In this document: positions 1 to 64,000 of the stretch, piece after piece
Numbering within the stretch: position 1 is the first letter of the stretch
Layout: every line of letters starts with the position of its first letter
Source: Rubripirellula sp.
Lineage (GTDB): Bacteria; Planctomycetota; Planctomycetia; Pirellulales; Pirellulaceae
Assembly: GCA_965216875.1 (NCBI GenBank)
Contig: OZ244207.1
Location: 4,672,001 to 4,736,000 of the forward strand
Length of the DNA stretch: 64,000 nucleotides
Direction: 5' to 3'
Position numbers and translations under genes: made by a program
The notes under the pieces: model-generated
What the model saw: only the letters and a program-made list of their open reading frames with translations
The model's database searches: none
What the model was told of the DNA's origin: nothing

Positions 1-415
1 GATCTCGACCCCAACGATGGTCACCTCGTCGGAAAACGTGAGCGACACGATGAATGTCGCTTTGGCGTGTGCAGCGGCCTTTCAAGTCGTTCACATGCAG
101 AATTCAGCGGAACCGGGAAGCATCACTTCGGTCGCGTTGCCCGGCCTCGGCGCCAACACCGGCCAGGTCCCAGTCGAAATCTGTGCTGACTTGATGTGGA
201 GCGGTTATAGCCTCTTTCGACGCCGCGGGTTTGAGAGCTTCCAGGCCATGCGGGAAGCCCTTGAATTCGAACTCGGTGACCTGAGTCCGGGATCTTTGCC
301 GACGCCCGGCCCGATCGAGCTTCCAGAAAATGATGCCTTCCAACCACCCAAACCCGAAGCCGCCGCCCCGCCAAGTGAGAAGGTGGCCGAAGTCGATTTC
401 GACGACTTCGAATAA
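1..415 (+). CDS. Macro-domain (Appr-1''-p processing family) protein, 5' end outside the window
   Basis: Frame is open from position 2: ISTPTM...NVALACAAAF...ITSVALPGLGANTGQVP. This matches the macro-domain 'PTM' and 'SIAxPxLGxGxG' motifs. It ends in a Pro-rich acidic tail. Confidence 0.75.
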   Translation, partial: ISTPTMVTSSENVSDTMNVALACAAAFQVVHMQNSAEPGSITSVALPGLGANTGQVPVEICADLMWSGYSLFRRRGFESFQAMREALEFELGDLSPGSLPTPGPIELPENDAFQPPKPEAAAPPSEKVAEVDFDDFE

Positions 416-467
416 CCCCGTCTCATCCGCAAACGACGCTCTCCCAACCTACTCACGTTGCACTTGA

Positions 468-2957
468 ATGCTGTCACCTGTTCGCCTTTACCGACCCAGC
501 GGCCACGAGCGTGTGGCAATCGTTTCGGTCGAGGCCGCGTATGGTGACGCTGGAAAGTGGCTCGTTCGCATCGCGTTGGGCGTGTCGTCGGATAAGTTGC
601 ACACGGGCACAACCCTTGGACCCTTTGCTGATTCCGAGCTCGAGGCACGTTTTGCCGAAACCGTAAAGGAACTTCGCGATCAGGGCTTTGGCGAAGGGAC
701 ACGTGAAGACTGGTCCGTCCTCCTTGGTGATGCCGATGCACGCGTGCGGGCAAGGACAGCGCAACGCATCGGTTGGCGGCAAGACCGCAAGTATGTCGAC
801 ACCTTGCTCGCACGATTACCTCTCGCTGTCGACGACCTTTGTTCGATCGTTGATGCGTTGGGCGCGATCGGTGATCCGAAAGCGGTCGACGCTGTCAAAG
901 AAATCGCCCAACGGAAACTTCTCTCACGACGACGAAGCGGTGTCGAGGCACTGCGAAACCTCGGCGACGCAGCCGTGCTCGACCAGGTTCTTTTGGGAAC
1001 CTTCCAAGCTTTATCTCCAACCATCCAATCGGCACTTGATCAATCGATCCCAGATGTGGGCACGATCGCAGATGCGATTCGAAGCGTCGAATCGAAACGA
1101 CTCGCCTTCACTCTCGACCAAGTTTACGAACTCAATCGTCCCGTCGCCAACGAAGCGATTCGGTCCATCATCGTCGACATGAACTTTGATCAACCGTTTG
1201 TCTGGCGGTATATCAAAAGCATCTTCAAGCGTTCAATGCTTCGACACGACCCTGTCATGTTTGGCTGGCTCGCCTACAAGATCGAAGCCAAGGGACGGTT
1301 GACCACCGGGCGTTCCGAAGCGGTCAAGTCGGGTTACGACGGCGTCGAGCGGACGACATTGGTTTTTGGTCGACGAACCCAGCGATACGTTCGGCGTTCT
1401 GCTTGGCGGTACCTGCGAAACCTTGCCCGCTACCGTCCGCACCTCTACACCGAAGCCGCAGCCGAAGCGGTTGTTCCGTACGTGGTGCAAGACGGCCGCC
1501 AACCGCGCGGCTTGTACGGTCAATTCTCGGACTGCTACCTGCTACATCGAGTTCTTTTGAACGGGTCGTCACGATTTAGCTACGACGATCGGCGGATGCG
1601 ATTTCGCTTCCGCAATGCGCTCTCGCATCAAACCCCCGATCAGACTCGCGAAGAAGCGTTCCCACATCTATGGGATCGCTACCCCAAGCCCTACTTGCGA
1701 GTCCTCGGCGCAGCCTCGCTCGAACTCGCGCAGACCTTTGCCCGAGATGGTTTCGCTCGTCACGGCGACCTCCTGACGACCGCTTCCAACGATGAATTGA
1801 TTCGGCTGCTCGAGGGCAACAACGAAGAAGTCCTGGGACTGGTCCTAAATGAAATTGAATCGCGATTTGATCCCAATGCACCGAACTGGGCCTTGATGGA
1901 CCGTTGCGTCGGGGATGAGCGGGAAAGCGTGCTTGTCCGTGCACGATCGTGGATTGAACAGTCCCACTCCGCTTGGACCGCCGATCATCATCGTACCCTC
2001 CGTTACCTTGGTTGCCGCGATCGTCAATTGCGCGAGATCGTGATCGCGAGAACGATCGATTGCCTCTCAAGGGATGAAGCGTCGAGACGTGGTTTCGTTG
2101 ATCGAATCCTGCCGTTGATGCGAGAACCCGAAACGCAAGGACTGGAGGCTGTCGGGCGAGTTGCTCGGGAGTGCTTGACCGCGGAACTAAGTCAGCGGCT
2201 GTCGCAAACCGAGCTGCTTGCGATGATCTTCACCGCTTCGCCGTCGATCCAGGCGGTTGCAGCGCATGTCTTTTGCCTGAACGATTCTTCGTCCGTGACC
2301 CTTGAGCAGATCTTCAGCATCGCGTCACACGACGTTGCTGCGGTACGAAAAGCCGCGCACGATCTGATGGCAAGGCAAACCAATCGGCTTAAGAGTGACC
2401 CTGACACACTCTTCATGATGCTTGAAAGTCGCTGGCCCGATTCACGCTTAATCGCTAAACAGTTCTTGGAGAAACACATCGATTGGTCGGAAGCGAGTTT
2501 TGATCGAGTGATGGGGCTGCTCGATTCAAACTTGGTCGATGTACAGGATTTCGGCCAAGAGATAGTTCAGCAGCAGTGGCAGCAGCTTGATCCAGTGCTG
2601 TTGGTCAATCGACTTTGCGAACACCATGACCAAAACATGCGTCGCTTCGCTTTTGGACTCGCCCAGAACCATCTTCCCGAAGGCGCCGATGCTCTTGAAT
2701 CGATCGAGCACTTCGTTCGCGTCGTGATCATGGAGATCCATCCTGACCAAAAGACACGCGACCAATTGATCGCATTTCTCGTCCAGCGCGGCCTGCAGGA
2801 TGCAGAACAGGCCGCCATTGCGAGTCGCTACCTCGAGATGATCTTGCCCACTCAAGGGCAAAGAGTGTTCGAGAGGGTGCTTGCCGGAATGACAAGGCTC
2901 AAGTTGCGTTGGCCCCAACTTGAATTGCCATTCAATTTGCAGGAGTCGGCATCGTGA
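468..2957 (+). CDS. ARM/HEAT-repeat protein with possible degenerate WGR-like N-terminus (retron accessory protein)
   Basis: 829 aa, Leu/Ala-rich helical repeats (DADARVRARTAQRIG, DALGAIGDPKAV, ASHDVAAVRKAA). Stop overlaps the next start (GTGA). Confidence 0.8.
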   Translation: MLSPVRLYRPSGHERVAIVSVEAAYGDAGKWLVRIALGVSSDKLHTGTTLGPFADSELEARFAETVKELRDQGFGEGTREDWSVLLGDADARVRARTAQRIGWRQDRKYVDTLLARLPLAVDDLCSIVDALGAIGDPKAVDAVKEIAQRKLLSRRRSGVEALRNLGDAAVLDQVLLGTFQALSPTIQSALDQSIPDVGTIADAIRSVESKRLAFTLDQVYELNRPVANEAIRSIIVDMNFDQPFVWRYIKSIFKRSMLRHDPVMFGWLAYKIEAKGRLTTGRSEAVKSGYDGVERTTLVFGRRTQRYVRRSAWRYLRNLARYRPHLYTEAAAEAVVPYVVQDGRQPRGLYGQFSDCYLLHRVLLNGSSRFSYDDRRMRFRFRNALSHQTPDQTREEAFPHLWDRYPKPYLRVLGAASLELAQTFARDGFARHGDLLTTASNDELIRLLEGNNEEVLGLVLNEIESRFDPNAPNWALMDRCVGDERESVLVRARSWIEQSHSAWTADHHRTLRYLGCRDRQLREIVIARTIDCLSRDEASRRGFVDRILPLMREPETQGLEAVGRVARECLTAELSQRLSQTELLAMIFTASPSIQAVAAHVFCLNDSSSVTLEQIFSIASHDVAAVRKAAHDLMARQTNRLKSDPDTLFMMLESRWPDSRLIAKQFLEKHIDWSEASFDRVMGLLDSNLVDVQDFGQEIVQQQWQQLDPVLLVNRLCEHHDQNMRRFAFGLAQNHLPEGADALESIEHFVRVVIMEIHPDQKTRDQLIAFLVQRGLQDAEQAAIASRYLEMILPTQGQRVFERVLAGMTRLKLRWPQLELPFNLQESAS

Positions 2958-4627
2958 TTTTTGAGGCGAAGTACGGCGGCCGCAGCGCAATCGTCAACGG
3001 CTTGCAACAAGGCGATGTCCGGTTTGCAACCAACCTACTGCGTGAAACGACGTACTTTGAAGGCAACCTGCTAAAACCACTCGCGTTTCGCGAAGCGCTT
3101 GCCGCACTTTATCAAGTCGTCGTCAGCGACTTTAAGTATCGCCCGAAGGACCGGTTCGAATTCCAAGAATGGCTCAAAAAACAGGATGATCAATTCCTGG
3201 CCGGATTGGCTGGTTCAACCGAAGCCACGCGTGAGAAACTGCAAACACTTGAGTCACGCAAAACGGTTCTTGACGATGCGCGCCGCAATCGACTGCGTCC
3301 CTTCTACCGCGCGCGACGAGAGTTTTTCGAGCACATCTATCACAATGAATATGAGTTGATGATGTTGCTCGATCCGGTGATCACAGTGCACCCGGACGAG
3401 CTTTCGTTTGAAGCCTTTTCGAAAGACGAAAGCACCTACGCGAGGCTTTCGACTGGCTACGATCTGTTTGGCAACGTTGGCGACTTTCAATGCGGAACGA
3501 CCAACATTGACTTCAGCTTGCAGCTGCACAATGAACTCCAACGAATGCGTAGCTACCGTCGCACTCACTTCACCGTCAATCCGAGTGGACTCACGGTACT
3601 CGACCAAGACTCAGGACACATCGTCCAGGAAAAGAAGATCGACCTTCCCGACTCGTGGATGAAGGGTTTTCTTCAGGTCCATGCCGTGATGGCGATGAGT
3701 TTGACACATGTGCGAATGAAACCGGTCGACCTCTACAACCTCTGCCGTTTCCTTCGCCGCCACCGGGCAAAGGAATCGCCGCGATCGATCCGCTATGAAC
3801 TCGAACCTGGACGGCGCGGGCGATTGGTCCTCGAACCGTGGGACCATGAAATCGAATTGTCGACCGTTTACGAGGGGAGCAAACCCGAATCGATTCGCAC
3901 CTGGGGACGGGACCGACTGCGGACGCTGGAAAAACTGATCCCCGTTTGCGACCAAGTCGACGTCTACCTGGCCGGCTATGGGATGCCAAGTTTTTACGTG
4001 CTGCGGATGGGGGCAATCGTTTTCACCCTCGGATTGTCGGGCTGGACGGACAACGACTGGACCGGCGGCACAAGCTTTGAACAGCTCACTCGGCGCGTCG
4101 ATGTTGATGGACCACAGTTATTCCAAATCTACGAATCGCTTCGAGAGAAACGATTCGCAAACGAACAGGACTTGGCGGCGAAGACTTCACTTAGCATCGA
4201 GCAATGTCGATCCGGCGCATCCATGTTGTGCCAAGCGGGACGGGCCATGTTCGATTTGGCATCGAACGTTTTTCGACACCGTGACCTACTCCATTCGCCG
4301 TTCGATCTTCAGGCAGCCAACCGCACCGTTCAACGAGCGGTCGACGAAGCCAATCCAAATGCAAAGGCAGCCCAACAGATTTACGAAGTTGGCAATGCAC
4401 GATTGATCGCACGTCGCCCCGTCCAGACAGGATGGAAACTCTCAGGCAGCGTCAAAGGATCAGACCAACAACGTGTTCGTCCTTTGTTGCACGTTGATCA
4501 CGAAGGCAAAATCATTGAAGCAACGTGCACGTGTCGCAACTTCAAAGAGTCAAAGTTAACCAAAGGCCCCTGTGAACACATGCTCGCGTTAAGATTGGTT
4601 CACATGGCCCGCTTGGAAGCAGAATAA
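2954..4627 (+). CDS. Winged-helix + SWIM zinc-finger protein (retron accessory protein)
   Basis: C-terminal CTC-x12-CEH SWIM motif (ATCTCRNFKESKLTKGPCEHMLAL), preceded by a wHTH-like segment (EQDLAAKTSLSIEQCRSGASMLCQAGRAMFD). GTG start is coupled to the upstream gene. Confidence 0.85.
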   Translation: MIFEAKYGGRSAIVNGLQQGDVRFATNLLRETTYFEGNLLKPLAFREALAALYQVVVSDFKYRPKDRFEFQEWLKKQDDQFLAGLAGSTEATREKLQTLESRKTVLDDARRNRLRPFYRARREFFEHIYHNEYELMMLLDPVITVHPDELSFEAFSKDESTYARLSTGYDLFGNVGDFQCGTTNIDFSLQLHNELQRMRSYRRTHFTVNPSGLTVLDQDSGHIVQEKKIDLPDSWMKGFLQVHAVMAMSLTHVRMKPVDLYNLCRFLRRHRAKESPRSIRYELEPGRRGRLVLEPWDHEIELSTVYEGSKPESIRTWGRDRLRTLEKLIPVCDQVDVYLAGYGMPSFYVLRMGAIVFTLGLSGWTDNDWTGGTSFEQLTRRVDVDGPQLFQIYESLREKRFANEQDLAAKTSLSIEQCRSGASMLCQAGRAMFDLASNVFRHRDLLHSPFDLQAANRTVQRAVDEANPNAKAAQQIYEVGNARLIARRPVQTGWKLSGSVKGSDQQRVRPLLHVDHEGKIIEATCTCRNFKESKLTKGPCEHMLALRLVHMARLEAE

Positions 4628-4636
4628 GAACATGAA

Positions 4637-4897
4637 GATAGAAACGGAAAGGGAAGGGGAGTTTGGTTACGAGGCTTAGCAACCCGTCTGGTGATACGCC
4701 AGACATGGCACCGTGCTCTCCATTGTTCACGTGTCCGGTCGCCACCCACGACAAACGACTGGTCCGGCCGACGCTGGGTAGGAACCACAGGTTCCCGCCG
4801 GCCATCGGACCAGATCGTTTGTCGTTTTAGTTGACCGGCCACGTCCCGAGGCTGTACGTAAACCCGAGCCGACTCCTCTTTCCTTTCCGTTTCTGTC
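4637..4897 (+). ncRNA. Retron msr-msd non-coding RNA
   Basis: 27-nt inverted arms 4637-4663 (GATAGAAACGGAAAGGGAAGGGGAGTT) and 4871-4897 (GACTCCTCTTTCCTTTCCGTTTCTGTC) pair fully, with 4 G-U wobbles. Contains a short hairpin GTCTGGTG-ATA-CGCCAGAC (4686-4704) and a long hairpin 4729-4844. Sits directly upstream of a retron RT. Confidence 0.85.
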
Positions 4898-4925
4898 GAT
4901 CGCTCGACCAATTTTGGATGCAATC

Positions 4926-6308
4926 GTGGCTGACAGCGAAAAGGCCAAACTCTATCAACGTGTCACTCAGGCTCCTGATTGGTGGGTGCTCGAACGGATG
5001 CAACTGCATGGGTACTGGCCTGAACATGAAGGCCTGCCCCCCGATCCGCCGGACGAGCTTGCCGAGCGACAACAGCTCGAAAAGGAGATCGCGCAGCTTC
5101 GCGAACAAGATTCTGTCAACATTGATCCTGACGAAGCGCTCAAACAAGAGCGTGTCCGGAGGTTGAAGGAAAGTCGCGAACGACGCGAGCAGCGCAAAAA
5201 AGAGCGGGCCCAACAAGCGGCTGCGCGGCGTGAACGGTGGCTGACCACGGCAGAGACCACCATCGTTCATGCGGGAGACGGGCACAGCGCCGGCTTGCAA
5301 CAAACGTTGTCAGACACCGCCCGGCTCGAGCGACTCGGGCTCCCAACATTGCATCGCAGCGAAGAACTTGCGGACGCAATGGGAATCGAATTGGCGACAT
5401 TGCGATGGCTAACGTTTCATCGACGCGGCGCAGCTCTGGTTCACTATCGACGCTACGACATCGACAAAAAGACCGGGGGCGTGCGCAACATTTCGGCACC
5501 GCGTCCGGCAATCGCAAGTGCACAACGCTGGGTTCTTGAAAACGTCTTGAGCCCACTCGATACATCCGACGCTGCTCACGGTTTTGTCAAGCAACGAAAC
5601 ATCGTTTCCAATGCCGCGCCCCATACCGGCCAGAAGATCGTGATCAACATGGATATGGAAAACTTCTTTCCATCAATCACGTTTCGTCGGGTGAAGGGAC
5701 TTTTTTGCCAGCTTGGTTACAGCGAACATCTCGCCGTCGTAATGGCGCTCCTTTGCACCGAGCCACCAAGAGTCGCGGTGGAACACGCCGGAAAAGTCAT
5801 GCACGTTGCAATTGGCGATCGCGTGCTGCCGCAAGGCGCCTGTACGAGCCCCGCGATCACGAACTTGATTTGCCGAAAACTTGACGCTCGTTTGCAGGGA
5901 TTCAGCGAGAAAGTCGGATTCGCCTACACGAGGTATGCCGACGATCTGACATTCTCCGGTAACGACTCGTCCAAAGTGGGCAAAGTCTTGCGGATGTCGC
6001 GACAGGTCCTGAGCGATGAGGGCTTTAAGGAACACCCAACCAAAACGCGCATCATGCGCCGCGGTCGCCGGCAAGAAGTGACGGGGGTCGTCGTCAACGA
6101 AAAGCCTGCAGTAGGACGTCGCGAGTATCGGCGATTGCGAGCGATCTTGCACAACGCCGCCAAACACGGGTTGGAAAGTCAGAACCGATCGAATCATCCC
6201 GCCTTTGCCGAACACCTTCGCGGCCAAGTCGCTTTCGTGCAAATGATTGACCCGGCAAAGGGGGACAAGTTGAAAGCGGACTTGGACAAAGTTCTCGGCG
6301 CACGTTAG
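4926..6308 (+). CDS. Retron-type reverse transcriptase (Mx162/Sa163-like)
   Basis: Motifs: YADD (TRYADDLTFS), LPQGACTSP, DMENFFPSI, retron region X NAAPH and region Y QEVTGVVVN, plus a charged N-terminal extension. Start is either GTG 4926 (GGA upstream) or TTG 4914. Confidence 0.95.
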   Translation: MADSEKAKLYQRVTQAPDWWVLERMQLHGYWPEHEGLPPDPPDELAERQQLEKEIAQLREQDSVNIDPDEALKQERVRRLKESRERREQRKKERAQQAAARRERWLTTAETTIVHAGDGHSAGLQQTLSDTARLERLGLPTLHRSEELADAMGIELATLRWLTFHRRGAALVHYRRYDIDKKTGGVRNISAPRPAIASAQRWVLENVLSPLDTSDAAHGFVKQRNIVSNAAPHTGQKIVINMDMENFFPSITFRRVKGLFCQLGYSEHLAVVMALLCTEPPRVAVEHAGKVMHVAIGDRVLPQGACTSPAITNLICRKLDARLQGFSEKVGFAYTRYADDLTFSGNDSSKVGKVLRMSRQVLSDEGFKEHPTKTRIMRRGRRQEVTGVVVNEKPAVGRREYRRLRAILHNAAKHGLESQNRSNHPAFAEHLRGQVAFVQMIDPAKGDKLKADLDKVLGAR

Positions 6309-6333
6309 CCAGCCACCACAGTCGAGGTGGTGT

Positions 6334-7428
6334 CTAGTCGAACAGCCCAGGTTGATTTTGAGGCTTTGCACCGTCGCCTTGCTCGTCCTGCGCTGTCGTT
6401 TCGGGCGTCGCCGATTGACCGGTTGGTTCAGTTGGATTGACCGGTAGGCGAGTCTTTGTGGGACGCGACGGCGGCGCTGCCGGCGTCGGCTCGGATGCCC
6501 TCACATCAAGCAAGGCGTCGATGGCGGGATCCAAAAGATCGCGACGGGCAATGCCTTGTAGCCATTGTTCAGGCATTCCGCGCGTTCCCCAATATGCCCC
6601 AGCGATCTGTCCGCAAACGGCGCCGGTCGTGTCAGCATCATCACCGAGATTCACCGCATCCAGCACCGCTTCGCGAAACGTGTCTGCTTTGTGAAACGCC
6701 CACAACGAGGCTTCCAAGCTATGAACGACGTAACCTGACCCTCGAATCTCAGGGGGCTGTCGGACACGAAAACTCCCCTCAGCAATCTCATCAATCGCTG
6801 GATGCAGCGGCTCAAGATCGCGAATCGCTTGCAGCGGTCCCCACGTCGGCGACAGCACTTCATCGCGCGGAACTCCCTTGATCAACCCGCACACGATCAA
6901 TGTCATGTAGCGACAGGCCGATCGGCACTGGTCACTCGCATGCGTGGGAACGCTCGATTGATCCGCATACTGCATCAACACATCAAGATGATCCGGATAG
7001 AGATCAAGAAACCTCATCGGAATTGGCGCCAGCCGCATGATCGAGCCATTACCGCTTGAATAGTCATCGCGACTCGCACAGGACCAAGGGTCGCCTTCGC
7101 GATCGAACCTCGACAACGCGCTGCTGACGGTCATCCCAATGTCGAAACAACGACCGATGACACTGTATTGGCCCTCGCGGCGCCAGGCGATGTAGCGTTT
7201 CAATTGGTCGGACAAGTCCCAACCACACTTGACGATACTGTCGGCAAGGGCGAGCGCCATGCTGGTATCGTCGGTCCACTCGCCTGGATCGAGTCCGTGT
7301 GGACCTCCGGCGCGAAACCCCGTCACAGGTGGAAAAGTTCCGGGCGCTTTGAACTCGACCGCTGCACCGAGCGCATCACCAATCGCCATGCCCAGGAATG
7401 TTCCACGTAACCGACTTTCTATGTACAT
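6334..7428 (-). CDS. ADP-ribosylglycohydrolase (DraG/ARH family)
   Basis: GMAIGDALGAAVEF, WTDDTSMA, GNGSIMRLAP and NLGDDADTTGAVCGQIAGA motifs, then a disordered C-terminal tail. Confidence 0.95.
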   Translation of the reverse strand: MYIESRLRGTFLGMAIGDALGAAVEFKAPGTFPPVTGFRAGGPHGLDPGEWTDDTSMALALADSIVKCGWDLSDQLKRYIAWRREGQYSVIGRCFDIGMTVSSALSRFDREGDPWSCASRDDYSSGNGSIMRLAPIPMRFLDLYPDHLDVLMQYADQSSVPTHASDQCRSACRYMTLIVCGLIKGVPRDEVLSPTWGPLQAIRDLEPLHPAIDEIAEGSFRVRQPPEIRGSGYVVHSLEASLWAFHKADTFREAVLDAVNLGDDADTTGAVCGQIAGAYWGTRGMPEQWLQGIARRDLLDPAIDALLDVRASEPTPAAPPSRPTKTRLPVNPTEPTGQSATPETTAQDEQGDGAKPQNQPGLFD

Positions 7429-7559
7429 GTGCCACCTTTCACCAGCGAATCGACGATCCTGGCCCGCATTCTACACTCCACTTGTCTGGCACATGACCCG
7501 TTCCAATCCAAGATGGGCTAGGATCTTGACCTGAAAGCTTTGGGAATTCATCAGGTTCA

Positions 7560-9449
7560 TTGACCATGCGGCAAGCAACTCAGACGCTCTTGCGTGACTT
7601 CAACAACGACCGCCTTCGACTGGTTGGTTGTGAAGTCTTTTTCAAACTCTTGACCATCGCGGTTCTCGGTCCGCTCACCGCTTGGATCGTCCTGCAACTG
7701 ATTTCGATGAGCGGTCATGCCGCGATCAGCAACGTCGACATCGCGGGATTCCTACTCTCACCCCTCGGGGTCATCACACTTGTCCTGTTCGTGGCGCTGG
7801 CATGGAGCGTCTTTTGCCTCGGCCAATCGGCTTTGCTTGCGATCCAACTTGGACGCCTCACTGGCACGCCGAAAAAAATGTCGACAGCATCCGCGATCGC
7901 GCTACGCCAACTCGTTCGAATCGTGGAACTGGCGATCGCATTCGTCGGAGTCTTCCTTGTCATTGCGGCTCCCTTCCTTGCCGTCGCTGGTTGGATCTAC
8001 ACGCAATACCTCTCCGAATTCGACATCAACTATTACCTTTCCGAGCGTCCGCCCGAGTTTCTGTGGTCGGTGGCAGCGGGAATCGTGTTGGCAGCAGGAC
8101 TCATCGCAGGTTGGTCGATCGTTTACGCAAGGACGCTGTTCTCGCTTCCCGAATGTGTACTCAATCAGAAACGGCCCATCGCAGCGATCAAGACGAGCAT
8201 TCGCCTTACAGAAGGCAAGACTTGGGGAATCTTCAAGACGCTGATCGGTTGGTGGTTGATTTACACCGCGATCGGCTTCGCTGGTGGGGTGGTGATCCAA
8301 TTGATCGAATCGGTGGCACTCTCTTCAGCGGGCGATTCGTTTTCGAGTGTCGCGATCGCCGTGGGCCTGCTGTTGGGACTCAACTTCCTTGGCACTGCCG
8401 TCCTTTCGATTTACGCCAACCTTTCGATTTCGCTGGTTGTTGGTCGCCTGTATTGGGCGAGTCTCGCCGAAACGAAACCGTTTACGTCCGATGAAGACGA
8501 ACGGGCTGTCGAGCTGCATCTACCGGCGCTCGCGACTTCTGACGAAGACACGCTTCCAGATTGGCTTCGCAAACGTATCCCGACGGTCTCGGCAAAGCGC
8601 ATCGGGTTGATTTCACTGATCCTGATCGCTGCCATCTCTGGCGGATGTACCGCACTTCTGCTCAGCACCGTTCAGTACGTTGACAAGGTCAAGGTCACGG
8701 CTCATCGCGGCAGCTCACGCGCAGCACCTGAAAACACCCTCGCAGCAATTCATCAAGCGATCGAAGACGGCGCCGACTACGCAGAAATCGACGTCCAAGA
8801 GACTGCCGACGGAGCCATCATCGTCACTCATGACGCCGACCTGATGCGCATCGCAGGTGTCAACAAAAGTCTTTGGGACGCGACCCTCGAGGAGATCCAG
8901 GAGGTTGATGCCGGAAGTTGGTTTGATCCCAAGTTTTCGGACGAACGGATTCCAACCTTGCAAGAAGTGATTGCGGTGAGCCGGAACAAAATCAAACTCA
9001 ACGTCGAACTTAAGTTCAATGGGCATTCGGTCGACCTCGTCCGGCGCACGATGAAGGTCATCGACGACGCCGACTTTGCCGACTCCACCGTCATCAGCTC
9101 GCTCAAGCATTCCTCCCTTGATGAGGTCAAACGCATCGATCCCAATATGCGAGTTGGAGCGATCGTCGGCGCATCGATCGGTGACCTTTCTCAGTTGGAC
9201 GTCGACTTCATCAGCATCAACGCCCAAAGCCTTGACCCAACCTTGATCCGCAGTTCCCACCAACAGGGGAAAGAAGTTCACGTCTGGACCGTCAACGAGC
9301 TCGGCCAAATGTCCGACATGATCGAACTTGGAGTCGACAACATTTTGACGGACGAACCCAAGGTATTGGTCGAACTGTTGAAGGAACGCGAAGCATTGTC
9401 GGCGACCGAGCGACTGCTCCTCACGTTTCGGCGACTGCTGGCCTATTGA
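7560..9449 (+). CDS. Glycerophosphodiester phosphodiesterase with N-terminal membrane domain
   Basis: About 7 TM segments followed by TAHRG, PENTLAA, EIDVQ, HDADL and VWTVN GDPD motifs. Confidence 0.9.
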   Translation: MTMRQATQTLLRDFNNDRLRLVGCEVFFKLLTIAVLGPLTAWIVLQLISMSGHAAISNVDIAGFLLSPLGVITLVLFVALAWSVFCLGQSALLAIQLGRLTGTPKKMSTASAIALRQLVRIVELAIAFVGVFLVIAAPFLAVAGWIYTQYLSEFDINYYLSERPPEFLWSVAAGIVLAAGLIAGWSIVYARTLFSLPECVLNQKRPIAAIKTSIRLTEGKTWGIFKTLIGWWLIYTAIGFAGGVVIQLIESVALSSAGDSFSSVAIAVGLLLGLNFLGTAVLSIYANLSISLVVGRLYWASLAETKPFTSDEDERAVELHLPALATSDEDTLPDWLRKRIPTVSAKRIGLISLILIAAISGGCTALLLSTVQYVDKVKVTAHRGSSRAAPENTLAAIHQAIEDGADYAEIDVQETADGAIIVTHDADLMRIAGVNKSLWDATLEEIQEVDAGSWFDPKFSDERIPTLQEVIAVSRNKIKLNVELKFNGHSVDLVRRTMKVIDDADFADSTVISSLKHSSLDEVKRIDPNMRVGAIVGASIGDLSQLDVDFISINAQSLDPTLIRSSHQQGKEVHVWTVNELGQMSDMIELGVDNILTDEPKVLVELLKEREALSATERLLLTFRRLLAY

Positions 9450-9460
9450 GCTGGCAAAGT

Positions 9461-9583
9461 GTAGGCCGAATCAAGAAGCGACGGCGACGCGGATCCGGCA
9501 CTGCCCCCCAGCCGCTGAGCGATAGCTCGCGGTTTTAAACGTCGACCAACAGTTGAAAACCGCACGCTATCGCGTTGCGGCTG
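9461..9583. repeat. REP-like palindromic elements
   Basis: Intergenic imperfect hairpin CAGCCGC..GCGATAGC..GCGGTTTT / AAAACCGC..GCTATCGC..GCGGCTG (9509-9583), preceded by a GTAGGCCG..CCGGC element. Confidence 0.65.
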
Positions 9584-9737
9584 ATGGGATGCCAGCAATT
9601 TCGGTTTCACGCAACGTGAGTCCGCAGAATCGGCTCAACCATCCAGGTCATTTGGTCGATATGACTACATGATGCCCTGCAGTGCCTGCCTTTTTTGCCA
9701 GTGGATGCCGACTATGCGTTTGACTGAGCCAACTTCA

Positions 9738-10370
9738 ATGTCAGAAGCACCCCTTTCGAGCGACCGTGTTCTTCCGTCAGAAGAGCCGCAAGAGGGTTCG
9801 ATCCGCGAGCCAGGTATCTTTGCCGGCGAGGTGATTCTGTCGACCAAAGAACTCGAAGATCACGAGGGTGTCTTGCAATGGTTGCGAAAGGCCGATCGTT
9901 TGTCGGTTCGCAAACTGTTTCACACGTTGCCTGCTCCACCCATCGGCGTCCTGTGCGGCGAGTTTGACGCCGAATTGCTTGACCAAGGTGGCCGCTTGCC
10001 GCAGAAGGTGACTCAGTGGGCCTTTGGCGCGTACGGCATCTGGCTGGGTAAAGCGTTCCGACCGATCTCAGAGGAATCAGGCGAAGGCTACAACTACTTC
10101 CAAGGCCGCGACGATGTCATTCGCAAGCTGCCCATGGATACCTTCATCGAGCCATCGGTGCTCGACAACAACCCTGCGATGAAGCTGTCTTACAAGGATC
10201 GCAATCGCGGACTGATTCGCCAGCTTGTCGGCGAAATCCGTCAGGTCACGCAAGAGATCTTGCTTGGAATCGGTGTCTTCACACCTCAAGTCGGCGGCAA
10301 GAGTTTGTGCCAACGAAAAATTCCATTCATGATGGTCGGTCCACAGCGCGGCTATCACACTCAGGGCTAA
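9738..10370 (+). CDS. Hypothetical protein
   Basis: ORF filling the gap between GDPD and the epimerase, with WLGKAF..GYNYF and GEIRQV. Start uncertain (9669-9738). Confidence 0.6.
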   Translation: MSEAPLSSDRVLPSEEPQEGSIREPGIFAGEVILSTKELEDHEGVLQWLRKADRLSVRKLFHTLPAPPIGVLCGEFDAELLDQGGRLPQKVTQWAFGAYGIWLGKAFRPISEESGEGYNYFQGRDDVIRKLPMDTFIEPSVLDNNPAMKLSYKDRNRGLIRQLVGEIRQVTQEILLGIGVFTPQVGGKSLCQRKIPFMMVGPQRGYHTQG

Positions 10371-10448
10371 TGCCTGTGAGTGTCACCGGCCGCCGAGCCA
10401 TCTCGCCATCCGACCCTGTTTGTCTCCTCGCACCCTAACCCCACACCG

Positions 10449-11456
10449 ATGACGCGCAGCCTAGTGACGGGGGCCTCTGGATTCATTGGCCCCCACTTGG
10501 TCAAGTTGCTGAAAGAGCAGGGGAGTGAAGTGCGATGTTTGGTCCGCAAGAGCTCAAATGTCGACGCGCTCGAACCGCTCGATCCCAAGTTTGTTTATGG
10601 CGACATCAGCGATGCTGATTCAATCCAGTCAGCCGTGCAGGACGTTGACGTCGTCTATCACCTCGCAGGGCTAACCAAAAGCTTGAAGGTAGACCAGCTT
10701 TTTCACGTCAATGAACAAGGGGTTCGAAACATCGTGAAAGCATGTGCCCGCCGCGAATCACCGCCAACGTTGATTTTGGTTTCTTCCCTTGCCGCGGCTG
10801 GCCCCTCATTGTCCGACCGGGATCGGGAAGAAACAGATCCTTGCCAACCGGTATCGAATTATGGGCACAGCAAGCGAGCCGGCGAACTCGCGGCCATCGA
10901 ATATGCCAACAATGTGCCGACCTCGATCGTACGACCTCCGATCGTCTTGGGCGAAGGTGACCGCGCAACGTTGTCGCTGTTCGATGTCATCGTCAAGTTT
11001 CGATTTCACTTCGTGCCATCGTTCGCCGATCACCGTTTTTCGATTGTGCACGCGGACGACCTCGCCGGCTCCCTTGTCGCTGTCGCCGACCGCGGCCAAA
11101 GGGTTTCCGGCCAAGACGATCCAACGCGTGGCATCTACTTTTCTGCGGCGGACGAAATCCCCACCTATGCAAAGCTTGGCAAAATGATCGGCCAGGCAGT
11201 GGGGCGTCCTCGAGCGTGGACCATTCGATCTCCTGAATTCGCAATCTGGTTGGCGGCCGGCGTGAGCGATTTGGCATCGCGAGTCCGACGAAAACCGCAC
11301 ATTCTTAACCTTGATAAGGCGCGTGAAGCGGCTGCGGGTTCCTGGACTTGCAGCGTCGATCGAATGCGCAACGAAATCGGCTTCTCACACGACAAAACGC
11401 TCCAAGAGCGTATTGAGCAAACCTATCGCTGGTACGTCGACAAAGGCTGGCTGTAG
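10449..11456 (+). CDS. NAD-dependent epimerase/dehydratase (extended SDR)
   Basis: LVTGASGFIG Rossmann motif, HLAG, SSLAA and YGHSK catalytic YxxxK. Confidence 0.9.
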   Translation: MTRSLVTGASGFIGPHLVKLLKEQGSEVRCLVRKSSNVDALEPLDPKFVYGDISDADSIQSAVQDVDVVYHLAGLTKSLKVDQLFHVNEQGVRNIVKACARRESPPTLILVSSLAAAGPSLSDRDREETDPCQPVSNYGHSKRAGELAAIEYANNVPTSIVRPPIVLGEGDRATLSLFDVIVKFRFHFVPSFADHRFSIVHADDLAGSLVAVADRGQRVSGQDDPTRGIYFSAADEIPTYAKLGKMIGQAVGRPRAWTIRSPEFAIWLAAGVSDLASRVRRKPHILNLDKAREAAAGSWTCSVDRMRNEIGFSHDKTLQERIEQTYRWYVDKGWL

Positions 11457-11460
11457 CCAC

Positions 11461-11556
11461 CTATCGTCGCCTTTCGCTCCGCGAAGGTAGCGTCTTCAAA
11501 CGCACCTTGTGCGATTCAAAACGAGTGCAAATCCCGACGCGCGCGTGTTCGGCTCA
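11461..11556. repeat. REP-like elements (TCGCCTTTCGCTCCGCGAAG and ...TTCGGCTCAC families)
   Basis: Same cores recur at 19541-20708 and at 34929/46600/52910. Confidence 0.6.
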
Positions 11557-11662
11557 CACCCGAGTCACCGCAAGGCGTCATGCGGAGAATGCGCTACTTC
11601 GTTAGGATAGGCGCCGAATTGGATTGAACCCGATTCAACCGTCCACGCGTATTCGTTACAGC

Positions 11663-12781
11663 ATGCGAGTTGATTTTGTCATCACCGAACTATTTGTCGG
11701 CGGCGCCGAGCGCTGCCTGACAGAACTTGCGATTGGCCTGGCTGAATCGGGCGACTCGGTACGTGTTTTTTCCATTGGGCCGTTACCCACTGGCGTGAAG
11801 GCCGCGTTAGTTGACCGTCTGGAAGAGCATGGAATCACAGTCACATCGGGTGGCGGCGACTCGCTGCGCCGCACCGCGGCCGTTTACCGAAAACTGAAAA
11901 AATGGCTCGGATCGGACCCTCCGGATATCTGTCAGACGTTCATGTTTCATGCCAATGTCCTGGGCACTTACGCCGCCAAAGCGGTCGGCGTCCCGGTTCG
12001 AGTCGGCGGCTTGCGAGTCGCGGAAAGTCGCCCCATGCGGAACGTCATGGAACGATCGGCGGCCAAACGGATGGACTCGATGGTTTGCGTCAGCTCGGCC
12101 GTCGCTCAGTTTGCAAAGCACCATTTCGGCAACAGTTGTCCGCTGACCACGATTGGAAATGGCGTCGATGTCACCCGATTTGCGACGGCGCCCGCATTTG
12201 ACTGGACCACCCTCGGTTGGCCCGGCGATGTGGACGTTTCGTTATTCGTGGGGCGTTTCCACCCTCAAAAGGGCATCGAACTGCTGCAGAAGGAGATCGA
12301 AGCCATCGCGCCCCGCGATTCCAAGCGTCGACTGCTACTGGTCGGTGACGGCCCGCTGCGCAGCGATTTGGAAAACTGGGCATCGTCGATTGGATCCAAT
12401 CGCGTGCAATGCTTGCCTTGGCAAAGTGACGTGGCGCCTCTGATGTCTGCGAGCCGCTTGCTGGTGTTGCCGAGCCACTACGAAGGGATGCCGAATGTGG
12501 TGCTCGAGGCGATGGCTGCGGGAATCCCGGTCGTGTGCAGCCAAGTCGAGGGGAGCAAAGAACTCTTGTCTCACGCCTTTGCCCAGCAGAGTTTTCCTTC
12601 TGGCGACGCGATCGCAATGAAAAAGCTCGTCGAGACAATCATGTCCGACGAGCTTCTTCGTGCTGAACTGGGTAGCGACAATCGAGACCGAGTCAAACGG
12701 GACTTCTCGATCGCCGCAATGATCGACGCCTACCGCCGACACTATCGGGATCGGCTGGCCGTACGACGACTCGAAGTGTGA
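11663..12781 (+). CDS. Glycosyltransferase family 4 (GT-B)
   Basis: GGAER, NGVD, VGRFHPQKG and EGMPNVVLEAMAAGIPVV motifs. Confidence 0.92.
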   Translation: MRVDFVITELFVGGAERCLTELAIGLAESGDSVRVFSIGPLPTGVKAALVDRLEEHGITVTSGGGDSLRRTAAVYRKLKKWLGSDPPDICQTFMFHANVLGTYAAKAVGVPVRVGGLRVAESRPMRNVMERSAAKRMDSMVCVSSAVAQFAKHHFGNSCPLTTIGNGVDVTRFATAPAFDWTTLGWPGDVDVSLFVGRFHPQKGIELLQKEIEAIAPRDSKRRLLLVGDGPLRSDLENWASSIGSNRVQCLPWQSDVAPLMSASRLLVLPSHYEGMPNVVLEAMAAGIPVVCSQVEGSKELLSHAFAQQSFPSGDAIAMKKLVETIMSDELLRAELGSDNRDRVKRDFSIAAMIDAYRRHYRDRLAVRRLEV

Positions 12782-13518
12782 GTGCTGCGTGACAGCGGTG
12801 CGCGGCTGATGGGCGCTTCGTAGCTGCTTGGACGAACCGCACCAAACCGCTTCAAGCTCGCTCCGCGATCATCTTTGAACGGATCCGACAAAGTGTCGAA
12901 CAAGGAACCACCTGGCTTCTCTTGGGGTTTGACTTCAGGCGTCTTGGTCTCGGGCTTAGGCATGCGCACTGGCGGTGGAACATTGTCGACCGGCTCGGGC
13001 AATGCTTGGACAGAGTCCTTTGACTCCGGCACGTTCTTGAGTGGAGCTGCGTCAATCGCCCGCGGCTGAACTTCCAAAACATCGTGCTGTTTTGGATCGT
13101 GATGGTCGGTGTCACTGTAATCATCGTGGCCATGGGCTTCGTGCATCGGCACGGCCTTTTCGGTCGAATGATGATGCAAGGTTTGCGGAGGCATCGGCAG
13201 CATGAGCTCTTCGATCATGGCTGCATCACACGCATCGTCGCAACAGAGGTCGTCACACCCGCTGGTGGTGCACTTGGCAATTAGCTTGTCCAAGCCGCCT
13301 TTGACCTTCTTCATCGCCTTGCTGAGACAATTGTGTTTTGGCCAGGGGGAGCATTTGCAGGAACAATCGCAGCATTTGACTTGAGGGCAAGCGCCACAAC
13401 TTGGCTCGCAGCCACAATCCGCTGCCGAGACAAGGTTGCCGGCGCTGAACAGGGCGATCCCGCCAGCAGCGGCGAGAGCGAGAAGACGCTTTTTGATGGA
13501 TGCAGTTTCGGAGATCAT
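12742..13518 (-). CDS. Secreted Cys-rich hypothetical protein (Planctomycete type)
   Basis: Signal peptide, CGCEPSCG/CDD Cys clusters, Pro-rich tail with DPFKDD. Confidence 0.7.
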   Translation of the reverse strand: MISETASIKKRLLALAAAGGIALFSAGNLVSAADCGCEPSCGACPQVKCCDCSCKCSPWPKHNCLSKAMKKVKGGLDKLIAKCTTSGCDDLCCDDACDAAMIEELMLPMPPQTLHHHSTEKAVPMHEAHGHDDYSDTDHHDPKQHDVLEVQPRAIDAAPLKNVPESKDSVQALPEPVDNVPPPVRMPKPETKTPEVKPQEKPGGSLFDTLSDPFKDDRGASLKRFGAVRPSSYEAPISRAPLSRSTHTSSRRTASRSR

Positions 13519-13664
13519 GAATGGTCTCGATTTCAGACAGGTAATGACGTTTCCTAGAACGCTGAATGGGGATATCGACGCGACAGAACCGGAATGACCA
13601 AGAGAACCGCGAAGACCCTCAAACTCCCCCCAAATTCACAGCCGCCCGGCATTGTCAGCCTGAC

Positions 13665-13712
13665 CGATCGGACCGGCACGCTGGGCGATCAGACTGGCAC
13701 GCTGGGCGATCG
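13665..13712. repeat. 21-bp tandem duplication
   Basis: CGATCGGACCGGCACGCTGGG / CGATCAGACTGGCACGCTGGG / CGATCG. Confidence 0.75.
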
Positions 13713-13817
13713 AAAGCCCACCCCAGCTTTCGCGACCCTGACTTCCGGTCATTTTCTCTCAGCCACCTAATCGCTAAACTGCCTGAAATTCATCACTACC
13801 CAACTGAAAGAACAAAC

Positions 13818-14099
13818 ATGCCCAAGGCAAGTGCACGACACATCTTGGTTTCGACCGAACAAGAATGCCTCGATCTCAAACATCGCATCGAAGGCGGTGA
13901 AGACTTCGGCGCATTGGCCGCCGAATTCTCGTCCTGCCCCTCAGGGCAAAAGGGCGGCGCGCTCGGAAGCTTCGGCCCGGGTCAGATGGTTCCCGAGTTT
14001 GACCAAGCCGTCTTCGGCGGCGACGTTGGTGTCGTTCAAGGCCCAGTGAAAACGCAATTCGGCTACCACCTCTTGGAAGTGACCGAACGGACCGAGTAA
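13818..14099 (+). CDS. ppiC: Parvulin peptidyl-prolyl isomerase
   Basis: ASARHILV, SSCPSGQKGGALG, MVPEFD and KTQFGYHL motifs; ~93 aa from ATG 13818. Confidence 0.95.
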   Translation: MPKASARHILVSTEQECLDLKHRIEGGEDFGALAAEFSSCPSGQKGGALGSFGPGQMVPEFDQAVFGGDVGVVQGPVKTQFGYHLLEVTERTE

Positions 14100-14106
14100 A
14101 TCCCAC

Positions 14107-14197
14107 GTTGCGACCTTCGCCAGAAGGTGGTCCGCGCCGTTCGTAGTCCCGCCTTCAGGCGGAAGAGTATGAAGATTCCGGCTAAAGCTCGGTGTGA
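14107..14197. repeat. REP-like elements (CGTAGTCCCGCCTTCAGGCGG..CCGGCTAAAGCTCGG)
   Basis: Related copies at 19458-19488, 46444-46502 and 52880-52895; lies between convergent genes. Confidence 0.6.
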
Positions 14198-14198
14198 G

Positions 14199-15599
14199 CT
14201 AATAAGCCTGATCCCGTTTCAAAACGACCAACACCGTTTTGAACAGAATCTTGATGTCGAGCCACAGGGACCAGTTGCGAATGTAGCGATGGTCCCAGGT
14301 GACTCGGCGCTCCATCTTATCGACCGTTTCGGTCTCGCCGCGGCATCCGTTGACCTGTGCAAGCCCCGTAATGCCTGGTTTGACTTTGTGGCGCAACATG
14401 TATCCGTGGATCAAACCGCGGTATTGTTCGTTGTGTGCCGTGGCGTGGGGACGTGGCCCCACCAATGACATGGTGCCCTCGATCACGTTGAATAACTGGG
14501 GCAGTTCATCCAAGCTCGTCTTGCGCAGGATGTTGCCGATGGGAGTGACACGTGGGTCATCTTTGGTCGCTTGTTTGACGACGGCACCGTTGTCGCAAGT
14601 TCGCATCGAGCGAAATTTCCAAACCAGAATCTCGCGTCCATCAAGCCCGTATCGCTTTTGACGAAAGAACACCGATCCCTTCGAAGTCAGTTTGACAGCC
14701 AAGGCGATCAGCGACATCGGAATCGCCAGTACCACCAACATCGACAGGGCAATCGCGAGATCAGCGATCCGTTTGGAAACGCCGTCGACACCGTAAAGCG
14801 GATTCTCAAACACCGAAACGGCAGGCAGCCCACCCATGTTCGTCCAACGCGAGTGCAGCAATTCGAAAACGAAGAAGTCGGGCACAATGTAGACCGAAGC
14901 GGTCGTATCGCTGAACTGATCAAGCAGGTAACGAATCCGCGTCTCGGCGCGCATCGGCAAGGTGATCAAGACGGTATCGACCTCACCATCGCGAGCCATT
15001 TGAACCAGTTGGCCAAGGTTACCGGTGACGGTTTCATTGCATTTTTCGAGGTCGCGTGGTTCAGCCCGATCATCGTAAAAGCCCAGGAGCTGAAACCCGA
15101 GTCCACTGTCATCGCGAATGTTGGCTGCCGTTTGCACGCCCAATTCGTTTAGACCGGCGATCGCTACTTTCCGGACGCCCATCCCATGACGCATCAACCC
15201 GCGTTGCACGATCCGCAAACACATTCGCTGGAGTGCAATCAGAGTCGGTGCGAGGATGATCCATGCAAACACGAGTCGCCGCGAGAAATGATGGCCATAA
15301 CGCGTTGCAAAACCAAGCACGGCTAACACGACCAATGTCATCGCCCAGGTGGCAAGCACGTCGGAGACTTCGCGGTTGGGATTGCTCGTGTCGGTCGGAC
15401 GATGGAGCGCAGTCAACTGCGCCAACAACAGGAAGACGACAATCGCGACCATTCCCATCGCCGTCGTCTTTTCATCGATCGGCCCGGTCGAAAACCAGCA
15501 TGTCAGCGCAAGCGACGCCATCACGGCGGCGGCATCAAGGACAGGCTGGACGAAGTCCCACCAGCGACGGTGGGTCGTGATCAAGGATCGCGGCTGCAT
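14199..15599 (-). CDS. wcaJ: Undecaprenyl-phosphate glucose phosphotransferase (WcaJ-like)
   Basis: N-terminal TMs, KFRSM, DDPRVT, LRKTSLDELPQLFNV, MSLVGPRP and KPGITGLAQV. Confidence 0.9.
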   Translation of the reverse strand: MQPRSLITTHRRWWDFVQPVLDAAAVMASLALTCWFSTGPIDEKTTAMGMVAIVVFLLLAQLTALHRPTDTSNPNREVSDVLATWAMTLVVLAVLGFATRYGHHFSRRLVFAWIILAPTLIALQRMCLRIVQRGLMRHGMGVRKVAIAGLNELGVQTAANIRDDSGLGFQLLGFYDDRAEPRDLEKCNETVTGNLGQLVQMARDGEVDTVLITLPMRAETRIRYLLDQFSDTTASVYIVPDFFVFELLHSRWTNMGGLPAVSVFENPLYGVDGVSKRIADLAIALSMLVVLAIPMSLIALAVKLTSKGSVFFRQKRYGLDGREILVWKFRSMRTCDNGAVVKQATKDDPRVTPIGNILRKTSLDELPQLFNVIEGTMSLVGPRPHATAHNEQYRGLIHGYMLRHKVKPGITGLAQVNGCRGETETVDKMERRVTWDHRYIRNWSLWLDIKILFKTVLVVLKRDQAY

Positions 15600-15642
15600 G
15601 GATCGAACGACACTAGCTAATGTTGGAACGGTTCAGCCAACA

Positions 15643-16572
15643 CTAGCTCGCAGAAGTGTCAAACCAATCCAATCCGAGATCAAGCGAGGTCGCTTGATGC
15701 GTCAACGCGCCGCTACTGATTCGGTCCACACCGGTCGCAGCAATCAAAGCGATTGTATCGATCCGAATATTCCCGCTCGCCTCGAGTTCGACCTGTGGAT
15801 TGAGCTCATCGCGCAGGGCAACGGCTTGCCGAAGCTCGGCGATCTCAAAATTGTCAACCAACACAATGTCCGGGCCAACTGGCAAAACACTGCGCAGCTG
15901 TTCCAGTGAGTCGACTTCGATTTCGACCATCGATGGCGCCGTCAATCGCTCGACCTGAGACGACTTCCACTTGATCGCGCGGCTTGCCGCTTCGTCGGGC
16001 GTCAGCGGCTTGCCATCTTTTCCACCCAATGCCAAGTGGTTGTCCTTGATCAGGAACCCATCGTAGAGCCCGGTGCGATGGTTCGTCCCGCCGCCGCAGC
16101 GCACCGCGTACTTTTCCAACAATCGCCAACCTGGTGTTGTCTTGCGTGTGTCATAAAGTCGGGTCTTCGAATCGCCAAGTTCAGCAACATAGGTACTGGT
16201 TAGCGTCGCGATACCGCAGAGCCGACTGACGATGTTCAAGATTGTCCGTTCACTCGTAAGAAGATCGCGAACATTCCCTCGCAAAGTGGCAATGGGTTTT
16301 CCTGGCTCCAATCGCTTGCCGTCCACCGCAAGCACATCAACTTGCAAGTCTGCGTCAAACTCATCGACGATCCACGGAATCAACTCGGCGCCGCAAACGA
16401 CGCCTTCTTGACGCGGCACCACCTGACATCCGCCGGTCGCTTCTTCGGAAACCAAACAGACCGTCGTCCAATCCAGCGAGTGACGCAAATCTTCAGCGAT
16501 CGACAAGCGGACCAAGCCGCGCAAGTCATGCTCGAGATGTTCGTCGGCCGTTACCTGCAAGTAATCATTCAT
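15643..16572 (-). CDS. nadC: Nicotinate-nucleotide diphosphorylase (carboxylating)
   Basis: DTRKTTPG, NHRTGLYD, IKDNH, EIEVD, EASGN and ISSGALTH. Confidence 0.95.
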   Translation of the reverse strand: MNDYLQVTADEHLEHDLRGLVRLSIAEDLRHSLDWTTVCLVSEEATGGCQVVPRQEGVVCGAELIPWIVDEFDADLQVDVLAVDGKRLEPGKPIATLRGNVRDLLTSERTILNIVSRLCGIATLTSTYVAELGDSKTRLYDTRKTTPGWRLLEKYAVRCGGGTNHRTGLYDGFLIKDNHLALGGKDGKPLTPDEAASRAIKWKSSQVERLTAPSMVEIEVDSLEQLRSVLPVGPDIVLVDNFEIAELRQAVALRDELNPQVELEASGNIRIDTIALIAATGVDRISSGALTHQATSLDLGLDWFDTSAS

Positions 16573-16777
16573 GCTGTCATTCCGCTAGGAGGTTGCCCTA
16601 CGGTGTATCAACAATCGGACCAGTAAGAAAGGGCCGAGTCACGGAGCGTCTAAGTTGCGCGCGTGAGCGAGCCCAGAAATACCGACGGCGAGCCGATCGC
16701 ATGGTTGCCGAGGGGCCGCGCCAGACCAGATAATCTTGGTCGTTGATGGAACACGATCGGAAGGAATCAATTCGGTC

Positions 16778-17185
16778 ATGCCGACCCACCTCGCAACAAC
16801 GCCGCTGGCGAAACGACGCGTTCAATGGACGTTGGCGTCGATCGTTTGCGCTGCAATCGTCACCATCGCGGTTGCGAGGCAAAACATCCAAGCCCCTGAT
16901 CGTGCCGCCAAATTCTCGGGCGCTGGCGAGAAGTTTCATCTCGACTTGAACCGGGCCGACGTGCGTGAACTCGCGTTGCTCCCGGGCGTCGGGCCGGTGC
17001 TCGCCGACCGAATTGTGCACAATCGCGAGCGTCAGGGGGCATTTGAATCACTCGACGATTTGAGTCGAGTCTACGGGATCGGCGACAAAACGATCGCCCG
17101 CATCTCGACTGTATGCGAGGTGACAGTCAATCATCCCCCGCTGGATCTGGCCCATTCATTTGATCGGGACACGGTCGATCGCTAG
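16778..17185 (+). CDS. ComEA-family helix-hairpin-helix DNA-binding protein
   Basis: N-terminal TM, then [33 protein letters not shown]. Confidence 0.85.
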
Positions 17186-17273
17186 CGGCTTGGAAAACGG
17201 GCGGCCGCGGTCGATACTATCGAGGTCTCCTGCGTCACCAGGTTTGGCACCCAGCACCTCGCAACCAGCAGCC

Positions 17274-19409
17274 ATGTCCACGCTTCCCAATCGCAAACCT
17301 GCCGAGCAGCTTCCGCCCGCTGAATTTCACTTGCACCAACCGTTCGCTCCGGGTGGGGACCAACCCAAAGCGATCGAATCGCTCACCCGGGCATTCCAAG
17401 GGGGTAGCAGCGCCCAAGTCTTGCTCGGTGCGACGGGAACGGGAAAGACGTTCACCATGGCCAACGTGATCGCCAACCTTGGTCGCCCCGCGTTGGTCTT
17501 GAGTCACAACAAAACGCTCGCCGCCCAGCTGTACAGCGAGTTCCGTGAGTTCTTTCCCGAGAACGCGGTCCACTACTTTGTCAGCTACTACGACTACTAC
17601 CAACCGGAAGCCTACATCCCACAGCGTGACGTCTACATCGAAAAAGACGCGTCGATCAACGAAGAGATCGATCGACTGCGATTGGCGACCACCAGCTCAT
17701 TGGTCAGCCGACGGGATGTGGTGATCATCGCATCGGTCTCGAGCATTTATGGTCTCGGTTCGCCCAAAGACTACAAAGAACTGATGATTGCGTTGCACAA
17801 AGGCGAATCAACGAGGCGCGACCATCTGTTGCTTAAGTTCGTTGATCTTCTTTACGAGCGGAACGATGTCGCTTTTGAACGCGGCAAGTTTCGGGTGCGT
17901 GGCGATTCGATTGAACTTTGGCCAACCTACGAAGAGTTCGCTTATCGCATTGAAATGTGGGGGGATGAGATCGAACAGATTTCGATCATCAAACCGGTCT
18001 CGGGCGAAACGATCAAAACTCTCGATCGGGTCTTTATCTATCCAGCGCGCCACTTTGTGATGCCGGAAGACCGCATCCAAAACGCGCTGCGTGTGATCAA
18101 GCAGGAGCTTCAAGATCAACTTGAGCAGTTCCAGAATCAGGGCAAACTTCTGGAAGCACAACGTCTCTCCGCACGCACCCGTTTCGATCTCGAAATGTTG
18201 GCCGAAGTGGGACATTGTCCAGGAATCGAAAACTACAGCCGCCCCCTTTCGGGCAAACCGCCGGGCGCGACCCCTGACACACTTTACGAGTTCTTCCCCG
18301 ACGACTTTGTGACCTTTGTCGACGAGTCGCATGTGACCGTTCCTCAGGTTCGCGCAATGTACGCCGGCGACCGAAGCCGGAAACTAACACTGGTCGACCA
18401 CGGTTTCCGGTTACCAAGTGCCTTGGACAACCGACCTCTCAAATTCGAAGAGTGGGAAGAACGAACCGGCCAAATCTGTTTCGTCAGCGCGACGCCAAGC
18501 GACTACGAACTCGAACGAACCGGCGGCGAGGTGGTCGAGCAGATCATTCGACCGACCGGCTTGCTCGACCCCGAAGTCGAGGTGGTCTCGGCTCGCGGCC
18601 AAGTCAAACATTTGTTGGACGAGATTCGAATTCGCGCCGAGCGCGATGAACGTGTCTTGGTCACGGCATTGACCAAACGACTCGCCGAAGACCTTTCGAC
18701 GTTTTTCCAAGAACAGAACGTCCGCTGCCGTTGGCTCCACAGCGAACTCGATGCCTTCGAACGCGTCGAGTTGTTGCAAGAGCTTCGATCGGGTCGTTTC
18801 GACTGTCTCGTCGGAGTCAACCTGCTGCGTGAAGGGCTCGACCTTCCCGAAGTGTCGCTGGTTGCGATCCTCGACGCCGACAAAGAAGGTTTCCTTCGAA
18901 GCGAAACGAGCCTGATTCAAACGATTGGCCGAGCCGCTCGGAACGCAAACTCCAAAGTCATCCTGTATGCCGACAAGGTGACCGAGTCGATGAGGCTAGC
19001 GATTGACGAAACGGAACGCCGCCGCGCGCTTCAACAAGCCTACAACGACGAACATGGCATCACGCCCGAAACGGTCCGCAAAACGATTCTTGCAGGGATC
19101 GAAAGCGAAGCCGCCAAACGACGCAAGACGAACGCCGCCGCTCAAGCTGAATCCGAAAAGGTCTACATCACACTCGAGTACGTCGAAACACTCGAGCAAG
19201 AAATGTTGGCCGCCGCCGAGGCACTCGAATTTGAACGAGCCGCCCAATTGCGTGACCGAGTGATGCAGCTGAAAGAGAACATCGGCAAACCTCTGTCGGA
19301 AGTGGAGTATGACGAATCACAAAGCTCCGCCACCGGTCGCCAAAAGAAACGCCGCAAAGGGATGAAAGCAGCCAAGGGAACTCGAGTCCCCAAACCGCAC
19401 CGCGGCTAG
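17274..19409 (+). CDS. uvrB: Excinuclease ABC subunit B
   Basis: [46 protein letters not shown] and a C-terminal UVR domain. Confidence 0.98.
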
Positions 19410-19420
19410 TGGTCCTCTTT

Positions 19421-19526
19421 GAGCCGGCGAGGCATTGATTCGTGTGAGCCGGCAGTTCGTAGTACCGAGCCTTAGCCGGAATCTTCTCGCAAGACGCCGT
19501 AGCTACGCTCGCCAGAGCGTAGCTAC
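19421..19526. repeat. Cluster of short REP-like palindromes after uvrB
   Basis: GAGCCGGC twice, CGTAGTACCGAGCCTTAGCCGG, and the palindrome GTAGCTACGCTC-GCCA-GAGCGTAGCTAC. Confidence 0.65.
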
Positions 19527-19540
19527 GGACCGCAGAGCGT

Positions 19541-19741
19541 CCATAGTCGCCTTTCGCTCCGCCGAAAGTTGCGTTCTTGGCTCTCAAAAAGACATTGCGT
19601 TGGACCGGGAAATAGACAATCAATCCAACCACAGATGGACACAGATCAACGCAGATGCTTGTTACCAGAAATCTGAGTTCATCTGCTTTCATCCGCGGTC
19701 GCCAACCATAGTCGCCTTTCGCTCCGCCGAAAGTTGCGTTC
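19541..19741. repeat. Composite ~165-bp repeat unit plus terminal 36-bp core
   Basis: Core CCATAGTCGCCTTTCGCTCCGCCGAAAGTTGCGTT at 19541 and 19706, with an internal ACCACAGATGGACACAGAT...ATCTGAGTTCATCTGCTTTCATCCGCGGT imperfect palindrome. Confidence 0.9.
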
Positions 19742-19747
19742 CGGTTG

Positions 19748-20233
19748 CTACTCCGTCGAGTGCCGTTCCCGAGGGTGTTGATGACGTGCGCTAATCGTCA
19801 CGTCCAGCGGTCCCATCAGCATTGTGCTGTCCAGCAAGTCTTGGATCTTATCGATGGGAATCGAATTCTTCTTCAGCTTCTCCTTGCCCGCAGGCTTCGG
19901 ATCAAAGTCATGCCACTGTTGAGGGCAAACAAGAAAGTAGGCTGCCTCCTTGCTCGGAAAGCGCACGACAACCGCGTTGGTCGACGGACAATACAAAAAC
20001 ACATGATCGTCGCGACGAGGCTTCACCATCAAAGCCCTGAGCAAGACCGGCCGCGCCGACTCTGGGATCCAATCAGGCGGATCCTCATAGCCAAACAACT
20101 GATGACGGTTGTTGACCTTGGCTGTGCTGTTGTTATCACCGAACAGGTCATCGACAACCTGTGCGGTGCAGCAATGCGAGATCAGCACCAATGCCAGAAT
20201 GAGAACAACACGGAGCATCGGCATCGTCTCCAA
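19748..20233 (-). CDS. Hypothetical exported protein
   Basis: 161-aa ORF with a signal-peptide-like N-terminus (MLRVVLILALVLISHCCTA). No recognisable domain; flanked by repeat units. Confidence 0.55.
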   Translation of the reverse strand: METMPMLRVVLILALVLISHCCTAQVVDDLFGDNNSTAKVNNRHQLFGYEDPPDWIPESARPVLLRALMVKPRRDDHVFLYCPSTNAVVVRFPSKEAAYFLVCPQQWHDFDPKPAGKEKLKKNSIPIDKIQDLLDSTMLMGPLDVTISARHQHPRERHSTE

Positions 20234-20344
20234 TAAAAGAGTGGCTAGGACTTGTTTCCACCGTTCGATTCTATCAACGGTTACAGACGCGGTCGCTGTC
20301 AGCGACTGAAAATCAAATGTCTACACGGCGACTAGCAGGATCAA

Positions 20345-20708
20345 CCATAGTCACCTTTCGCTCCGCCGAAAGTTGCGTTCTTGGCTCCCGAAAAAAGACA
20401 TTGCGTTGGATCGTGGAACAGAAAACCAATCCAACCACAGATGGACACGGATCAACGCAGATGCTTGTCACCAGAAATCTGAGTTCATCTGCTTTCATCC
20501 GCGGTCGCCAACCATAGTCGCCTTTCGCTCCGCCGAAAGTTGCGTTCTTGGCTAACGAAAAGACATTGCGCTGGATCGGGAACAGACAATCAAGCCAACC
20601 ACAGATGGACACGGAGCAACGCAGATGATTGCCCCCGGGTATCTGAGTTCATCTGCTTTTATCTGCGGTCACCAACCTATGTCGCCTTTCGCTCCGCCGA
20701 AAGTTGCG
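20345..20708. repeat. Two tandem ~166-bp composite repeat units plus terminal core
   Basis: Cores at 20345, 20512 and ~20676; units are near-identical to 19541-19705. Confidence 0.9.
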
Positions 20709-20730
20709 CCCGTTGCTTTCCAGGTCCAGC

Positions 20731-22068
20731 CTATGCCTTGCCGAGCACGAGGGCGGTGGCAGCCCCTTCGGCGGTGTGACAGATGCAGATGACGTAGTCT
20801 TTTTCGAGCGGCTGAGACTGGCCAACAAAGGAGACGCTGGCCGTATCTGCGTTCAAAGTAGGTGGGATGACGTTTTGGGACAGCGACATTGCACCGACAA
20901 TCACTCCGATGGTTCCACAAGCCGCTCCGGTGTGGCCCAGTGCGGCGATCGGTGCGACGGCGGGGACGCCAGGAAGAGCTTTTTCGAGTGCGATCTGTTC
21001 TTGGCCATCGATTACCGGATCGCCCATGCCGTGGCTGACCACCAAACCAATGTCATTCGCCGTGATGCCAGCATCCGCGATGGCGGCTTCGATCGCCAAC
21101 CGAATGGCCTCGGCCGAACCGCGGTACCCAGGCACGTCGATTCGAGCCGATCGGACACTTTCGACCATTCCCTCGGCTGCAACAAACCGCTGAGCGTAGG
21201 AGACGACTTTGGCGATCGCGTTGCCACCGCGCGCGGCGACGTCTGATTCGCGTTCGAGTATCACCGCGACTCCCGCTTCGCCGCCCACGACCCCTTTCGA
21301 ATCGGGACCATGAGGTTGCGAACAGGTTTCGACTGGCCCGGTGACCACGGGAACAGGAATGTCGTTGGTGTAGTTCATGCGGGTCGAATTGATCCGCGTT
21401 CCTGCAGCACCCGACACGACCACTTTGGCGATGTTGCGATCCAAACAATTGGCTGCTTCGATCATCGCGGCTGGGCCCGATACGTCGCCGAGTACCAACG
21501 AGTTGTTGGGGCCATGAGCGTTGACTGCGATCCCGACATGGCAAGCTGGCATGTTGGGCAAGTACTTCAACATCCAAAGCGGAGTGATGTCTTTCATCGC
21601 CGCGCCGCCAAACTTCGACTCATCGATCGAGCCGTCTGGCTGGATGCACTTACGCATCGCGTCTTCCATCTCGGTCGGCGGACCATAATACATTTCGCCG
21701 CCAAAGACCGTTCCGATATCGGCCGGTTTCAAGTCGCCCTCTGGATCGGCCGGGAGCGACGAATCGAGCCCCGAATGTTCGAAGGCCATTTGTGATGCGG
21801 CAAACGCAAGCTGAATCTCGCGACACATCACCTTGAGCGCTTTGCGTGGCCGCACGAACTGTTTGGGTTCGAAATCGAGAATCGCCCCGCCAACGAAAAC
21901 CCCTTTAGGCTCGGTCACTTCACCCGGCATGGCGTGGCCGTCGGTTCGTTCCGCTAACGACCGTATGCCCGAACGCTTGTCCAGCAAGGCGGCAAAGAAA
22001 TCTTGGCTGCCGATTCCAATCGACGAAACGACGCCAAGTCCGCTGATGACAACGTTAGTTTGAGGCAT
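20731..22068 (-). CDS. Beta-ketoacyl synthase-like protein lacking the catalytic Cys
   Basis: VVISGLGVVSSIG, LPNMPACH and GPNNSLVLGDVSG (D at the C position of TACxSG); HG and GH histidines retained. Confidence 0.85.
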   Translation of the reverse strand: MPQTNVVISGLGVVSSIGIGSQDFFAALLDKRSGIRSLAERTDGHAMPGEVTEPKGVFVGGAILDFEPKQFVRPRKALKVMCREIQLAFAASQMAFEHSGLDSSLPADPEGDLKPADIGTVFGGEMYYGPPTEMEDAMRKCIQPDGSIDESKFGGAAMKDITPLWMLKYLPNMPACHVGIAVNAHGPNNSLVLGDVSGPAAMIEAANCLDRNIAKVVVSGAAGTRINSTRMNYTNDIPVPVVTGPVETCSQPHGPDSKGVVGGEAGVAVILERESDVAARGGNAIAKVVSYAQRFVAAEGMVESVRSARIDVPGYRGSAEAIRLAIEAAIADAGITANDIGLVVSHGMGDPVIDGQEQIALEKALPGVPAVAPIAALGHTGAACGTIGVIVGAMSLSQNVIPPTLNADTASVSFVGQSQPLEKDYVICICHTAEGAATALVLGKA

Positions 22069-22257
22069 TGAATCTTTGAGACACTAAACGGGGGAGAGCA
22101 CGATTATGGTTACCCACCCCCAACCTGAACAGGGAGCCAAAGGGCAGTGTGTTCCAGCGGGCGACGACTCGCCCTTGCCGAAATCCAGGGCGCAAACCTT
22201 GCTGGGGCGGCCCGCATTTCCATGCCATTGTGGTTCTACCCCCACCAGAGTGATCGG

Positions 22258-23391
22258 CTATTTCAGAGCCAGATCGTAGATTCGGTGCACTTTCGTTCGT
22301 GTTGCGCCGCCTCGTTCGATTGTGCCTCGTGAAAGGGAATTGCTTTCGAGCACCCACGAGAACTCGCCCATCTGAATCCCATATTCGATCGCTTTGGGCA
22401 AAATGGGCGCGAGGGTGACCAATCCCAAGCCCCATTTTTGGTATTCGGGCAAGACATTGGTACTAATCAGCCGCAGGCGGTCGATCTTCCGTTTGCCCAT
22501 CAGCAGCTTCAGCCACCCCAGCGGCAGGAGCCGACCATTCATCTTCTTGAGGACTTGGTTGTAGTCGAGCAAGCCAAATCCGGCCCCGACCGGCTTGCCG
22601 TCGATTTCGGCAATGCTCGTCATTTCGGGGACGATCAAATGCTTCAGACCTTCGCTTTGATGATCGATCTCTGCTTCGCTCATGGGGACATATCCCCAAG
22701 TCTGCTGGAGCGACAGGTTGTAGATTTCGAGAAACACACGGACATCAGCATCGAAGTTTTTTCGATCCAGTGGCCGGCAAGTCGCCTTGAATCGTCTTGT
22801 TGCTTCGTCGATCACGAACTGCAGTTTCGGGTCGATGTCATCCAGGATGTCGACATGAGCCTGGTAGCTGAACAGGTCCTGGCACTTTTCGAACCCAAAT
22901 GCCTCGATCAGTCGCCCGTAGTAGTCTCGGTTGTAGGTGATCATGAAGGTGGGCGGCGAATCAAACCCTTCCACCAACAACCCAACCTCGTAGTTGAGAC
23001 TTGGATGCACGGGTCCCCGAACATCGGTCATCCCCTTGTCGCGTAACCAGCCGGTCGCAACGGAAAGCATTTCATTGCTGGCGTCGAGGTCATCAAAGCA
23101 CTCATAGAACCCGAAGAACCCCCGTTTTTCTTCGTACTTGCGGTTGTGAGCGTGATTGACGACGGCAAGCACGCGGCCAACCACTTCGTCCCCGCGGCGC
23201 ACGATAAAGGCCTGGCCATCGGCGTCGTCATAGAACGGGTGCGGCTTGAATCCGACCATCTCTTTGCGCACCATCCAAAGCGGACAAACCCAATTCGGGT
23301 CATCGCGATAAATGGTCCGCTCAAGCTGAAGGAATGCCTTTTGGTCCGCCTTGGATTGGACCGCCTCGCATCGCACCTCCTTGCTCATCAT
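22258..23391 (-). CDS. GNAT-fold acyltransferase, YghO-like
   Basis: YRDDPNWVCPL, VGRVLA..N..HN, GFFGFYEC, RGP, GLLVEGF..PP and SWVLESN. Confidence 0.8.
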   Translation of the reverse strand: MMSKEVRCEAVQSKADQKAFLQLERTIYRDDPNWVCPLWMVRKEMVGFKPHPFYDDADGQAFIVRRGDEVVGRVLAVVNHAHNRKYEEKRGFFGFYECFDDLDASNEMLSVATGWLRDKGMTDVRGPVHPSLNYEVGLLVEGFDSPPTFMITYNRDYYGRLIEAFGFEKCQDLFSYQAHVDILDDIDPKLQFVIDEATRRFKATCRPLDRKNFDADVRVFLEIYNLSLQQTWGYVPMSEAEIDHQSEGLKHLIVPEMTSIAEIDGKPVGAGFGLLDYNQVLKKMNGRLLPLGWLKLLMGKRKIDRLRLISTNVLPEYQKWGLGLVTLAPILPKAIEYGIQMGEFSWVLESNSLSRGTIERGGATRTKVHRIYDLALK

Positions 23392-23519
23392 CTTTCTGTC
23401 TCTGCTGGTCGGTGTAGGATTTGGTGTAGGAATTCCGGTTTTGCCCGATGGTTGCCCCCAATGCTGATCGGCTCAGCGGTCCTATTGAAATCACCCAATC
23501 GAATCATGCCAACTTGCCA

Positions 23520-24344
23520 ATGAGTGACTCCGAGCAGATTGTTCTGCGCAGCAACGCCAATCCGACGGTCCGTCACCTCATCCGAATGCGTGATAATCGG
23601 TCCCGGCGGCGAGCGGGTCGCATCCTGGTTGATCGCTGGCGTGAAACAGCGCGCGCCGTCGAGTCGGGGCTGAAACCAACAGGCGTGTACATCGCGGAAA
23701 ACGATGGTGCCCTCGGATCCCCCGATGCGGACCAGCGCAGGGTGTTGGACAAAGCGACGGAAACAGGAACGCTTGTTCGAGTATCGGAAAGCGTGCTCGA
23801 AAAAATCAGCTACGGGCAAACGGGCGGGGAAGTCGTCGCAGAATTCGAGACTCCCGATCGCTCCCTTACGAATCTGCGGCTCCCCGATTCTCCGCTGGTG
23901 GTCGTTTTGGACAAAATCGAAAAGCCGGGCAACTTGGGAGCGGTCTTTCGATGTGCTGATGCCGCGGGAGTCGACGCGGTGATCGTCACCGACGGCTGCG
24001 AACTATTCAATCCTAATGCCATTCGCTCAAGCGTCGGCGCCGTGTTTCACGTTCCATGTGCCACGGCGACCGAAGCAGAAGCCTCGAAATTTCTTTCCTC
24101 GCACCAGATTCGCCCCATCGCGGCCCGTGTCGAGGGTTCCAATTCACTTTGGGAATCGGACCTCAACGGACCACTCGCCATTGTTCTCGGCAGCGAAGCG
24201 GATGGACTCGGTGATCGCTGGCAAGAGATAAATGGCCAGCCCATTGCGGGAATTCACATCCCAATGCAAGGCGCCAGCGACAGTCTCAACCTCTCGGTCT
24301 CTGCAGCCGTGATGCTCTTCGAGGCAGTGCGCGTTCGCCGCTAG
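23520..24344 (+). CDS. TrmH/SpoU-family RNA methyltransferase
   Basis: EKPGNLGAVFRCADAAG, LGSEADGL and IPMQGASDSLNLSVSAA. Confidence 0.93.
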   Translation: MSDSEQIVLRSNANPTVRHLIRMRDNRSRRRAGRILVDRWRETARAVESGLKPTGVYIAENDGALGSPDADQRRVLDKATETGTLVRVSESVLEKISYGQTGGEVVAEFETPDRSLTNLRLPDSPLVVVLDKIEKPGNLGAVFRCADAAGVDAVIVTDGCELFNPNAIRSSVGAVFHVPCATATEAEASKFLSSHQIRPIAARVEGSNSLWESDLNGPLAIVLGSEADGLGDRWQEINGQPIAGIHIPMQGASDSLNLSVSAAVMLFEAVRVRR

Positions 24345-24558
24345 ACGATGCCACGCGATCGAAAGGACCGCGCCAAACAACACGATCCGAATCACGCGGA
24401 TCATCGCTACACCTGTTTGGACCTGCAGAATCGTTAATGTCGCGGCAATCCCTATCCGATACTTGAAGCATCCGACGGTCCAGCGCGCTCGCGCCCCGTC
24501 TGGAAGGGTGTACCGCGGGGGGTGCATCAAACGAATCGCTCGGACGCAAGGATGCGGC

Positions 24559-26871
24559 ATGCGTGATGCAGTAGACAACCTGAAACAACGCAATCGGAAC
24601 CGCCGACGCGCGGGTCTGCTTGCCATGCTTTTGGTGGCGAGTCCTGCCGTAGCCCAGTCGCCAAACAATGGCCGGATCAGCATTCCGCCGTTGCCGCTCA
24701 ATCAATCGAGCCAGGTTCAAATCAACCCGTCCATTCGCGTCAATCCCTATTGCGCTCAAGAGGGTGCGCAAAGTGGAATGACACCGGTTCAGTTGGCATC
24801 GGGTAATCCTTCCGCCGTTCGGCTCAAGCCGATCGGTGCAGCCATTGGCTTGCACCCCATCGATCGTTCGCCGAATCAACCCGCGAAACTGCGTGCTGAC
24901 GGCAGCCAATCGCCAGCGATGGTGGTCGACGCTCCCGCATCGCAAATCAAAACCAACCCGTTGGTCGGATCACAGCATCACACCAACAAAGACTTGGTCG
25001 ACACCTCGGTTGATGTCGCGAACACAGCGACTCCGTTTCAACCGGTTCGCCAACCGAACGTGACGCCTGAAGCGAAGAGCAGCATTGTTCTTATCCGTCC
25101 AACGGTGCAACAACCCAAACCGCCTGTTGCCGCTACGCCTGTTGCCGCTCCGGCGAGTCCAAACCAGGGGCAGGCTGCCGTAGCTCCGGTCGCCCAACGA
25201 CCCAATCAAGCCTCACCGATTCCAGCTCATTCGGTTTCGAACACGCATCGTGTCGCGACTCCAGCGGCAACACAGCTTCCTCGTGCCAAAGTTGAAACCA
25301 CATCCGCAAGCGAGCCCATCACGTTTTCGTTCTCCGACAGCAGTGATTCATCACTGACGGAGAAATCAGAACGTACAGCGGAATCCAAAAAGCAATCGAC
25401 AACGCCACCGGTCACGGCCGCCAAAAGCCAACCGCAAGGCAACCTGCCAGCTCCGATTCGCCCGGAACGCCTGTCAGAACCGAGCGTTGCCGTTGAGCTG
25501 CCCGCAAGCACACCTCGCTCTGTTCTGTCTCGCTCTGCCGCAACGCCCGTTGCCAAACCGGCGGGTCAAGCAGCAAAGGTCGTTCGTCAAAAACCACAGA
25601 TTGCCAAACCAGTTGTTTCGGAGCCGGTTGAACTCGTTCAGCCCGTTGTGATTGGTGATGCTCCGGTCGAACCACCTTCCGACGACGAGGGTTTGGTGCC
25701 AATCCAATCGGCTTCGCCCAAGGTGGTCAGTGCTTCCGAAAGCAAGCCAAGCCTTATCAAAGCAGATCGCCAGGCAAGCGTCCTGGCGGCTCCACCGGTT
25801 CGACTCCATCAGGTTGGCGAATTGGAAAGGAAGGCGGCGCCAATCAAGAGCGCAGCGACCGACCAAACTCAGCTCAACAAGGACAAGCGTGGCAATCTGC
25901 CTGAGCCTGTTGTGATTGGTGGCGCGTCGGAAGAAGCCCCACTGGCCACGACAACCAAGCCCGCACCGAGAATCGCCAAGCCCGCGCCAAGAATCGCCAA
26001 GGCAGCGCCGAGTGTCGCCAAGGCGCCCCATGTGGATCATCATGTTGCCAAGAACGTGAGCCGTGAGCCGCTGGCATCCAAAGCGAAGCCCGCCGCCTCA
26101 GCGAAAACACCGCGCGTCAACAAGTCTTCGGCACCTGTCGTTGCCGAACCGACGCCCGCGTTTGCACCGGTTCATACGGCGTCACCCGTCATGGCTGGCC
26201 CCCTCAAGTCAACCGAAAAGACATCAGAGCGTTCACTCCATCAAACTCGCTTTCGAGCCCCGGTTGCTGTTACGAAATTGCCGCTGGCGCTCGAACGTCC
26301 CGCAGTTGACGAAACCGCGAGCATCGTTCGCCCATCGATCAGTCCAGTCAAAGCACTTGATCTGAATCAATCGAACGAGGGTGCCAAAGTGATCGCTGAG
26401 ATCGACGAAGACACCAAGTTGACTCCGCTTTACATGAGCCGAGCTCAAGTTCGATCGCTGACGCTTGGCGGCAATGTCCGTCGGGTCGAAGTGGCTGACA
26501 AAAACGTTTGCCAAGCCTTCGCTGCCGGCCCCAATCGTTTGAAGCTGATCGGAACCGGCAACGGCGTCACACAACTGGTCGTCTGGGCCGGGGCCAACGA
26601 AAAGTCGCCCACGCAAGTACGAGCGTTTGAGATTCACGTTCAAGATGCCGTCGCGGCAACCGGAAAGACAGTCGTCGACCGCAGCAAGATGCTGAACGCT
26701 TCGATTCAGAAGATGTTCCCAGGCTGCCGCGTCAACGTTCAACAGGTTTCTGACACGTTGGTTGTCAGTGGCCGCTGCGACAACCCTGAATCAGCAAAAC
26801 AAATCATGCGAATGGTTCGCAAAACCGTACTTGTGCCCGTTCGTGACGAGCTCACGATCGCAGGTCGTTAA
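24559..26871 (+). CDS. Exported Pro/Ala-rich protein with C-terminal pilus-formation N-terminal-like and BON-like domains
   Basis: Signal peptide, long low-complexity region, then VRRVEVADKNVC..LIGTGNGVTQLVVW and LVVSGRC..AKQIM. Confidence 0.7.
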   Translation: MRDAVDNLKQRNRNRRRAGLLAMLLVASPAVAQSPNNGRISIPPLPLNQSSQVQINPSIRVNPYCAQEGAQSGMTPVQLASGNPSAVRLKPIGAAIGLHPIDRSPNQPAKLRADGSQSPAMVVDAPASQIKTNPLVGSQHHTNKDLVDTSVDVANTATPFQPVRQPNVTPEAKSSIVLIRPTVQQPKPPVAATPVAAPASPNQGQAAVAPVAQRPNQASPIPAHSVSNTHRVATPAATQLPRAKVETTSASEPITFSFSDSSDSSLTEKSERTAESKKQSTTPPVTAAKSQPQGNLPAPIRPERLSEPSVAVELPASTPRSVLSRSAATPVAKPAGQAAKVVRQKPQIAKPVVSEPVELVQPVVIGDAPVEPPSDDEGLVPIQSASPKVVSASESKPSLIKADRQASVLAAPPVRLHQVGELERKAAPIKSAATDQTQLNKDKRGNLPEPVVIGGASEEAPLATTTKPAPRIAKPAPRIAKAAPSVAKAPHVDHHVAKNVSREPLASKAKPAASAKTPRVNKSSAPVVAEPTPAFAPVHTASPVMAGPLKSTEKTSERSLHQTRFRAPVAVTKLPLALERPAVDETASIVRPSISPVKALDLNQSNEGAKVIAEIDEDTKLTPLYMSRAQVRSLTLGGNVRRVEVADKNVCQAFAAGPNRLKLIGTGNGVTQLVVWAGANEKSPTQVRAFEIHVQDAVAATGKTVVDRSKMLNASIQKMFPGCRVNVQQVSDTLVVSGRCDNPESAKQIMRMVRKTVLVPVRDELTIAGR
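25956..26028 (+). repeat. 21-bp coding tandem repeat (KPAPRIA x2, KAAPSVA, KAP)
   Basis: CAAGCCCGCACCGAGAATCGC / CAAGCCCGCGCCAAGAATCGC / CAAGGCAGCGCCGAGTGTCGC. Confidence 0.75.
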
Positions 26872-26952
26872 GCCAATCATTCCCTTTACCTTTCACCATC
26901 GGTCTACCAAATCGCGGCAACGCTCCGCACCGAGAGTTAACGAGGTTCGATC

Positions 26953-28257
26953 ATGAAGATCCGTTCGATCTGTCCGCACACCAATCACCTTCGCATCAGC
27001 GAGTGTGTGCGCCGCTTGTTCGTAGCGGCGGGTGTTGCCCTACTCGGGACCATCGCGTGTGCCCCAGTGCATGCTCAGACCGGGCCCATTGGTCAGGCGA
27101 TTGATGGACACATTACTCATGGCAACGAAGCCTTTCGCATTGTCAGCGCCTCGGACGTCCCAGCTGATGAAGCAGCAACGGGAACGATCCAGCAAGTTGG
27201 CTGCCAATCGTGTGGCACCAGTTGCGGAGGCAGCTGTGGCGTGATCATGAGCGACTGTGGGTCGTGCGGATCATGCGGTTCAGCGTGTGGCGGCAGCTGT
27301 GGAAACTGCTACCGAGCACCGCGCCGCGGAAACGCTTGCACGCCTCGTGGATACGGTTATTCGCCCTTCTCGGGCTATGGCCACCCATGTGCTCCTTGTG
27401 CTCCTTACTACTACGTGAACTTTGACGCGTTGTACATGCAACGTGACACCAACGAACGGTTCTCGCTTTCACAAGACTACCAACTCGGTGATTACAGCCA
27501 GGAAATGGGCGGTCGATTCACTTTGGGAACCGTGCCAGACTGCGTGCACGGTTATGAACTCAGCTACACCGGGCACTTCCAATGGGACCGTGCAGCTGCT
27601 GCTTTCGATCCGGGCGGAGGATTGGACTCAATCTTGCAAGCTGGAACGCCTTTGGCTCCCGCTGCCGTAAGTGCATTTGACAACCCTGTGACCGCCTCGG
27701 CTCAGCTCTACACAAACGAGTACTGGAGCATCGAAGGCAACCGTACCATGACCGGCTGGGACGTCGCTCGATTGTTGGTCGGCGTTCGCTACCTGGAATG
27801 GGACGAACGATACGCGTTCTTCAGCACCGATGGTGTCGACAACGGCTTCTTCGGAAGCCGAACCGACAACAAGTTGTTCGGGATCCAAGCTGGTCTCGAC
27901 TTGATGTACCCAATCAGTCGCAACGGATACACCGACTTCCGCTCACGTGCTGGTGGATTCATCAACTTCGCGGAATCGGACGTGCTACTGATCAATGCTG
28001 GCACAGTACACATCAACAACGGCGACGATCGACGTCGTGTTGCAGGTGTGTTCGAACTCGGTGCCGGCCTGCGATACTACTTCGGTCAAACGCTAGCCAT
28101 TCGTGGCGGCGTCGAGCTTTGGTACCTCAGCGGAATCGCCAAAGCAAACAACCAATTCACCAACGTTGTTTCGCCAACCGTTACGGGTCGACGCACCTTC
28201 GCCAAGAGCGACGTTTTGGTCACAGGACTCACGTTCGGTGCCGAACTACGCCTGTAG
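26953..28257 (+). CDS. Planctomycete outer-membrane beta-barrel (BBP7-like) with Cys-rich linker
   Basis: Signal peptide, CGSCG repeats, alternating aromatic beta strands and C-terminal GLTFGAELRL. Confidence 0.75.
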   Translation: MKIRSICPHTNHLRISECVRRLFVAAGVALLGTIACAPVHAQTGPIGQAIDGHITHGNEAFRIVSASDVPADEAATGTIQQVGCQSCGTSCGGSCGVIMSDCGSCGSCGSACGGSCGNCYRAPRRGNACTPRGYGYSPFSGYGHPCAPCAPYYYVNFDALYMQRDTNERFSLSQDYQLGDYSQEMGGRFTLGTVPDCVHGYELSYTGHFQWDRAAAAFDPGGGLDSILQAGTPLAPAAVSAFDNPVTASAQLYTNEYWSIEGNRTMTGWDVARLLVGVRYLEWDERYAFFSTDGVDNGFFGSRTDNKLFGIQAGLDLMYPISRNGYTDFRSRAGGFINFAESDVLLINAGTVHINNGDDRRRVAGVFELGAGLRYYFGQTLAIRGGVELWYLSGIAKANNQFTNVVSPTVTGRRTFAKSDVLVTGLTFGAELRL

Positions 28258-28281
28258 TCGCACCAACAACCAGAATTCTCG

Positions 28282-28326
28282 CAAGACCAGCGACGCTCTC
28301 TAGCGTTGCTGGTCTTGTTGTTTTTT
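28282..28326 (+). terminator. Intrinsic terminator
   Basis: CAAGACCAGCGACGCT-CTCT-AGCGTTGCTGGTCTTG followed by a T-rich tract; overlaps the stop of the convergent gene. Confidence 0.7.
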
Positions 28327-28701
28327 GGCCCGCTTCTTTCGCAGCCAGTTCTGAACCGATCGTCCCGCCTGCTCGGTGATCGATCTCTCTTCTGGCGTCG
28401 CAATCGAGTTTTCGGTGATCTTCGTGATCGCTCGATGGATCTCACTGCCACACTTTGGGCAATTGACGGGTGGTTCCGTCACGGGCGCTTCGCATTGCGG
28501 ACAGAAATATTCGATGGTGGGGCGCATCGCCGCTTCAAACAAGCCACCGACTTCGCCAGCTTCGAACCATGCGCTGTCGTCCTTGCGCAACATCGTCTCG
28601 GGCGTCACTTCTCCGGCGCGCACCTTTTGAAGCAGCTCGCTTGGTCGCAACGGACCAACCGCTTCGGCATCGTCGTTGATTTGAATGAACCAGTCGGTCA
28701 C
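28300..28701 (-). CDS. GYF_2 (DUF4339) + zinc-ribbon protein
   Basis: WFIQ..VGPL..EL..G.VTPETMLRK...W, then CPQC..CPKC. Confidence 0.8.
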   Translation of the reverse strand: MTDWFIQINDDAEAVGPLRPSELLQKVRAGEVTPETMLRKDDSAWFEAGEVGGLFEAAMRPTIEYFCPQCEAPVTEPPVNCPKCGSEIHRAITKITENSIATPEERSITEQAGRSVQNWLRKKRAKKQQDQQR

Positions 28702-29026
28702 GACTCTTTCCCCTCGCCCTCGTGGTGCATGCTGGCTGCAAAACGGCTGCTACATCGCAATGAAATGGCCGGTTGGTCGTTGTCATCCAGCCAACACGCC
28801 AGCCGTTTCTTTTCCAACACAGCCACCATGATAAACGAAACGGGGCCGCTTTGGGGTCTTGGCCCCAGTGGAGCCGATCTTGGCCCACCACCGATCTAGG
28901 CCCCATTTGCCGAGAGCAAAGATGACCTGACCCTCCCAAGCTGCCATCCTGGCTGCGGATCCTTTGACAGAATCGACCGCGGCGATACGATATCGCGTGG
29001 TCTGTCCCACCAAGGTAGAAGTTTTC

Positions 29027-29500
29027 ATGCGTTGCCCCTATTGCCACGTCGATAACGATCGCGTCCTCGATACCCGAGGCGCCGAAGGGGGCTATATGGT
29101 TCGACGCCGCAGGATCTGCAGTTCCTGCCACCGGCGCTTCGCAACCACCGAGAAGATCGAAAAACTGAGCGTGCGTGTCGTCAAGTCGGACGAAACCCGC
29201 GAACCCTTCGACCGAGAAAAGATTCGCCGTGGCATCGAACGGGCGTGCTCAAAACGATCGATCGCGAGCTCGACGATCGAACGCGTCGTCCAAGATATCG
29301 AGGGGGACGTCTATGCCACCTTCGACTCGGAAGTCAATTCGACCCAAGTTGGCGATATCGTCATGCGACATTTGGCAAAGCTAGATGAAGTAGCATACAT
29401 TCGATTTGCAAGCGTCTATCGCGACTTTGATGACGCGCAAGACTTTATCCAGGCGATCACCGGAATGGTGGGCCAAGCCCGCGCAAACGCGTCGAACTAG
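29027..29500 (+). CDS. nrdR: Transcriptional repressor NrdR
   Basis: MRCPYC, RRRIC..C.RRF.T.E, ATP-cone VVKSD..REPFDREK and VAYIRFASVYRDF. Confidence 0.96.
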   Translation: MRCPYCHVDNDRVLDTRGAEGGYMVRRRRICSSCHRRFATTEKIEKLSVRVVKSDETREPFDREKIRRGIERACSKRSIASSTIERVVQDIEGDVYATFDSEVNSTQVGDIVMRHLAKLDEVAYIRFASVYRDFDDAQDFIQAITGMVGQARANASN

Positions 29501-29561
29501 CGCTGCGGATTGTAATCTTGGTGCCACTAGAGCAACTTCTTACGCAGTTTGGGCAGTACCC

Positions 29562-29654
29562 GTGAGCCGCTGGCCGTCAGGCCTCGGGCCCTTGCCGACA
29601 CGCAGCGAGCCAGAAGGCGATTAAGGCCCAGCCGCTTACGCGATCGCGGCTCCG
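29562..29654. repeat. REP-like inverted pair
   Basis: GTGAGCCGC..GGGCC / GGCCC..GCGGCTC, related to the family at 34929 and 46553-46686. Confidence 0.55.
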
Positions 29655-29929
29655 TTGTGTGAACTTGGGCACGGATTTCTGCTGGTGGAAGCGCAATTGC
29701 AATCCGTAGCCCTGAAGCGTGGTCTTCGTTATCGCGAGCCCCGCACTTAGATGCGAAGGTAGCCGCCCGTTTCACCTAAAGTGGCATTGCCTCGCCGCCG
29801 CGATTCTCACTACCACCATTGCACGCTCGCTTGTCGACGACATCGATTTGCAAGCAACCGCCGCTTGACCAACTGTCCAAACGTTGGCTCGCAGGTCGTT
29901 TTCCAACTCCAGCACGGTGTTCCTGATTG

Positions 29930-30583
29930 ATGAATCGCCTTTTTGTTATTGCGATCTTGGTTGGCACAGCATTGCCACTTTCCAAAGCAAACGCCCAGGT
30001 GCAAACCCAACGCGGCGCGGCGATGGGCGGCCTGGCTGGCGCAGTGGTCGGTGGCATCATCGGCGACAAGAACAATGAGGCGGGCGCCGGAGCTGCCATT
30101 GGCGGACTCGTTGGCGCCGTCACCGGTGGTGTGCTTGGAAACGCAGCCGACAAACAACAAACGATCGACCAACAACGTTACTACTATCAGCAGCAACAAC
30201 GCCAGCTACGAAACGTTGAGGCGACACAGGCTGCCGTTTCGACCGCCGACGTCGTGACGATGACGCGAAGTGGATTGAGCGAGAACGTGATCATCAATCA
30301 GATCCAACAGCGTGGTGTGCAACAACGGCTTGAGGTCTCCGACATCATTGCGTTGCATCAGCAAGGGGTCACCGAATCGGTTATCACCGCAATGCAGAAC
30401 TCGGTGACCGGCGTGCAACGCGTTGCTCGCGCCGAAGCACCCGCCGTGCAACCGCGCGTGGTTGCGCCCGCCCCTGTGATTGTCGAAGAACACTACGTGC
30501 TACCACATTATCCGCCGCCACGGTATCGCCACTACCACCATCACCACTATCGGCCGCGGCACAGCTTCCATATCCGCTTCTAG
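29930..30583 (+). CDS. Glycine-zipper exported protein
   Basis: Signal peptide, GAAMGGLAGAVVGGIIG..GAAIGGLVGAVTGGVLG, and a His-rich tail. Confidence 0.85.
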   Translation: MNRLFVIAILVGTALPLSKANAQVQTQRGAAMGGLAGAVVGGIIGDKNNEAGAGAAIGGLVGAVTGGVLGNAADKQQTIDQQRYYYQQQQRQLRNVEATQAAVSTADVVTMTRSGLSENVIINQIQQRGVQQRLEVSDIIALHQQGVTESVITAMQNSVTGVQRVARAEAPAVQPRVVAPAPVIVEEHYVLPHYPPPRYRHYHHHHYRPRHSFHIRF

Positions 30584-30626
30584 AATCAGCCCCCGTCACG
30601 CTCGACAAAACGCTGTCGTGATGGGT

Positions 30627-33404
30627 CTACTGAGATGCGGCATCAAGAGCAGCCTGGTACTTTTCGATCTGCTGATGCAAATGCCATTGACCGGGGTCGT
30701 CCAACACACAGGCTTGTTCGACTTGCAGCGCCTCGCGTGTGCGACCGAGTAAAAATAGCACCTCGGCGAGCGTGTCGCGATAAATCGCGCTATCGGGTTC
30801 GAGCGCAACGGCACGTTCGGCAAGCTCAAGTGCCTCATCGAGCCGCTTGCCGTTCATCGCAGCCACCCAGGCAAGGTTGTTGCAGCGTGTCGCATCGAAA
30901 GGGAACGCTTTGATGCTCTCGCGGCCTCGTTCAAAGAACCGCTCAAAGAACTGGTCGGCAATCTGCGTCGCGCCCGCCTCGCGCAGCTCGGGCAACAAAC
31001 CCTCCGCCGAATCGATATCCACCGGATCGAGTTCTTCGATTCGGTAAAGGTGGCGTTTGGCTAAGTCAAAGTCCTTTTGGGCAATCGCAGCACGCAGTAG
31101 CCAGCGACGCACATCCAACGGCAAAGTAACGTACGCGACGCTTCGGTAGTCCGTCGATTCAAGCGTGCCGCTAGCTGCCAAGTCATACCACATTGCGGCG
31201 TTTGCGATATCGTCGTCCTGGATCAAACGCGAGTATTGCCATGCGACACTGTAAAGCCCAGGTCCGTCGGGCGAGCCGATTGCAGCCATCGGCAATAAAC
31301 TCGTATAGGCTTCGCTGGCCAATTCCATTTCGCCGTGTTGACCGAGGTAACCAGCGATGGTGTCGCGCAGTTCGGTCGAAGGGGCACAAAGCGTCACCCG
31401 AATCTGATACAGCAAACGATCGCTCGTCGCCAAGTCATGACGTCGCTTTGCCAACACCCATTGCCCGATCAACGCTTTGCAGGCGACGTCGACATCATCG
31501 ATACGAATGCGCAAGCCTGGTGAGCTTTGGCGTCCCTGAATACGTTGCCAAATCATCTCATAGAGCACTTCTGAAGCCCCACCGCGGCCGCGAAACAACT
31601 CGCTTTCGGCTTTATGCAGGGCGGCATCGACGTTGCCCGATTCGATCATGTAGGTCAAACAACGATCCGCCAAGTCGCTGCGCCCGTGCGTGGCAAACAT
31701 CTTGACGATCGGCAGCGTCAAACGCACGCGAGTGCGCGTCATCATCCGCTCGTACGTGTCCCTTGACTGCACGTTCCGCGTCATCAATTTGTCGTAGACA
31801 CCCGTTAAATCACGATTGAGATCAAATCCCTCGGGTGTTCGGCCTGAAAGCAATTCGTAGGTAATGTGCAATCGGGAAGCGAAAGATCGGCCTGGCAAAT
31901 GCTTATCAACGGCATCGCGAACCAATCCAAAATTAAGCTCATCGACGCCGCGGATCGCCCCAGCCACCGACCGTTGACTGGTCATCGAAAACGACTGTTG
32001 TCCGGCAAGCCCGGCAAGCCGCGCGGTCCAATCGCGATGAATGGTCGACGCAAGATAAGAGAGCACGTATTCACGAACCGGAATCGTCTGGACGTCGACG
32101 TCGCTGGTGCACAAGCGGTGTGCGATCGCCCATGCCGCGTCTTCACGTCCAATCCCGAGCAAACAGCGCATCAATCCCAACAGCCGCCGCATCGGTTCAG
32201 CAAGATTGCTGACTCGCTCGTCATCGAGTTCCGAACGTTGTGCGGCAATGGCTTCATCAATCCAATCGTCAATCTTCAAATCGATCTGATCGATCGGGTA
32301 ACCAAGCGACGTAAAGGCGCGTGGTCCTCGACCGACCGAAACCGCGATGACTGCTGCATCATCGACATCCGATTTTTCGAAAAGTGTCAGTGCCGCATCG
32401 ACCTGACCATGACCAGCAAGGCTCTTCCAAGCCAAGTCAACTGCATACCGACTTGACGGGTCCGTGCTCGACAGATTGGAGACGGCTTCTTGAAAGATCG
32501 CTTGATTCTGGCATCGGTCCGCTGCCAAGAGAGCGTGACTCCATAACCGCGTCTGTTCGTAAACTCCAATGTCATCGCGGCGCGCCGCCTCGGCGCTCTC
32601 TTTCGCCATCTGATCCCATTGGCCCGCCAACATCTGTGCGATGGCGCGCATGTTTTCGCTGCCGCCTGCACGAGCCACTTCGACCGCACGCTCGGGGTCT
32701 CCCATGACGGCATGAATCGCAACGAGTGCTTCGGTCCGTAAACGTTCGGGCCAAGTCTCGGACGATGTAGGCAGCAATGTGTCATCGCCAAACTCGATGC
32801 CCAACAGCTGCATCAATTGAATGCGAGTGACCGCCAACTCTTTGTTGTCGGCGATCAAATCGATGAGTTTCAGAAGATCGCCAAGCGTGTCTTGCTCGAG
32901 AGCCAACTTCACGTACACCGGATATCGGCGCGTCATCGCGGCGCTTAGGCGCCGCTGCAAGAGTTCTCGATTGATCGTCCCCGCGGATTCTTCGACCGCG
33001 ACCACCGCCGCAGCGAATTGCCCGACCTCCAACAATTCTTGGAGCGCCGCCGGATCATCCGAACGTTGCAACATCCGCGCAATATGCGGCGGCGTGTTTG
33101 GCATCGCGCCGCGACGCCACTGACGCAAAATCCAATTCGCCCGGGCAGCCACTTCGGGATCACCATCACGTGCGGCCTCTTGGACCTGCTGGCGCGTCTG
33201 CTGACGATTGCCCCAAATCTCAAGGGTTGCTTTCTGGCGGCTCGAGTAGCTGCGCCGCGACAACTCTTCAAGCGGCGACTCTTCTGTCTCGCGCCCAGAA
33301 GTTTGTGCATCGACCGCTAGCGGAGCGATCAAGTTTGCGAGGATAATGCAGGTCGCAGCCCAACCAAAACGCAGACCCCATCTCGACAACAACGAGCTTG
33401 GCAA
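30627..33404 (-). CDS. Large TPR/helical exported protein
   Basis: Signal peptide and a C-terminal TPR (NNLAWV..LDEALELAERAVALEPD..YRDTLAEV). Confidence 0.75.
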   Translation of the reverse strand: MPSSLLSRWGLRFGWAATCIILANLIAPLAVDAQTSGRETEESPLEELSRRSYSSRQKATLEIWGNRQQTRQQVQEAARDGDPEVAARANWILRQWRRGAMPNTPPHIARMLQRSDDPAALQELLEVGQFAAAVVAVEESAGTINRELLQRRLSAAMTRRYPVYVKLALEQDTLGDLLKLIDLIADNKELAVTRIQLMQLLGIEFGDDTLLPTSSETWPERLRTEALVAIHAVMGDPERAVEVARAGGSENMRAIAQMLAGQWDQMAKESAEAARRDDIGVYEQTRLWSHALLAADRCQNQAIFQEAVSNLSSTDPSSRYAVDLAWKSLAGHGQVDAALTLFEKSDVDDAAVIAVSVGRGPRAFTSLGYPIDQIDLKIDDWIDEAIAAQRSELDDERVSNLAEPMRRLLGLMRCLLGIGREDAAWAIAHRLCTSDVDVQTIPVREYVLSYLASTIHRDWTARLAGLAGQQSFSMTSQRSVAGAIRGVDELNFGLVRDAVDKHLPGRSFASRLHITYELLSGRTPEGFDLNRDLTGVYDKLMTRNVQSRDTYERMMTRTRVRLTLPIVKMFATHGRSDLADRCLTYMIESGNVDAALHKAESELFRGRGGASEVLYEMIWQRIQGRQSSPGLRIRIDDVDVACKALIGQWVLAKRRHDLATSDRLLYQIRVTLCAPSTELRDTIAGYLGQHGEMELASEAYTSLLPMAAIGSPDGPGLYSVAWQYSRLIQDDDIANAAMWYDLAASGTLESTDYRSVAYVTLPLDVRRWLLRAAIAQKDFDLAKRHLYRIEELDPVDIDSAEGLLPELREAGATQIADQFFERFFERGRESIKAFPFDATRCNNLAWVAAMNGKRLDEALELAERAVALEPDSAIYRDTLAEVLFLLGRTREALQVEQACVLDDPGQWHLHQQIEKYQAALDAASQ

Positions 33405-33612
33405 GTTGACAATTCCTTCGTTTCACGAGGGCGGGTTGGGCAAAAAAGCGACAATGGCACCCGATCCAATCGTGTGTGCCGACCCGTTAAGATTTTAGCA
33501 GAGGTCAATCGGATCCGAGCCTTTGAATCAGGATTGCCGTCCGTTTGACACCCCCCGCAGCCTCACCACCCGAATCTTCCCGCCTCATTTCATGTCAGGA
33601 GCCCTTCCAATC

Positions 33613-34917
33613 ATGCGGTTTTCGACTTCCCAGTGTTTTTCCATCGCAATCGTGGCTCTGTTATCCGTTTCGGCTCAGGCAGCTGACTCTTGGCCCCAAT
33701 GGCGCGGTCCGGCACAAAATGGTGTCGCCGACGGTGCCGCGTTCCCGACCGAGTGGGATGACGAAGGCAAATCGGGCATTGTTTGGCAACGCGAACTGCC
33801 AGGTCGCGGAGGCAGCACACCGGTCGTCTCGGGCTCAACCGCCTACCTGACCGCAGGCGTCGAAGGCAAAAACCAGTTATTGGCCCTCGATACAAACACC
33901 GGAAAGACCAAATGGAGTGTGGCGATCGGTGACGATACCGGTGGCAAACACAAGAAGGGCAGTGGAAGCAACCCGTCGGCCGTCGTGGATGGCGATTTGG
34001 TCTACGCCTATTTTCGAAGTGGCGACCTCGGTTGTGTCGACGCAAGTGGTGACCTGAAATGGCACATCAATCTGCAAGAGAAATTTGGCGAAGACACACT
34101 GTGGTGGGACTTGGGATCCTCGCCAACGGTAACAAAATCGGCTGTGGTCGTTGCCGTCATGCAAACCGGTCCAAGCTATTTGGTCGCCTATGACAAAGAA
34201 ACGGGCGACCAACTTTGGAAAGCCGATCGAACGTTCCCCGTGCCTGGCGATCGCTACGAAGCCTCTCAAAGCTACGCAACACCACTCGTCGTCGATGTCG
34301 ATGGACGCGAGGTCATTGCGGTCATGGGTGGCGACTACCTAACGTTACATGCAGCCGATTCAGGCAAGCAACTCGGAAAGCTCGGTGGCTTTAACCCACA
34401 ACAAGAACAGTACTGGCGTTCCATCTCTTCGCCTGTCGCTGATGGGAACATCATCGTCTGCCCTTACGCACGGGGCGAAACGTTGACGGCCGTTCGCATG
34501 GACCAATTGATCGCCGGCAAGGGTAAAGATGCCATCGCATGGTTCCGAGATGACTTGGGTTCCGACGTTCCCACTCCTGCAGCTGCCGCCGGTCGACTGT
34601 ATGTGATCGGCGACAAGAAATCGCGTGGCCTGTTCACCTGCGTCGACATCAAGACGGGCGAAACGATTTGGGAAACCCGTCTCGAAAAATCACGTGTCGA
34701 TTTCAGCAGCTCGCCTTTGGTGGCAGGCAATCACATTTATGCGACCGGCGAAAACGCAACGACCTTTGTCGTTGGTCCGATTGATGCCGATCAACCGGCA
34801 ATGGTTTCCAAGAATGAGCTTGGCGATACCGCCAACTTTACGGTCGCCAGCCCCGTGCCGGTCGGAAGCGACTTGCTGATTCGTAGCCGCAGCCATCTCT
34901 ATCGAGTCGGCAAGTGA
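33613..34917 (+). CDS. PQQ-like beta-propeller protein (BamB-like family)
   Basis: WPQWRGP N-terminus and repeated 'A.D..TG...W' blades. Confidence 0.9.
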   Translation: MRFSTSQCFSIAIVALLSVSAQAADSWPQWRGPAQNGVADGAAFPTEWDDEGKSGIVWQRELPGRGGSTPVVSGSTAYLTAGVEGKNQLLALDTNTGKTKWSVAIGDDTGGKHKKGSGSNPSAVVDGDLVYAYFRSGDLGCVDASGDLKWHINLQEKFGEDTLWWDLGSSPTVTKSAVVVAVMQTGPSYLVAYDKETGDQLWKADRTFPVPGDRYEASQSYATPLVVDVDGREVIAVMGGDYLTLHAADSGKQLGKLGGFNPQQEQYWRSISSPVADGNIIVCPYARGETLTAVRMDQLIAGKGKDAIAWFRDDLGSDVPTPAAAAGRLYVIGDKKSRGLFTCVDIKTGETIWETRLEKSRVDFSSSPLVAGNHIYATGENATTFVVGPIDADQPAMVSKNELGDTANFTVASPVPVGSDLLIRSRSHLYRVGK

Positions 34918-34928
34918 GCTCATTTGCA

Positions 34929-35086
34929 GTGAGCCGTTCGCGTTAGCGTCGGGCCTTACCCACCTCGTTCCCACGCTCTGCGTGGGAACGCACGCTTCGG
35001 ACGCTCCGCGTCCCGTCCTTGCCCGTGAGCCGAACGCGTTAGCGTCGGGCCTTACGAAATAAAAAGAGCGTAGGGCCCGACGCTAG
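34929..35086. repeat. REP cluster; last copy interrupted by the IS
   Basis: GTGAGCCG..CGCGTTAGCGTCGGGCCTTA twice, CTCGTTCCCACGCTCTGCGTGGGAACG, and GGGCCCGACGCTAG whose remainder resumes at 36764. Confidence 0.85.
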
Positions 35087-36763
35087 CCCGAATTATTCAT
35101 GGGTTTTGAGATTTTGAGTTGCTGGGGTGATCGAGGTTGTTTTTCGGGGGCTGTGCCGAAGTCGGCGCGGAGGGCCCCTTACCCCAATGACCTGATTGGC
35201 CACGAGCGACTAGCGAGCGCTTCGATGGGGGCGATTAGTCGCTGGCATGGTAGGCCGCCAGTGCGACACTGACTCGGTGTAGGTGTCGCCAGTGAGGCCA
35301 AGAAGTTGGAACGAGAAGACGCACCTTGCGGCTAAGCAGTTCCACTCGCGCTGCCACTTTCACGACCAGTTTTCGCCAAGTCATCGCTTGCCCGCGACCC
35401 AATGGATCGTGTCGGCGATTGCGACTTCGGTGACGCTGCTTTTGAGGTGTTGGCAACGCCTCGAATGGAAGGTGGGTTGACGGATCGACCGGTTCATCCA
35501 GTGGGCTCGCAACGATCCTCCGTAGTCTCGCCAGCAAGTTGTAAGAGACACAGTGCAACATCATCCGGAACAGATTCGCCATGTAGCGGTGGTCGCTCAG
35601 GCGGTCAGCGCAGAGGTCCACACTCAATTCTTTGTTTCGGTTTTCACTTTCGCCCCGATCCCCATACTCTTGATAGACTCCGTCGGGGTATTGCTCGGCG
35701 CCTGGACGATTGGTCACCACGACACGTCGGTTGGTTCCTTCGCTGGTCACTTCACATTTAAAGACCAAGTCACGTTCCCGTTTCCAGGTTCCAGCTTGAT
35801 GTTTGCGGTGCATGAACCGACACTGCTCCTGTCCGGACGACTCGAATGCCAACTCGGCAACACACTTCAATTCGTCCGTAAATCTCCGCATTAACCGGTC
35901 CATTTGGTAACCGATGCTATACGTCACTCCGGAGCGAGATTCCAGTGCCTCGTAGATGTAGGGTGTGGCGAAGCCGTTGTCGGCTCGCACATGCACCCGA
36001 ACATCCGGGAACTTCTGACGCAACGCGTCGATGATTCGAAGCAGGTCATCGTCTGCGGCCAATGCAACATTGGCCGTCCCATACAGCAAAACAGGGAGAA
36101 CCACCTGTTGGTTTTCAGCACAAGTGATCACACGCTCCTGGTACATGTGCTGACGGTAAAACCCGTTGAAGAAGGTTAGTTGCTGGGCGCCGTGCGTGGC
36201 GTCGGCAAAGGTGTCGATATCAAGGGTGACCTCGGAGGGTGGCTCGTCAAACGACTCGACGAATGCCTTGATGAACCAGTCCTCCAGAGCCAGCAGATCT
36301 CTCGGGGTGATCCCATTTTCAATTCTGGAGATGGTGGGCTGACTCGCCAAATCCCCCTCTTGAACCGTACGCCCAGCGATCAACTTGAAGATAGGATCCG
36401 AGCGCAACGTGTCGTGATCGTCTTGGTCTTCGTAGCCAGCGATGATTCCAAAAACGCGCTGTCGAATAACGCTCAAGAGAGAATGAGTCGGCTTGCGTCT
36501 GACTTCGCCGATGCAATTAGAAAACGATTCAGTCAGCCCGAGCTTATCGTCGAGTTCGCGGAACACCACGAGGCCACCATCGCAACTGACATGTTCGTCA
36601 ACTTGCCGAACTTCAATCGTTCGCCCCGGGAAAAAGTCGAACAACGCTGGCTGTAAATCGTGTACCATTGGGGCGAGCCTTTTTGTGGGTCGTAAGTTGA
36701 TGTCAGATACCAACTTGGACGCACGAAAGGCTCTTTTCGTTCAACTCTGATGAATAATTCGGG
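35087..36763 (-). mobile_element. IS1380-family insertion sequence
   Basis: 14-bp perfect terminal IRs CCCGAATTATTCAT (35087-35100 / 36750-36763), flanking CTAG duplication (35083-35086 / 36764-36767), and a single transposase. Confidence 0.92.
35235..36668 (-). CDS. IS1380-family DDE transposase
   Basis: SCDGGL, GYEDQDD...R.DP, LASQPTISR.EN, LDID...HG.QQ..FNG.Y, VRADNGF and Y.DRGESENRNKE. Start ATG 36668 or TTG 36713. Confidence 0.93.
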   Translation of the reverse strand: MVHDLQPALFDFFPGRTIEVRQVDEHVSCDGGLVVFRELDDKLGLTESFSNCIGEVRRKPTHSLLSVIRQRVFGIIAGYEDQDDHDTLRSDPIFKLIAGRTVQEGDLASQPTISRIENGITPRDLLALEDWFIKAFVESFDEPPSEVTLDIDTFADATHGAQQLTFFNGFYRQHMYQERVITCAENQQVVLPVLLYGTANVALAADDDLLRIIDALRQKFPDVRVHVRADNGFATPYIYEALESRSGVTYSIGYQMDRLMRRFTDELKCVAELAFESSGQEQCRFMHRKHQAGTWKRERDLVFKCEVTSEGTNRRVVVTNRPGAEQYPDGVYQEYGDRGESENRNKELSVDLCADRLSDHRYMANLFRMMLHCVSYNLLARLRRIVASPLDEPVDPSTHLPFEALPTPQKQRHRSRNRRHDPLGRGQAMTWRKLVVKVAARVELLSRKVRLLVPTSWPHWRHLHRVSVALAAYHASD

Positions 36764-36833
36764 CTAGCGCGTTCGGCTCACAAGAGAACCCCAGCTAGAA
36801 TGGTGCGTACAAGCACACACCCTACGTTGGCGA

Positions 36834-39167
36834 CTAGAAATCGCGGGTCGAAAAGTAGACGCATCCGATCGTCAACATCACCACGATGAATCCGGCGCAG
36901 CTCAGGACCGGTTTGACGACCTCATAGCGGTAGGTGTCTTCTTCTTCGGGTCCCTGGCCAATGGAGATCGATGACTTGCCGCTGACCATAGCGGCTACGA
37001 TTTCACCCAGGCGTCCCGTCTGGGGAACGACCATTCGGATTGGCGAGACCACGTAGGCATCGACTGCACGCCAACCACTGATCTCGGGTCGAATCGATTG
37101 CACAACCTCCCACGACTGAACGTCAAGAACGTCGATCTGATCGATGTCGTGAACCAGCACAAGTTCGCCAGCCTCGAAACTGATTGATTCCACGTCGCCA
37201 AACGACAGTTGCTTGACCATCTTGGCTTGAGCCGCGTCGACAACGCTGCAATACCCGTCATCAGTGACGACGGCAAATTTAGAGTCACCCAAACTCGCGG
37301 CCTGGCGAACAACCAACTTGGAATCAATTTCGATTTCGGCCAATGGTTCAAATGTGTTGGCATCGACGATGCGAATCGGTTCTTCCGCCCGTGCCACAAG
37401 GACCTTGCCATCACCGACCGCCATTGCAACTGCGACAGATCCGTCACCCTCGAGGAAGGTCTCTGCTGCGAGTTCCCACGGCCCCGATTTGCTCGCGGAC
37501 TTGGGACGCACCAACCGAGAAAGTTGACCGCGGCTAAAGACGATGATCGCATCACCCGTCGGATCGACTGCGATCGATCGCGGTGGTGCAATTGAAACCT
37601 CTTTGGGCGAGATCGTTTCGAAGCCTTCGGTAGAGGATCCAATCATGCTGGACAATTTGCCGATCCAGCTCGCTGTCGTCTCTTCCGACTTTGCTTGTTG
37701 ATCCTCTTCGGTGTCGTCCTCGCCTTTCTTGACTTCAACGCTTGCCGCTTCCAAAACGCGTTGGGTGTCGGTCATTGCCAGCAGCCCGGAATTCATGGCC
37801 AGCACACCATCGTCACCCACTTTGTACAAGCGAGTGGTCGAGGTTGGCAGTCGCAGACTCGGCTCGGCCTCCCAGCTACCGACCTCATAGACCTGGAGGT
37901 CGAGTGAGCCGGAACCGTAAGGATTGATGCGCCCGCCACGAACACGCGCGGTGGCAAAGTGCTTCGGATCGAGCTTCACAGGTGGAATCACAAGATCAAA
38001 GGTCAGTACATTTCCTTCTTCGACCTCGGCCCATGTATTGGTTTTGGCATCGTAGCCAACGACGCCGCCTCCGCGTGTCGAACCGACGAATGTTCCGTCG
38101 TACCGAGTCACTTGTTTGATCGCAACCGGCCGCGTCACAAAGGCGTCTGACAAGCCGCCCAAGAAGCCGACGACAAAACAGATCAATCCAAAGATCATCG
38201 TCACGCCGGTCGCCATGATTGCCGATTTCCATCGCAAACCGACAACCGCCGAGACGCTGTAGAAAACGGCAAACAGGAACACCGCGACCGGAATACACCA
38301 CAACAATCGTGGATTCCATACTCCCAAACGAAAGCCAATGATCAGGTAAAGACCAATGATCAACTGCGTCACGCAAAGGGTCATGAAAGCGCAACCCCCA
38401 ACGAACTTACTCAGGAAGAGCAGACTCCTGGAAACCGGCTTGGACAGCAGCAGGTGCAACGAACCGGGCTGCAGCATGTCCGGTATCAAATGGGAGGTCA
38501 CAAGAATGCCGGCAAGCACCAAAATGAAACCGAGCAACCAGTCGACGATAAAGGGCACGACCATCTGGTTGATCATGTCCACAAAGCGGGCCTCGTCGAC
38601 CGAGGCACGATGCGGAAAATCCATCCCGAAATAGTTCATGATGATCGTTCGTGGCGAACGAGCACCAAACACCCCAGGCAAGGCCACCTCGATCCTCAGA
38701 CGAGCACGCCGCCGCTTAAGCGAGTCGGTGAGTTGATCGTCGGGCGTGTCATCGAGCTCACGAAGTTCTTTTAGCCGGATCGTTCCCCGCCACGCTTCTG
38801 CGTCGTACCAACTTTCATCGCCAAGGCATTCGTTCAATCCGTCGGCGAGAATACTCAGGCGAATCCGAACTTCTTCGCTTCCGACGCGGCGCAATTGGAC
38901 CTGCAAGTCCTCTGGCATTGCCGCGGCAATCCGGCCAATCGGCTTCGGCTGCTCGGTCGGGTCCACAAGGCCGCGTGCCAACAACGCCTTGAGCTGGGTG
39001 CCGTTGTGAAAGTCACCAACGCGGAATTCGGTCGTGTAGTCCTCGCGGTAACCAATGGGCGCCAGCGCAGCCAGCAACAACCAGATCGCGACGAGCGCTA
39101 GCCACAATACTCGAGAGGCGAGTGCCGCACGAAAGGAATCGGCCAGTATTGCAAGGTAGGGACGCAT
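36834..39167 (-). CDS. ABC-2 type transporter permease with large soluble domains
   Basis: IPDMLQPGSLHLLLSKPVSR..LSKFVGG, multiple TMs and C-terminal F..RDF; coupled to the ATPase. Confidence 0.85.
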   Translation of the reverse strand: MRPYLAILADSFRAALASRVLWLALVAIWLLLAALAPIGYREDYTTEFRVGDFHNGTQLKALLARGLVDPTEQPKPIGRIAAAMPEDLQVQLRRVGSEEVRIRLSILADGLNECLGDESWYDAEAWRGTIRLKELRELDDTPDDQLTDSLKRRRARLRIEVALPGVFGARSPRTIIMNYFGMDFPHRASVDEARFVDMINQMVVPFIVDWLLGFILVLAGILVTSHLIPDMLQPGSLHLLLSKPVSRSLLFLSKFVGGCAFMTLCVTQLIIGLYLIIGFRLGVWNPRLLWCIPVAVFLFAVFYSVSAVVGLRWKSAIMATGVTMIFGLICFVVGFLGGLSDAFVTRPVAIKQVTRYDGTFVGSTRGGGVVGYDAKTNTWAEVEEGNVLTFDLVIPPVKLDPKHFATARVRGGRINPYGSGSLDLQVYEVGSWEAEPSLRLPTSTTRLYKVGDDGVLAMNSGLLAMTDTQRVLEAASVEVKKGEDDTEEDQQAKSEETTASWIGKLSSMIGSSTEGFETISPKEVSIAPPRSIAVDPTGDAIIVFSRGQLSRLVRPKSASKSGPWELAAETFLEGDGSVAVAMAVGDGKVLVARAEEPIRIVDANTFEPLAEIEIDSKLVVRQAASLGDSKFAVVTDDGYCSVVDAAQAKMVKQLSFGDVESISFEAGELVLVHDIDQIDVLDVQSWEVVQSIRPEISGWRAVDAYVVSPIRMVVPQTGRLGEIVAAMVSGKSSISIGQGPEEEDTYRYEVVKPVLSCAGFIVVMLTIGCVYFSTRDF

Positions 39168-40216
39168 CAGACCTCTGTCTCCGAAAAGAGGTCATCTTCA
39201 TCATTCCCGACAAGGTGCATGAACGTGTCTTCCAAGCTTGGGCGTTGGATTTCAATTTTCCGGATCGAAATCTTCGCTTCGCGTAAGAGGTCAACCACGC
39301 GATCGATGTCGCTTTGATTGGTCGCCTGCAAAGTGATTTGTTGGTCAAGTTGCTCCGTCGCGGCCACCTCGACGGTCAGGTCGCCGGCGTTTTCCTGGAG
39401 CAACGTTTGCACCGTTTTCTGATGATCTTCGTTGACATCCCCGTCAAGAAAAGTCGTATCGATCACGGTCTTGCGACTCACGCGATCAACCGCAAGCTCA
39501 TCCGGTTTGCCAGAACCACGCAAGCGTCCCTTGGCCAGAATCGCGACGCGCGTGCAGACCAGTTCGACTTCTTGAAGAATGTGACTGTTCAGGAAGATCG
39601 TTTTCCCCTCGTCACGAAGTCGCTCGATCACTGCGCGGACTTGTGAGCGTCCCACTGGATCCAATCCGTCAGTCGGTTCATCCAGGACAAGAAGATCCGG
39701 GTTGTGCATCAACGCTTGCGCCAATCCAAGTCGTTGTCGCATCCCCTTACTGAAACGCCTCACCGATTCCTTATCGCGATCAGCCAGTCCAACAAGCTCT
39801 AGCAATTCATCGCTTCGCTTGGCGATTTGCTGGCCCGTCATGTTGCTCAGTCGTCCGTAGAAGTTGAGCGCTGATCGAGCGGTATGGTGAGGGTCGATGC
39901 TAAGCGACTCAGGCAAATAGCCAACACGCGAGCGAGCTTCGGCGCTGCCGATCGGTGAATCGAACAGATAGGCTTCGCCGCCTGTCGGTTTAACGACACC
40001 GAGCAGGACTTTGATCAGTGTCGTTTTGCCGGCACCGTTGGGGCCGAGCAGTCCGAAGACTTCGCCGGCGGAGGCTTCAAGTGAAACACCGCGAAGCGCT
40101 TCGATGGTTTTGCGTTTGCGTATCGACCAACTGCGATACGTTTTGCGCACATCCCGCACGTCAACGATCGTTTTGGAAGATCCCCCAGCGGGCCCTGAAC
40201 GGTCCCCGGCATCCAT
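39167..40216 (-). CDS. ABC transporter ATP-binding protein
   Basis: GPNGAGKTT, FSKGMRQR and LDEPTDGLDP. Confidence 0.95.
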   Translation of the reverse strand: MDAGDRSGPAGGSSKTIVDVRDVRKTYRSWSIRKRKTIEALRGVSLEASAGEVFGLLGPNGAGKTTLIKVLLGVVKPTGGEAYLFDSPIGSAEARSRVGYLPESLSIDPHHTARSALNFYGRLSNMTGQQIAKRSDELLELVGLADRDKESVRRFSKGMRQRLGLAQALMHNPDLLVLDEPTDGLDPVGRSQVRAVIERLRDEGKTIFLNSHILQEVELVCTRVAILAKGRLRGSGKPDELAVDRVSRKTVIDTTFLDGDVNEDHQKTVQTLLQENAGDLTVEVAATEQLDQQITLQATNQSDIDRVVDLLREAKISIRKIEIQRPSLEDTFMHLVGNDEDDLFSETEV

Positions 40217-40238
40217 CAAGGTGGTAGTCAAAGTTGAT

Positions 40239-40685
40239 TCACGCGGCAAAGGAACGCACAAGCAAGTACGTTAACCATACGATGGTGACCATCACCAAAC
40301 CGGCCGCGAGCCAACGGTGACCGGGGTGCCGCCAAGTCGGACGCAGCAATTCTCTCTCGTAGCGGTGACGGTAGCGTTCTCGTTCGTGTTCCGACTCGAA
40401 CACGCGGTCTTCGACCAATTCAAGCAATCCGAATTGGACAGAATACTCGACCACTCCGAAAACGCTTTGGCGACGACCTTGTGTATCGGCACCAATGCCT
40501 TCAAAGTACCACAACTGGCTGCCAAACGCCTGATCGGTTTCCGCCTGGTCATCAATGCATCGAAGCTGGACCACGTCACTGCGGTCTTCGCAAAAGCGTG
40601 CACGCAACATCGCGCGGTTGCAATCCAACCGAACTTGGCGGATCGTCCGTTCTGAATATCGTCGTGCGCGAGTCTCGGCACTCAT
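40239..40685 (-). CDS. Hypothetical protein with C-terminal TM helix
   Basis: 148-aa ORF co-oriented with the ABC genes, with a hydrophobic C-terminus. Confidence 0.6.
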   Translation of the reverse strand: MSAETRARRYSERTIRQVRLDCNRAMLRARFCEDRSDVVQLRCIDDQAETDQAFGSQLWYFEGIGADTQGRRQSVFGVVEYSVQFGLLELVEDRVFESEHERERYRHRYERELLRPTWRHPGHRWLAAGLVMVTIVWLTYLLVRSFAA

Positions 40686-40912
40686 CGTGCGTGCTCCAAC
40701 TGATCCGCCTAGGGAATCGAAACTACCATTGTTTTATTATTGCGGGTCGGCAACGACGCGTCATCGCCGGAACCGACGATTTTTGCATTCGGTTTGCCGA
40801 ATAAAATCCCGACGATCGCGGGGGGCGAGACAATTTTTAACCTCTACAATCGCTCTACCAGCCTTTCCAATCTCGCCTGTCCTGCCCCTCTCGAGCCGAC
40901 TCTCCTAACCTC

Positions 40913-41821
40913 GTGTCCGACCTCCCGCTTCATCTCTTGTTCCCACTTCTGGCAAGTTTGCTGTTTGTCAGCGGGCTGATCTTCATCAAGCGAACCAGCG
41001 AAGCAGGCGTCAATCCTTGGACCGTGACCTTCATCGCCAACCAATGGGCAGCGATTCTCTTCACCTTCGTTTGGTTTTCCGGCGGCCAAGTCCCCTCGCT
41101 CACACTGCTGTGGCAGCCAGCTCTGATTGCGATCCTCTACATTCTTGGTCAAATCTTTACCTTCTCGGCCATTCGCTATGGTGATGTTTCGGTGGCGACA
41201 CCGGTCTTCGGCATCAAAGTTGTCCTGGTCGCTTTTCTTCTAGCGGTCGGTTTCAGCGTCAAATTGCCGCCCGGAATCTGGGCCGGCGCTTCGATGGCAA
41301 CGGTCGGAATTGCGTTGGTGCAGTGGAATCCATCGGCATCGTCGACCGTGCGAGAGAAAAAGTCGATGGTGCTGGCGCTTGTCTTCGCCGTACTTGCCGC
41401 TTCGTCCTTTGCGACGTTTGATGTCGTTGTCCAGCAGTTTTCGCCCCGCTGGGGCGCGGGGCGTCTCTTGCCGATTTCGTATTGGATGGTCGCCTTCCTG
41501 TCGCTCGGGTTCCTGCCGTGGTTCCAGCCTCAGTATCTGAAATCGAGCTCAACGCGGCTGCCGCTGCTCATCGGAACACTTCTGATTGGCATGCAAGCGA
41601 TCTGCATCGTCTACACCGTGGCGACCTACGGCGACGCCGCTCGGGTCAACGTCGTCTATGCGATGCGGGGCATGTGGGGAGTCCTGCTTGCCTATTTGGC
41701 CGCAAAGCGATGGGGCGGGGTCGAAGCTCATTTGCCGCGCCGAGTTCTTGTTGCTCGCTTCATGGGCGCCGGTCTGCTCACCGCCGCGGTCGTCCTGATC
41801 ATCGTCTCTGGCACGGAATAG
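40913..41821 (+). CDS. DMT/EamA-family transporter
   Basis: About 10 TM segments in two repeats; GDVSVATPV motif. Confidence 0.85.
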   Translation: MSDLPLHLLFPLLASLLFVSGLIFIKRTSEAGVNPWTVTFIANQWAAILFTFVWFSGGQVPSLTLLWQPALIAILYILGQIFTFSAIRYGDVSVATPVFGIKVVLVAFLLAVGFSVKLPPGIWAGASMATVGIALVQWNPSASSTVREKKSMVLALVFAVLAASSFATFDVVVQQFSPRWGAGRLLPISYWMVAFLSLGFLPWFQPQYLKSSSTRLPLLIGTLLIGMQAICIVYTVATYGDAARVNVVYAMRGMWGVLLAYLAAKRWGGVEAHLPRRVLVARFMGAGLLTAAVVLIIVSGTE

Positions 41822-41969
41822 CGTTTGGACGCGCGATTGGACGAGGAGGCAACTTTCCTTTCCCGCTCGCTCCGACGACAATTGAATTCGGCTTCCTCGC
41901 CCAAGAGTCCAACATCCACGGCAAGATACCCGGCATCCACGAAAAGACGCCCAGCGAAAAAGGTAGTTC

Positions 41970-42905
41970 ATGTTAGAACGTCGATCATTGCGCGCCCCGA
42001 TCACACTAGGCGTGGTGATGATCGTGCTGGTCGTGATCCTCGCTGCAGTCTGGATCTACGGCAATCTCAAGGGAGCGATCTCCGACCCCGATTCCTCAGC
42101 CGTGTTCTGGGTCATCCTGGCCACAGGAACGATTTTGTTGGCCGGCGTGCTTGCCGGCGTGATCGCCTACCTGACGTTGACGGTCAAGGCGTTCAATCTC
42201 AATCGCCGACAATCCAATTTCATCGATTCGGTAACACATGAACTGAAGAGCCCCATCGCGTCGCTCAAGCTTTACCTGCAGACAATGTCGCGTCATTCGG
42301 TCGATCAACAACAACAGCAGGACTTTCACCGTTTCATGCTCGAAGATGTCGAGCGACTCGATTCCTTGATCAACCATTTGCTTGACGCCGCGAGAATCGA
42401 GCGGGGCGTCGAGTCGGCCGAAGTCGAACACATCCGGCTTGATGAATTGTTGGCCCAATGTGGCGTTGCCACCTGCATGCGATACCAGCTGAGCAAAGAA
42501 ACGGTTCGCGTCGATTCGCCTGAGGTCACGATCAATAGCCAACTGGTCCAGATCGAGATCCTGTTCCGCAATTTGATCGACAACGCGGTCAAGTACGGTG
42601 GCGAGCCACCCGATGTCGAGATTCGCGTTGTGCCTGACGAATCCGGAAATGTCCAGGTCTCGATCATCGACAACGGGCCTGGCATTCCGGTCAACCAACG
42701 TCGCAAAGTGTTCGGCCGCTTCGTTCGTTTGGGCAATGAGCTTGAACGAAGCACGCCGGGAACGGGACTGGGACTCTACCTCGTTCGCAACGTCACCAAA
42801 GCGATCGGCGGTACCATCCGAGTCATCGACCGCGACAATAAGTCTGGGACTGAATTCCAAGTCACGCTGCCGGGCGTCGTTCCCCAGTTGGTCCCTGAGG
42901 GATAA
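41970..42905 (+). CDS. Sensor histidine kinase
   Basis: 2 TMs, THELKSP H-box, NLIDNAVKY, DNGPGI and GTGLGL. Confidence 0.95.
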   Translation: MLERRSLRAPITLGVVMIVLVVILAAVWIYGNLKGAISDPDSSAVFWVILATGTILLAGVLAGVIAYLTLTVKAFNLNRRQSNFIDSVTHELKSPIASLKLYLQTMSRHSVDQQQQQDFHRFMLEDVERLDSLINHLLDAARIERGVESAEVEHIRLDELLAQCGVATCMRYQLSKETVRVDSPEVTINSQLVQIEILFRNLIDNAVKYGGEPPDVEIRVVPDESGNVQVSIIDNGPGIPVNQRRKVFGRFVRLGNELERSTPGTGLGLYLVRNVTKAIGGTIRVIDRDNKSGTEFQVTLPGVVPQLVPEG

Positions 42906-42959
42906 ATTGCAGGTAGCAACATGTTCTGTTCACACTAACGGCTCAAGACCAAACCTCCC

Positions 42960-43694
42960 ATGCGTCCACACATCCTTGTTGTCGAAGATGAGAAGCATCT
43001 CGGGGTCGGTATCAAGTACAACCTGGAAGCGGAAAATTATCGCGTCACCTTGGTCGAGGATGGACCGACCGCACTGCGATTGGTCGACAATGCAAGTAGC
43101 GGCATCGACCTGATCATTCTCGATCTAATGCTTCCCGGAATGAGTGGTTACTCGGTTTGCGAAACCATTCGCGATGCCGGCATGATCGTCCCCATCTTGA
43201 TGCTTTCGGCACGAACGTTGGCCGAGGACCGAACGCGCGGATTTGATGTTGGCGCCAACCAATACATGGCCAAACCCTTCGAATTGGACGAACTGTTAAG
43301 CCGTGTCAAGAATCTGCTGCACGCCAACGGCACCAAGGCGGTTTCCTCCGCCCCCAAGCGGGTTCGTGAAAGTCTTGCCGAAGTCGAATTTGGCAATGTG
43401 AAAGCAAACTTCGAATCACACCAGGTTTGGGTCAACGGCGAATCGGTACGCATGACGCCCAAAGAATTGAAGCTGCTGAAGTACTTTGTCGAAAACCCCG
43501 ATCGCGTGATCAATCGGAACGAATTGCTGACCGAAGTCTGGGAGATCTCTGGAAACCTGCAAACCCGTGCCGTTGATCAATTCATCGCCCGGCTGCGAAA
43601 GATTATCGAACCCGACAGCGCAGCGCCGATTCATTTGTTGACGATTCGCGACGCAGGCTATCGGTTTGTTTTGTCGCCAGAAGAAGAAGCGTAG
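42960..43694 (+). CDS. OmpR-family response regulator
   Basis: LVVEDE, LDLMLPG, KPF and a wHTH domain (TRAVDQFIARLRK..IRDAGYRF). Confidence 0.95.
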   Translation: MRPHILVVEDEKHLGVGIKYNLEAENYRVTLVEDGPTALRLVDNASSGIDLIILDLMLPGMSGYSVCETIRDAGMIVPILMLSARTLAEDRTRGFDVGANQYMAKPFELDELLSRVKNLLHANGTKAVSSAPKRVRESLAEVEFGNVKANFESHQVWVNGESVRMTPKELKLLKYFVENPDRVINRNELLTEVWEISGNLQTRAVDQFIARLRKIIEPDSAAPIHLLTIRDAGYRFVLSPEEEA

Positions 43695-43745
43695 ACGCGG
43701 ATTGTTTTGGCGTGTGCAAACACACGCGACATTCGGTCGGCGCAT

Positions 43746-43885
43746 AAAAAAAGCTCCCGGAAAGTACGTTGTCCTAGGGGGGCGGAGGACGACGCGCTTT
43801 GAATTCCGGGAGCCGGTGGTTTGGGGCTCGACCTGGTGAAAGCTTCCTTGCTCTCTCAAGTCGAACACACAATTTTGATGTGTCT
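43746..43885 (-). ncRNA. Candidate small RNA ending in a long terminator-like hairpin
   Basis: On the minus strand: TTGACA (43920-43915), 18 nt, GATAAG (43896-43891), small hairpins, then a GCTCCCGGAA/TTCCGGGAGC stem enclosing a C-rich-loop hairpin, and T7. Confidence 0.4.
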
Positions 43886-44140
43886 CTCTGCTTATCCGCA
43901 TTAACACGTCCGTGTGTCAACAGCGACTAAGGTTGTCCGCAGCAAATGGAAAAAATGCCAGTGCAGGACCGAGACAATCTCAACTGCCTTGTTCGCCGAA
44001 CGCTTTCACGTCCAACGATGGGCGGAGAATAGGGGGTTGGTTTTGACCCGGTCAAGGCGGATTCAATCGAAGATTAAGAATTCGAATAAAAACCGGGTTT
44101 CACGCAAATTCACCAACCCAATGGGAGCGTAGAAGGCGTG

Positions 44141-45634
44141 CTATGCGGAAACGGTTTGACCGTGCAATCGAATCGGTTCCGTTCCTTCCTCGGCAGCTTG
44201 CGCGGCGAGTTCGGTAACGCGTGAAACAACGTCTTCGAATTCTTCTTCTGCACTTGTTGGGGCCAGTCCAATGGTGACCGCGGTGTCGCTTTCCGCACCG
44301 CCAAGCTGAATCGCCGATGCCGATCGACAGATTTGTTGGGCGCGTTGCTGCGCCGTTTCTTGGTCAATGCTTGGCATGCAGATAAGCAGTGTTGCATCGT
44401 CTTCGCAGCCAATGCGATCGATCGAACGCATCGTTGCTCGAACGACTTGCAACAACGACCGCATCGCACCCTTGTCGTGTGATCCACTACGAACGGCCAT
44501 CACAAACATACTCATGTCCGGCGTCTTAGCCTGCATGTCGGTGAAAGCATCTCCGAGCGATCCACGATCGGGAAGGTAAGCAAAGGCGCCGGGATCTGCC
44601 TTTTTTGGCTCGACGTTTTCCGCCGGTTGAACCGGTGGTGGCTCGTCGACCGGAGCGGGTTCGGGCGGAGCCGCGGCCACTGGCTCGGCAGCCGGGCCAG
44701 CCAACGCTTCTTCTTCGGTCAACTCAATTTTGACGGGGTGCTCGCCGTCCATCCAGTGACCGCAATTCCTGCCAACTTCCTTGGACCGATAAAGTGCATC
44801 GTCGGCTCGTTGCAGCCATTTTTCGATCGATTCGCCTTCCTCCAACTCGGCCACACCGGCACAGCAGGCGACACGCAATCGCTTGTCTTCGAACTGAATG
44901 TCTCGTTGTCCGATGGCGATACGTGCAGCTTCGACAAGGTCTTTGGCCTGGTCGACCGTATAACCGTCGAGGATCACGGCGAATTCTTCACCGCCAAATC
45001 GCGCAACCAAACCATACGATTGCAGGCGAGCCTGCATGACCTTGGCAACAACACGTAAGACTTCGTCACCAGCCCGGTGACCATACACGTCGTTGAATTG
45101 TTTGAAGTGGTCGACGTCGAGCAATGCCAGCGTGCCAGCCTTGCCAGCGCCCATCGAGTGCCGTTTTTGCAGATGTCCATCAAAAGCACCGCGGTTCGGA
45201 ACGCGTGTCAGCGCGTCGGTTTGTGCACGCCGCTCGGCCGATTCAATTTGAACCGCCTGCTCGTGAATCTGATCTTGCGCCGACTGCAGTTGTTGCTGCA
45301 TCGTTTCGTTCGCTTCAATCAACTGATTGACCGCAGTCAAAACGGCTTCGGGCGAAGCGGAGTTGTCGTCACACAATGTGTTATTGACGGCTTGGACGCG
45401 TGTTTGGTGAGCATCAACGTCGGCGGCCATGGCAACCGCATAGCTACGCAAACGCTCCGCCACTTCCGAGATTCGTTTCGGATTGACGTCTTCTTCGGTC
45501 TCTCGTCCTGCGATCGATGCCGCAGCGTTCTTGACCAATCGATGGTTCCCATGACCACCAATCGCATGCATGATCCAGCCGCAAACGAGTCCACCGCCGC
45601 CACAGCTCATCGCGATTGCCAAATCAAGCCACAT
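44141..45634 (-). CDS. Diguanylate cyclase (GGEEF) with degenerate second GGDEF-like domain
   Basis: N-terminal TM, coiled coil, DALT..NR, DVDHFK.FND.YGH.AGD and ARFGGEEF. Confidence 0.92.
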   Translation of the reverse strand: MWLDLAIAMSCGGGGLVCGWIMHAIGGHGNHRLVKNAAASIAGRETEEDVNPKRISEVAERLRSYAVAMAADVDAHQTRVQAVNNTLCDDNSASPEAVLTAVNQLIEANETMQQQLQSAQDQIHEQAVQIESAERRAQTDALTRVPNRGAFDGHLQKRHSMGAGKAGTLALLDVDHFKQFNDVYGHRAGDEVLRVVAKVMQARLQSYGLVARFGGEEFAVILDGYTVDQAKDLVEAARIAIGQRDIQFEDKRLRVACCAGVAELEEGESIEKWLQRADDALYRSKEVGRNCGHWMDGEHPVKIELTEEEALAGPAAEPVAAAPPEPAPVDEPPPVQPAENVEPKKADPGAFAYLPDRGSLGDAFTDMQAKTPDMSMFVMAVRSGSHDKGAMRSLLQVVRATMRSIDRIGCEDDATLLICMPSIDQETAQQRAQQICRSASAIQLGGAESDTAVTIGLAPTSAEEEFEDVVSRVTELAAQAAEEGTEPIRLHGQTVSA

Positions 45635-46099
45635 TTCTTGCTCACAACTCTTCAGTTAATCATCGGCAGACCCCACACAACGGGGACCCACTAGCGTCAT
45701 ATAGGTCACGTCAGAGTGTGCCGCCGCAAAAAACGTCGCTCGCATACCTCTGGTGTCGGTTTTTGACCACGCCAAAGCCGCTGAAACCGCGACAATCGAT
45801 ACAACCAAGCTCAACAAGCAGGGCGGAACACGCTTCCCATGCAATTAATGACAGCAATGCATTGACAGGCGGGCATGTTTGATAGTCCAGATCGCCGTGA
45901 CATGTGTTTTGCCTTTCCTTGACACTCACCCTGCGGCCATTCGCTTTGGTGTGCGTTTGACCTCACCGAAGTGGCTTGAGAGGAAGGCAAGAATCCACAT
46001 AGGCAAAAATCAACCAATGTGTGATATTGGATGCAGCGATGCGCTGTACAATCACGCGACGCCCCATCCTTCTTGAACAACAAGAACGGAGTACTACGG

Positions 46100-46333
46100 A
46101 TGATGAGCACAACGATGGAATCGACCTACCACCAGGATATCGCTCAAGCTGCCACGGAAGTCCTCGCCAACAGCCCGATCAATGAGCTGCGTCAATTGCG
46201 AGTCGACGGCACCGATGATGGAATCACTTTGAGCGGTCACGTTCGCAGCTTCTACCACAAACAAGTCGCTCAGGAATCGATTCGTTCGGTTGCCAACGGC
46301 GCACAAGTGGTGAACCTGGTCGCGGTCGGCTAG
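46100..46333 (+). CDS. Small BON-domain protein
   Basis: LRQLRVD....ITLSGHVRSFYHKQVAQE..R......VVN. Confidence 0.8.
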   Translation: MMSTTMESTYHQDIAQAATEVLANSPINELRQLRVDGTDDGITLSGHVRSFYHKQVAQESIRSVANGAQVVNLVAVG

Positions 46334-46366
46334 CGTGCCCAACGACGTAACGTACTCTTCACCTCC

Positions 46367-46686
46367 TCTTGGCCTGAGCCGAACGTGCTAGCGTCGGGTC
46401 CCTCTGAGATGCGCAAGACGAGGTAAGGCCAAGCCGCGCCGTTTGTAGTCCAGCCTTTAGGCGGTTGGTGAGAAGATTCCGGCTAAAGCTCGGTACTACG
46501 AACGAGCCACTCAACGAATCGCAGCCTTGCCGCATGGTACGCACTCTTGGCCTGAGCCGTACGCGCTAGCGTCGGGCCCCACAGAGATGCGCTAGACGGT
46601 TAAGGCCCGACGCTAGCGCGTTCGGCTCACGAGAGCGTAGCTACGATGAGTAAATGGCCTGGCCGCTTACGCGAACGCGGCTCAAA
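46367..46686. repeat. BIME-like REP cluster
   Basis: Duplicated CTCTTGGCCTGAGCCG..GCTAGCGTCGGG..GAGATGCGC..TAAGGCC (46367, 46544), an intact GGCCCGACGCTAGCGCGTTCGGCTCAC, and GTAGTCCAGCCTTTAGGCGG..CCGGCTAAAGCTCGGTACTAC. Confidence 0.85.
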
Positions 46687-46692
46687 GTGTTC

Positions 46693-47946
46693 CTACCGGC
46701 GCCGACGCGAAACCTTGCGGAACATTGGATTGAGCTTTTTCTTTGTCGTCTTTTCGCCATCGTCGCTCGGAGCGGGCTGGACTGGCGCGGGAACGGACTC
46801 AAACCCGTCGATTGAGTCGCGGACGAGTTCGCGATTGATTCGCTGTTCAATACTCGTCAAGACTTCACCTTCGCCCGGGACGACGAACGTGAATGCAATT
46901 CCTTCGCGCCCCATTCGTCCGGTCCGCCCGACGCGGTGCACATAGTCGTCGCAGTCCTGCGGAACGTCGTAGTTGATGATGTGCGAAATCGTGCTGATGT
47001 CGATCCCACGTCCCACCACATCGGTTGCGACCAAGATCTTGAGTTTTCGATCGCGAAGTTTCTGTAGCACGCGATCACGTTCGCGCTGCTGCATGTCGCC
47101 ATGCATGCTGCCACAGTTGTCGTAGGTGTGCGACAACTGACGATACAGTCGGTCGGTCCCACGCTTGGTTCGGCAAAAGATGATCGCTTGCTCGGGTTGC
47201 TCACGTTCAAGCAGGTGATCGAGCAACTCGCCCTTACGATCCTGGGCAACGGTAAAGTAGCGTTGCTCGATCGTTTCGACTGCCATTTCGTTCTTGCAGC
47301 AATCGATCACTTCTGGATTCATCATGTACGATTCAGCCAACCGGCGGACTTGCGGCGGCAGCGTTGCCGAAAGCAGCAACGTTTGTCGCTGACGCGGGCA
47401 ACGGCGCAGGATGCGTTCGATCTGAGGCCGGAAACCGATATCGAGCATTCGGTCCGCCTCATCGAGTACAACGCACCAAACGTCGTCGGTCCGCAATGAG
47501 CCTCGTTGCAGATGGTCTTGCAGACGTCCTGGCGTCCCGACAACCATCTGGACGCCGTTATTAAGTTGTCGAAGCTGGCGCGTGATGTTCTTGCCACCGG
47601 CAAGCACAGCGATCTCCGTCGAAACTCCCACCGCAAGTCGTTCAGCTTCTCGCCCAACTTGGTCGGCAAGTTCGCGCGTCGGAACCACAACGATTGCCTG
47701 GGGATCCCGACAGTCCTCGAGCGAATCGAGCTGCTCTAGAATCGGAATCGAAAAGGCTGCTGTCTTTCCTGTTCCTGTCCTGGCTTGGCCAATCACATCA
47801 AGGCCATCGAGGGCCAGCGGAATCAGGCTGGCTTGAATCGGCGAAGGCTTGGAGAATCCAGCCTTCTTGAGGGCGCGTCGCATGACGGGAGAGAGATCCA
47901 GTTCGTCAAACGACTCCATACTCAGGTCTTGGTCATCTTTATTCAT
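46693..47946 (-). CDS. DEAD-box RNA helicase
   Basis: Q motif PSPIQ, ARTGTGKT, PTRELA, DEAD, SAT, RGID and HRVGRTGR. Confidence 0.96.
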   Translation of the reverse strand: MNKDDQDLSMESFDELDLSPVMRRALKKAGFSKPSPIQASLIPLALDGLDVIGQARTGTGKTAAFSIPILEQLDSLEDCRDPQAIVVVPTRELADQVGREAERLAVGVSTEIAVLAGGKNITRQLRQLNNGVQMVVGTPGRLQDHLQRGSLRTDDVWCVVLDEADRMLDIGFRPQIERILRRCPRQRQTLLLSATLPPQVRRLAESYMMNPEVIDCCKNEMAVETIEQRYFTVAQDRKGELLDHLLEREQPEQAIIFCRTKRGTDRLYRQLSHTYDNCGSMHGDMQQRERDRVLQKLRDRKLKILVATDVVGRGIDISTISHIINYDVPQDCDDYVHRVGRTGRMGREGIAFTFVVPGEGEVLTSIEQRINRELVRDSIDGFESVPAPVQPAPSDDGEKTTKKKLNPMFRKVSRRRR

Positions 47947-48077
47947 GCCGGGAAGTGTAACGCCTGGCCCCATTTCGGGCCATCACCGCCGAAATGTTCT
48001 CGCCATCGAGGTGTCGCCGCCAGTCGCACCGCCGGTGTCGTAGCCACTTTCGCCTGAAGGTGGTTCGCCGATCGCCA

Positions 48078-48107
48078 CCCGTCCCACAATCGCCCGTCCC
48101 ACAATCG
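48078..48107. repeat. 15-bp perfect tandem duplication
   Basis: CCCGTCCCACAATCG twice, intergenic. Confidence 0.7.
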
Positions 48108-48163
48108 ACGTGCGTCGCTACGGTGACCAGCCCCCTATCACAGCTCCGGTTCCGTCAGATGCG

Positions 48164-49462
48164 TCAACTCTCGGCGGTTTTCCGCGAACGTTCTTTCACG
48201 ACGCTGATCAGCTCGTCGACCAAAACGCTCAAAAGCAACGCGCCACCGATGATCACAAGCTCCCATTCCTGGGAAATTCCCAGCATGTTGATTGCCTTGT
48301 AGAGACTACGCATAACCGCAGTTCCTGCCAGGACGCCGATCACCGCACCGCGGCCACCGCGAAGCGAGCATCCCCCCAGAACGGCCGCTGCAATCGCGTA
48401 GAGTTCGTAAAACGTCCCCGTCGAAGAAGGTTGGACGACGTTCAAATCGAGCGTGAAGAGGATCCCGACCAAACCAGCCAGGACCGCGCTGACAACATAG
48501 GCAAGCGTGGTCAACCCGGCAGTATTCACTCCGCTATAGCGTGCCGCCTGCTCGTTTTCTCCTGTGGCGAGTAGATGACGTCCCCAGACGGTCCGATTGA
48601 GAAAGAACCAGCCGCAGACTGTGACAAGCCCCAACAGAACTCCGATGACCGGAAAATCGATCCACACCAGATCGAATGGCCCCTCGGTCTCCCCCGACGC
48701 GTAGCCGATCAACGGGAGTGGGAATTCGAAGGCCGCGCCGGTCCAGAATGCCTTGAATTCAGCCAGGTGGTTTTCGAAACCATATTGTTTTTCACCCGTC
48801 CAGACGCGTGCCACGCCTCGGTAGATCAATAGACCACAGAGAGTCACGACAAACGGCTGAAGCCGCGCGTAGGTGATCAGGATTCCGTGCAGCCAACCGA
48901 TCAACGCCGAAAACACCAACACGGCCAAACAGGCCAACCATGGGTTGGTGTAGAGCGTCTTGACATGGCTGACCGCCATCCCAGGTTTGAGTTGCCGCAC
49001 CGATTCGGCCGACTCAATCCAAACTTGGCCGTCCGATTCCACCGTACCGATCACGTTCAGCGATGCCGCCTTGTGCATTCCTTCGTAAGCCAGCTGGTCT
49101 CCAGGCGCAATGTCGGGCGGTATCTCTTTAAGACGAACGACATCCTCTTCAAAGGGGTCCTCCTTCGACTCGGATGCGCGGACAACCTGGACAATTTCAC
49201 TTTGAAACCCAGTCGGCTCATGCCGGATGTTGACCACGGCGACCAACATGACGCCCGAGAGCGCGATCAACGATCCGATGGAAAGATCGATTCCACCGGT
49301 GATGATCACGACGGCAACGCCAATCGAGATCAGCCCATAAAAACTGGTATCGCGAATCAGTGTCTTGATGTTCGCCGCCGACACGAAGCTGCCGTTAAAC
49401 GCAGTGACTCCGATCACGATCGCGATCAACAATAAGAAGATGCCGATGTTCTTCAGTTGCAC
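48164..49462 (-). CDS. Monosaccharide ABC permease (RbsC-like) with inserted soluble domain
   Basis: GGIDLSIGS, PFVVTL, G.NEQAARYSGVN and ELYAIAAAVLGG. Confidence 0.92.
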   Translation of the reverse strand: MQLKNIGIFLLLIAIVIGVTAFNGSFVSAANIKTLIRDTSFYGLISIGVAVVIITGGIDLSIGSLIALSGVMLVAVVNIRHEPTGFQSEIVQVVRASESKEDPFEEDVVRLKEIPPDIAPGDQLAYEGMHKAASLNVIGTVESDGQVWIESAESVRQLKPGMAVSHVKTLYTNPWLACLAVLVFSALIGWLHGILITYARLQPFVVTLCGLLIYRGVARVWTGEKQYGFENHLAEFKAFWTGAAFEFPLPLIGYASGETEGPFDLVWIDFPVIGVLLGLVTVCGWFFLNRTVWGRHLLATGENEQAARYSGVNTAGLTTLAYVVSAVLAGLVGILFTLDLNVVQPSSTGTFYELYAIAAAVLGGCSLRGGRGAVIGVLAGTAVMRSLYKAINMLGISQEWELVIIGGALLLSVLVDELISVVKERSRKTAES

Positions 49463-49531
49463 GTTTCAATTCCCATGGGCTGGATCGACGCATGATTGTG
49501 GTGCCGTCGATCGCATTTCTGATTGAGCGAC

Positions 49532-51073
49532 TCAAGCGTCGGTTGACGACTCCATGCCAACGGCAAGACGCATGATTGCTTCTTCATTCAACTCATCCGC
49601 ACTTAATTCACCGGAAATCCGATTGTCGTGCATCACCAGCACTCGATCCGCCAAGGCGAGCACTTCCTCCATCTCGCTACTGACAAACAGAATCGCCAAT
49701 CCTTCGCTTGAAAGTCGATCCAGCAGGTTATAGATCTCTTGCTTGGCGCCAACGTCCACGCCGCGCGTTGGTTCATCCAACATCAACACGGTTGGCTTGC
49801 GTACCAGCCACTTGCCCAACGCAATCTTCTGTTGGTTTCCGCCCGAGAGATTGGCAATGGTGGTTTGCTGCGAAGCCGTTTTGACTGACAGACTCTCGAT
49901 CATCTCGGCGGTCGTTTCTCGTTGCCATTTCGGATCGAGCCACGGAGCCGAATTGGCGTCTGACATCGCTGCAACGGTCGCGTTTTCGCGCACGGTCGAT
50001 TCGATCAACAATCCTGTTTGTTTGCGATCCTCGGGCACGAGCCCAAGTCCCGCCGAGATTGCGGCGCGGCAACGTCCAATCGGTAACGCTTGGCCGTTCA
50101 CCTTGATCGTTCCAGTGGCTGGATGCCGAATGCCAAAAATCGACTCCAGCAATTCGCTGCGACCCGATCCAACCAATCCGGCGATCCCAACAACCTCGCC
50201 CGCTCTCAGTTCCAGATCGATGGGCGCCGAGTCGTGTTCGATTCGCAAGTCCGAAACGCTCAACCGTAAATCGCCAACTTGCTGCGGCTCACGCTGATAC
50301 AACCGATCGACGTCTCTTCCCACCATCGCCGAGACCATGGCGTCGTGGTTGATTTGGTCGCCCAAGAGTTGTCCGGCGTTGCAACCGTCACGCAGGACCT
50401 CGACGCGCTGACACAGCCGGACGATCTCGCCAAGACGGTGCGAGATATAAACCACGCTGACATTGTCTTGCTTCAAAGAGTCGACAACCTCAAAAAGCTG
50501 TTCCGCCTCTCGAGTACTCAAACTGCTTGTCGGTTCATCCATGATGATGACCGACGCGTTGGTCGAGAGTGCTTTGGCAACTTCGACCAACTGACGAGCC
50601 GCGGTGGGCAACGTCCCCAATTCGGTTTGCGGTGCAATGTTGAGCCCAACTCGCGTCAGGTGTTTCGAGGCTTGCTCGGCCATTTGACGGCGGTCGACGA
50701 AACCGAAACGACTTGGCTCGCGACCGAGAAAAACGTTTTCCGCAACGCTTAGATGCTCGTGCAGATTGAGCTCTTGATGAATCAACGCGATCCCTGCCGA
50801 CATGGCTGCGTTCGGATTCGAAAAACGAACTTCTTGACCGTCGACGACAAGGGTGCCGGAGTCTGGACCTTGGATGCCGGCCAAGATCTTCATTAACGTG
50901 CTTTTGCCGGCACCATTTTCGCCAATCAACCCGAGGGTTTCGCCCGGCATCACCTGCAGGGAAACATTGTCGAGTGCCAACACGCCAGGAAAACGCTTGG
51001 TGATGCTCTGCACTTGCAAACGCGCGCCGCGGTCAGTCGAGTCAGACGGCGATGCGGTCGAGGCTGCGGACAT
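49532..51073 (-). CDS. Monosaccharide ABC ATP-binding protein (RbsA-like)
   Basis: Tandem ATPase: GENGAGKST, DEPTSSL, LSGGNQQK and DEPTRGVDVGAK. Confidence 0.95.
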   Translation of the reverse strand: MSAASTASPSDSTDRGARLQVQSITKRFPGVLALDNVSLQVMPGETLGLIGENGAGKSTLMKILAGIQGPDSGTLVVDGQEVRFSNPNAAMSAGIALIHQELNLHEHLSVAENVFLGREPSRFGFVDRRQMAEQASKHLTRVGLNIAPQTELGTLPTAARQLVEVAKALSTNASVIIMDEPTSSLSTREAEQLFEVVDSLKQDNVSVVYISHRLGEIVRLCQRVEVLRDGCNAGQLLGDQINHDAMVSAMVGRDVDRLYQREPQQVGDLRLSVSDLRIEHDSAPIDLELRAGEVVGIAGLVGSGRSELLESIFGIRHPATGTIKVNGQALPIGRCRAAISAGLGLVPEDRKQTGLLIESTVRENATVAAMSDANSAPWLDPKWQRETTAEMIESLSVKTASQQTTIANLSGGNQQKIALGKWLVRKPTVLMLDEPTRGVDVGAKQEIYNLLDRLSSEGLAILFVSSEMEEVLALADRVLVMHDNRISGELSADELNEEAIMRLAVGMESSTDA

Positions 51074-51421
51074 GCGTGGAAAGGATTCCGGGTCGGGCAA
51101 AGTGTGACGAGCGTGAGGATTCGCACGGCTGGGCGACGGTCGTGGCCAGGAAACTCAAAAGGGGTGTCAGCTGCCAAACGAACCGTCAGCGAGCGGGCCA
51201 GACAGTCTAACTCGATCGATTGGCAATGGATATGTCGCGGCACCCGACGGGCTGCACCCCACGATGGCCCCGTCATGACCGTCACAGGAGGCATGTTGCG
51301 TCACCATCAGCATGATTTGCAACGGCTGGATCGACATTTCATAGGAGCTTGCCTGTGCCTTAGACGATCTGGATCACGAGGTATTGCGCCGCAATCCAAC
51401 CATCCACCGGTGGAGAAACCC

Positions 51422-52855
51422 GTGACTCAATCGACCACCCACAGCAAGCATCCCGCCACGACCCCATCACGGCGTCAATCGAGCGTGGCCACGTCGACCG
51501 ATGCCGCTGCGCGAATCATCAGTGAAACCGCGCACGACCTTCGCAGCCCGATCACTGCCGTTCGAGAATCGATTCGCTTGGTCTATGACGGTGAGCTTGG
51601 TGAGATCAACCGCGACCAACAGACGCTGCTCGCTGATGCGATTGGGCAATGTGATTGCATGGACCAGATGGTTGGCGACATGGTTCAACTCGATCGTTTG
51701 CGGAACGGTTTACCCCGGGTGCGGCGCCGCTGGGTCAAGATCGACGAGATCCGCCAGTCCATCGATGAAACACTTCGTCCCTGGGCATTGCCGCGACGCA
51801 TCCGCGTCGTTTGGGACGCCAAGTTCGACGACACGCCACAAGTCTTTTGCGATCCGATGGCATTGCGTCGATTGGTTGTGAACCTCGTGACCAACGCAAT
51901 CCGAGTCACTCCAGATGGCGGGCGCGTCCTGGTCGAGCTTCGTCGATCGCGATCGGGCGAGGCGATTCAATGGCGAGTGATTGATCGGGGCATCGGTATT
52001 ACCGAAGCCGAAATGCGACATCTGGCTGACAACCAAGCCAGCAACAGCGGCGGAGAAGGCCTCGGCCTGATGATCTGCCGCCAACTCGCTGCACTGCACG
52101 CTTCCAAACTCAAAATCCGGTCTCGTGTCAGCGTCGGAACGGAAGTCAGTTTTGAAACCGCCTCCGGCGGTCCCGGCGCCGTTGCCTCGTGTTGGTCGCG
52201 TTGGCGAAGCACGTTCCGTCGTACGCCCCAACAGGTTCGATCGAGAACAGCCAATCCTGATCAACGACTTGAAGGCCCCCGCATCGACCCCGCTCAAATC
52301 GCGCGCATTCAACACCCGGTCACGGCCGAGCTAACCGATTGTCGGCACACGCCACGATCCGAGACCATGATGACCGTCGGCATGGTCACACTCGGTGCAG
52401 CGATGTCGCGTGAAGCAACCGACCAGTTTGATGCAGCCCTTCAACATCAGCTGCAGATGTTTGATCTCGCCTACCGCATCGACCTGCGTCATTGGGTTTG
52501 GGTTTTGGACGCCGATTCGACCAGCGTGCAAATGCGAATCGAAGGCATCGACGCAGCGATCGCCCAGCAAATGCCGAACGTACGTGCCAGTTGGGGTCAC
52601 CCCAAAACGCTCGCGATCGGAACCAGCCGTTCCGTTGCCCAATTGACCGACCTGTTGGTTCGCCAATCGCTTTCGGCATCGGCACTAAGCAATGTCGTTG
52701 ACGCGGACTCGGTTCGGCTTGGGACTTCACCGATCGAAGCATCGAAGGTCCCCGCCAATCGTCTGGAAGCCGAAGCAAAGCGACTCGCCTCGGTTTGGCG
52801 TGGCCAAGCGTCGGTGATGCGTCAACACGCACAACGGCTACGCCCCGTGAGCTAA
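51422..52855 (+). CDS. Cytoplasmic histidine kinase without an N-terminal sensor
   Basis: AHDLRSP, NLVTNAI, DRGIGI and GEGLGL. GTG start 51422 follows GGAGA; the upstream ORF extension is probably non-coding. Confidence 0.85.
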   Translation: MTQSTTHSKHPATTPSRRQSSVATSTDAAARIISETAHDLRSPITAVRESIRLVYDGELGEINRDQQTLLADAIGQCDCMDQMVGDMVQLDRLRNGLPRVRRRWVKIDEIRQSIDETLRPWALPRRIRVVWDAKFDDTPQVFCDPMALRRLVVNLVTNAIRVTPDGGRVLVELRRSRSGEAIQWRVIDRGIGITEAEMRHLADNQASNSGGEGLGLMICRQLAALHASKLKIRSRVSVGTEVSFETASGGPGAVASCWSRWRSTFRRTPQQVRSRTANPDQRLEGPRIDPAQIARIQHPVTAELTDCRHTPRSETMMTVGMVTLGAAMSREATDQFDAALQHQLQMFDLAYRIDLRHWVWVLDADSTSVQMRIEGIDAAIAQQMPNVRASWGHPKTLAIGTSRSVAQLTDLLVRQSLSASALSNVVDADSVRLGTSPIEASKVPANRLEAEAKRLASVWRGQASVMRQHAQRLRPVS

Positions 52856-52957
52856 AGCTTCGTAGCTGCGCTGGCCAGTTCGTAGTACCGAGCTTCAAGA
52901 GCGTGTTGGGCCCGACGCTAGCGCGTGCGGCTCACGGGCGTAGCGCGCTCGGCTCAC
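52849..52957. repeat. REP cluster
   Basis: CGTAGTACCGAGCTT, GGGCCCGACGCTAGCGCGTGCGGCTCAC and TAGCGCGCTCGGCTCAC. Confidence 0.75.
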
Positions 52958-52995
52958 AAAAAAAGCCGCGGAACTCATTTGAGTCTCGCGGCTTT
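52958..52995 (-). terminator. Intrinsic terminator for 53019-54518
   Basis: A7-GCCGCG..ACTC-ATTT-GAGT..CGCGGC-TTT. Confidence 0.75.
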
Positions 52996-53018
52996 GTGTT
53001 GGATTCAGTGAAGTCGGA

Positions 53019-54518
53019 TCATGGAGGAAGGATCTTATTATCCTTTTGAATTCCCTCGTCAGACTCGGTGTGGTGTCTCGGCAACTGCGTCGGCATCCGT
53101 GACTGTTTGTTGGGCAAACGGTCGGGCTGGAAGTCCTCGGCACGCGCCGCTGAACCAAGTGGCGTGGTCAACGAGTTATCCATGATCTTCAAGTAGTTTT
53201 GCAGCTTCCACGCGGGGATGATGGTCAAGCCCTTCTCGGTTGCCTCGGCCTTGACAACACCGATCGCCTTGATGGATTGAGCCAATCGATCGGCTGCTGC
53301 GAGGTCGACGTCGTCTGCAAGCTCAGGTGGCTCGCCAACAACGAGGAAGCGAATGGTCGGGTCGAGTTTTCCAGTGATTTGACCGGTCGCGGAGACCTCT
53401 GCGGCAACCTCGGCACCAGCGGCAAGGATCATGCCTTTGATTGCTGAATTGTCTGGACGGCCATCTCCATCGATGTCGATGTCGCCGGCCAACGCAATCT
53501 TCACACGACGTCCTGGAGCCCAGAACGGCGAATAGATGAAGTCACCTGGAATGATCGGGTGCTCGATTTCGGGGCGAGCCACCACGCGAGCTTCGGCCAA
53601 GTGATCACCACGGATTTGAGTGACTTGAATGGTGGCTTTGACCTTGGCATCTTGCAGCCGAGTTTCGTCGCCATCGATGACGCCAAAGGTGACACCGGTG
53701 CGAAGATCATCGGCACTGCCCAAGTTGATCGTGACCACGTGGCCTTCGTGATAGACGTAGCGAATCTCGCCTTGGGTGGTTTCGAAGCGATCGTTTTGAA
53801 GTTCGTTCAGGCGAATCTTCTGAGTATCGATCGTGCCTTGCAACTTCTCGGCGTGACGGGAAAGTGTGTCTTTTTCTTTCGATGCTTGAGCTCGGAACGC
53901 GTCGTATTCCTTCACCTTCTTGGTCAAGGCGTCACGGGTCTGTTCCTTCTCGAGATTGATCTGGTCGCGGTATTGAGCAAACTGCTTCGTTTCCTCGTCA
54001 AGCTTCTTTTCCGCTTCCGTTTGTTTCGTTTCGGCAGCATCCTTTGCTTGGATCGCGGCGTCGACATCGGCGTTGGCATCGTCACGCACTTTCACCACTT
54101 CGTCGCGTGCCGCGTTGACCGATTCGTTCTTCAAGCGAATCGTACGGACGAAGAACTCAGGAAATGCCTTGTAGTTTCGATTCTGGTCGCCAACATCACC
54201 CAAATAAGCCATGTCCTTGACGTACTGGGATTCAATCTCGGCCATTTGCGGATCAGCACTCACCGACTCCTTCATTCGCTCGAATTCAGCTTCGGTCAAA
54301 CCACCAAAACCAATCATCGCTTTGAGGAGGGTCACCTGGCCCTCGAGGGTTTGCAACTCGTTGTTTGCATTCTGCAGATCGGTTTTTGCCTTCGCTTCGG
54401 TTTCCGCAGCGCGGTCGCCCCACATCCAGAGCATTGCGTTGAGAGCGATCGAAAGGACCAAAAAGATCATGCAGGCAATCAAACTGCCGCGGATCACTGA
54501 GTCGTCACGGACTGCCAT
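53019..54518 (-). CDS. Membrane-anchored coiled-coil hypothetical protein (Planctomycete type)
   Basis: N-terminal TM, long coiled coil, then INLGSADDLRTGVTF beta domain and a DIDGDG motif. Confidence 0.75.
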   Translation of the reverse strand: MAVRDDSVIRGSLIACMIFLVLSIALNAMLWMWGDRAAETEAKAKTDLQNANNELQTLEGQVTLLKAMIGFGGLTEAEFERMKESVSADPQMAEIESQYVKDMAYLGDVGDQNRNYKAFPEFFVRTIRLKNESVNAARDEVVKVRDDANADVDAAIQAKDAAETKQTEAEKKLDEETKQFAQYRDQINLEKEQTRDALTKKVKEYDAFRAQASKEKDTLSRHAEKLQGTIDTQKIRLNELQNDRFETTQGEIRYVYHEGHVVTINLGSADDLRTGVTFGVIDGDETRLQDAKVKATIQVTQIRGDHLAEARVVARPEIEHPIIPGDFIYSPFWAPGRRVKIALAGDIDIDGDGRPDNSAIKGMILAAGAEVAAEVSATGQITGKLDPTIRFLVVGEPPELADDVDLAAADRLAQSIKAIGVVKAEATEKGLTIIPAWKLQNYLKIMDNSLTTPLGSAARAEDFQPDRLPNKQSRMPTQLPRHHTESDEGIQKDNKILPP

Positions 54519-55118
54519 GTTCGAGCCGTTAAGGGGAATTGGGTCACGAGAAAGTGGGAAAAGCGGGGCTTTAGGCCGCCGGTACAGCCTATACAGAGAC
54601 TGACGTTATTCTACTATCAAGCGAACAAAATGATCGGCAGGCCAGGGAATTTCTATCTCTTTTGCCGGTTATCCCCATCTTGACAGCAACGAATACCTGA
54701 GCTGCCCCCATTTTCCAGAGGGATTCGCCCACAGCCGAGGGCTGCAGACTTCAATGTGGTTCCACGGATCGCCCCAGTGAGCCCCGATTGCGTAACTGGC
54801 GGCTCACCTGCTCGTCCCGCTATTGTCGCCTCGCTCGCCCAATTGGACCGAAAGTGTGAAGATTCCGGCTGAGAAGGGGCAACGGACGGACGGACACTCA
54901 TTTTCCGCGCTCTGATTGTGCCACAAATTGGCCCGAAACCTTCCCTAGACAGAGTGGTTATTATGAGTGGACCTACCAATGAACGCAGATCCACTGCGAA
55001 AACACCAACGAGGGGAATCGGCCCTGCCCGAACACCACCCCCTCGGTCTGGGTAATACGAGACAGAAAACAAACATGGCGGCCGACCGCCCAACCTTCAC
55101 AAACCGATAGCTGGAAAC

Positions 55119-55577
55119 ATGCATCAGCGCCGAAATTCACATCGCTCCAACCTCAACACCTGTGCGGACCGTCCTTCGCACTGCCGTGCTCGGTCTGGTT
55201 TCACTCTGCTCGAACTCCTGCTCGTCTTGTCGATCCTTGTTGTGATTGGCGGAATCGCGATGGTGAACTTGGGCACCGCCTCTAACGATGCCAAGAATGA
55301 CGCGACTCGGGCTCAGATCAAGCAGATTGAGGACTCGATCAGCTACTACAAGATTCGCATGGGCTCACTTCCGGACAGCCTCGAAGCGCTTCGCGACGGA
55401 CCAAGCGATTCGGCCAAGAAAGCGAAATGGACGGGCCCCATCATGGACGACGTGCCAAAGGATGCTTGGGAACAAGACTTCCAGTACTCCCTCAACGGCA
55501 ACTCCTACGAGATTCGAAGTGGTGGTGTTGATGGCCAAATCAACACGGACGACGACATCACGGCCGAAGGATCCTGA
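55119..55577 (+). CDS. gspG: Major pseudopilin GspG-like
   Basis: GFTLLELLLVL prepilin site; W.GP....P.DAW...Y......YEIRS.G.DG...T.DDI. Confidence 0.88.
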   Translation: MHQRRNSHRSNLNTCADRPSHCRARSGFTLLELLLVLSILVVIGGIAMVNLGTASNDAKNDATRAQIKQIEDSISYYKIRMGSLPDSLEALRDGPSDSAKKAKWTGPIMDDVPKDAWEQDFQYSLNGNSYEIRSGGVDGQINTDDDITAEGS

Positions 55578-55664
55578 TTCCTTCTCGCAGCCTCGCCAAG
55601 CGGGGCGAATGCAGCAGAGATCGCTCCGCCTAAGTTAAGGGAAAGGAGCAAGGCGCGCGGGGAT

Positions 55665-56384
55665 TTGGCCGCCGGCTCGTTCGGCGAAGGACATGCCACT
55701 TTGCACAATCGACCAGCTTGCCAATGGCAAGCTGGTTCGTTTGATTCATCCACCCCAACCGAGACCCATCGCGTGCTCGCTTCTGGTCGCAACGGATTTA
55801 CGCTACTCGAATTGCTGCTGGTACTGGCCGTACTGGCTGCGGTTGCGTCAATCGTGCTGCCTCAGACAGGCATTTTGTTGGGCGACCGCCAGTTGGTCCG
55901 AAGTGGCGAAATCGTGCGTATCGAATTGACGCGGTTGCGCGTCGACGCGATGCGACAAGGTCGCGTGATGATCTTCCAAGGCGAACTCGAAGGCAACTCG
56001 TTCGAAATCAAACCGTTCCAGTCTTTTTCAGATGCGACGGAATCGATGGAACAGGTTGGTTCGCAATCGGCGTTGTTGACCGGCGCGTCTCAAGCACTCG
56101 CGGTCGCCCCGCAAGGTTCCAGCACCACTCGGAACGTCCCGCTTACCGAAGGCGTGACGATTGAATCGGTCGCTACCGTCTCGGCCGCCCGCGCCTTTGA
56201 GATTCAGCAGTCGACCGAGGCAGCGACCCAAACCGGCAACCTCAGTCAGCCGATTCTGTTCTACCCCGACGGTTCGACAAGCACAGCCGCGGTCACGCTC
56301 AAACATGAGACGATGGGACGCATCGTCGTCAAGCTACGCGGCATCACGGGCGACGCGACCGTAAGCGAGGTGCTGCCGCTATGA
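55665..56384 (+). CDS. Minor pseudopilin (GspH-like); start uncertain
   Basis: GFTLLELLLVLAVL and ILFYPDG motif. Confidence 0.8.
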   Translation: MAAGSFGEGHATLHNRPACQWQAGSFDSSTPTETHRVLASGRNGFTLLELLLVLAVLAAVASIVLPQTGILLGDRQLVRSGEIVRIELTRLRVDAMRQGRVMIFQGELEGNSFEIKPFQSFSDATESMEQVGSQSALLTGASQALAVAPQGSSTTRNVPLTEGVTIESVATVSAARAFEIQQSTEAATQTGNLSQPILFYPDGSTSTAAVTLKHETMGRIVVKLRGITGDATVSEVLPL

Positions 56385-56878
56385 GGCTCTCGACAGATCA
56401 TCGAGTTCGCAGACAGCGGCGTGGTTTTTCGCTCTTGGAAATCCTGCTCGCCTTGGCGATTCTGGGCAGCTCCCTCGCGATCCTCAGCACGATCGTTTCG
56501 CGCGGCGCCAATGCGGGCTTGGTCGCGCGCGACTTGGCGATCGCAAGAATCCTCTGCCAAACAAAAATGGCCGAGGTGATGCTTGATGCAACCGGCGGCG
56601 TCTCACCCACCTCGTCACCTGCCGCTCCGATTCAATCGTTCGATTCCGATTCGTTCACAGCTTTCACGCAAACGGTTGAAGTGAGCCCAGCCCCCATGGA
56701 TGGCCTCTTGATGGTGAAGGTCACGATTGAAGGACTCGATTCGGAATCGGGTGCCGTTCGCGCACGACATGCACTGTCTCGCTGGATGATTGACCCGCTA
56801 CTCGGTTTGGAAGCGGCCGAGGTCGAGGAGCAGCTGGCACGGGAACAAGCATCCTCAGCGGCGGAGGGTGAAGGCTAA
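56381..56878 (+). CDS. Minor pseudopilin (GspI-like)
   Basis: RRGFSLLEILLALAIL; overlapping start/stop. Confidence 0.8.
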   Translation: MRLSTDHRVRRQRRGFSLLEILLALAILGSSLAILSTIVSRGANAGLVARDLAIARILCQTKMAEVMLDATGGVSPTSSPAAPIQSFDSDSFTAFTQTVEVSPAPMDGLLMVKVTIEGLDSESGAVRARHALSRWMIDPLLGLEAAEVEEQLAREQASSAAEGEG

Positions 56879-57864
56879 TGCAACGCCCCAATGCACATCA
56901 CCGCGGATTCACACTTCTGGAATTGCTTTTGACCCTTGCGCTTTCGGTGGTCTTGATCGGATTGGTCGGCGGAACACTTAAGTTCTACGCGGTCGACATG
57001 AACATTCGCGACCTCGAAGTCCGCCAAACCCATTTGGCAGCGGTCGTCATGCAAATGATCGAAGACGACCTTCGAGCAACGCTGCACAGCGAACCGGTCG
57101 ACACTGACGGGCTTGAAGCATTGTTCGCAGCAACCGCTGCCAATCTTGGAACTTCTCCAGCCGACGGAGCAGGTGCGACCGACCCGGACCAAGACCTTTC
57201 AGCGGCCGGGATCGATTCTGACATTGAAGACGAAACCCTTGCGGCCGATTCATCCGCCGACCTGCAGACCAGCGCTGCAATCTTGGAAACTCCCGGACTC
57301 ATCGGCAACCAATTCCAAATCCAAATCGATATCAGTCGATTGCCTCGCCTGGAAGAGTACCTCCCTGTCTTCGATACCAACACGGCCAATATCGACGACG
57401 TTCCCAGCGACATCAAAACGGTTTCTTACTTTGTTCAACCCGCCGGCGCTGTGACCGGAATCAACGATGCCTTGTTGGAAGTTGAGGATGCGTCTGGAAC
57501 GGAACCAACCGGCGGCCTGGTGCGACGTTCGCTCGACCGCGCGGCAACCATTTACGCCACCGAACAAAGTGGAGCTGCATTGCTCAATCAAACCGGCGAG
57601 CTGCTTGCCCCTGAGATCACGGGCATTGAGTTTGCCTACTGGGACGGGATGACGTGGCAGATGCAGTGGAGCAGCGATACTTATGGCGAGCTTCCGCTTG
57701 CCGTTCGCGTCCAACTTTACATGGCCGATCCGGCAGATGCCCTTTCCGGGAACGTCACGTCAACCGAGCAGCGAACATTCATGCACGTGATTCGCTTGCC
57801 GATGGCTCGCGTGCTTGAAGAAGAAGAGTCCGAAGAAGAAGAGTCGGAGGTCACAGGCATATGA
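56878..57864 (+). CDS. Minor pseudopilin (GspJ-like)
   Basis: RGFTLLELLL; F.YWDG..W...W......LP.AV.V. Confidence 0.8.
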   Translation: MQRPNAHHRGFTLLELLLTLALSVVLIGLVGGTLKFYAVDMNIRDLEVRQTHLAAVVMQMIEDDLRATLHSEPVDTDGLEALFAATAANLGTSPADGAGATDPDQDLSAAGIDSDIEDETLAADSSADLQTSAAILETPGLIGNQFQIQIDISRLPRLEEYLPVFDTNTANIDDVPSDIKTVSYFVQPAGAVTGINDALLEVEDASGTEPTGGLVRRSLDRAATIYATEQSGAALLNQTGELLAPEITGIEFAYWDGMTWQMQWSSDTYGELPLAVRVQLYMADPADALSGNVTSTEQRTFMHVIRLPMARVLEEEESEEEESEVTGI

Positions 57865-59540
57865 TCCCTCGTCTACGCCGCGGATTCTTTTTGATCATCG
57901 TGATGGTCGTCATTGCAGTGGCCACCTTCGCCGCCTACTCGTTCACCGAGTTGATGTTGGCTTACTACGATTCGTCCGACTTGTCGGCAGACATCGTGCA
58001 AGCGCGAATGAACGTCGAATCGGGATCCGAGATGTGCCGTCTGGTGCTCACCAATCCGCCCGAGTCTCGCGTCGACATGGGAGGTGTCTACAACAATCCA
58101 CAATTGTTCCAGGGCATTGTGGCTTCGATGGGAATCGATGGGGTCACGCCGTCGAACTTCACGGTCATTGCGCCTGGACTGGACGAACTTGGTCGCTACG
58201 GCGGAATCCGATTCGGCCTCCAGAACGAATCGGCTCGGTTGAACGTCAACGCCTTGCCGATCCTCGAAAAGTACTCCGATGCGTTGATGCCAATGGTCGC
58301 TTTGACCAGCGGCGAACTCGACGAAGACTCGGAACTCGACAGCGAGAACATTGCCGTCTCGTTGCTGATGTCTCTGCCGAACATGACCGAGGACATCGCC
58401 GAAGCGATCTTGGACTGGCTTGACGAAGATGAGATCGCGCGCGACTACGGCGCCGAGGTCGACTATTACGGCACGCTGCCAACGCCCTACGAACCGGCCA
58501 ACGGCCCACTAAAAAGTGTCGACGACTTGCTGCTGGTCAAAGGAGTGACGCCAACACTTCTGTTTGGGGCCGACGCGAATCGCAACGGTGTGATCGATGG
58601 TGACGAACAGCAACGGTTTGGCGTCAGCATCGATACGGCAGGGGCGCTCGGTTGGTCGGCTTACTTGACCGTCCATGGATCCGAAGCGAACAAGACGCGG
58701 GCGGGCGAATTCCGGGTCAATGTCAATCAAAGCGACATGGAATTGCTGTACGAGGAATTATCAACCGCCCTCGGCAATGACCTCTACGCCAGCTTCATCG
58801 TCGCCTATCGCATCGCAGGCCAATCCTCGTCGACCGCAGCGACGATCAACGTGGCGACCGGCAACAACCGCAACCCTCAGTCTCAAGCCGAGCCAGGCGG
58901 GCCCTGGACCACGGACTTGCTCGATGAAATGGATTTGACCGGCGGTGGGGGCACGTCGCTCAACCAAGTCTTGGACTTGATCGATTCGACCGTGACCATC
59001 GGATCGGGTGAAAACGCCAAGAGCTACACGTCGCCCTTCCCAGGTGATCCGATTTCGATGGCGATCTATTTGCCAATCATCATGGATCTCCTTTCGACAC
59101 AAGATGTCGACCAGATGCCGGGACGAATTAACATCAATGAATGCCCTGCCGAATTGCTGTATGGCATTCCGCTACTGAGCGAGGAATCGGTCGAAGCGAT
59201 CCTCGAGGCTCGAAGCACAGACTCGGACGACCCCAATCGAAGCTTTGAGACCTGGCCCATGGCGGAGGGCATTTTGACCGTTGACGAAATGCGTGCGTTG
59301 TTGCCGTTGGTCACCTGTGGTGGCGATGTCTATCGAGCGCAGATCGTTGGCTATTTCGAAACCGTTGCCGCCTCACATCGTGCGGAAGTGATCATTGATG
59401 CCACCACCGTGAATCCCAAAGTCGTGTCATGGCGCGACTTCAGTCACTTGGGTCGAGGATTCGACATTGCCGTGCTGGGTCTGCGAGGCGGGGTCGTTGC
59501 CACCGCGGGATCGGAAACGGACACCACCGCCAGCCAATAA
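57861..59540 (+). CDS. gspK: GspK-like minor pseudopilin
   Basis: RRGFFLIIV (no E5), ESARLNVN, AILDWLD.D, NGPL.SVDDLLLVKGVT and GRININ. Confidence 0.85.
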   Translation: MIPRLRRGFFLIIVMVVIAVATFAAYSFTELMLAYYDSSDLSADIVQARMNVESGSEMCRLVLTNPPESRVDMGGVYNNPQLFQGIVASMGIDGVTPSNFTVIAPGLDELGRYGGIRFGLQNESARLNVNALPILEKYSDALMPMVALTSGELDEDSELDSENIAVSLLMSLPNMTEDIAEAILDWLDEDEIARDYGAEVDYYGTLPTPYEPANGPLKSVDDLLLVKGVTPTLLFGADANRNGVIDGDEQQRFGVSIDTAGALGWSAYLTVHGSEANKTRAGEFRVNVNQSDMELLYEELSTALGNDLYASFIVAYRIAGQSSSTAATINVATGNNRNPQSQAEPGGPWTTDLLDEMDLTGGGGTSLNQVLDLIDSTVTIGSGENAKSYTSPFPGDPISMAIYLPIIMDLLSTQDVDQMPGRININECPAELLYGIPLLSEESVEAILEARSTDSDDPNRSFETWPMAEGILTVDEMRALLPLVTCGGDVYRAQIVGYFETVAASHRAEVIIDATTVNPKVVSWRDFSHLGRGFDIAVLGLRGGVVATAGSETDTTASQ

Positions 59541-59602
59541 CAAAGATCTACCTGTACGTTTAAGTAAGGCAGTAGCGTCAAACGACGAAGCCGAGAATTG
59601 AT

Positions 59603-61399
59603 ATGCCAAAGAAACTAGCCATCGACTGGGATGACCAGGAACTGCGATTGGTTGCCGCTTCGTGCAGCGGTGCCAACGTCAAGGTTACCGATGCGGCGGT
59701 GATTCCGATCGAAAACTCAAGCGTGATTGAAACGCTTCGCGAAGCCATCTCGCGACGTGGCCTTGAGTCGACCGAAACACTTGTTGCCATCGGCCGCGGT
59801 CGAGCAGAACTGCGCGAACTGCAATTGCCCCCCGTTCCGGACGACGAGCTTCCGGACATGGTTCGCTTCCAGGCGATCCGCAGTTTTGCCTCCTCGGGCG
59901 ATCAATCAACCGTCGACTTCCTGGTGACTCGCCGCAAGGATGACGGCGTCGAAATGATTGCTGCCGCCGTCGGCCCCGACAGTCTTTCGGAAATCCAAAA
60001 GACATGCGAAGCGACCGACCTTTCGATCAAACGCATCGGACTTCGCCCGTTGGCCGCCGCCGCGTTGTACTTGACCAAGAACGCGTCTTCGGGCGACGGC
60101 GACGTGGTTCTGATTGACCTGCTTGCCGATGATGCCGAAATCGTTGTGGCTCGAGACGGCAAAGTGATCTTTGTCCGCACGGTGCGCATGCCTACCGCGG
60201 CCGCGGCCAGACCCAAGGCGCTCGCCGGCGAACTCAAACGAAGTTTGGTCGCATGTGGTTCAAGCGGATCACTTGGCCGTGTGGTCTTGTGGGGTCTCGA
60301 GTCGGTTCATCGTGACGATATCGAGATGCTCAGCGACGCTTCAGGCACATCGGTCGAAGTACTCGACCCGTTCCAGCTGGTCGATGTCGACCGCAAACTT
60401 CGCAGCGAGCTTCCAGAGCATGTCGGGCGACTCGCGCCGCTCGTTGGTTTGATCGCGAGCGACGAACAACACAGCGATCGGCTGATCGACTTCTTGAACC
60501 CGCGCGAGAAGGTCGAGGAAGTCCCCAATCCGATCAAGAAATACGCGATGATCGGCGTCCCGGTCGCAGCGGCGCTCGCTTTGGCGTTGATGACCTACCA
60601 ACAACTCAAGGGTATGGACGAGCGGATCACATCGATGCGCAATGAAAACGCCCAGATGAAGCCCAAGGTTGACGACGCGCTGAAAAAGATCGCCAAGACA
60701 GACAGTGTCGACGAGTTCCTTGACCTGAACGTCAACTGGCTCAACGAATTGCGTCGAGTCGCCGTGAACATGCCGCCCTCGGACAAAATGATTGTTCGTG
60801 GCATTAATGCCGGTGGCGATGTTCGCAACAGTGGCGGCAAACTGACGATCACCGGCGGTGTCACCGACCCAGACGTGTTGCACGTGCTCGAAAAGGCGCT
60901 GCTTGACGATGACCACAGCGTGCTCAGTGACGGTTCGTCGCTTCAAGAAAACGCCAAAGACGCGTACAAGTGGACCGCAAACGAAACGATCACCATTTCC
61001 GGCGCGGCTGTCCGCAATGCTCGATACGCTGCCTATGAAGCGATGCTTGTTGCCGAGATGGAATCCGATTCGGAAGCCGACATGGCAAGTGATTCCGAAA
61101 CGGCCAGCGACCCGCAAGACGATTCCGAAGCGACCGAACAACAAGACGTCGAGGAAGCCGAAACCAACGCGACTGCTGAGTCCGATGAAGCGGACGAAGC
61201 AGACGCCGCGACGAAACCGGACGTCGAACCAACAGCGGACGTCGAACCAACAGCGGACGTCGAACCAACGGCGGACGACAACAAGGATGGCGAAGGCGAT
61301 CCTGATCCGCCCGACACACCGTCGGATGGGCTCGACGTCAACAACACACCAATCACCGAAGAATTTGCCTCCGAAAGCGACCAGGAGGTGGCATCATGA
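59603..61399 (+). CDS. GspL/PilM-like actin-fold assembly protein with acidic tail
   Basis: LAIDW, LPPVPDDELPDMVRFQA, TM segment, PilN-like region and Asp/Glu-rich C-terminus. Confidence 0.75.
   Translation: MPKKLAIDWDDQELRLVAASCSGANVKVTDAAVIPIENSSVIETLREAISRRGLESTETLVAIGRGRAELRELQLPPVPDDELPDMVRFQAIRSFASSGDQSTVDFLVTRRKDDGVEMIAAAVGPDSLSEIQKTCEATDLSIKRIGLRPLAAAALYLTKNASSGDGDVVLIDLLADDAEIVVARDGKVIFVRTVRMPTAAAARPKALAGELKRSLVACGSSGSLGRVVLWGLESVHRDDIEMLSDASGTSVEVLDPFQLVDVDRKLRSELPEHVGRLAPLVGLIASDEQHSDRLIDFLNPREKVEEVPNPIKKYAMIGVPVAAALALALMTYQQLKGMDERITSMRNENAQMKPKVDDALKKIAKTDSVDEFLDLNVNWLNELRRVAVNMPPSDKMIVRGINAGGDVRNSGGKLTITGGVTDPDVLHVLEKALLDDDHSVLSDGSSLQENAKDAYKWTANETITISGAAVRNARYAAYEAMLVAEMESDSEADMASDSETASDPQDDSEATEQQDVEEAETNATAESDEADEADAATKPDVEPTADVEPTADVEPTADDNKDGEGDPDPPDTPSDGLDVNNTPITEEFASESDQEVAS
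61218..61277 (+). repeat. 18-bp coding tandem repeat x3 (DVEPTA)
   Basis: CGGACGTCGAACCAACAG twice plus CGGACGTCGAACCAACGG. Confidence 0.85.
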
Positions 61400-62577
61400 C
61401 TCAACGAGAACGCTTACTCTCAATCCTTGTCGGTGGTTTGTTACTGGCAACCGTAGTTTGGTGGGGACTCAGCAAGTATCGCGGCGCGGTCAAAACGCGT
61501 CAGACCGCGATTACCAATCTCGAGTCGGATCGAGCCCGGATCGACGAACAAATCATGCAAGGCTTCCTTGCCGAGCGCACGATGGGCGAATACCTCGTTC
61601 GATCGCTACCGAGCGACACCAACCGTGCGCGAGGTGTCTACCAACAATGGCTCTTGGACATCGGCCAAAGCAATCAGTTTGATGATCTCGCCGTTGATCC
61701 CATCACGACCACACCCGTGGGCGACCTTTATCGGCGTCTCGGCTTTCGCATGTCGGGGAAAACAACCAAGCCTGACTTGGTTCGCATGCTGCACGCATTC
61801 TATGCAAAGGACTACTTGCACCGAATCCGTGAACTGTCCGTCCGCCCCAACAAGACCGACTCGTTCACCGTCGAAATGACCATTGACGTCGTCGCACTCA
61901 ACGCTGCTCCTGCGGACGCCCAGGCGCCAGCGGGTCGTTCTTGGCATGTTGATGGAGATGTTGCCAGCTATCTCGATCCGATCATGAATCGCAACTACTT
62001 CGAGCCGCCCAATGGGGCGCCTCGCTACAGCGGCAATGCGCGACAGGAAGCCTTTGTCGGTCGAAACACGCCGATCCCTCTAACCTTTAGTGACCCCGAA
62101 AAGGACCGCGTCAACGTCGAAGTCGTTGGTGAACTGCCTGAGTATGTCACGTTCGATCAAGGCAGCGGCACCCTTCGTGTCAATTCGGAAGAGAAACGTG
62201 AATTCACGGTTCTCGTTCGCGGAACCGACGAAGGCTACCCCAACCGATCGATCGAACAGGAAGTCAAGATCGCCGTCGTCGACCCACCCAAACCGCCACC
62301 ACCACCGGCGCCAAAACTCAAGTTTGATGATGCAACCCAGACCGTGCTAACCGGGCTGACGCACGGTCGCGACGACTGGACGGCATGGATGCACGTTCGC
62401 ACCCGCGGCAAGACCTTGAAATTGCGGGTTGGCGACCAGTTCGAAATCGGCAGTCTGAAAGGGGAAGTGATCGAGGTCACACCAAAGTTTGTCGAACTGG
62501 AAATCGCGGGCAAACGGTTCACTCTTAAGCCAAACGGCAATCTGAAAGAGGCCGCTGATAACTCGCAAGTCAACTAG
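61396..62577 (+). CDS. GspM/PilO-like protein with cadherin-like domain
   Basis: MTQRER + TM (typical GspM start), coiled coil, then N.AP...F.DP..D cadherin/Ig-like segment. Confidence 0.65.
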   Translation: MTQRERLLSILVGGLLLATVVWWGLSKYRGAVKTRQTAITNLESDRARIDEQIMQGFLAERTMGEYLVRSLPSDTNRARGVYQQWLLDIGQSNQFDDLAVDPITTTPVGDLYRRLGFRMSGKTTKPDLVRMLHAFYAKDYLHRIRELSVRPNKTDSFTVEMTIDVVALNAAPADAQAPAGRSWHVDGDVASYLDPIMNRNYFEPPNGAPRYSGNARQEAFVGRNTPIPLTFSDPEKDRVNVEVVGELPEYVTFDQGSGTLRVNSEEKREFTVLVRGTDEGYPNRSIEQEVKIAVVDPPKPPPPPAPKLKFDDATQTVLTGLTHGRDDWTAWMHVRTRGKTLKLRVGDQFEIGSLKGEVIEVTPKFVELEIAGKRFTLKPNGNLKEAADNSQVN

Positions 62578-62664
62578 CGATCTTGGCATCGCCGCTTTGC
62601 AGTACTTGCCTTGTCAACGATACTGCAACAGCGTCCGATCCATCACTCGTCGACTTGCGAAAGT

Positions 62665-63426
62665 ATGACACAGGCCTCTGCAATCACCTGTGACGCCGTT
62701 TCGGTCCGATTCGGCGGCGCATCGAAAACGTCTACGCTGGCTGTCGACGCAGTCGATTTGGCTGTGCCGGCAGGCAAAATCACGGCGTTGATCGGACCCA
62801 GTGGCTGTGGCAAAACCACTCTGCTGCGGCTGATGGCAAATCTGCAATCGGCCACCAGCGGAACGGTTCGGCTTGAACCACCCGCCGACGGTCGCAAAGG
62901 CGAAATCGCGTTTGTGTTTCAGCAACCCGCGCTCCTTCCCTGGGCAAGCGCACTTGCCAATGTGATGCTGCCTCTGAAACTGGCTCGCACACGGAACCGT
63001 GGCCGCGACGCCGCGATGGAACTGCTTGAAACCGTTGGCCTTGCCGATGCCGCCCATCGCTATCCCGACCAACTTTCCGGCGGCATGAAAATGAGAGTGT
63101 CGATCGCTCGGGCGCTGGTCACCGAACCCAAGGTGTTGCTGCTCGACGAACCGTTTGCCGCGCTCGATGACATGCTGAGGAACACGCTGGGTGACCTTCT
63201 GCTCGAACTTTGGCAAACACGCCGATTCACAACCGTCATAGTGACGCACAACATCGCTGAAGCGATTCAATTGTCACATCAAATTGGTGTCATGGGCCAT
63301 GGCCACCTCACGCAAGTGATCGACAATCCGATGCCTTTCCCTCGATCACAATCGCTGCGCCGAACCCCCGAGTTTGGCCAGTTCTATGGTCGCGTCAGCG
63401 ATGCATTGCGAGGCGATCATGAGTGA
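62665..63426 (+). CDS. NitT/TauT-family ABC ATP-binding protein
   Basis: GPSGCGKTT, FQQPALLPW, LSGGMKMR and DEPFAALD. Confidence 0.93.
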   Translation: MTQASAITCDAVSVRFGGASKTSTLAVDAVDLAVPAGKITALIGPSGCGKTTLLRLMANLQSATSGTVRLEPPADGRKGEIAFVFQQPALLPWASALANVMLPLKLARTRNRGRDAAMELLETVGLADAAHRYPDQLSGGMKMRVSIARALVTEPKVLLLDEPFAALDDMLRNTLGDLLLELWQTRRFTTVIVTHNIAEAIQLSHQIGVMGHGHLTQVIDNPMPFPRSQSLRRTPEFGQFYGRVSDALRGDHE

Positions 63427-64000
63427 TACGCCATCTCGCAAATCGGCGACGACTCAATCGCTCGGTGACTGCTCGAAACTGCTGGCCCTTCATCTCGGCG
63501 TTTTTGTCGGCGTTGGTTTGGCGGGACTTGCGGCCTGGCAGTTCGTGGTTGCGATCTTCGATATTCCTCCTGCAGTCTTACCAACTCCGCTGCAAGTCGC
63601 GGGCGCGGGCTGGGATGAACGCGAGGCACTTTGGGAAGGCATGATCACGACGGCAGCCGCTGCGGTAATCGGCCTCGCAGTCGCCATTGTCATTGGTTGC
63701 ACGATTGCGATTGCCTTCAGTCAGTCACGTAGCATCCGAATGGCGTTCTTTCCTTATGTGATCTTTTTGCAAACCGTGCCCATCGTCGCCATTGCACCGC
63801 TGTTGATCATTTGGAGCGGCTATCAGTTTCGCACAGTCGTGATCGTGACCGTGATCATCTGTTTGTTCCCGATTGTCAACAACGTCACGCACGGTTTGAT
63901 GACGGTCAATCGTGAGCTGGCTGATCTCTTTCGACTCTATGGAGCCTCGCGTTCACAGCAACTTCTTCGGCTTCAAATTCCGACCGCCGTACGCTCACTG
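63419..64000 (+). CDS. NitT/TauT-family ABC permease, 3' end outside the window
   Basis: Own translation from ATG 63419: WQFVVAIFDIPPAVLPTP...QTVPIVAIAPLLIIW...FPIV...LFRLYGAS...LQIP; open to the window end. Confidence 0.88.
   Translation, partial: MSDTPSRKSATTQSLGDCSKLLALHLGVFVGVGLAGLAAWQFVVAIFDIPPAVLPTPLQVAGAGWDEREALWEGMITTAAAAVIGLAVAIVIGCTIAIAFSQSRSIRMAFFPYVIFLQTVPIVAIAPLLIIWSGYQFRTVVIVTVIICLFPIVNNVTHGLMTVNRELADLFRLYGASRSQQLLRLQIPTAVRSL

What the first reader, a model, noticed from the sequence alone, without database searches (positions are those of the whole stretch)
4637..4897. Unannotated retron ncRNA with long (27-bp) a1/a2 arms and a ~116-nt msd hairpin
Seen: the arms 4637-4663 and 4871-4897 differ from a perfect inverted repeat at 4 positions, all G-U compatible on the + strand, which argues for pairing as RNA. 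Nested stems form one long rod: ACGTG/CACGT (4729, 4844), CCGGTC/GACCGG, ACGACAAACGA/TCGTTTGTCGT (4748-4758/4815-4825), CTGGTCCG/CGGACCAG (4759-4766/4806-4813) and GGAACC-ACA-GGTTCC. A short msr-type hairpin (4686-4704) precedes it. Inference: it templates an msDNA of roughly 130-150 nt, primed from a G just 3' of the first arm (around 4665-4674; not resolvable by eye because alternative pairings exist).
Basis: partly seen in the sequence, partly recalled or inferred. Interest (0 to 1): 0.75.

Follow-up and report, generated by a model that had tools for sequence, protein, structure and literature searches.

The report
Type XIII retron behind a PARP
This is the real template RNA of a known kind of bacterial reverse-transcriptase element (a type XIII retron), and in this lineage the element usually sits directly behind a PARP enzyme and an ADP-ribose eraser, a new lead to what these retrons do.

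Summary
The arms and stems are all present as described. The RNA lies between a SWIM gene and a retron RT gene that match type XIII models (Mx162 family). Across 12 related copies, 36 of 51 pairs change on both sides; 0 of 500 shuffles reach this. A near-identical strain turns two G-U arm pairs into Watson-Crick pairs.

a1/a2 runs on to TTA 4676-78 / TAA 4859-61, and G4679 is invariant in 26 of 26 aligned copies plus 3 held-out ones. The predicted RT-DNA starts opposite G4858 and is about 131-154 nt.

New context: in 12 of 15 loci of this RT clade (2 across contig breaks), a WGR-PARP and a macrodomain gene lie directly upstream of HEAT-SWIM-ncRNA-RT. All 11 clade genomes found through the RT in a 401-genome sample carry this PARP, against 5 of the other 390. 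The SWIM protein models as a PCNA-like clamp protomer (Z 21).

Verdict: a known retron type in a PARP-linked variant that my searches did not find in print. msDNA synthesis and PARP coupling are inferred, not shown.

The parts
1..415 (+). 3' part of a 240-aa macrodomain gene (genome C1:4671693-4672415). A 481-aa WGR-regulatory-catalytic PARP gene (C1:4670173-4671618) ends 74 nt before it, outside the window.
   Evidence: Pfam Macro 1.5e-13; PARP 1.7e-33, PARP_reg 3.9e-18, WGR 1.4e-9; ORFs; gaps
468..2957 (+). 829-aa HEAT/ARM solenoid protein with a small N-terminal beta/alpha domain (WGR-like by topology and analogy only)
   Evidence: PADLOC WGR_XIII 8.5e-92, HEAT-ARM_XIII 3.3e-64; model pLDDT 88; only generic HEAT matches
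2954..4627 (+). 557-aa type XIII SWIM protein: PCNA-like clamp protomer (34-365) with a helical insert, winged helix (383-449), SWIM finger CxCx12CxH
   Evidence: PADLOC SWIM_XIII 4.1e-190; Pfam SWIM; Z 21.2, rmsd 2.8, 232 aligned, 8% identity to 3aix_A; Foldseek 1.9e-10
4637..4678 (+). a1 arm: perfect part 4637-4663, interrupted duplex to TTA 4676-4678
4679..4679 (+). predicted branch (priming) G, context TTAG*C
   Evidence: invariant in 12 of 12 and 26 of 26 aligned copies and in 3 of 3 held-out copies
4686..4704 (+). msr hairpin, 8 bp with a 3-nt loop (probable RT recognition hairpin; inferred)
   Evidence: 100% of cells paired, 2 pairs with two-sided and 3 with one-sided changes
4705..4728 (+). 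linker in which reverse transcription probably stops; conserved GTG-like motif near 4713-4716 and TCAC at 4727-4730
   Evidence: alignment; the stop site itself is inferred, not shown
4729..4844 (+). msd rod, 116 nt: covarying stems with conserved internal-loop motifs (CGCCA-like, GCTGGGT, AGTTG)
   Evidence: 115-119 nt in 14 of 15 copies (one copy mis-parsed)
4845..4858 (+). template of the 14-nt single-stranded 5' lead of the RT-DNA; first templated base G4858
   Evidence: lead of 14 nt in 13 of 15 copies, 13 nt in one, one mis-parsed
4859..4897 (+). a2 arm: TAA 4859-4861 to the perfect part 4871-4897
4914..6308 (+). retron RT, 464 aa from TTG 4914 (GTG 4926 is the likelier start by homologue starts), long N-terminal extension, NAAPH, YADD, VTG
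   Evidence: PADLOC RT_XIII 8.9e-167, next model 2e-113; motifs kept in 10 of 10; homologue starts
6334..7428 (-). ADP-ribosylglycohydrolase (ARH), convergent with the RT; its 47-54% identical relatives lie directly upstream of the PARP in 5 related loci
   Evidence: Pfam 3.8e-71

Best explanation
4637-4897 is the msr-msd RNA of an intact type XIII retron. Shown by comparison: the fold, the a1/a2 end and the position of the invariant G. Inferred from known retron chemistry: the RT binds the 4686-4704 hairpin, primes from the 2'-OH of G4679, copies from G4858 towards the 5' end and stops in 4705-4728, which leaves a branched RNA-DNA with a 131-154 nt DNA made of a 14-nt lead, a 116-nt rod and a short tail paired to the RNA (about 0.9). 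Inferred from gene order: in this lineage the PARP and macrodomain genes belong to the same unit, the PARP being the output enzyme and macrodomain plus ARH the erasers (about 0.6). Most likely mechanism, inferred only: RT, msDNA, the clamp-fold SWIM protein and the HEAT scaffold form a complex that holds or hides the fixed-length DNA rod; when phage proteins or DNA damage cut or displace it, the WGR domain meets DNA ends and switches the PARP on, which ADP-ribosylates targets and spends NAD to arrest the cell (about 0.3 for this gating step). The confidence figure is for a working type XIII template within a PARP-coupled unit.
For: Type XIII hits for all three proteins. Covariation: 36 of 51 pairs, score 0.46 against 0.18 shuffled and at most 0.21 slid. 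Last a1/a2 pairs swap to C-G in L083 and L153 and to G-U in L087. G-to-template span 179-182 nt in 13 of 15 copies and 176-183 in the 15 sister-clade copies. A 99%-identical strain has G4653A and G4871A, both G-U to A-U, and C4683T in an unpaired linker. A type XIII retron from Chitinophaga makes branched RT-DNA in E. coli and clade 10 is among the best producers (PMC10849725). PARP-macro directly upstream in 12 of 15 loci, spread over the whole clade (support 97), in two classes; gene gaps 74, 52, -4, 9 and 16 nt. PARP in 11 of 11 RT-first genomes against 5 of 390 others. H-Y-E residues kept. An unrelated WGR-PARP sits right behind a sister-clade RT in 2 genomes. A bacterial PARP with the triad is DNA-activated (PMC4245714).
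Against: No experiment and no expression data. In G464 and G849 the retron lacks an adjacent PARP, which lies elsewhere with its macro gene; L078 has ncRNA and RT alone; 4 genomes (G822, G903, G945, G987) have the PARP without this retron lineage. So neither part needs the other as a neighbour. Loci share one ancestor, so the counts are not independent. None of 9 other sister-clade loci examined showed a PARP or macro hit. Three PARP-linked loci (G1003, G1009, G895) carry frameshifts, either assembly error or decay. The locus has host-like GC (0.55 against 0.563) and housekeeping neighbours, unlike a typical defence island. The middle of the rod paired in only 49-62% of cells under the window-derived register, probably from misalignment.
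Confidence: 0.6

Rival explanations
1. Ordinary type XIII retron. PARP-macro(-ARH) is a self-contained writer-eraser module that landed next to it once and has been inherited with it, without biochemical coupling.
For: PARP-macro stands apart from the retron in G464, G849 and G945; PARP without this retron lineage in 4 of 16 genomes; L078 is a solo ncRNA-RT. One origin explains all adjacent cases. Published type XIII has no PARP.
Against: Adjacency kept in 12 of 15 loci whose RTs are only 50-79% identical, with different outer neighbours; tight gene gaps; promoter-like TTGCA-17-TATNNT sites seen by eye ahead of ARH in 5 loci; a second, unrelated PARP next to a sister-clade RT.
Confidence: 0.3
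2. The parts are coupled, but for DNA-damage or stress signalling, not phage defence: msDNA is a built-in DNA ligand or decoy that sets the threshold of a reversible ADP-ribosylation switch.
For: PARP2-like architecture, two erasers and a clamp fold all point to DNA-end handling; a lexA gene lies just upstream in G969; host-like GC; type XIII tracks host phylogeny more than other types (PMC7736814).
Against: Patchy presence (16 of 401 and 2 of 321 genomes) fits a conflict system better than a core function; lexA is adjacent in 1 locus only; other retron types tested so far are phage-defence systems (abstracts).
Confidence: 0.2
3. The RNA folds and binds the RT but is not copied into msDNA in this organism, or priming uses a G in 4665-4674.
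For: 36 of 98 newly tested retrons gave no visible RT-DNA in E. coli (PMC10849725). The single-sequence fold pairs 4676-78 with only about 0.5 probability and puts G4679 in a weak alternative pair.
Against: RT motifs intact; G4679 invariant and the Gs in 4665-74 variable; G-U pairs are rarer in the rod (22 of 652) than in the arms (39 of 467), as expected if the rod must also pair as DNA.
Confidence: 0.07
4. A repeat element, terminator or attenuator unrelated to the RT.
For: 24 long perfect inverted repeats of similar span exist in this genome.
Against: Single copy; same structure and spacing ahead of the RT in 14 further copies from 13 other loci; terminator scan lists nothing here.
Confidence: 0.02

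Closest known systems
Retron type XIII (RT clade 10; Retron-Mxa1/Mx162, Mxa2/Mx65, Sau1/Sa163, Nex2/Ne144; Mestre et al. 2020, PMC7736814)
   Same: Clade-10 RT with long N-terminus, SWIM protein with CxCx12CxH, upstream HEAT/ARM gene, msr-msd RNA with long arms and one long msd rod; type XIII is already reported in Planctomycetota (n = 26 in PMC13712802).
   Different: PARP and macrodomain genes directly upstream and an ARH nearby, none listed for type XIII in the passages read. Branch context TAGC, not the CAGC/GAGC given for Mx162, Sa163 and Mx65 (PMC6868368). The SWIM protein models as a clamp fold, not the transposase-like protein proposed in 2020.
PARP2/PARP3-type DNA-dependent PARPs, human PARP4 catalytic region, and bacterial PARPs of Herpetosiphon aurantiacus and Clostridioides difficile CD160
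   Same: WGR + regulatory + catalytic domains with H-Y-E residues; best solved match PARP4 (6.8e-53), PARP2 over residues 46-449 (8.9e-31).
   Different: Encoded in front of a retron operon; activity, substrate and DNA dependence untested.
DarTG and other ADP-ribosyltransferase/macrodomain pairs
   Same: Writer gene followed directly by a macrodomain gene.
   Different: PARP-type writer, not DarT; macrodomain matches DarG only weakly (6.6e-4); joined to a retron.
PCNA / 9-1-1 / beta sliding clamps
   Same: Two-domain clamp protomer fold over about 232 residues, rmsd 2.8.
   Different: 8-16% identity, long helical insert, fused winged helix and SWIM finger, no clamp loader seen in the locus; ring formation unknown.

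Membership tests
Retron type XIII | RT of clade 10 | tested here: met
   RT_XIII is the best PADLOC model, 8.9e-167 against 2e-113 for the next; no tree with Mx162 itself was built
Retron type XIII | Retron RT motifs NAxxH, YADD, VTG and an extended N-terminus | tested here: met
   NAAPH 233, YADD 341, EVTG 388, kept in 10 of 10; RVT_1 starts at residue 183
Retron type XIII | Adjacent cluster-114 protein with winged helix and SWIM CxCx12CxH | tested here: met
   SWIM_XIII 4.1e-190; CxCx12CxH read directly in the translation; winged helix 383-449
Retron type XIII | HEAT/ARM (often WGR-like) gene before the SWIM gene | tested here: met
   WGR_XIII 8.5e-92, HEAT-ARM_XIII 3.3e-64; Pfam WGR itself not hit in this protein
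Retron type XIII | msr-msd RNA: a1/a2, branch G at its inner end, msr hairpin, long msd stem | tested here: met
Retron type XIII | Match to the published type XIII RNA covariance models (Firmicutes, Ne144, Mx162/Mx65) | not testable with these tools
   Models not in Rfam; supplement of PMC7736814 unreadable
Retron type XIII | DEDE (transposase-like) motif as a catalytic centre of the SWIM protein | tested here: inconclusive
   Acidic residues D140, D148, E153, D158, E159, D186, E226 are invariant in 23 sequences, but the region folds as a clamp and no transposase is among the top 50 rows; the motif was not mapped residue by residue
Retrons in general | RT-dependent msDNA with a 2'-5' link | not testable with these tools
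   needs an experiment
Retron anti-phage toxin-antitoxin systems | Effector held off by RT-msDNA and released by phage | not testable with these tools
   needs an experiment; searches listed no functional study of type XIII
DNA-dependent PARP (PARP2-like) | WGR + regulatory + catalytic domains with H-Y-E | tested here: met
   Pfam; H and Y in 10 of 10, E in 9 of 9 covered
DNA-dependent PARP (PARP2-like) | DNA-stimulated ADP-ribosylation | not testable with these tools
   needs an experiment
PCNA-type sliding clamp | Two-domain clamp protomer fold | tested here: met
   Z 21.2, rmsd 2.8, 232 aligned; unrelated folds start at Z 9.7
PCNA-type sliding clamp | Closed ring around duplex DNA | not tested

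The most novel reading that the evidence does not exclude
A retron-gated PARP: the bacterium makes its own fixed-length DNA rod, holds it in a PCNA-like clamp and HEAT scaffold, and uses its cutting or release to switch on a PARP2-like enzyme, with macrodomain and ARH as erasers. This would be the first effector for the Mx162 family, a role for bacterial PARPs, and a bacterial unit joining an RT ribonucleoprotein, a PARP4-like catalytic domain and a clamp fold.
Probability: 0.3. Interest if true: 0.85.

Novelty: new variant of a known kind. Interest (0 to 1): 0.6.

Why it matters
The RNA itself is a new member of a catalogued class; the exact branch G and template start make it ready to clone and test. 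The wider point is the operon. Type XIII includes the first retron found (recalled) and my searches list no mechanism for it; bacterial PARPs are described as scattered and of unknown function (PMC4245714). A lineage that keeps PARP, macrodomain and retron together across two classes of Planctomycetota turns both questions into one experiment: does msDNA control the PARP? Natural controls exist: loci without the PARP, a solo ncRNA-RT, and loci with two RNA copies.

Tried and rejected
Rfam: only chance hits. Promoter and terminator scans: nothing above shuffles. Single-protein scan of genome contigs gave 2 loci, metagenomes 1, viral contigs none. Plasmid search gave 15 distant PARPs below 33% identity whose neighbourhoods I did not open. 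Sequencing runs: no RNA holder listed; contigs cannot show expression. A short direct repeat near both RNA ends (GAGGCT here, GAGCCT in the sister clade) suggested an extra RNA-DNA pairing and G4673 as branch point; it is not kept in closer relatives and was dropped. The RNA-level pairing 4712-16/4854-58 of the single-sequence fold is broken in most relatives and was dropped. Alignment A2 held a wrongly placed L089 row and was redone. L049b was left out of the 26-row alignment because of its insert, and its rod was mis-parsed. L086 and L088 lacked a whole RNA (contig ends). PARP and RT pairwise identities correlate (rho 0.67 over 28 linked pairs), but kin share ancestry, so I do not count this as co-evolution. 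A LexA-type box ahead of the PARP gene was looked for by eye and not found consistently. HEAT fold search gave generic solenoids only. Complex prediction (RT with PARP; clamp trimer) was not available, so binding and ring formation are open. One review of ADP-ribosyltransferase evolution (PMC6126934) is not held and was not read; it and the unread supplement of PMC7736814 may bear on the claim that the PARP link is not in print.

Full report
OBSERVATION. The region folds at z = -10.0 on the + strand and -7.1 on the - strand. A long arm alone proves little in this genome, which has 24 such stems, but a profile of this RNA finds a single copy. Rfam has no match.

CONTEXT. The element fills a 287-nt gap between a 557-aa gene ending at 4627 and a 464-aa RT gene at 4914-6308; an 829-aa gene precedes them. 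PADLOC gives HEAT-ARM/WGR_XIII, SWIM_XIII (4e-190) and RT_XIII (9e-167). That is the type XIII layout of Mestre et al. (PMC7736814, passages). Relatives are Planctomycetota (record titles), a phylum where type XIII is already counted (PMC13712802, passages).

HOMOLOGOUS RNAs. Searches of 61, 401, 401 and 401 related genomes (samples overlap) and of metagenomes gave RTs in three groups. The window's group has RTs 51-66% identical and forms a clade with support 97 (31-row quick tree). Twelve RNA copies from 11 loci were aligned. With the structure taken from the window, 83.5% of cells pair, 36 of 51 pairs change on both sides, and 0 of 500 shuffles reach this; slid controls pair 33-45%. The msr hairpin, the apical stem and the inner a1/a2 helix are 100% paired; two middle helices score only 49% and 62%, probably from register shifts, as an independent consensus fold pairs that region better. 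The structure came from one member, which favours it over the slid controls. A contig from a 99%-identical strain differs at three places in the RNA: G4653A and G4871A turn two of the four G-U pairs into A-U, and C4683T lies in an unpaired linker (one contig).

BRANCH POINT. The duplex does not end at 4663. It runs through bulges to TTA 4676-78 / TAA 4859-61. This 3-bp helix is kept in 12 of 12 copies, with A-U to C-G in L083, G-U in L087 and U-G in L080 and L082; held-out copy L153 swaps the middle pair to C-G. The next base, G4679, and C4680 are invariant in 12 of 12 and in 26 of 26 with the sister clade, while the Gs at 4665-4674 are kept in 3 to 10 of 12. Three copies found later keep it too. 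TAGC is the commonest priming context (PMC6868368, passage; PMC10849725). The span from this G to the first template base is 179-182 nt in 13 of 15 copies; the two others are a tandem pair (185, 196). The predicted DNA starts opposite G4858, has a 14-nt lead and a 116-nt rod, and must end between the hairpin and the rod, so 131-154 nt. Termination cannot be read from sequence (PMC8989520, passages). A type XIII retron tested by Khan et al. makes branched RT-DNA (Mestre-1673; I read parts 1-2 of 6 and rows of the supplementary table); no planctomycete is among their 17 type XIII rows.

THE PARP LINK. Just upstream in the genome lie a WGR-regulatory-catalytic PARP and a macrodomain gene, same strand, gaps 74 and 52 nt; an ARH gene follows the RT on the other strand. 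Of 15 loci of this RT clade, 12 have PARP-macro directly before the HEAT gene: G000, G874, G1003, G862, G969, G973, G1009, G895, G904, G1166, and G847 and G763 across contig breaks. Five of these also have the ARH directly before the PARP. G464 and G849 have PARP and macro elsewhere; L078 has RNA and RT only. In one sample of 401 genomes, all 11 that an RT search placed in this clade hold the PARP; of the other 390, 5 do, and one of them (G895) proved to carry a frameshifted member of the clade. The RT cut-off could have missed other broken members without PARP. In a phylum-wide sample the only new PARP (1 of 320) again headed a full retron operon, in another class. Four PARP genomes lack this retron lineage; 3 of them have other type XIII retrons, unlinked. 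PARP-adjacent rows span the clade, including its earliest branch, and the three exceptions are scattered, which fits one gain and later losses (midpoint root only). In the sister clade, 2 of 11 loci (G293, G344; one genus) have a different WGR-PARP, 34% identical over 151 residues, right behind the RT, and G293 also has an ARH-macrodomain-like fusion nearby. The PARP family is large (829 hits among 8000 scored, some labelled Myxococcota), and I have no context for those.

PROTEINS. The PARP keeps H, Y and E; its best solved match is the human PARP4 catalytic region, then PARP2. The SWIM protein model (pLDDT 78.5) matches PCNA and other clamps over residues 34-365 (Z 21.2, rmsd 2.8, 232 aligned), followed by a winged helix. 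A shared fold shows no function, and ring formation is untested. The HEAT protein is a solenoid with a small N-terminal beta/alpha domain; sister-clade HEAT proteins have weak Pfam WGR hits there.

HOW IT WORKS. Shown: structure, branch position, gene order. Inferred at about 0.9: RT-primed branched msDNA. Inferred at about 0.6: PARP, macro and ARH belong to the unit. Inferred at about 0.3: msDNA gates the PARP, whose WGR domain senses a cut or released rod, giving ADP-ribosylation and NAD loss on infection, with erasers limiting leak. That WGR domains sense DNA ends is recalled; DNA activation of the Herpetosiphon PARP is from PMC4245714 (passage). Rivals are hitch-hiking (0.3), damage signalling (0.2, a variant of the coupled reading), no msDNA or another branch G (0.07) and a repeat element (0.02).

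NOVELTY. Paper searches listed nothing joining a retron with a PARP or a clamp fold. Term counts were zero for PARP, ADP-ribos or macro in PMC7736814 and PMC13712802 and for retron in PMC3417536 and PMC9503650; PMC5966428 passages mention neither Planctomycetes nor gene context. Subscription papers, PMC6126934 and the supplement of PMC7736814 were not seen. Unchecked notes of this scan report a PARP inside a type XIII operon in Abditibacterium and the clamp fold in other type XIII loci; I had both results before those look-ups and do not count the notes as support.

VERDICT. Observation confirmed; interpretation right in kind, wrong on the branch G. A known retron type in a PARP-linked variant. 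Interest 0.6.

Noticed in passing
L049:1965-2636, L031:2903-3391, L032:881-1459, L033:2910-3402: Four loci carry two tandem copies of the ncRNA before one RT, with the same scaffold but different rod sequences, so one RT may make two msDNAs.
   Followed up: partly
L078:7565-9371: The closest RT relative (66%) has ncRNA and RT only; no SWIM, HEAT, PARP or macro hit within 8 kb on either side.
   Followed up: partly
L002:8673-12775 and L073:992-2199: An unrelated WGR-PARP directly behind a sister-clade type XIII RT, followed by a 237-239 aa ORF without Pfam hit; L002 also has an ARH-macrodomain-like fusion on the other strand.
   Followed up: partly
genome C1:5965168-5966274: A second, distant SWIM-protein homologue (27%) in the window's genome, which has only one RT hit.
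   Followed up: no
L112:4342-4971: A lexA gene lies directly upstream of the PARP in G969.
   Followed up: no
L009, L012, L035-L040, L042, L045, L047 (upstream of RT): A third planctomycete type XIII clade has a different conserved ncRNA whose a1 also ends just before a G (TAAG/TCAAG contexts).
   Followed up: no
L013, L015, L017-L020 (upstream of RT): A more distant RT clade without SWIM hits has 16-20 bp arms spanning about 170 nt, likely another retron RNA family.
   Followed up: no
L005 / L076 (G030) and L120 (G866): Unrelated genes are inserted between the retron parts: between ncRNA and RT in G030, between SWIM and ncRNA in G866.
   Followed up: no
L010, L034, L048 (RT N-terminus): These RTs have a longer open frame upstream and no clear arm pair in the 700 nt scanned; by eye the extra segment resembles the small ORF behind the second PARP in L073.
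   Followed up: no
window 46375-46629 (genome C1:4718375-4718629): Another perfect 26-pair long-range inverted repeat lies in the window, one of 24 in the genome.
   Followed up: no
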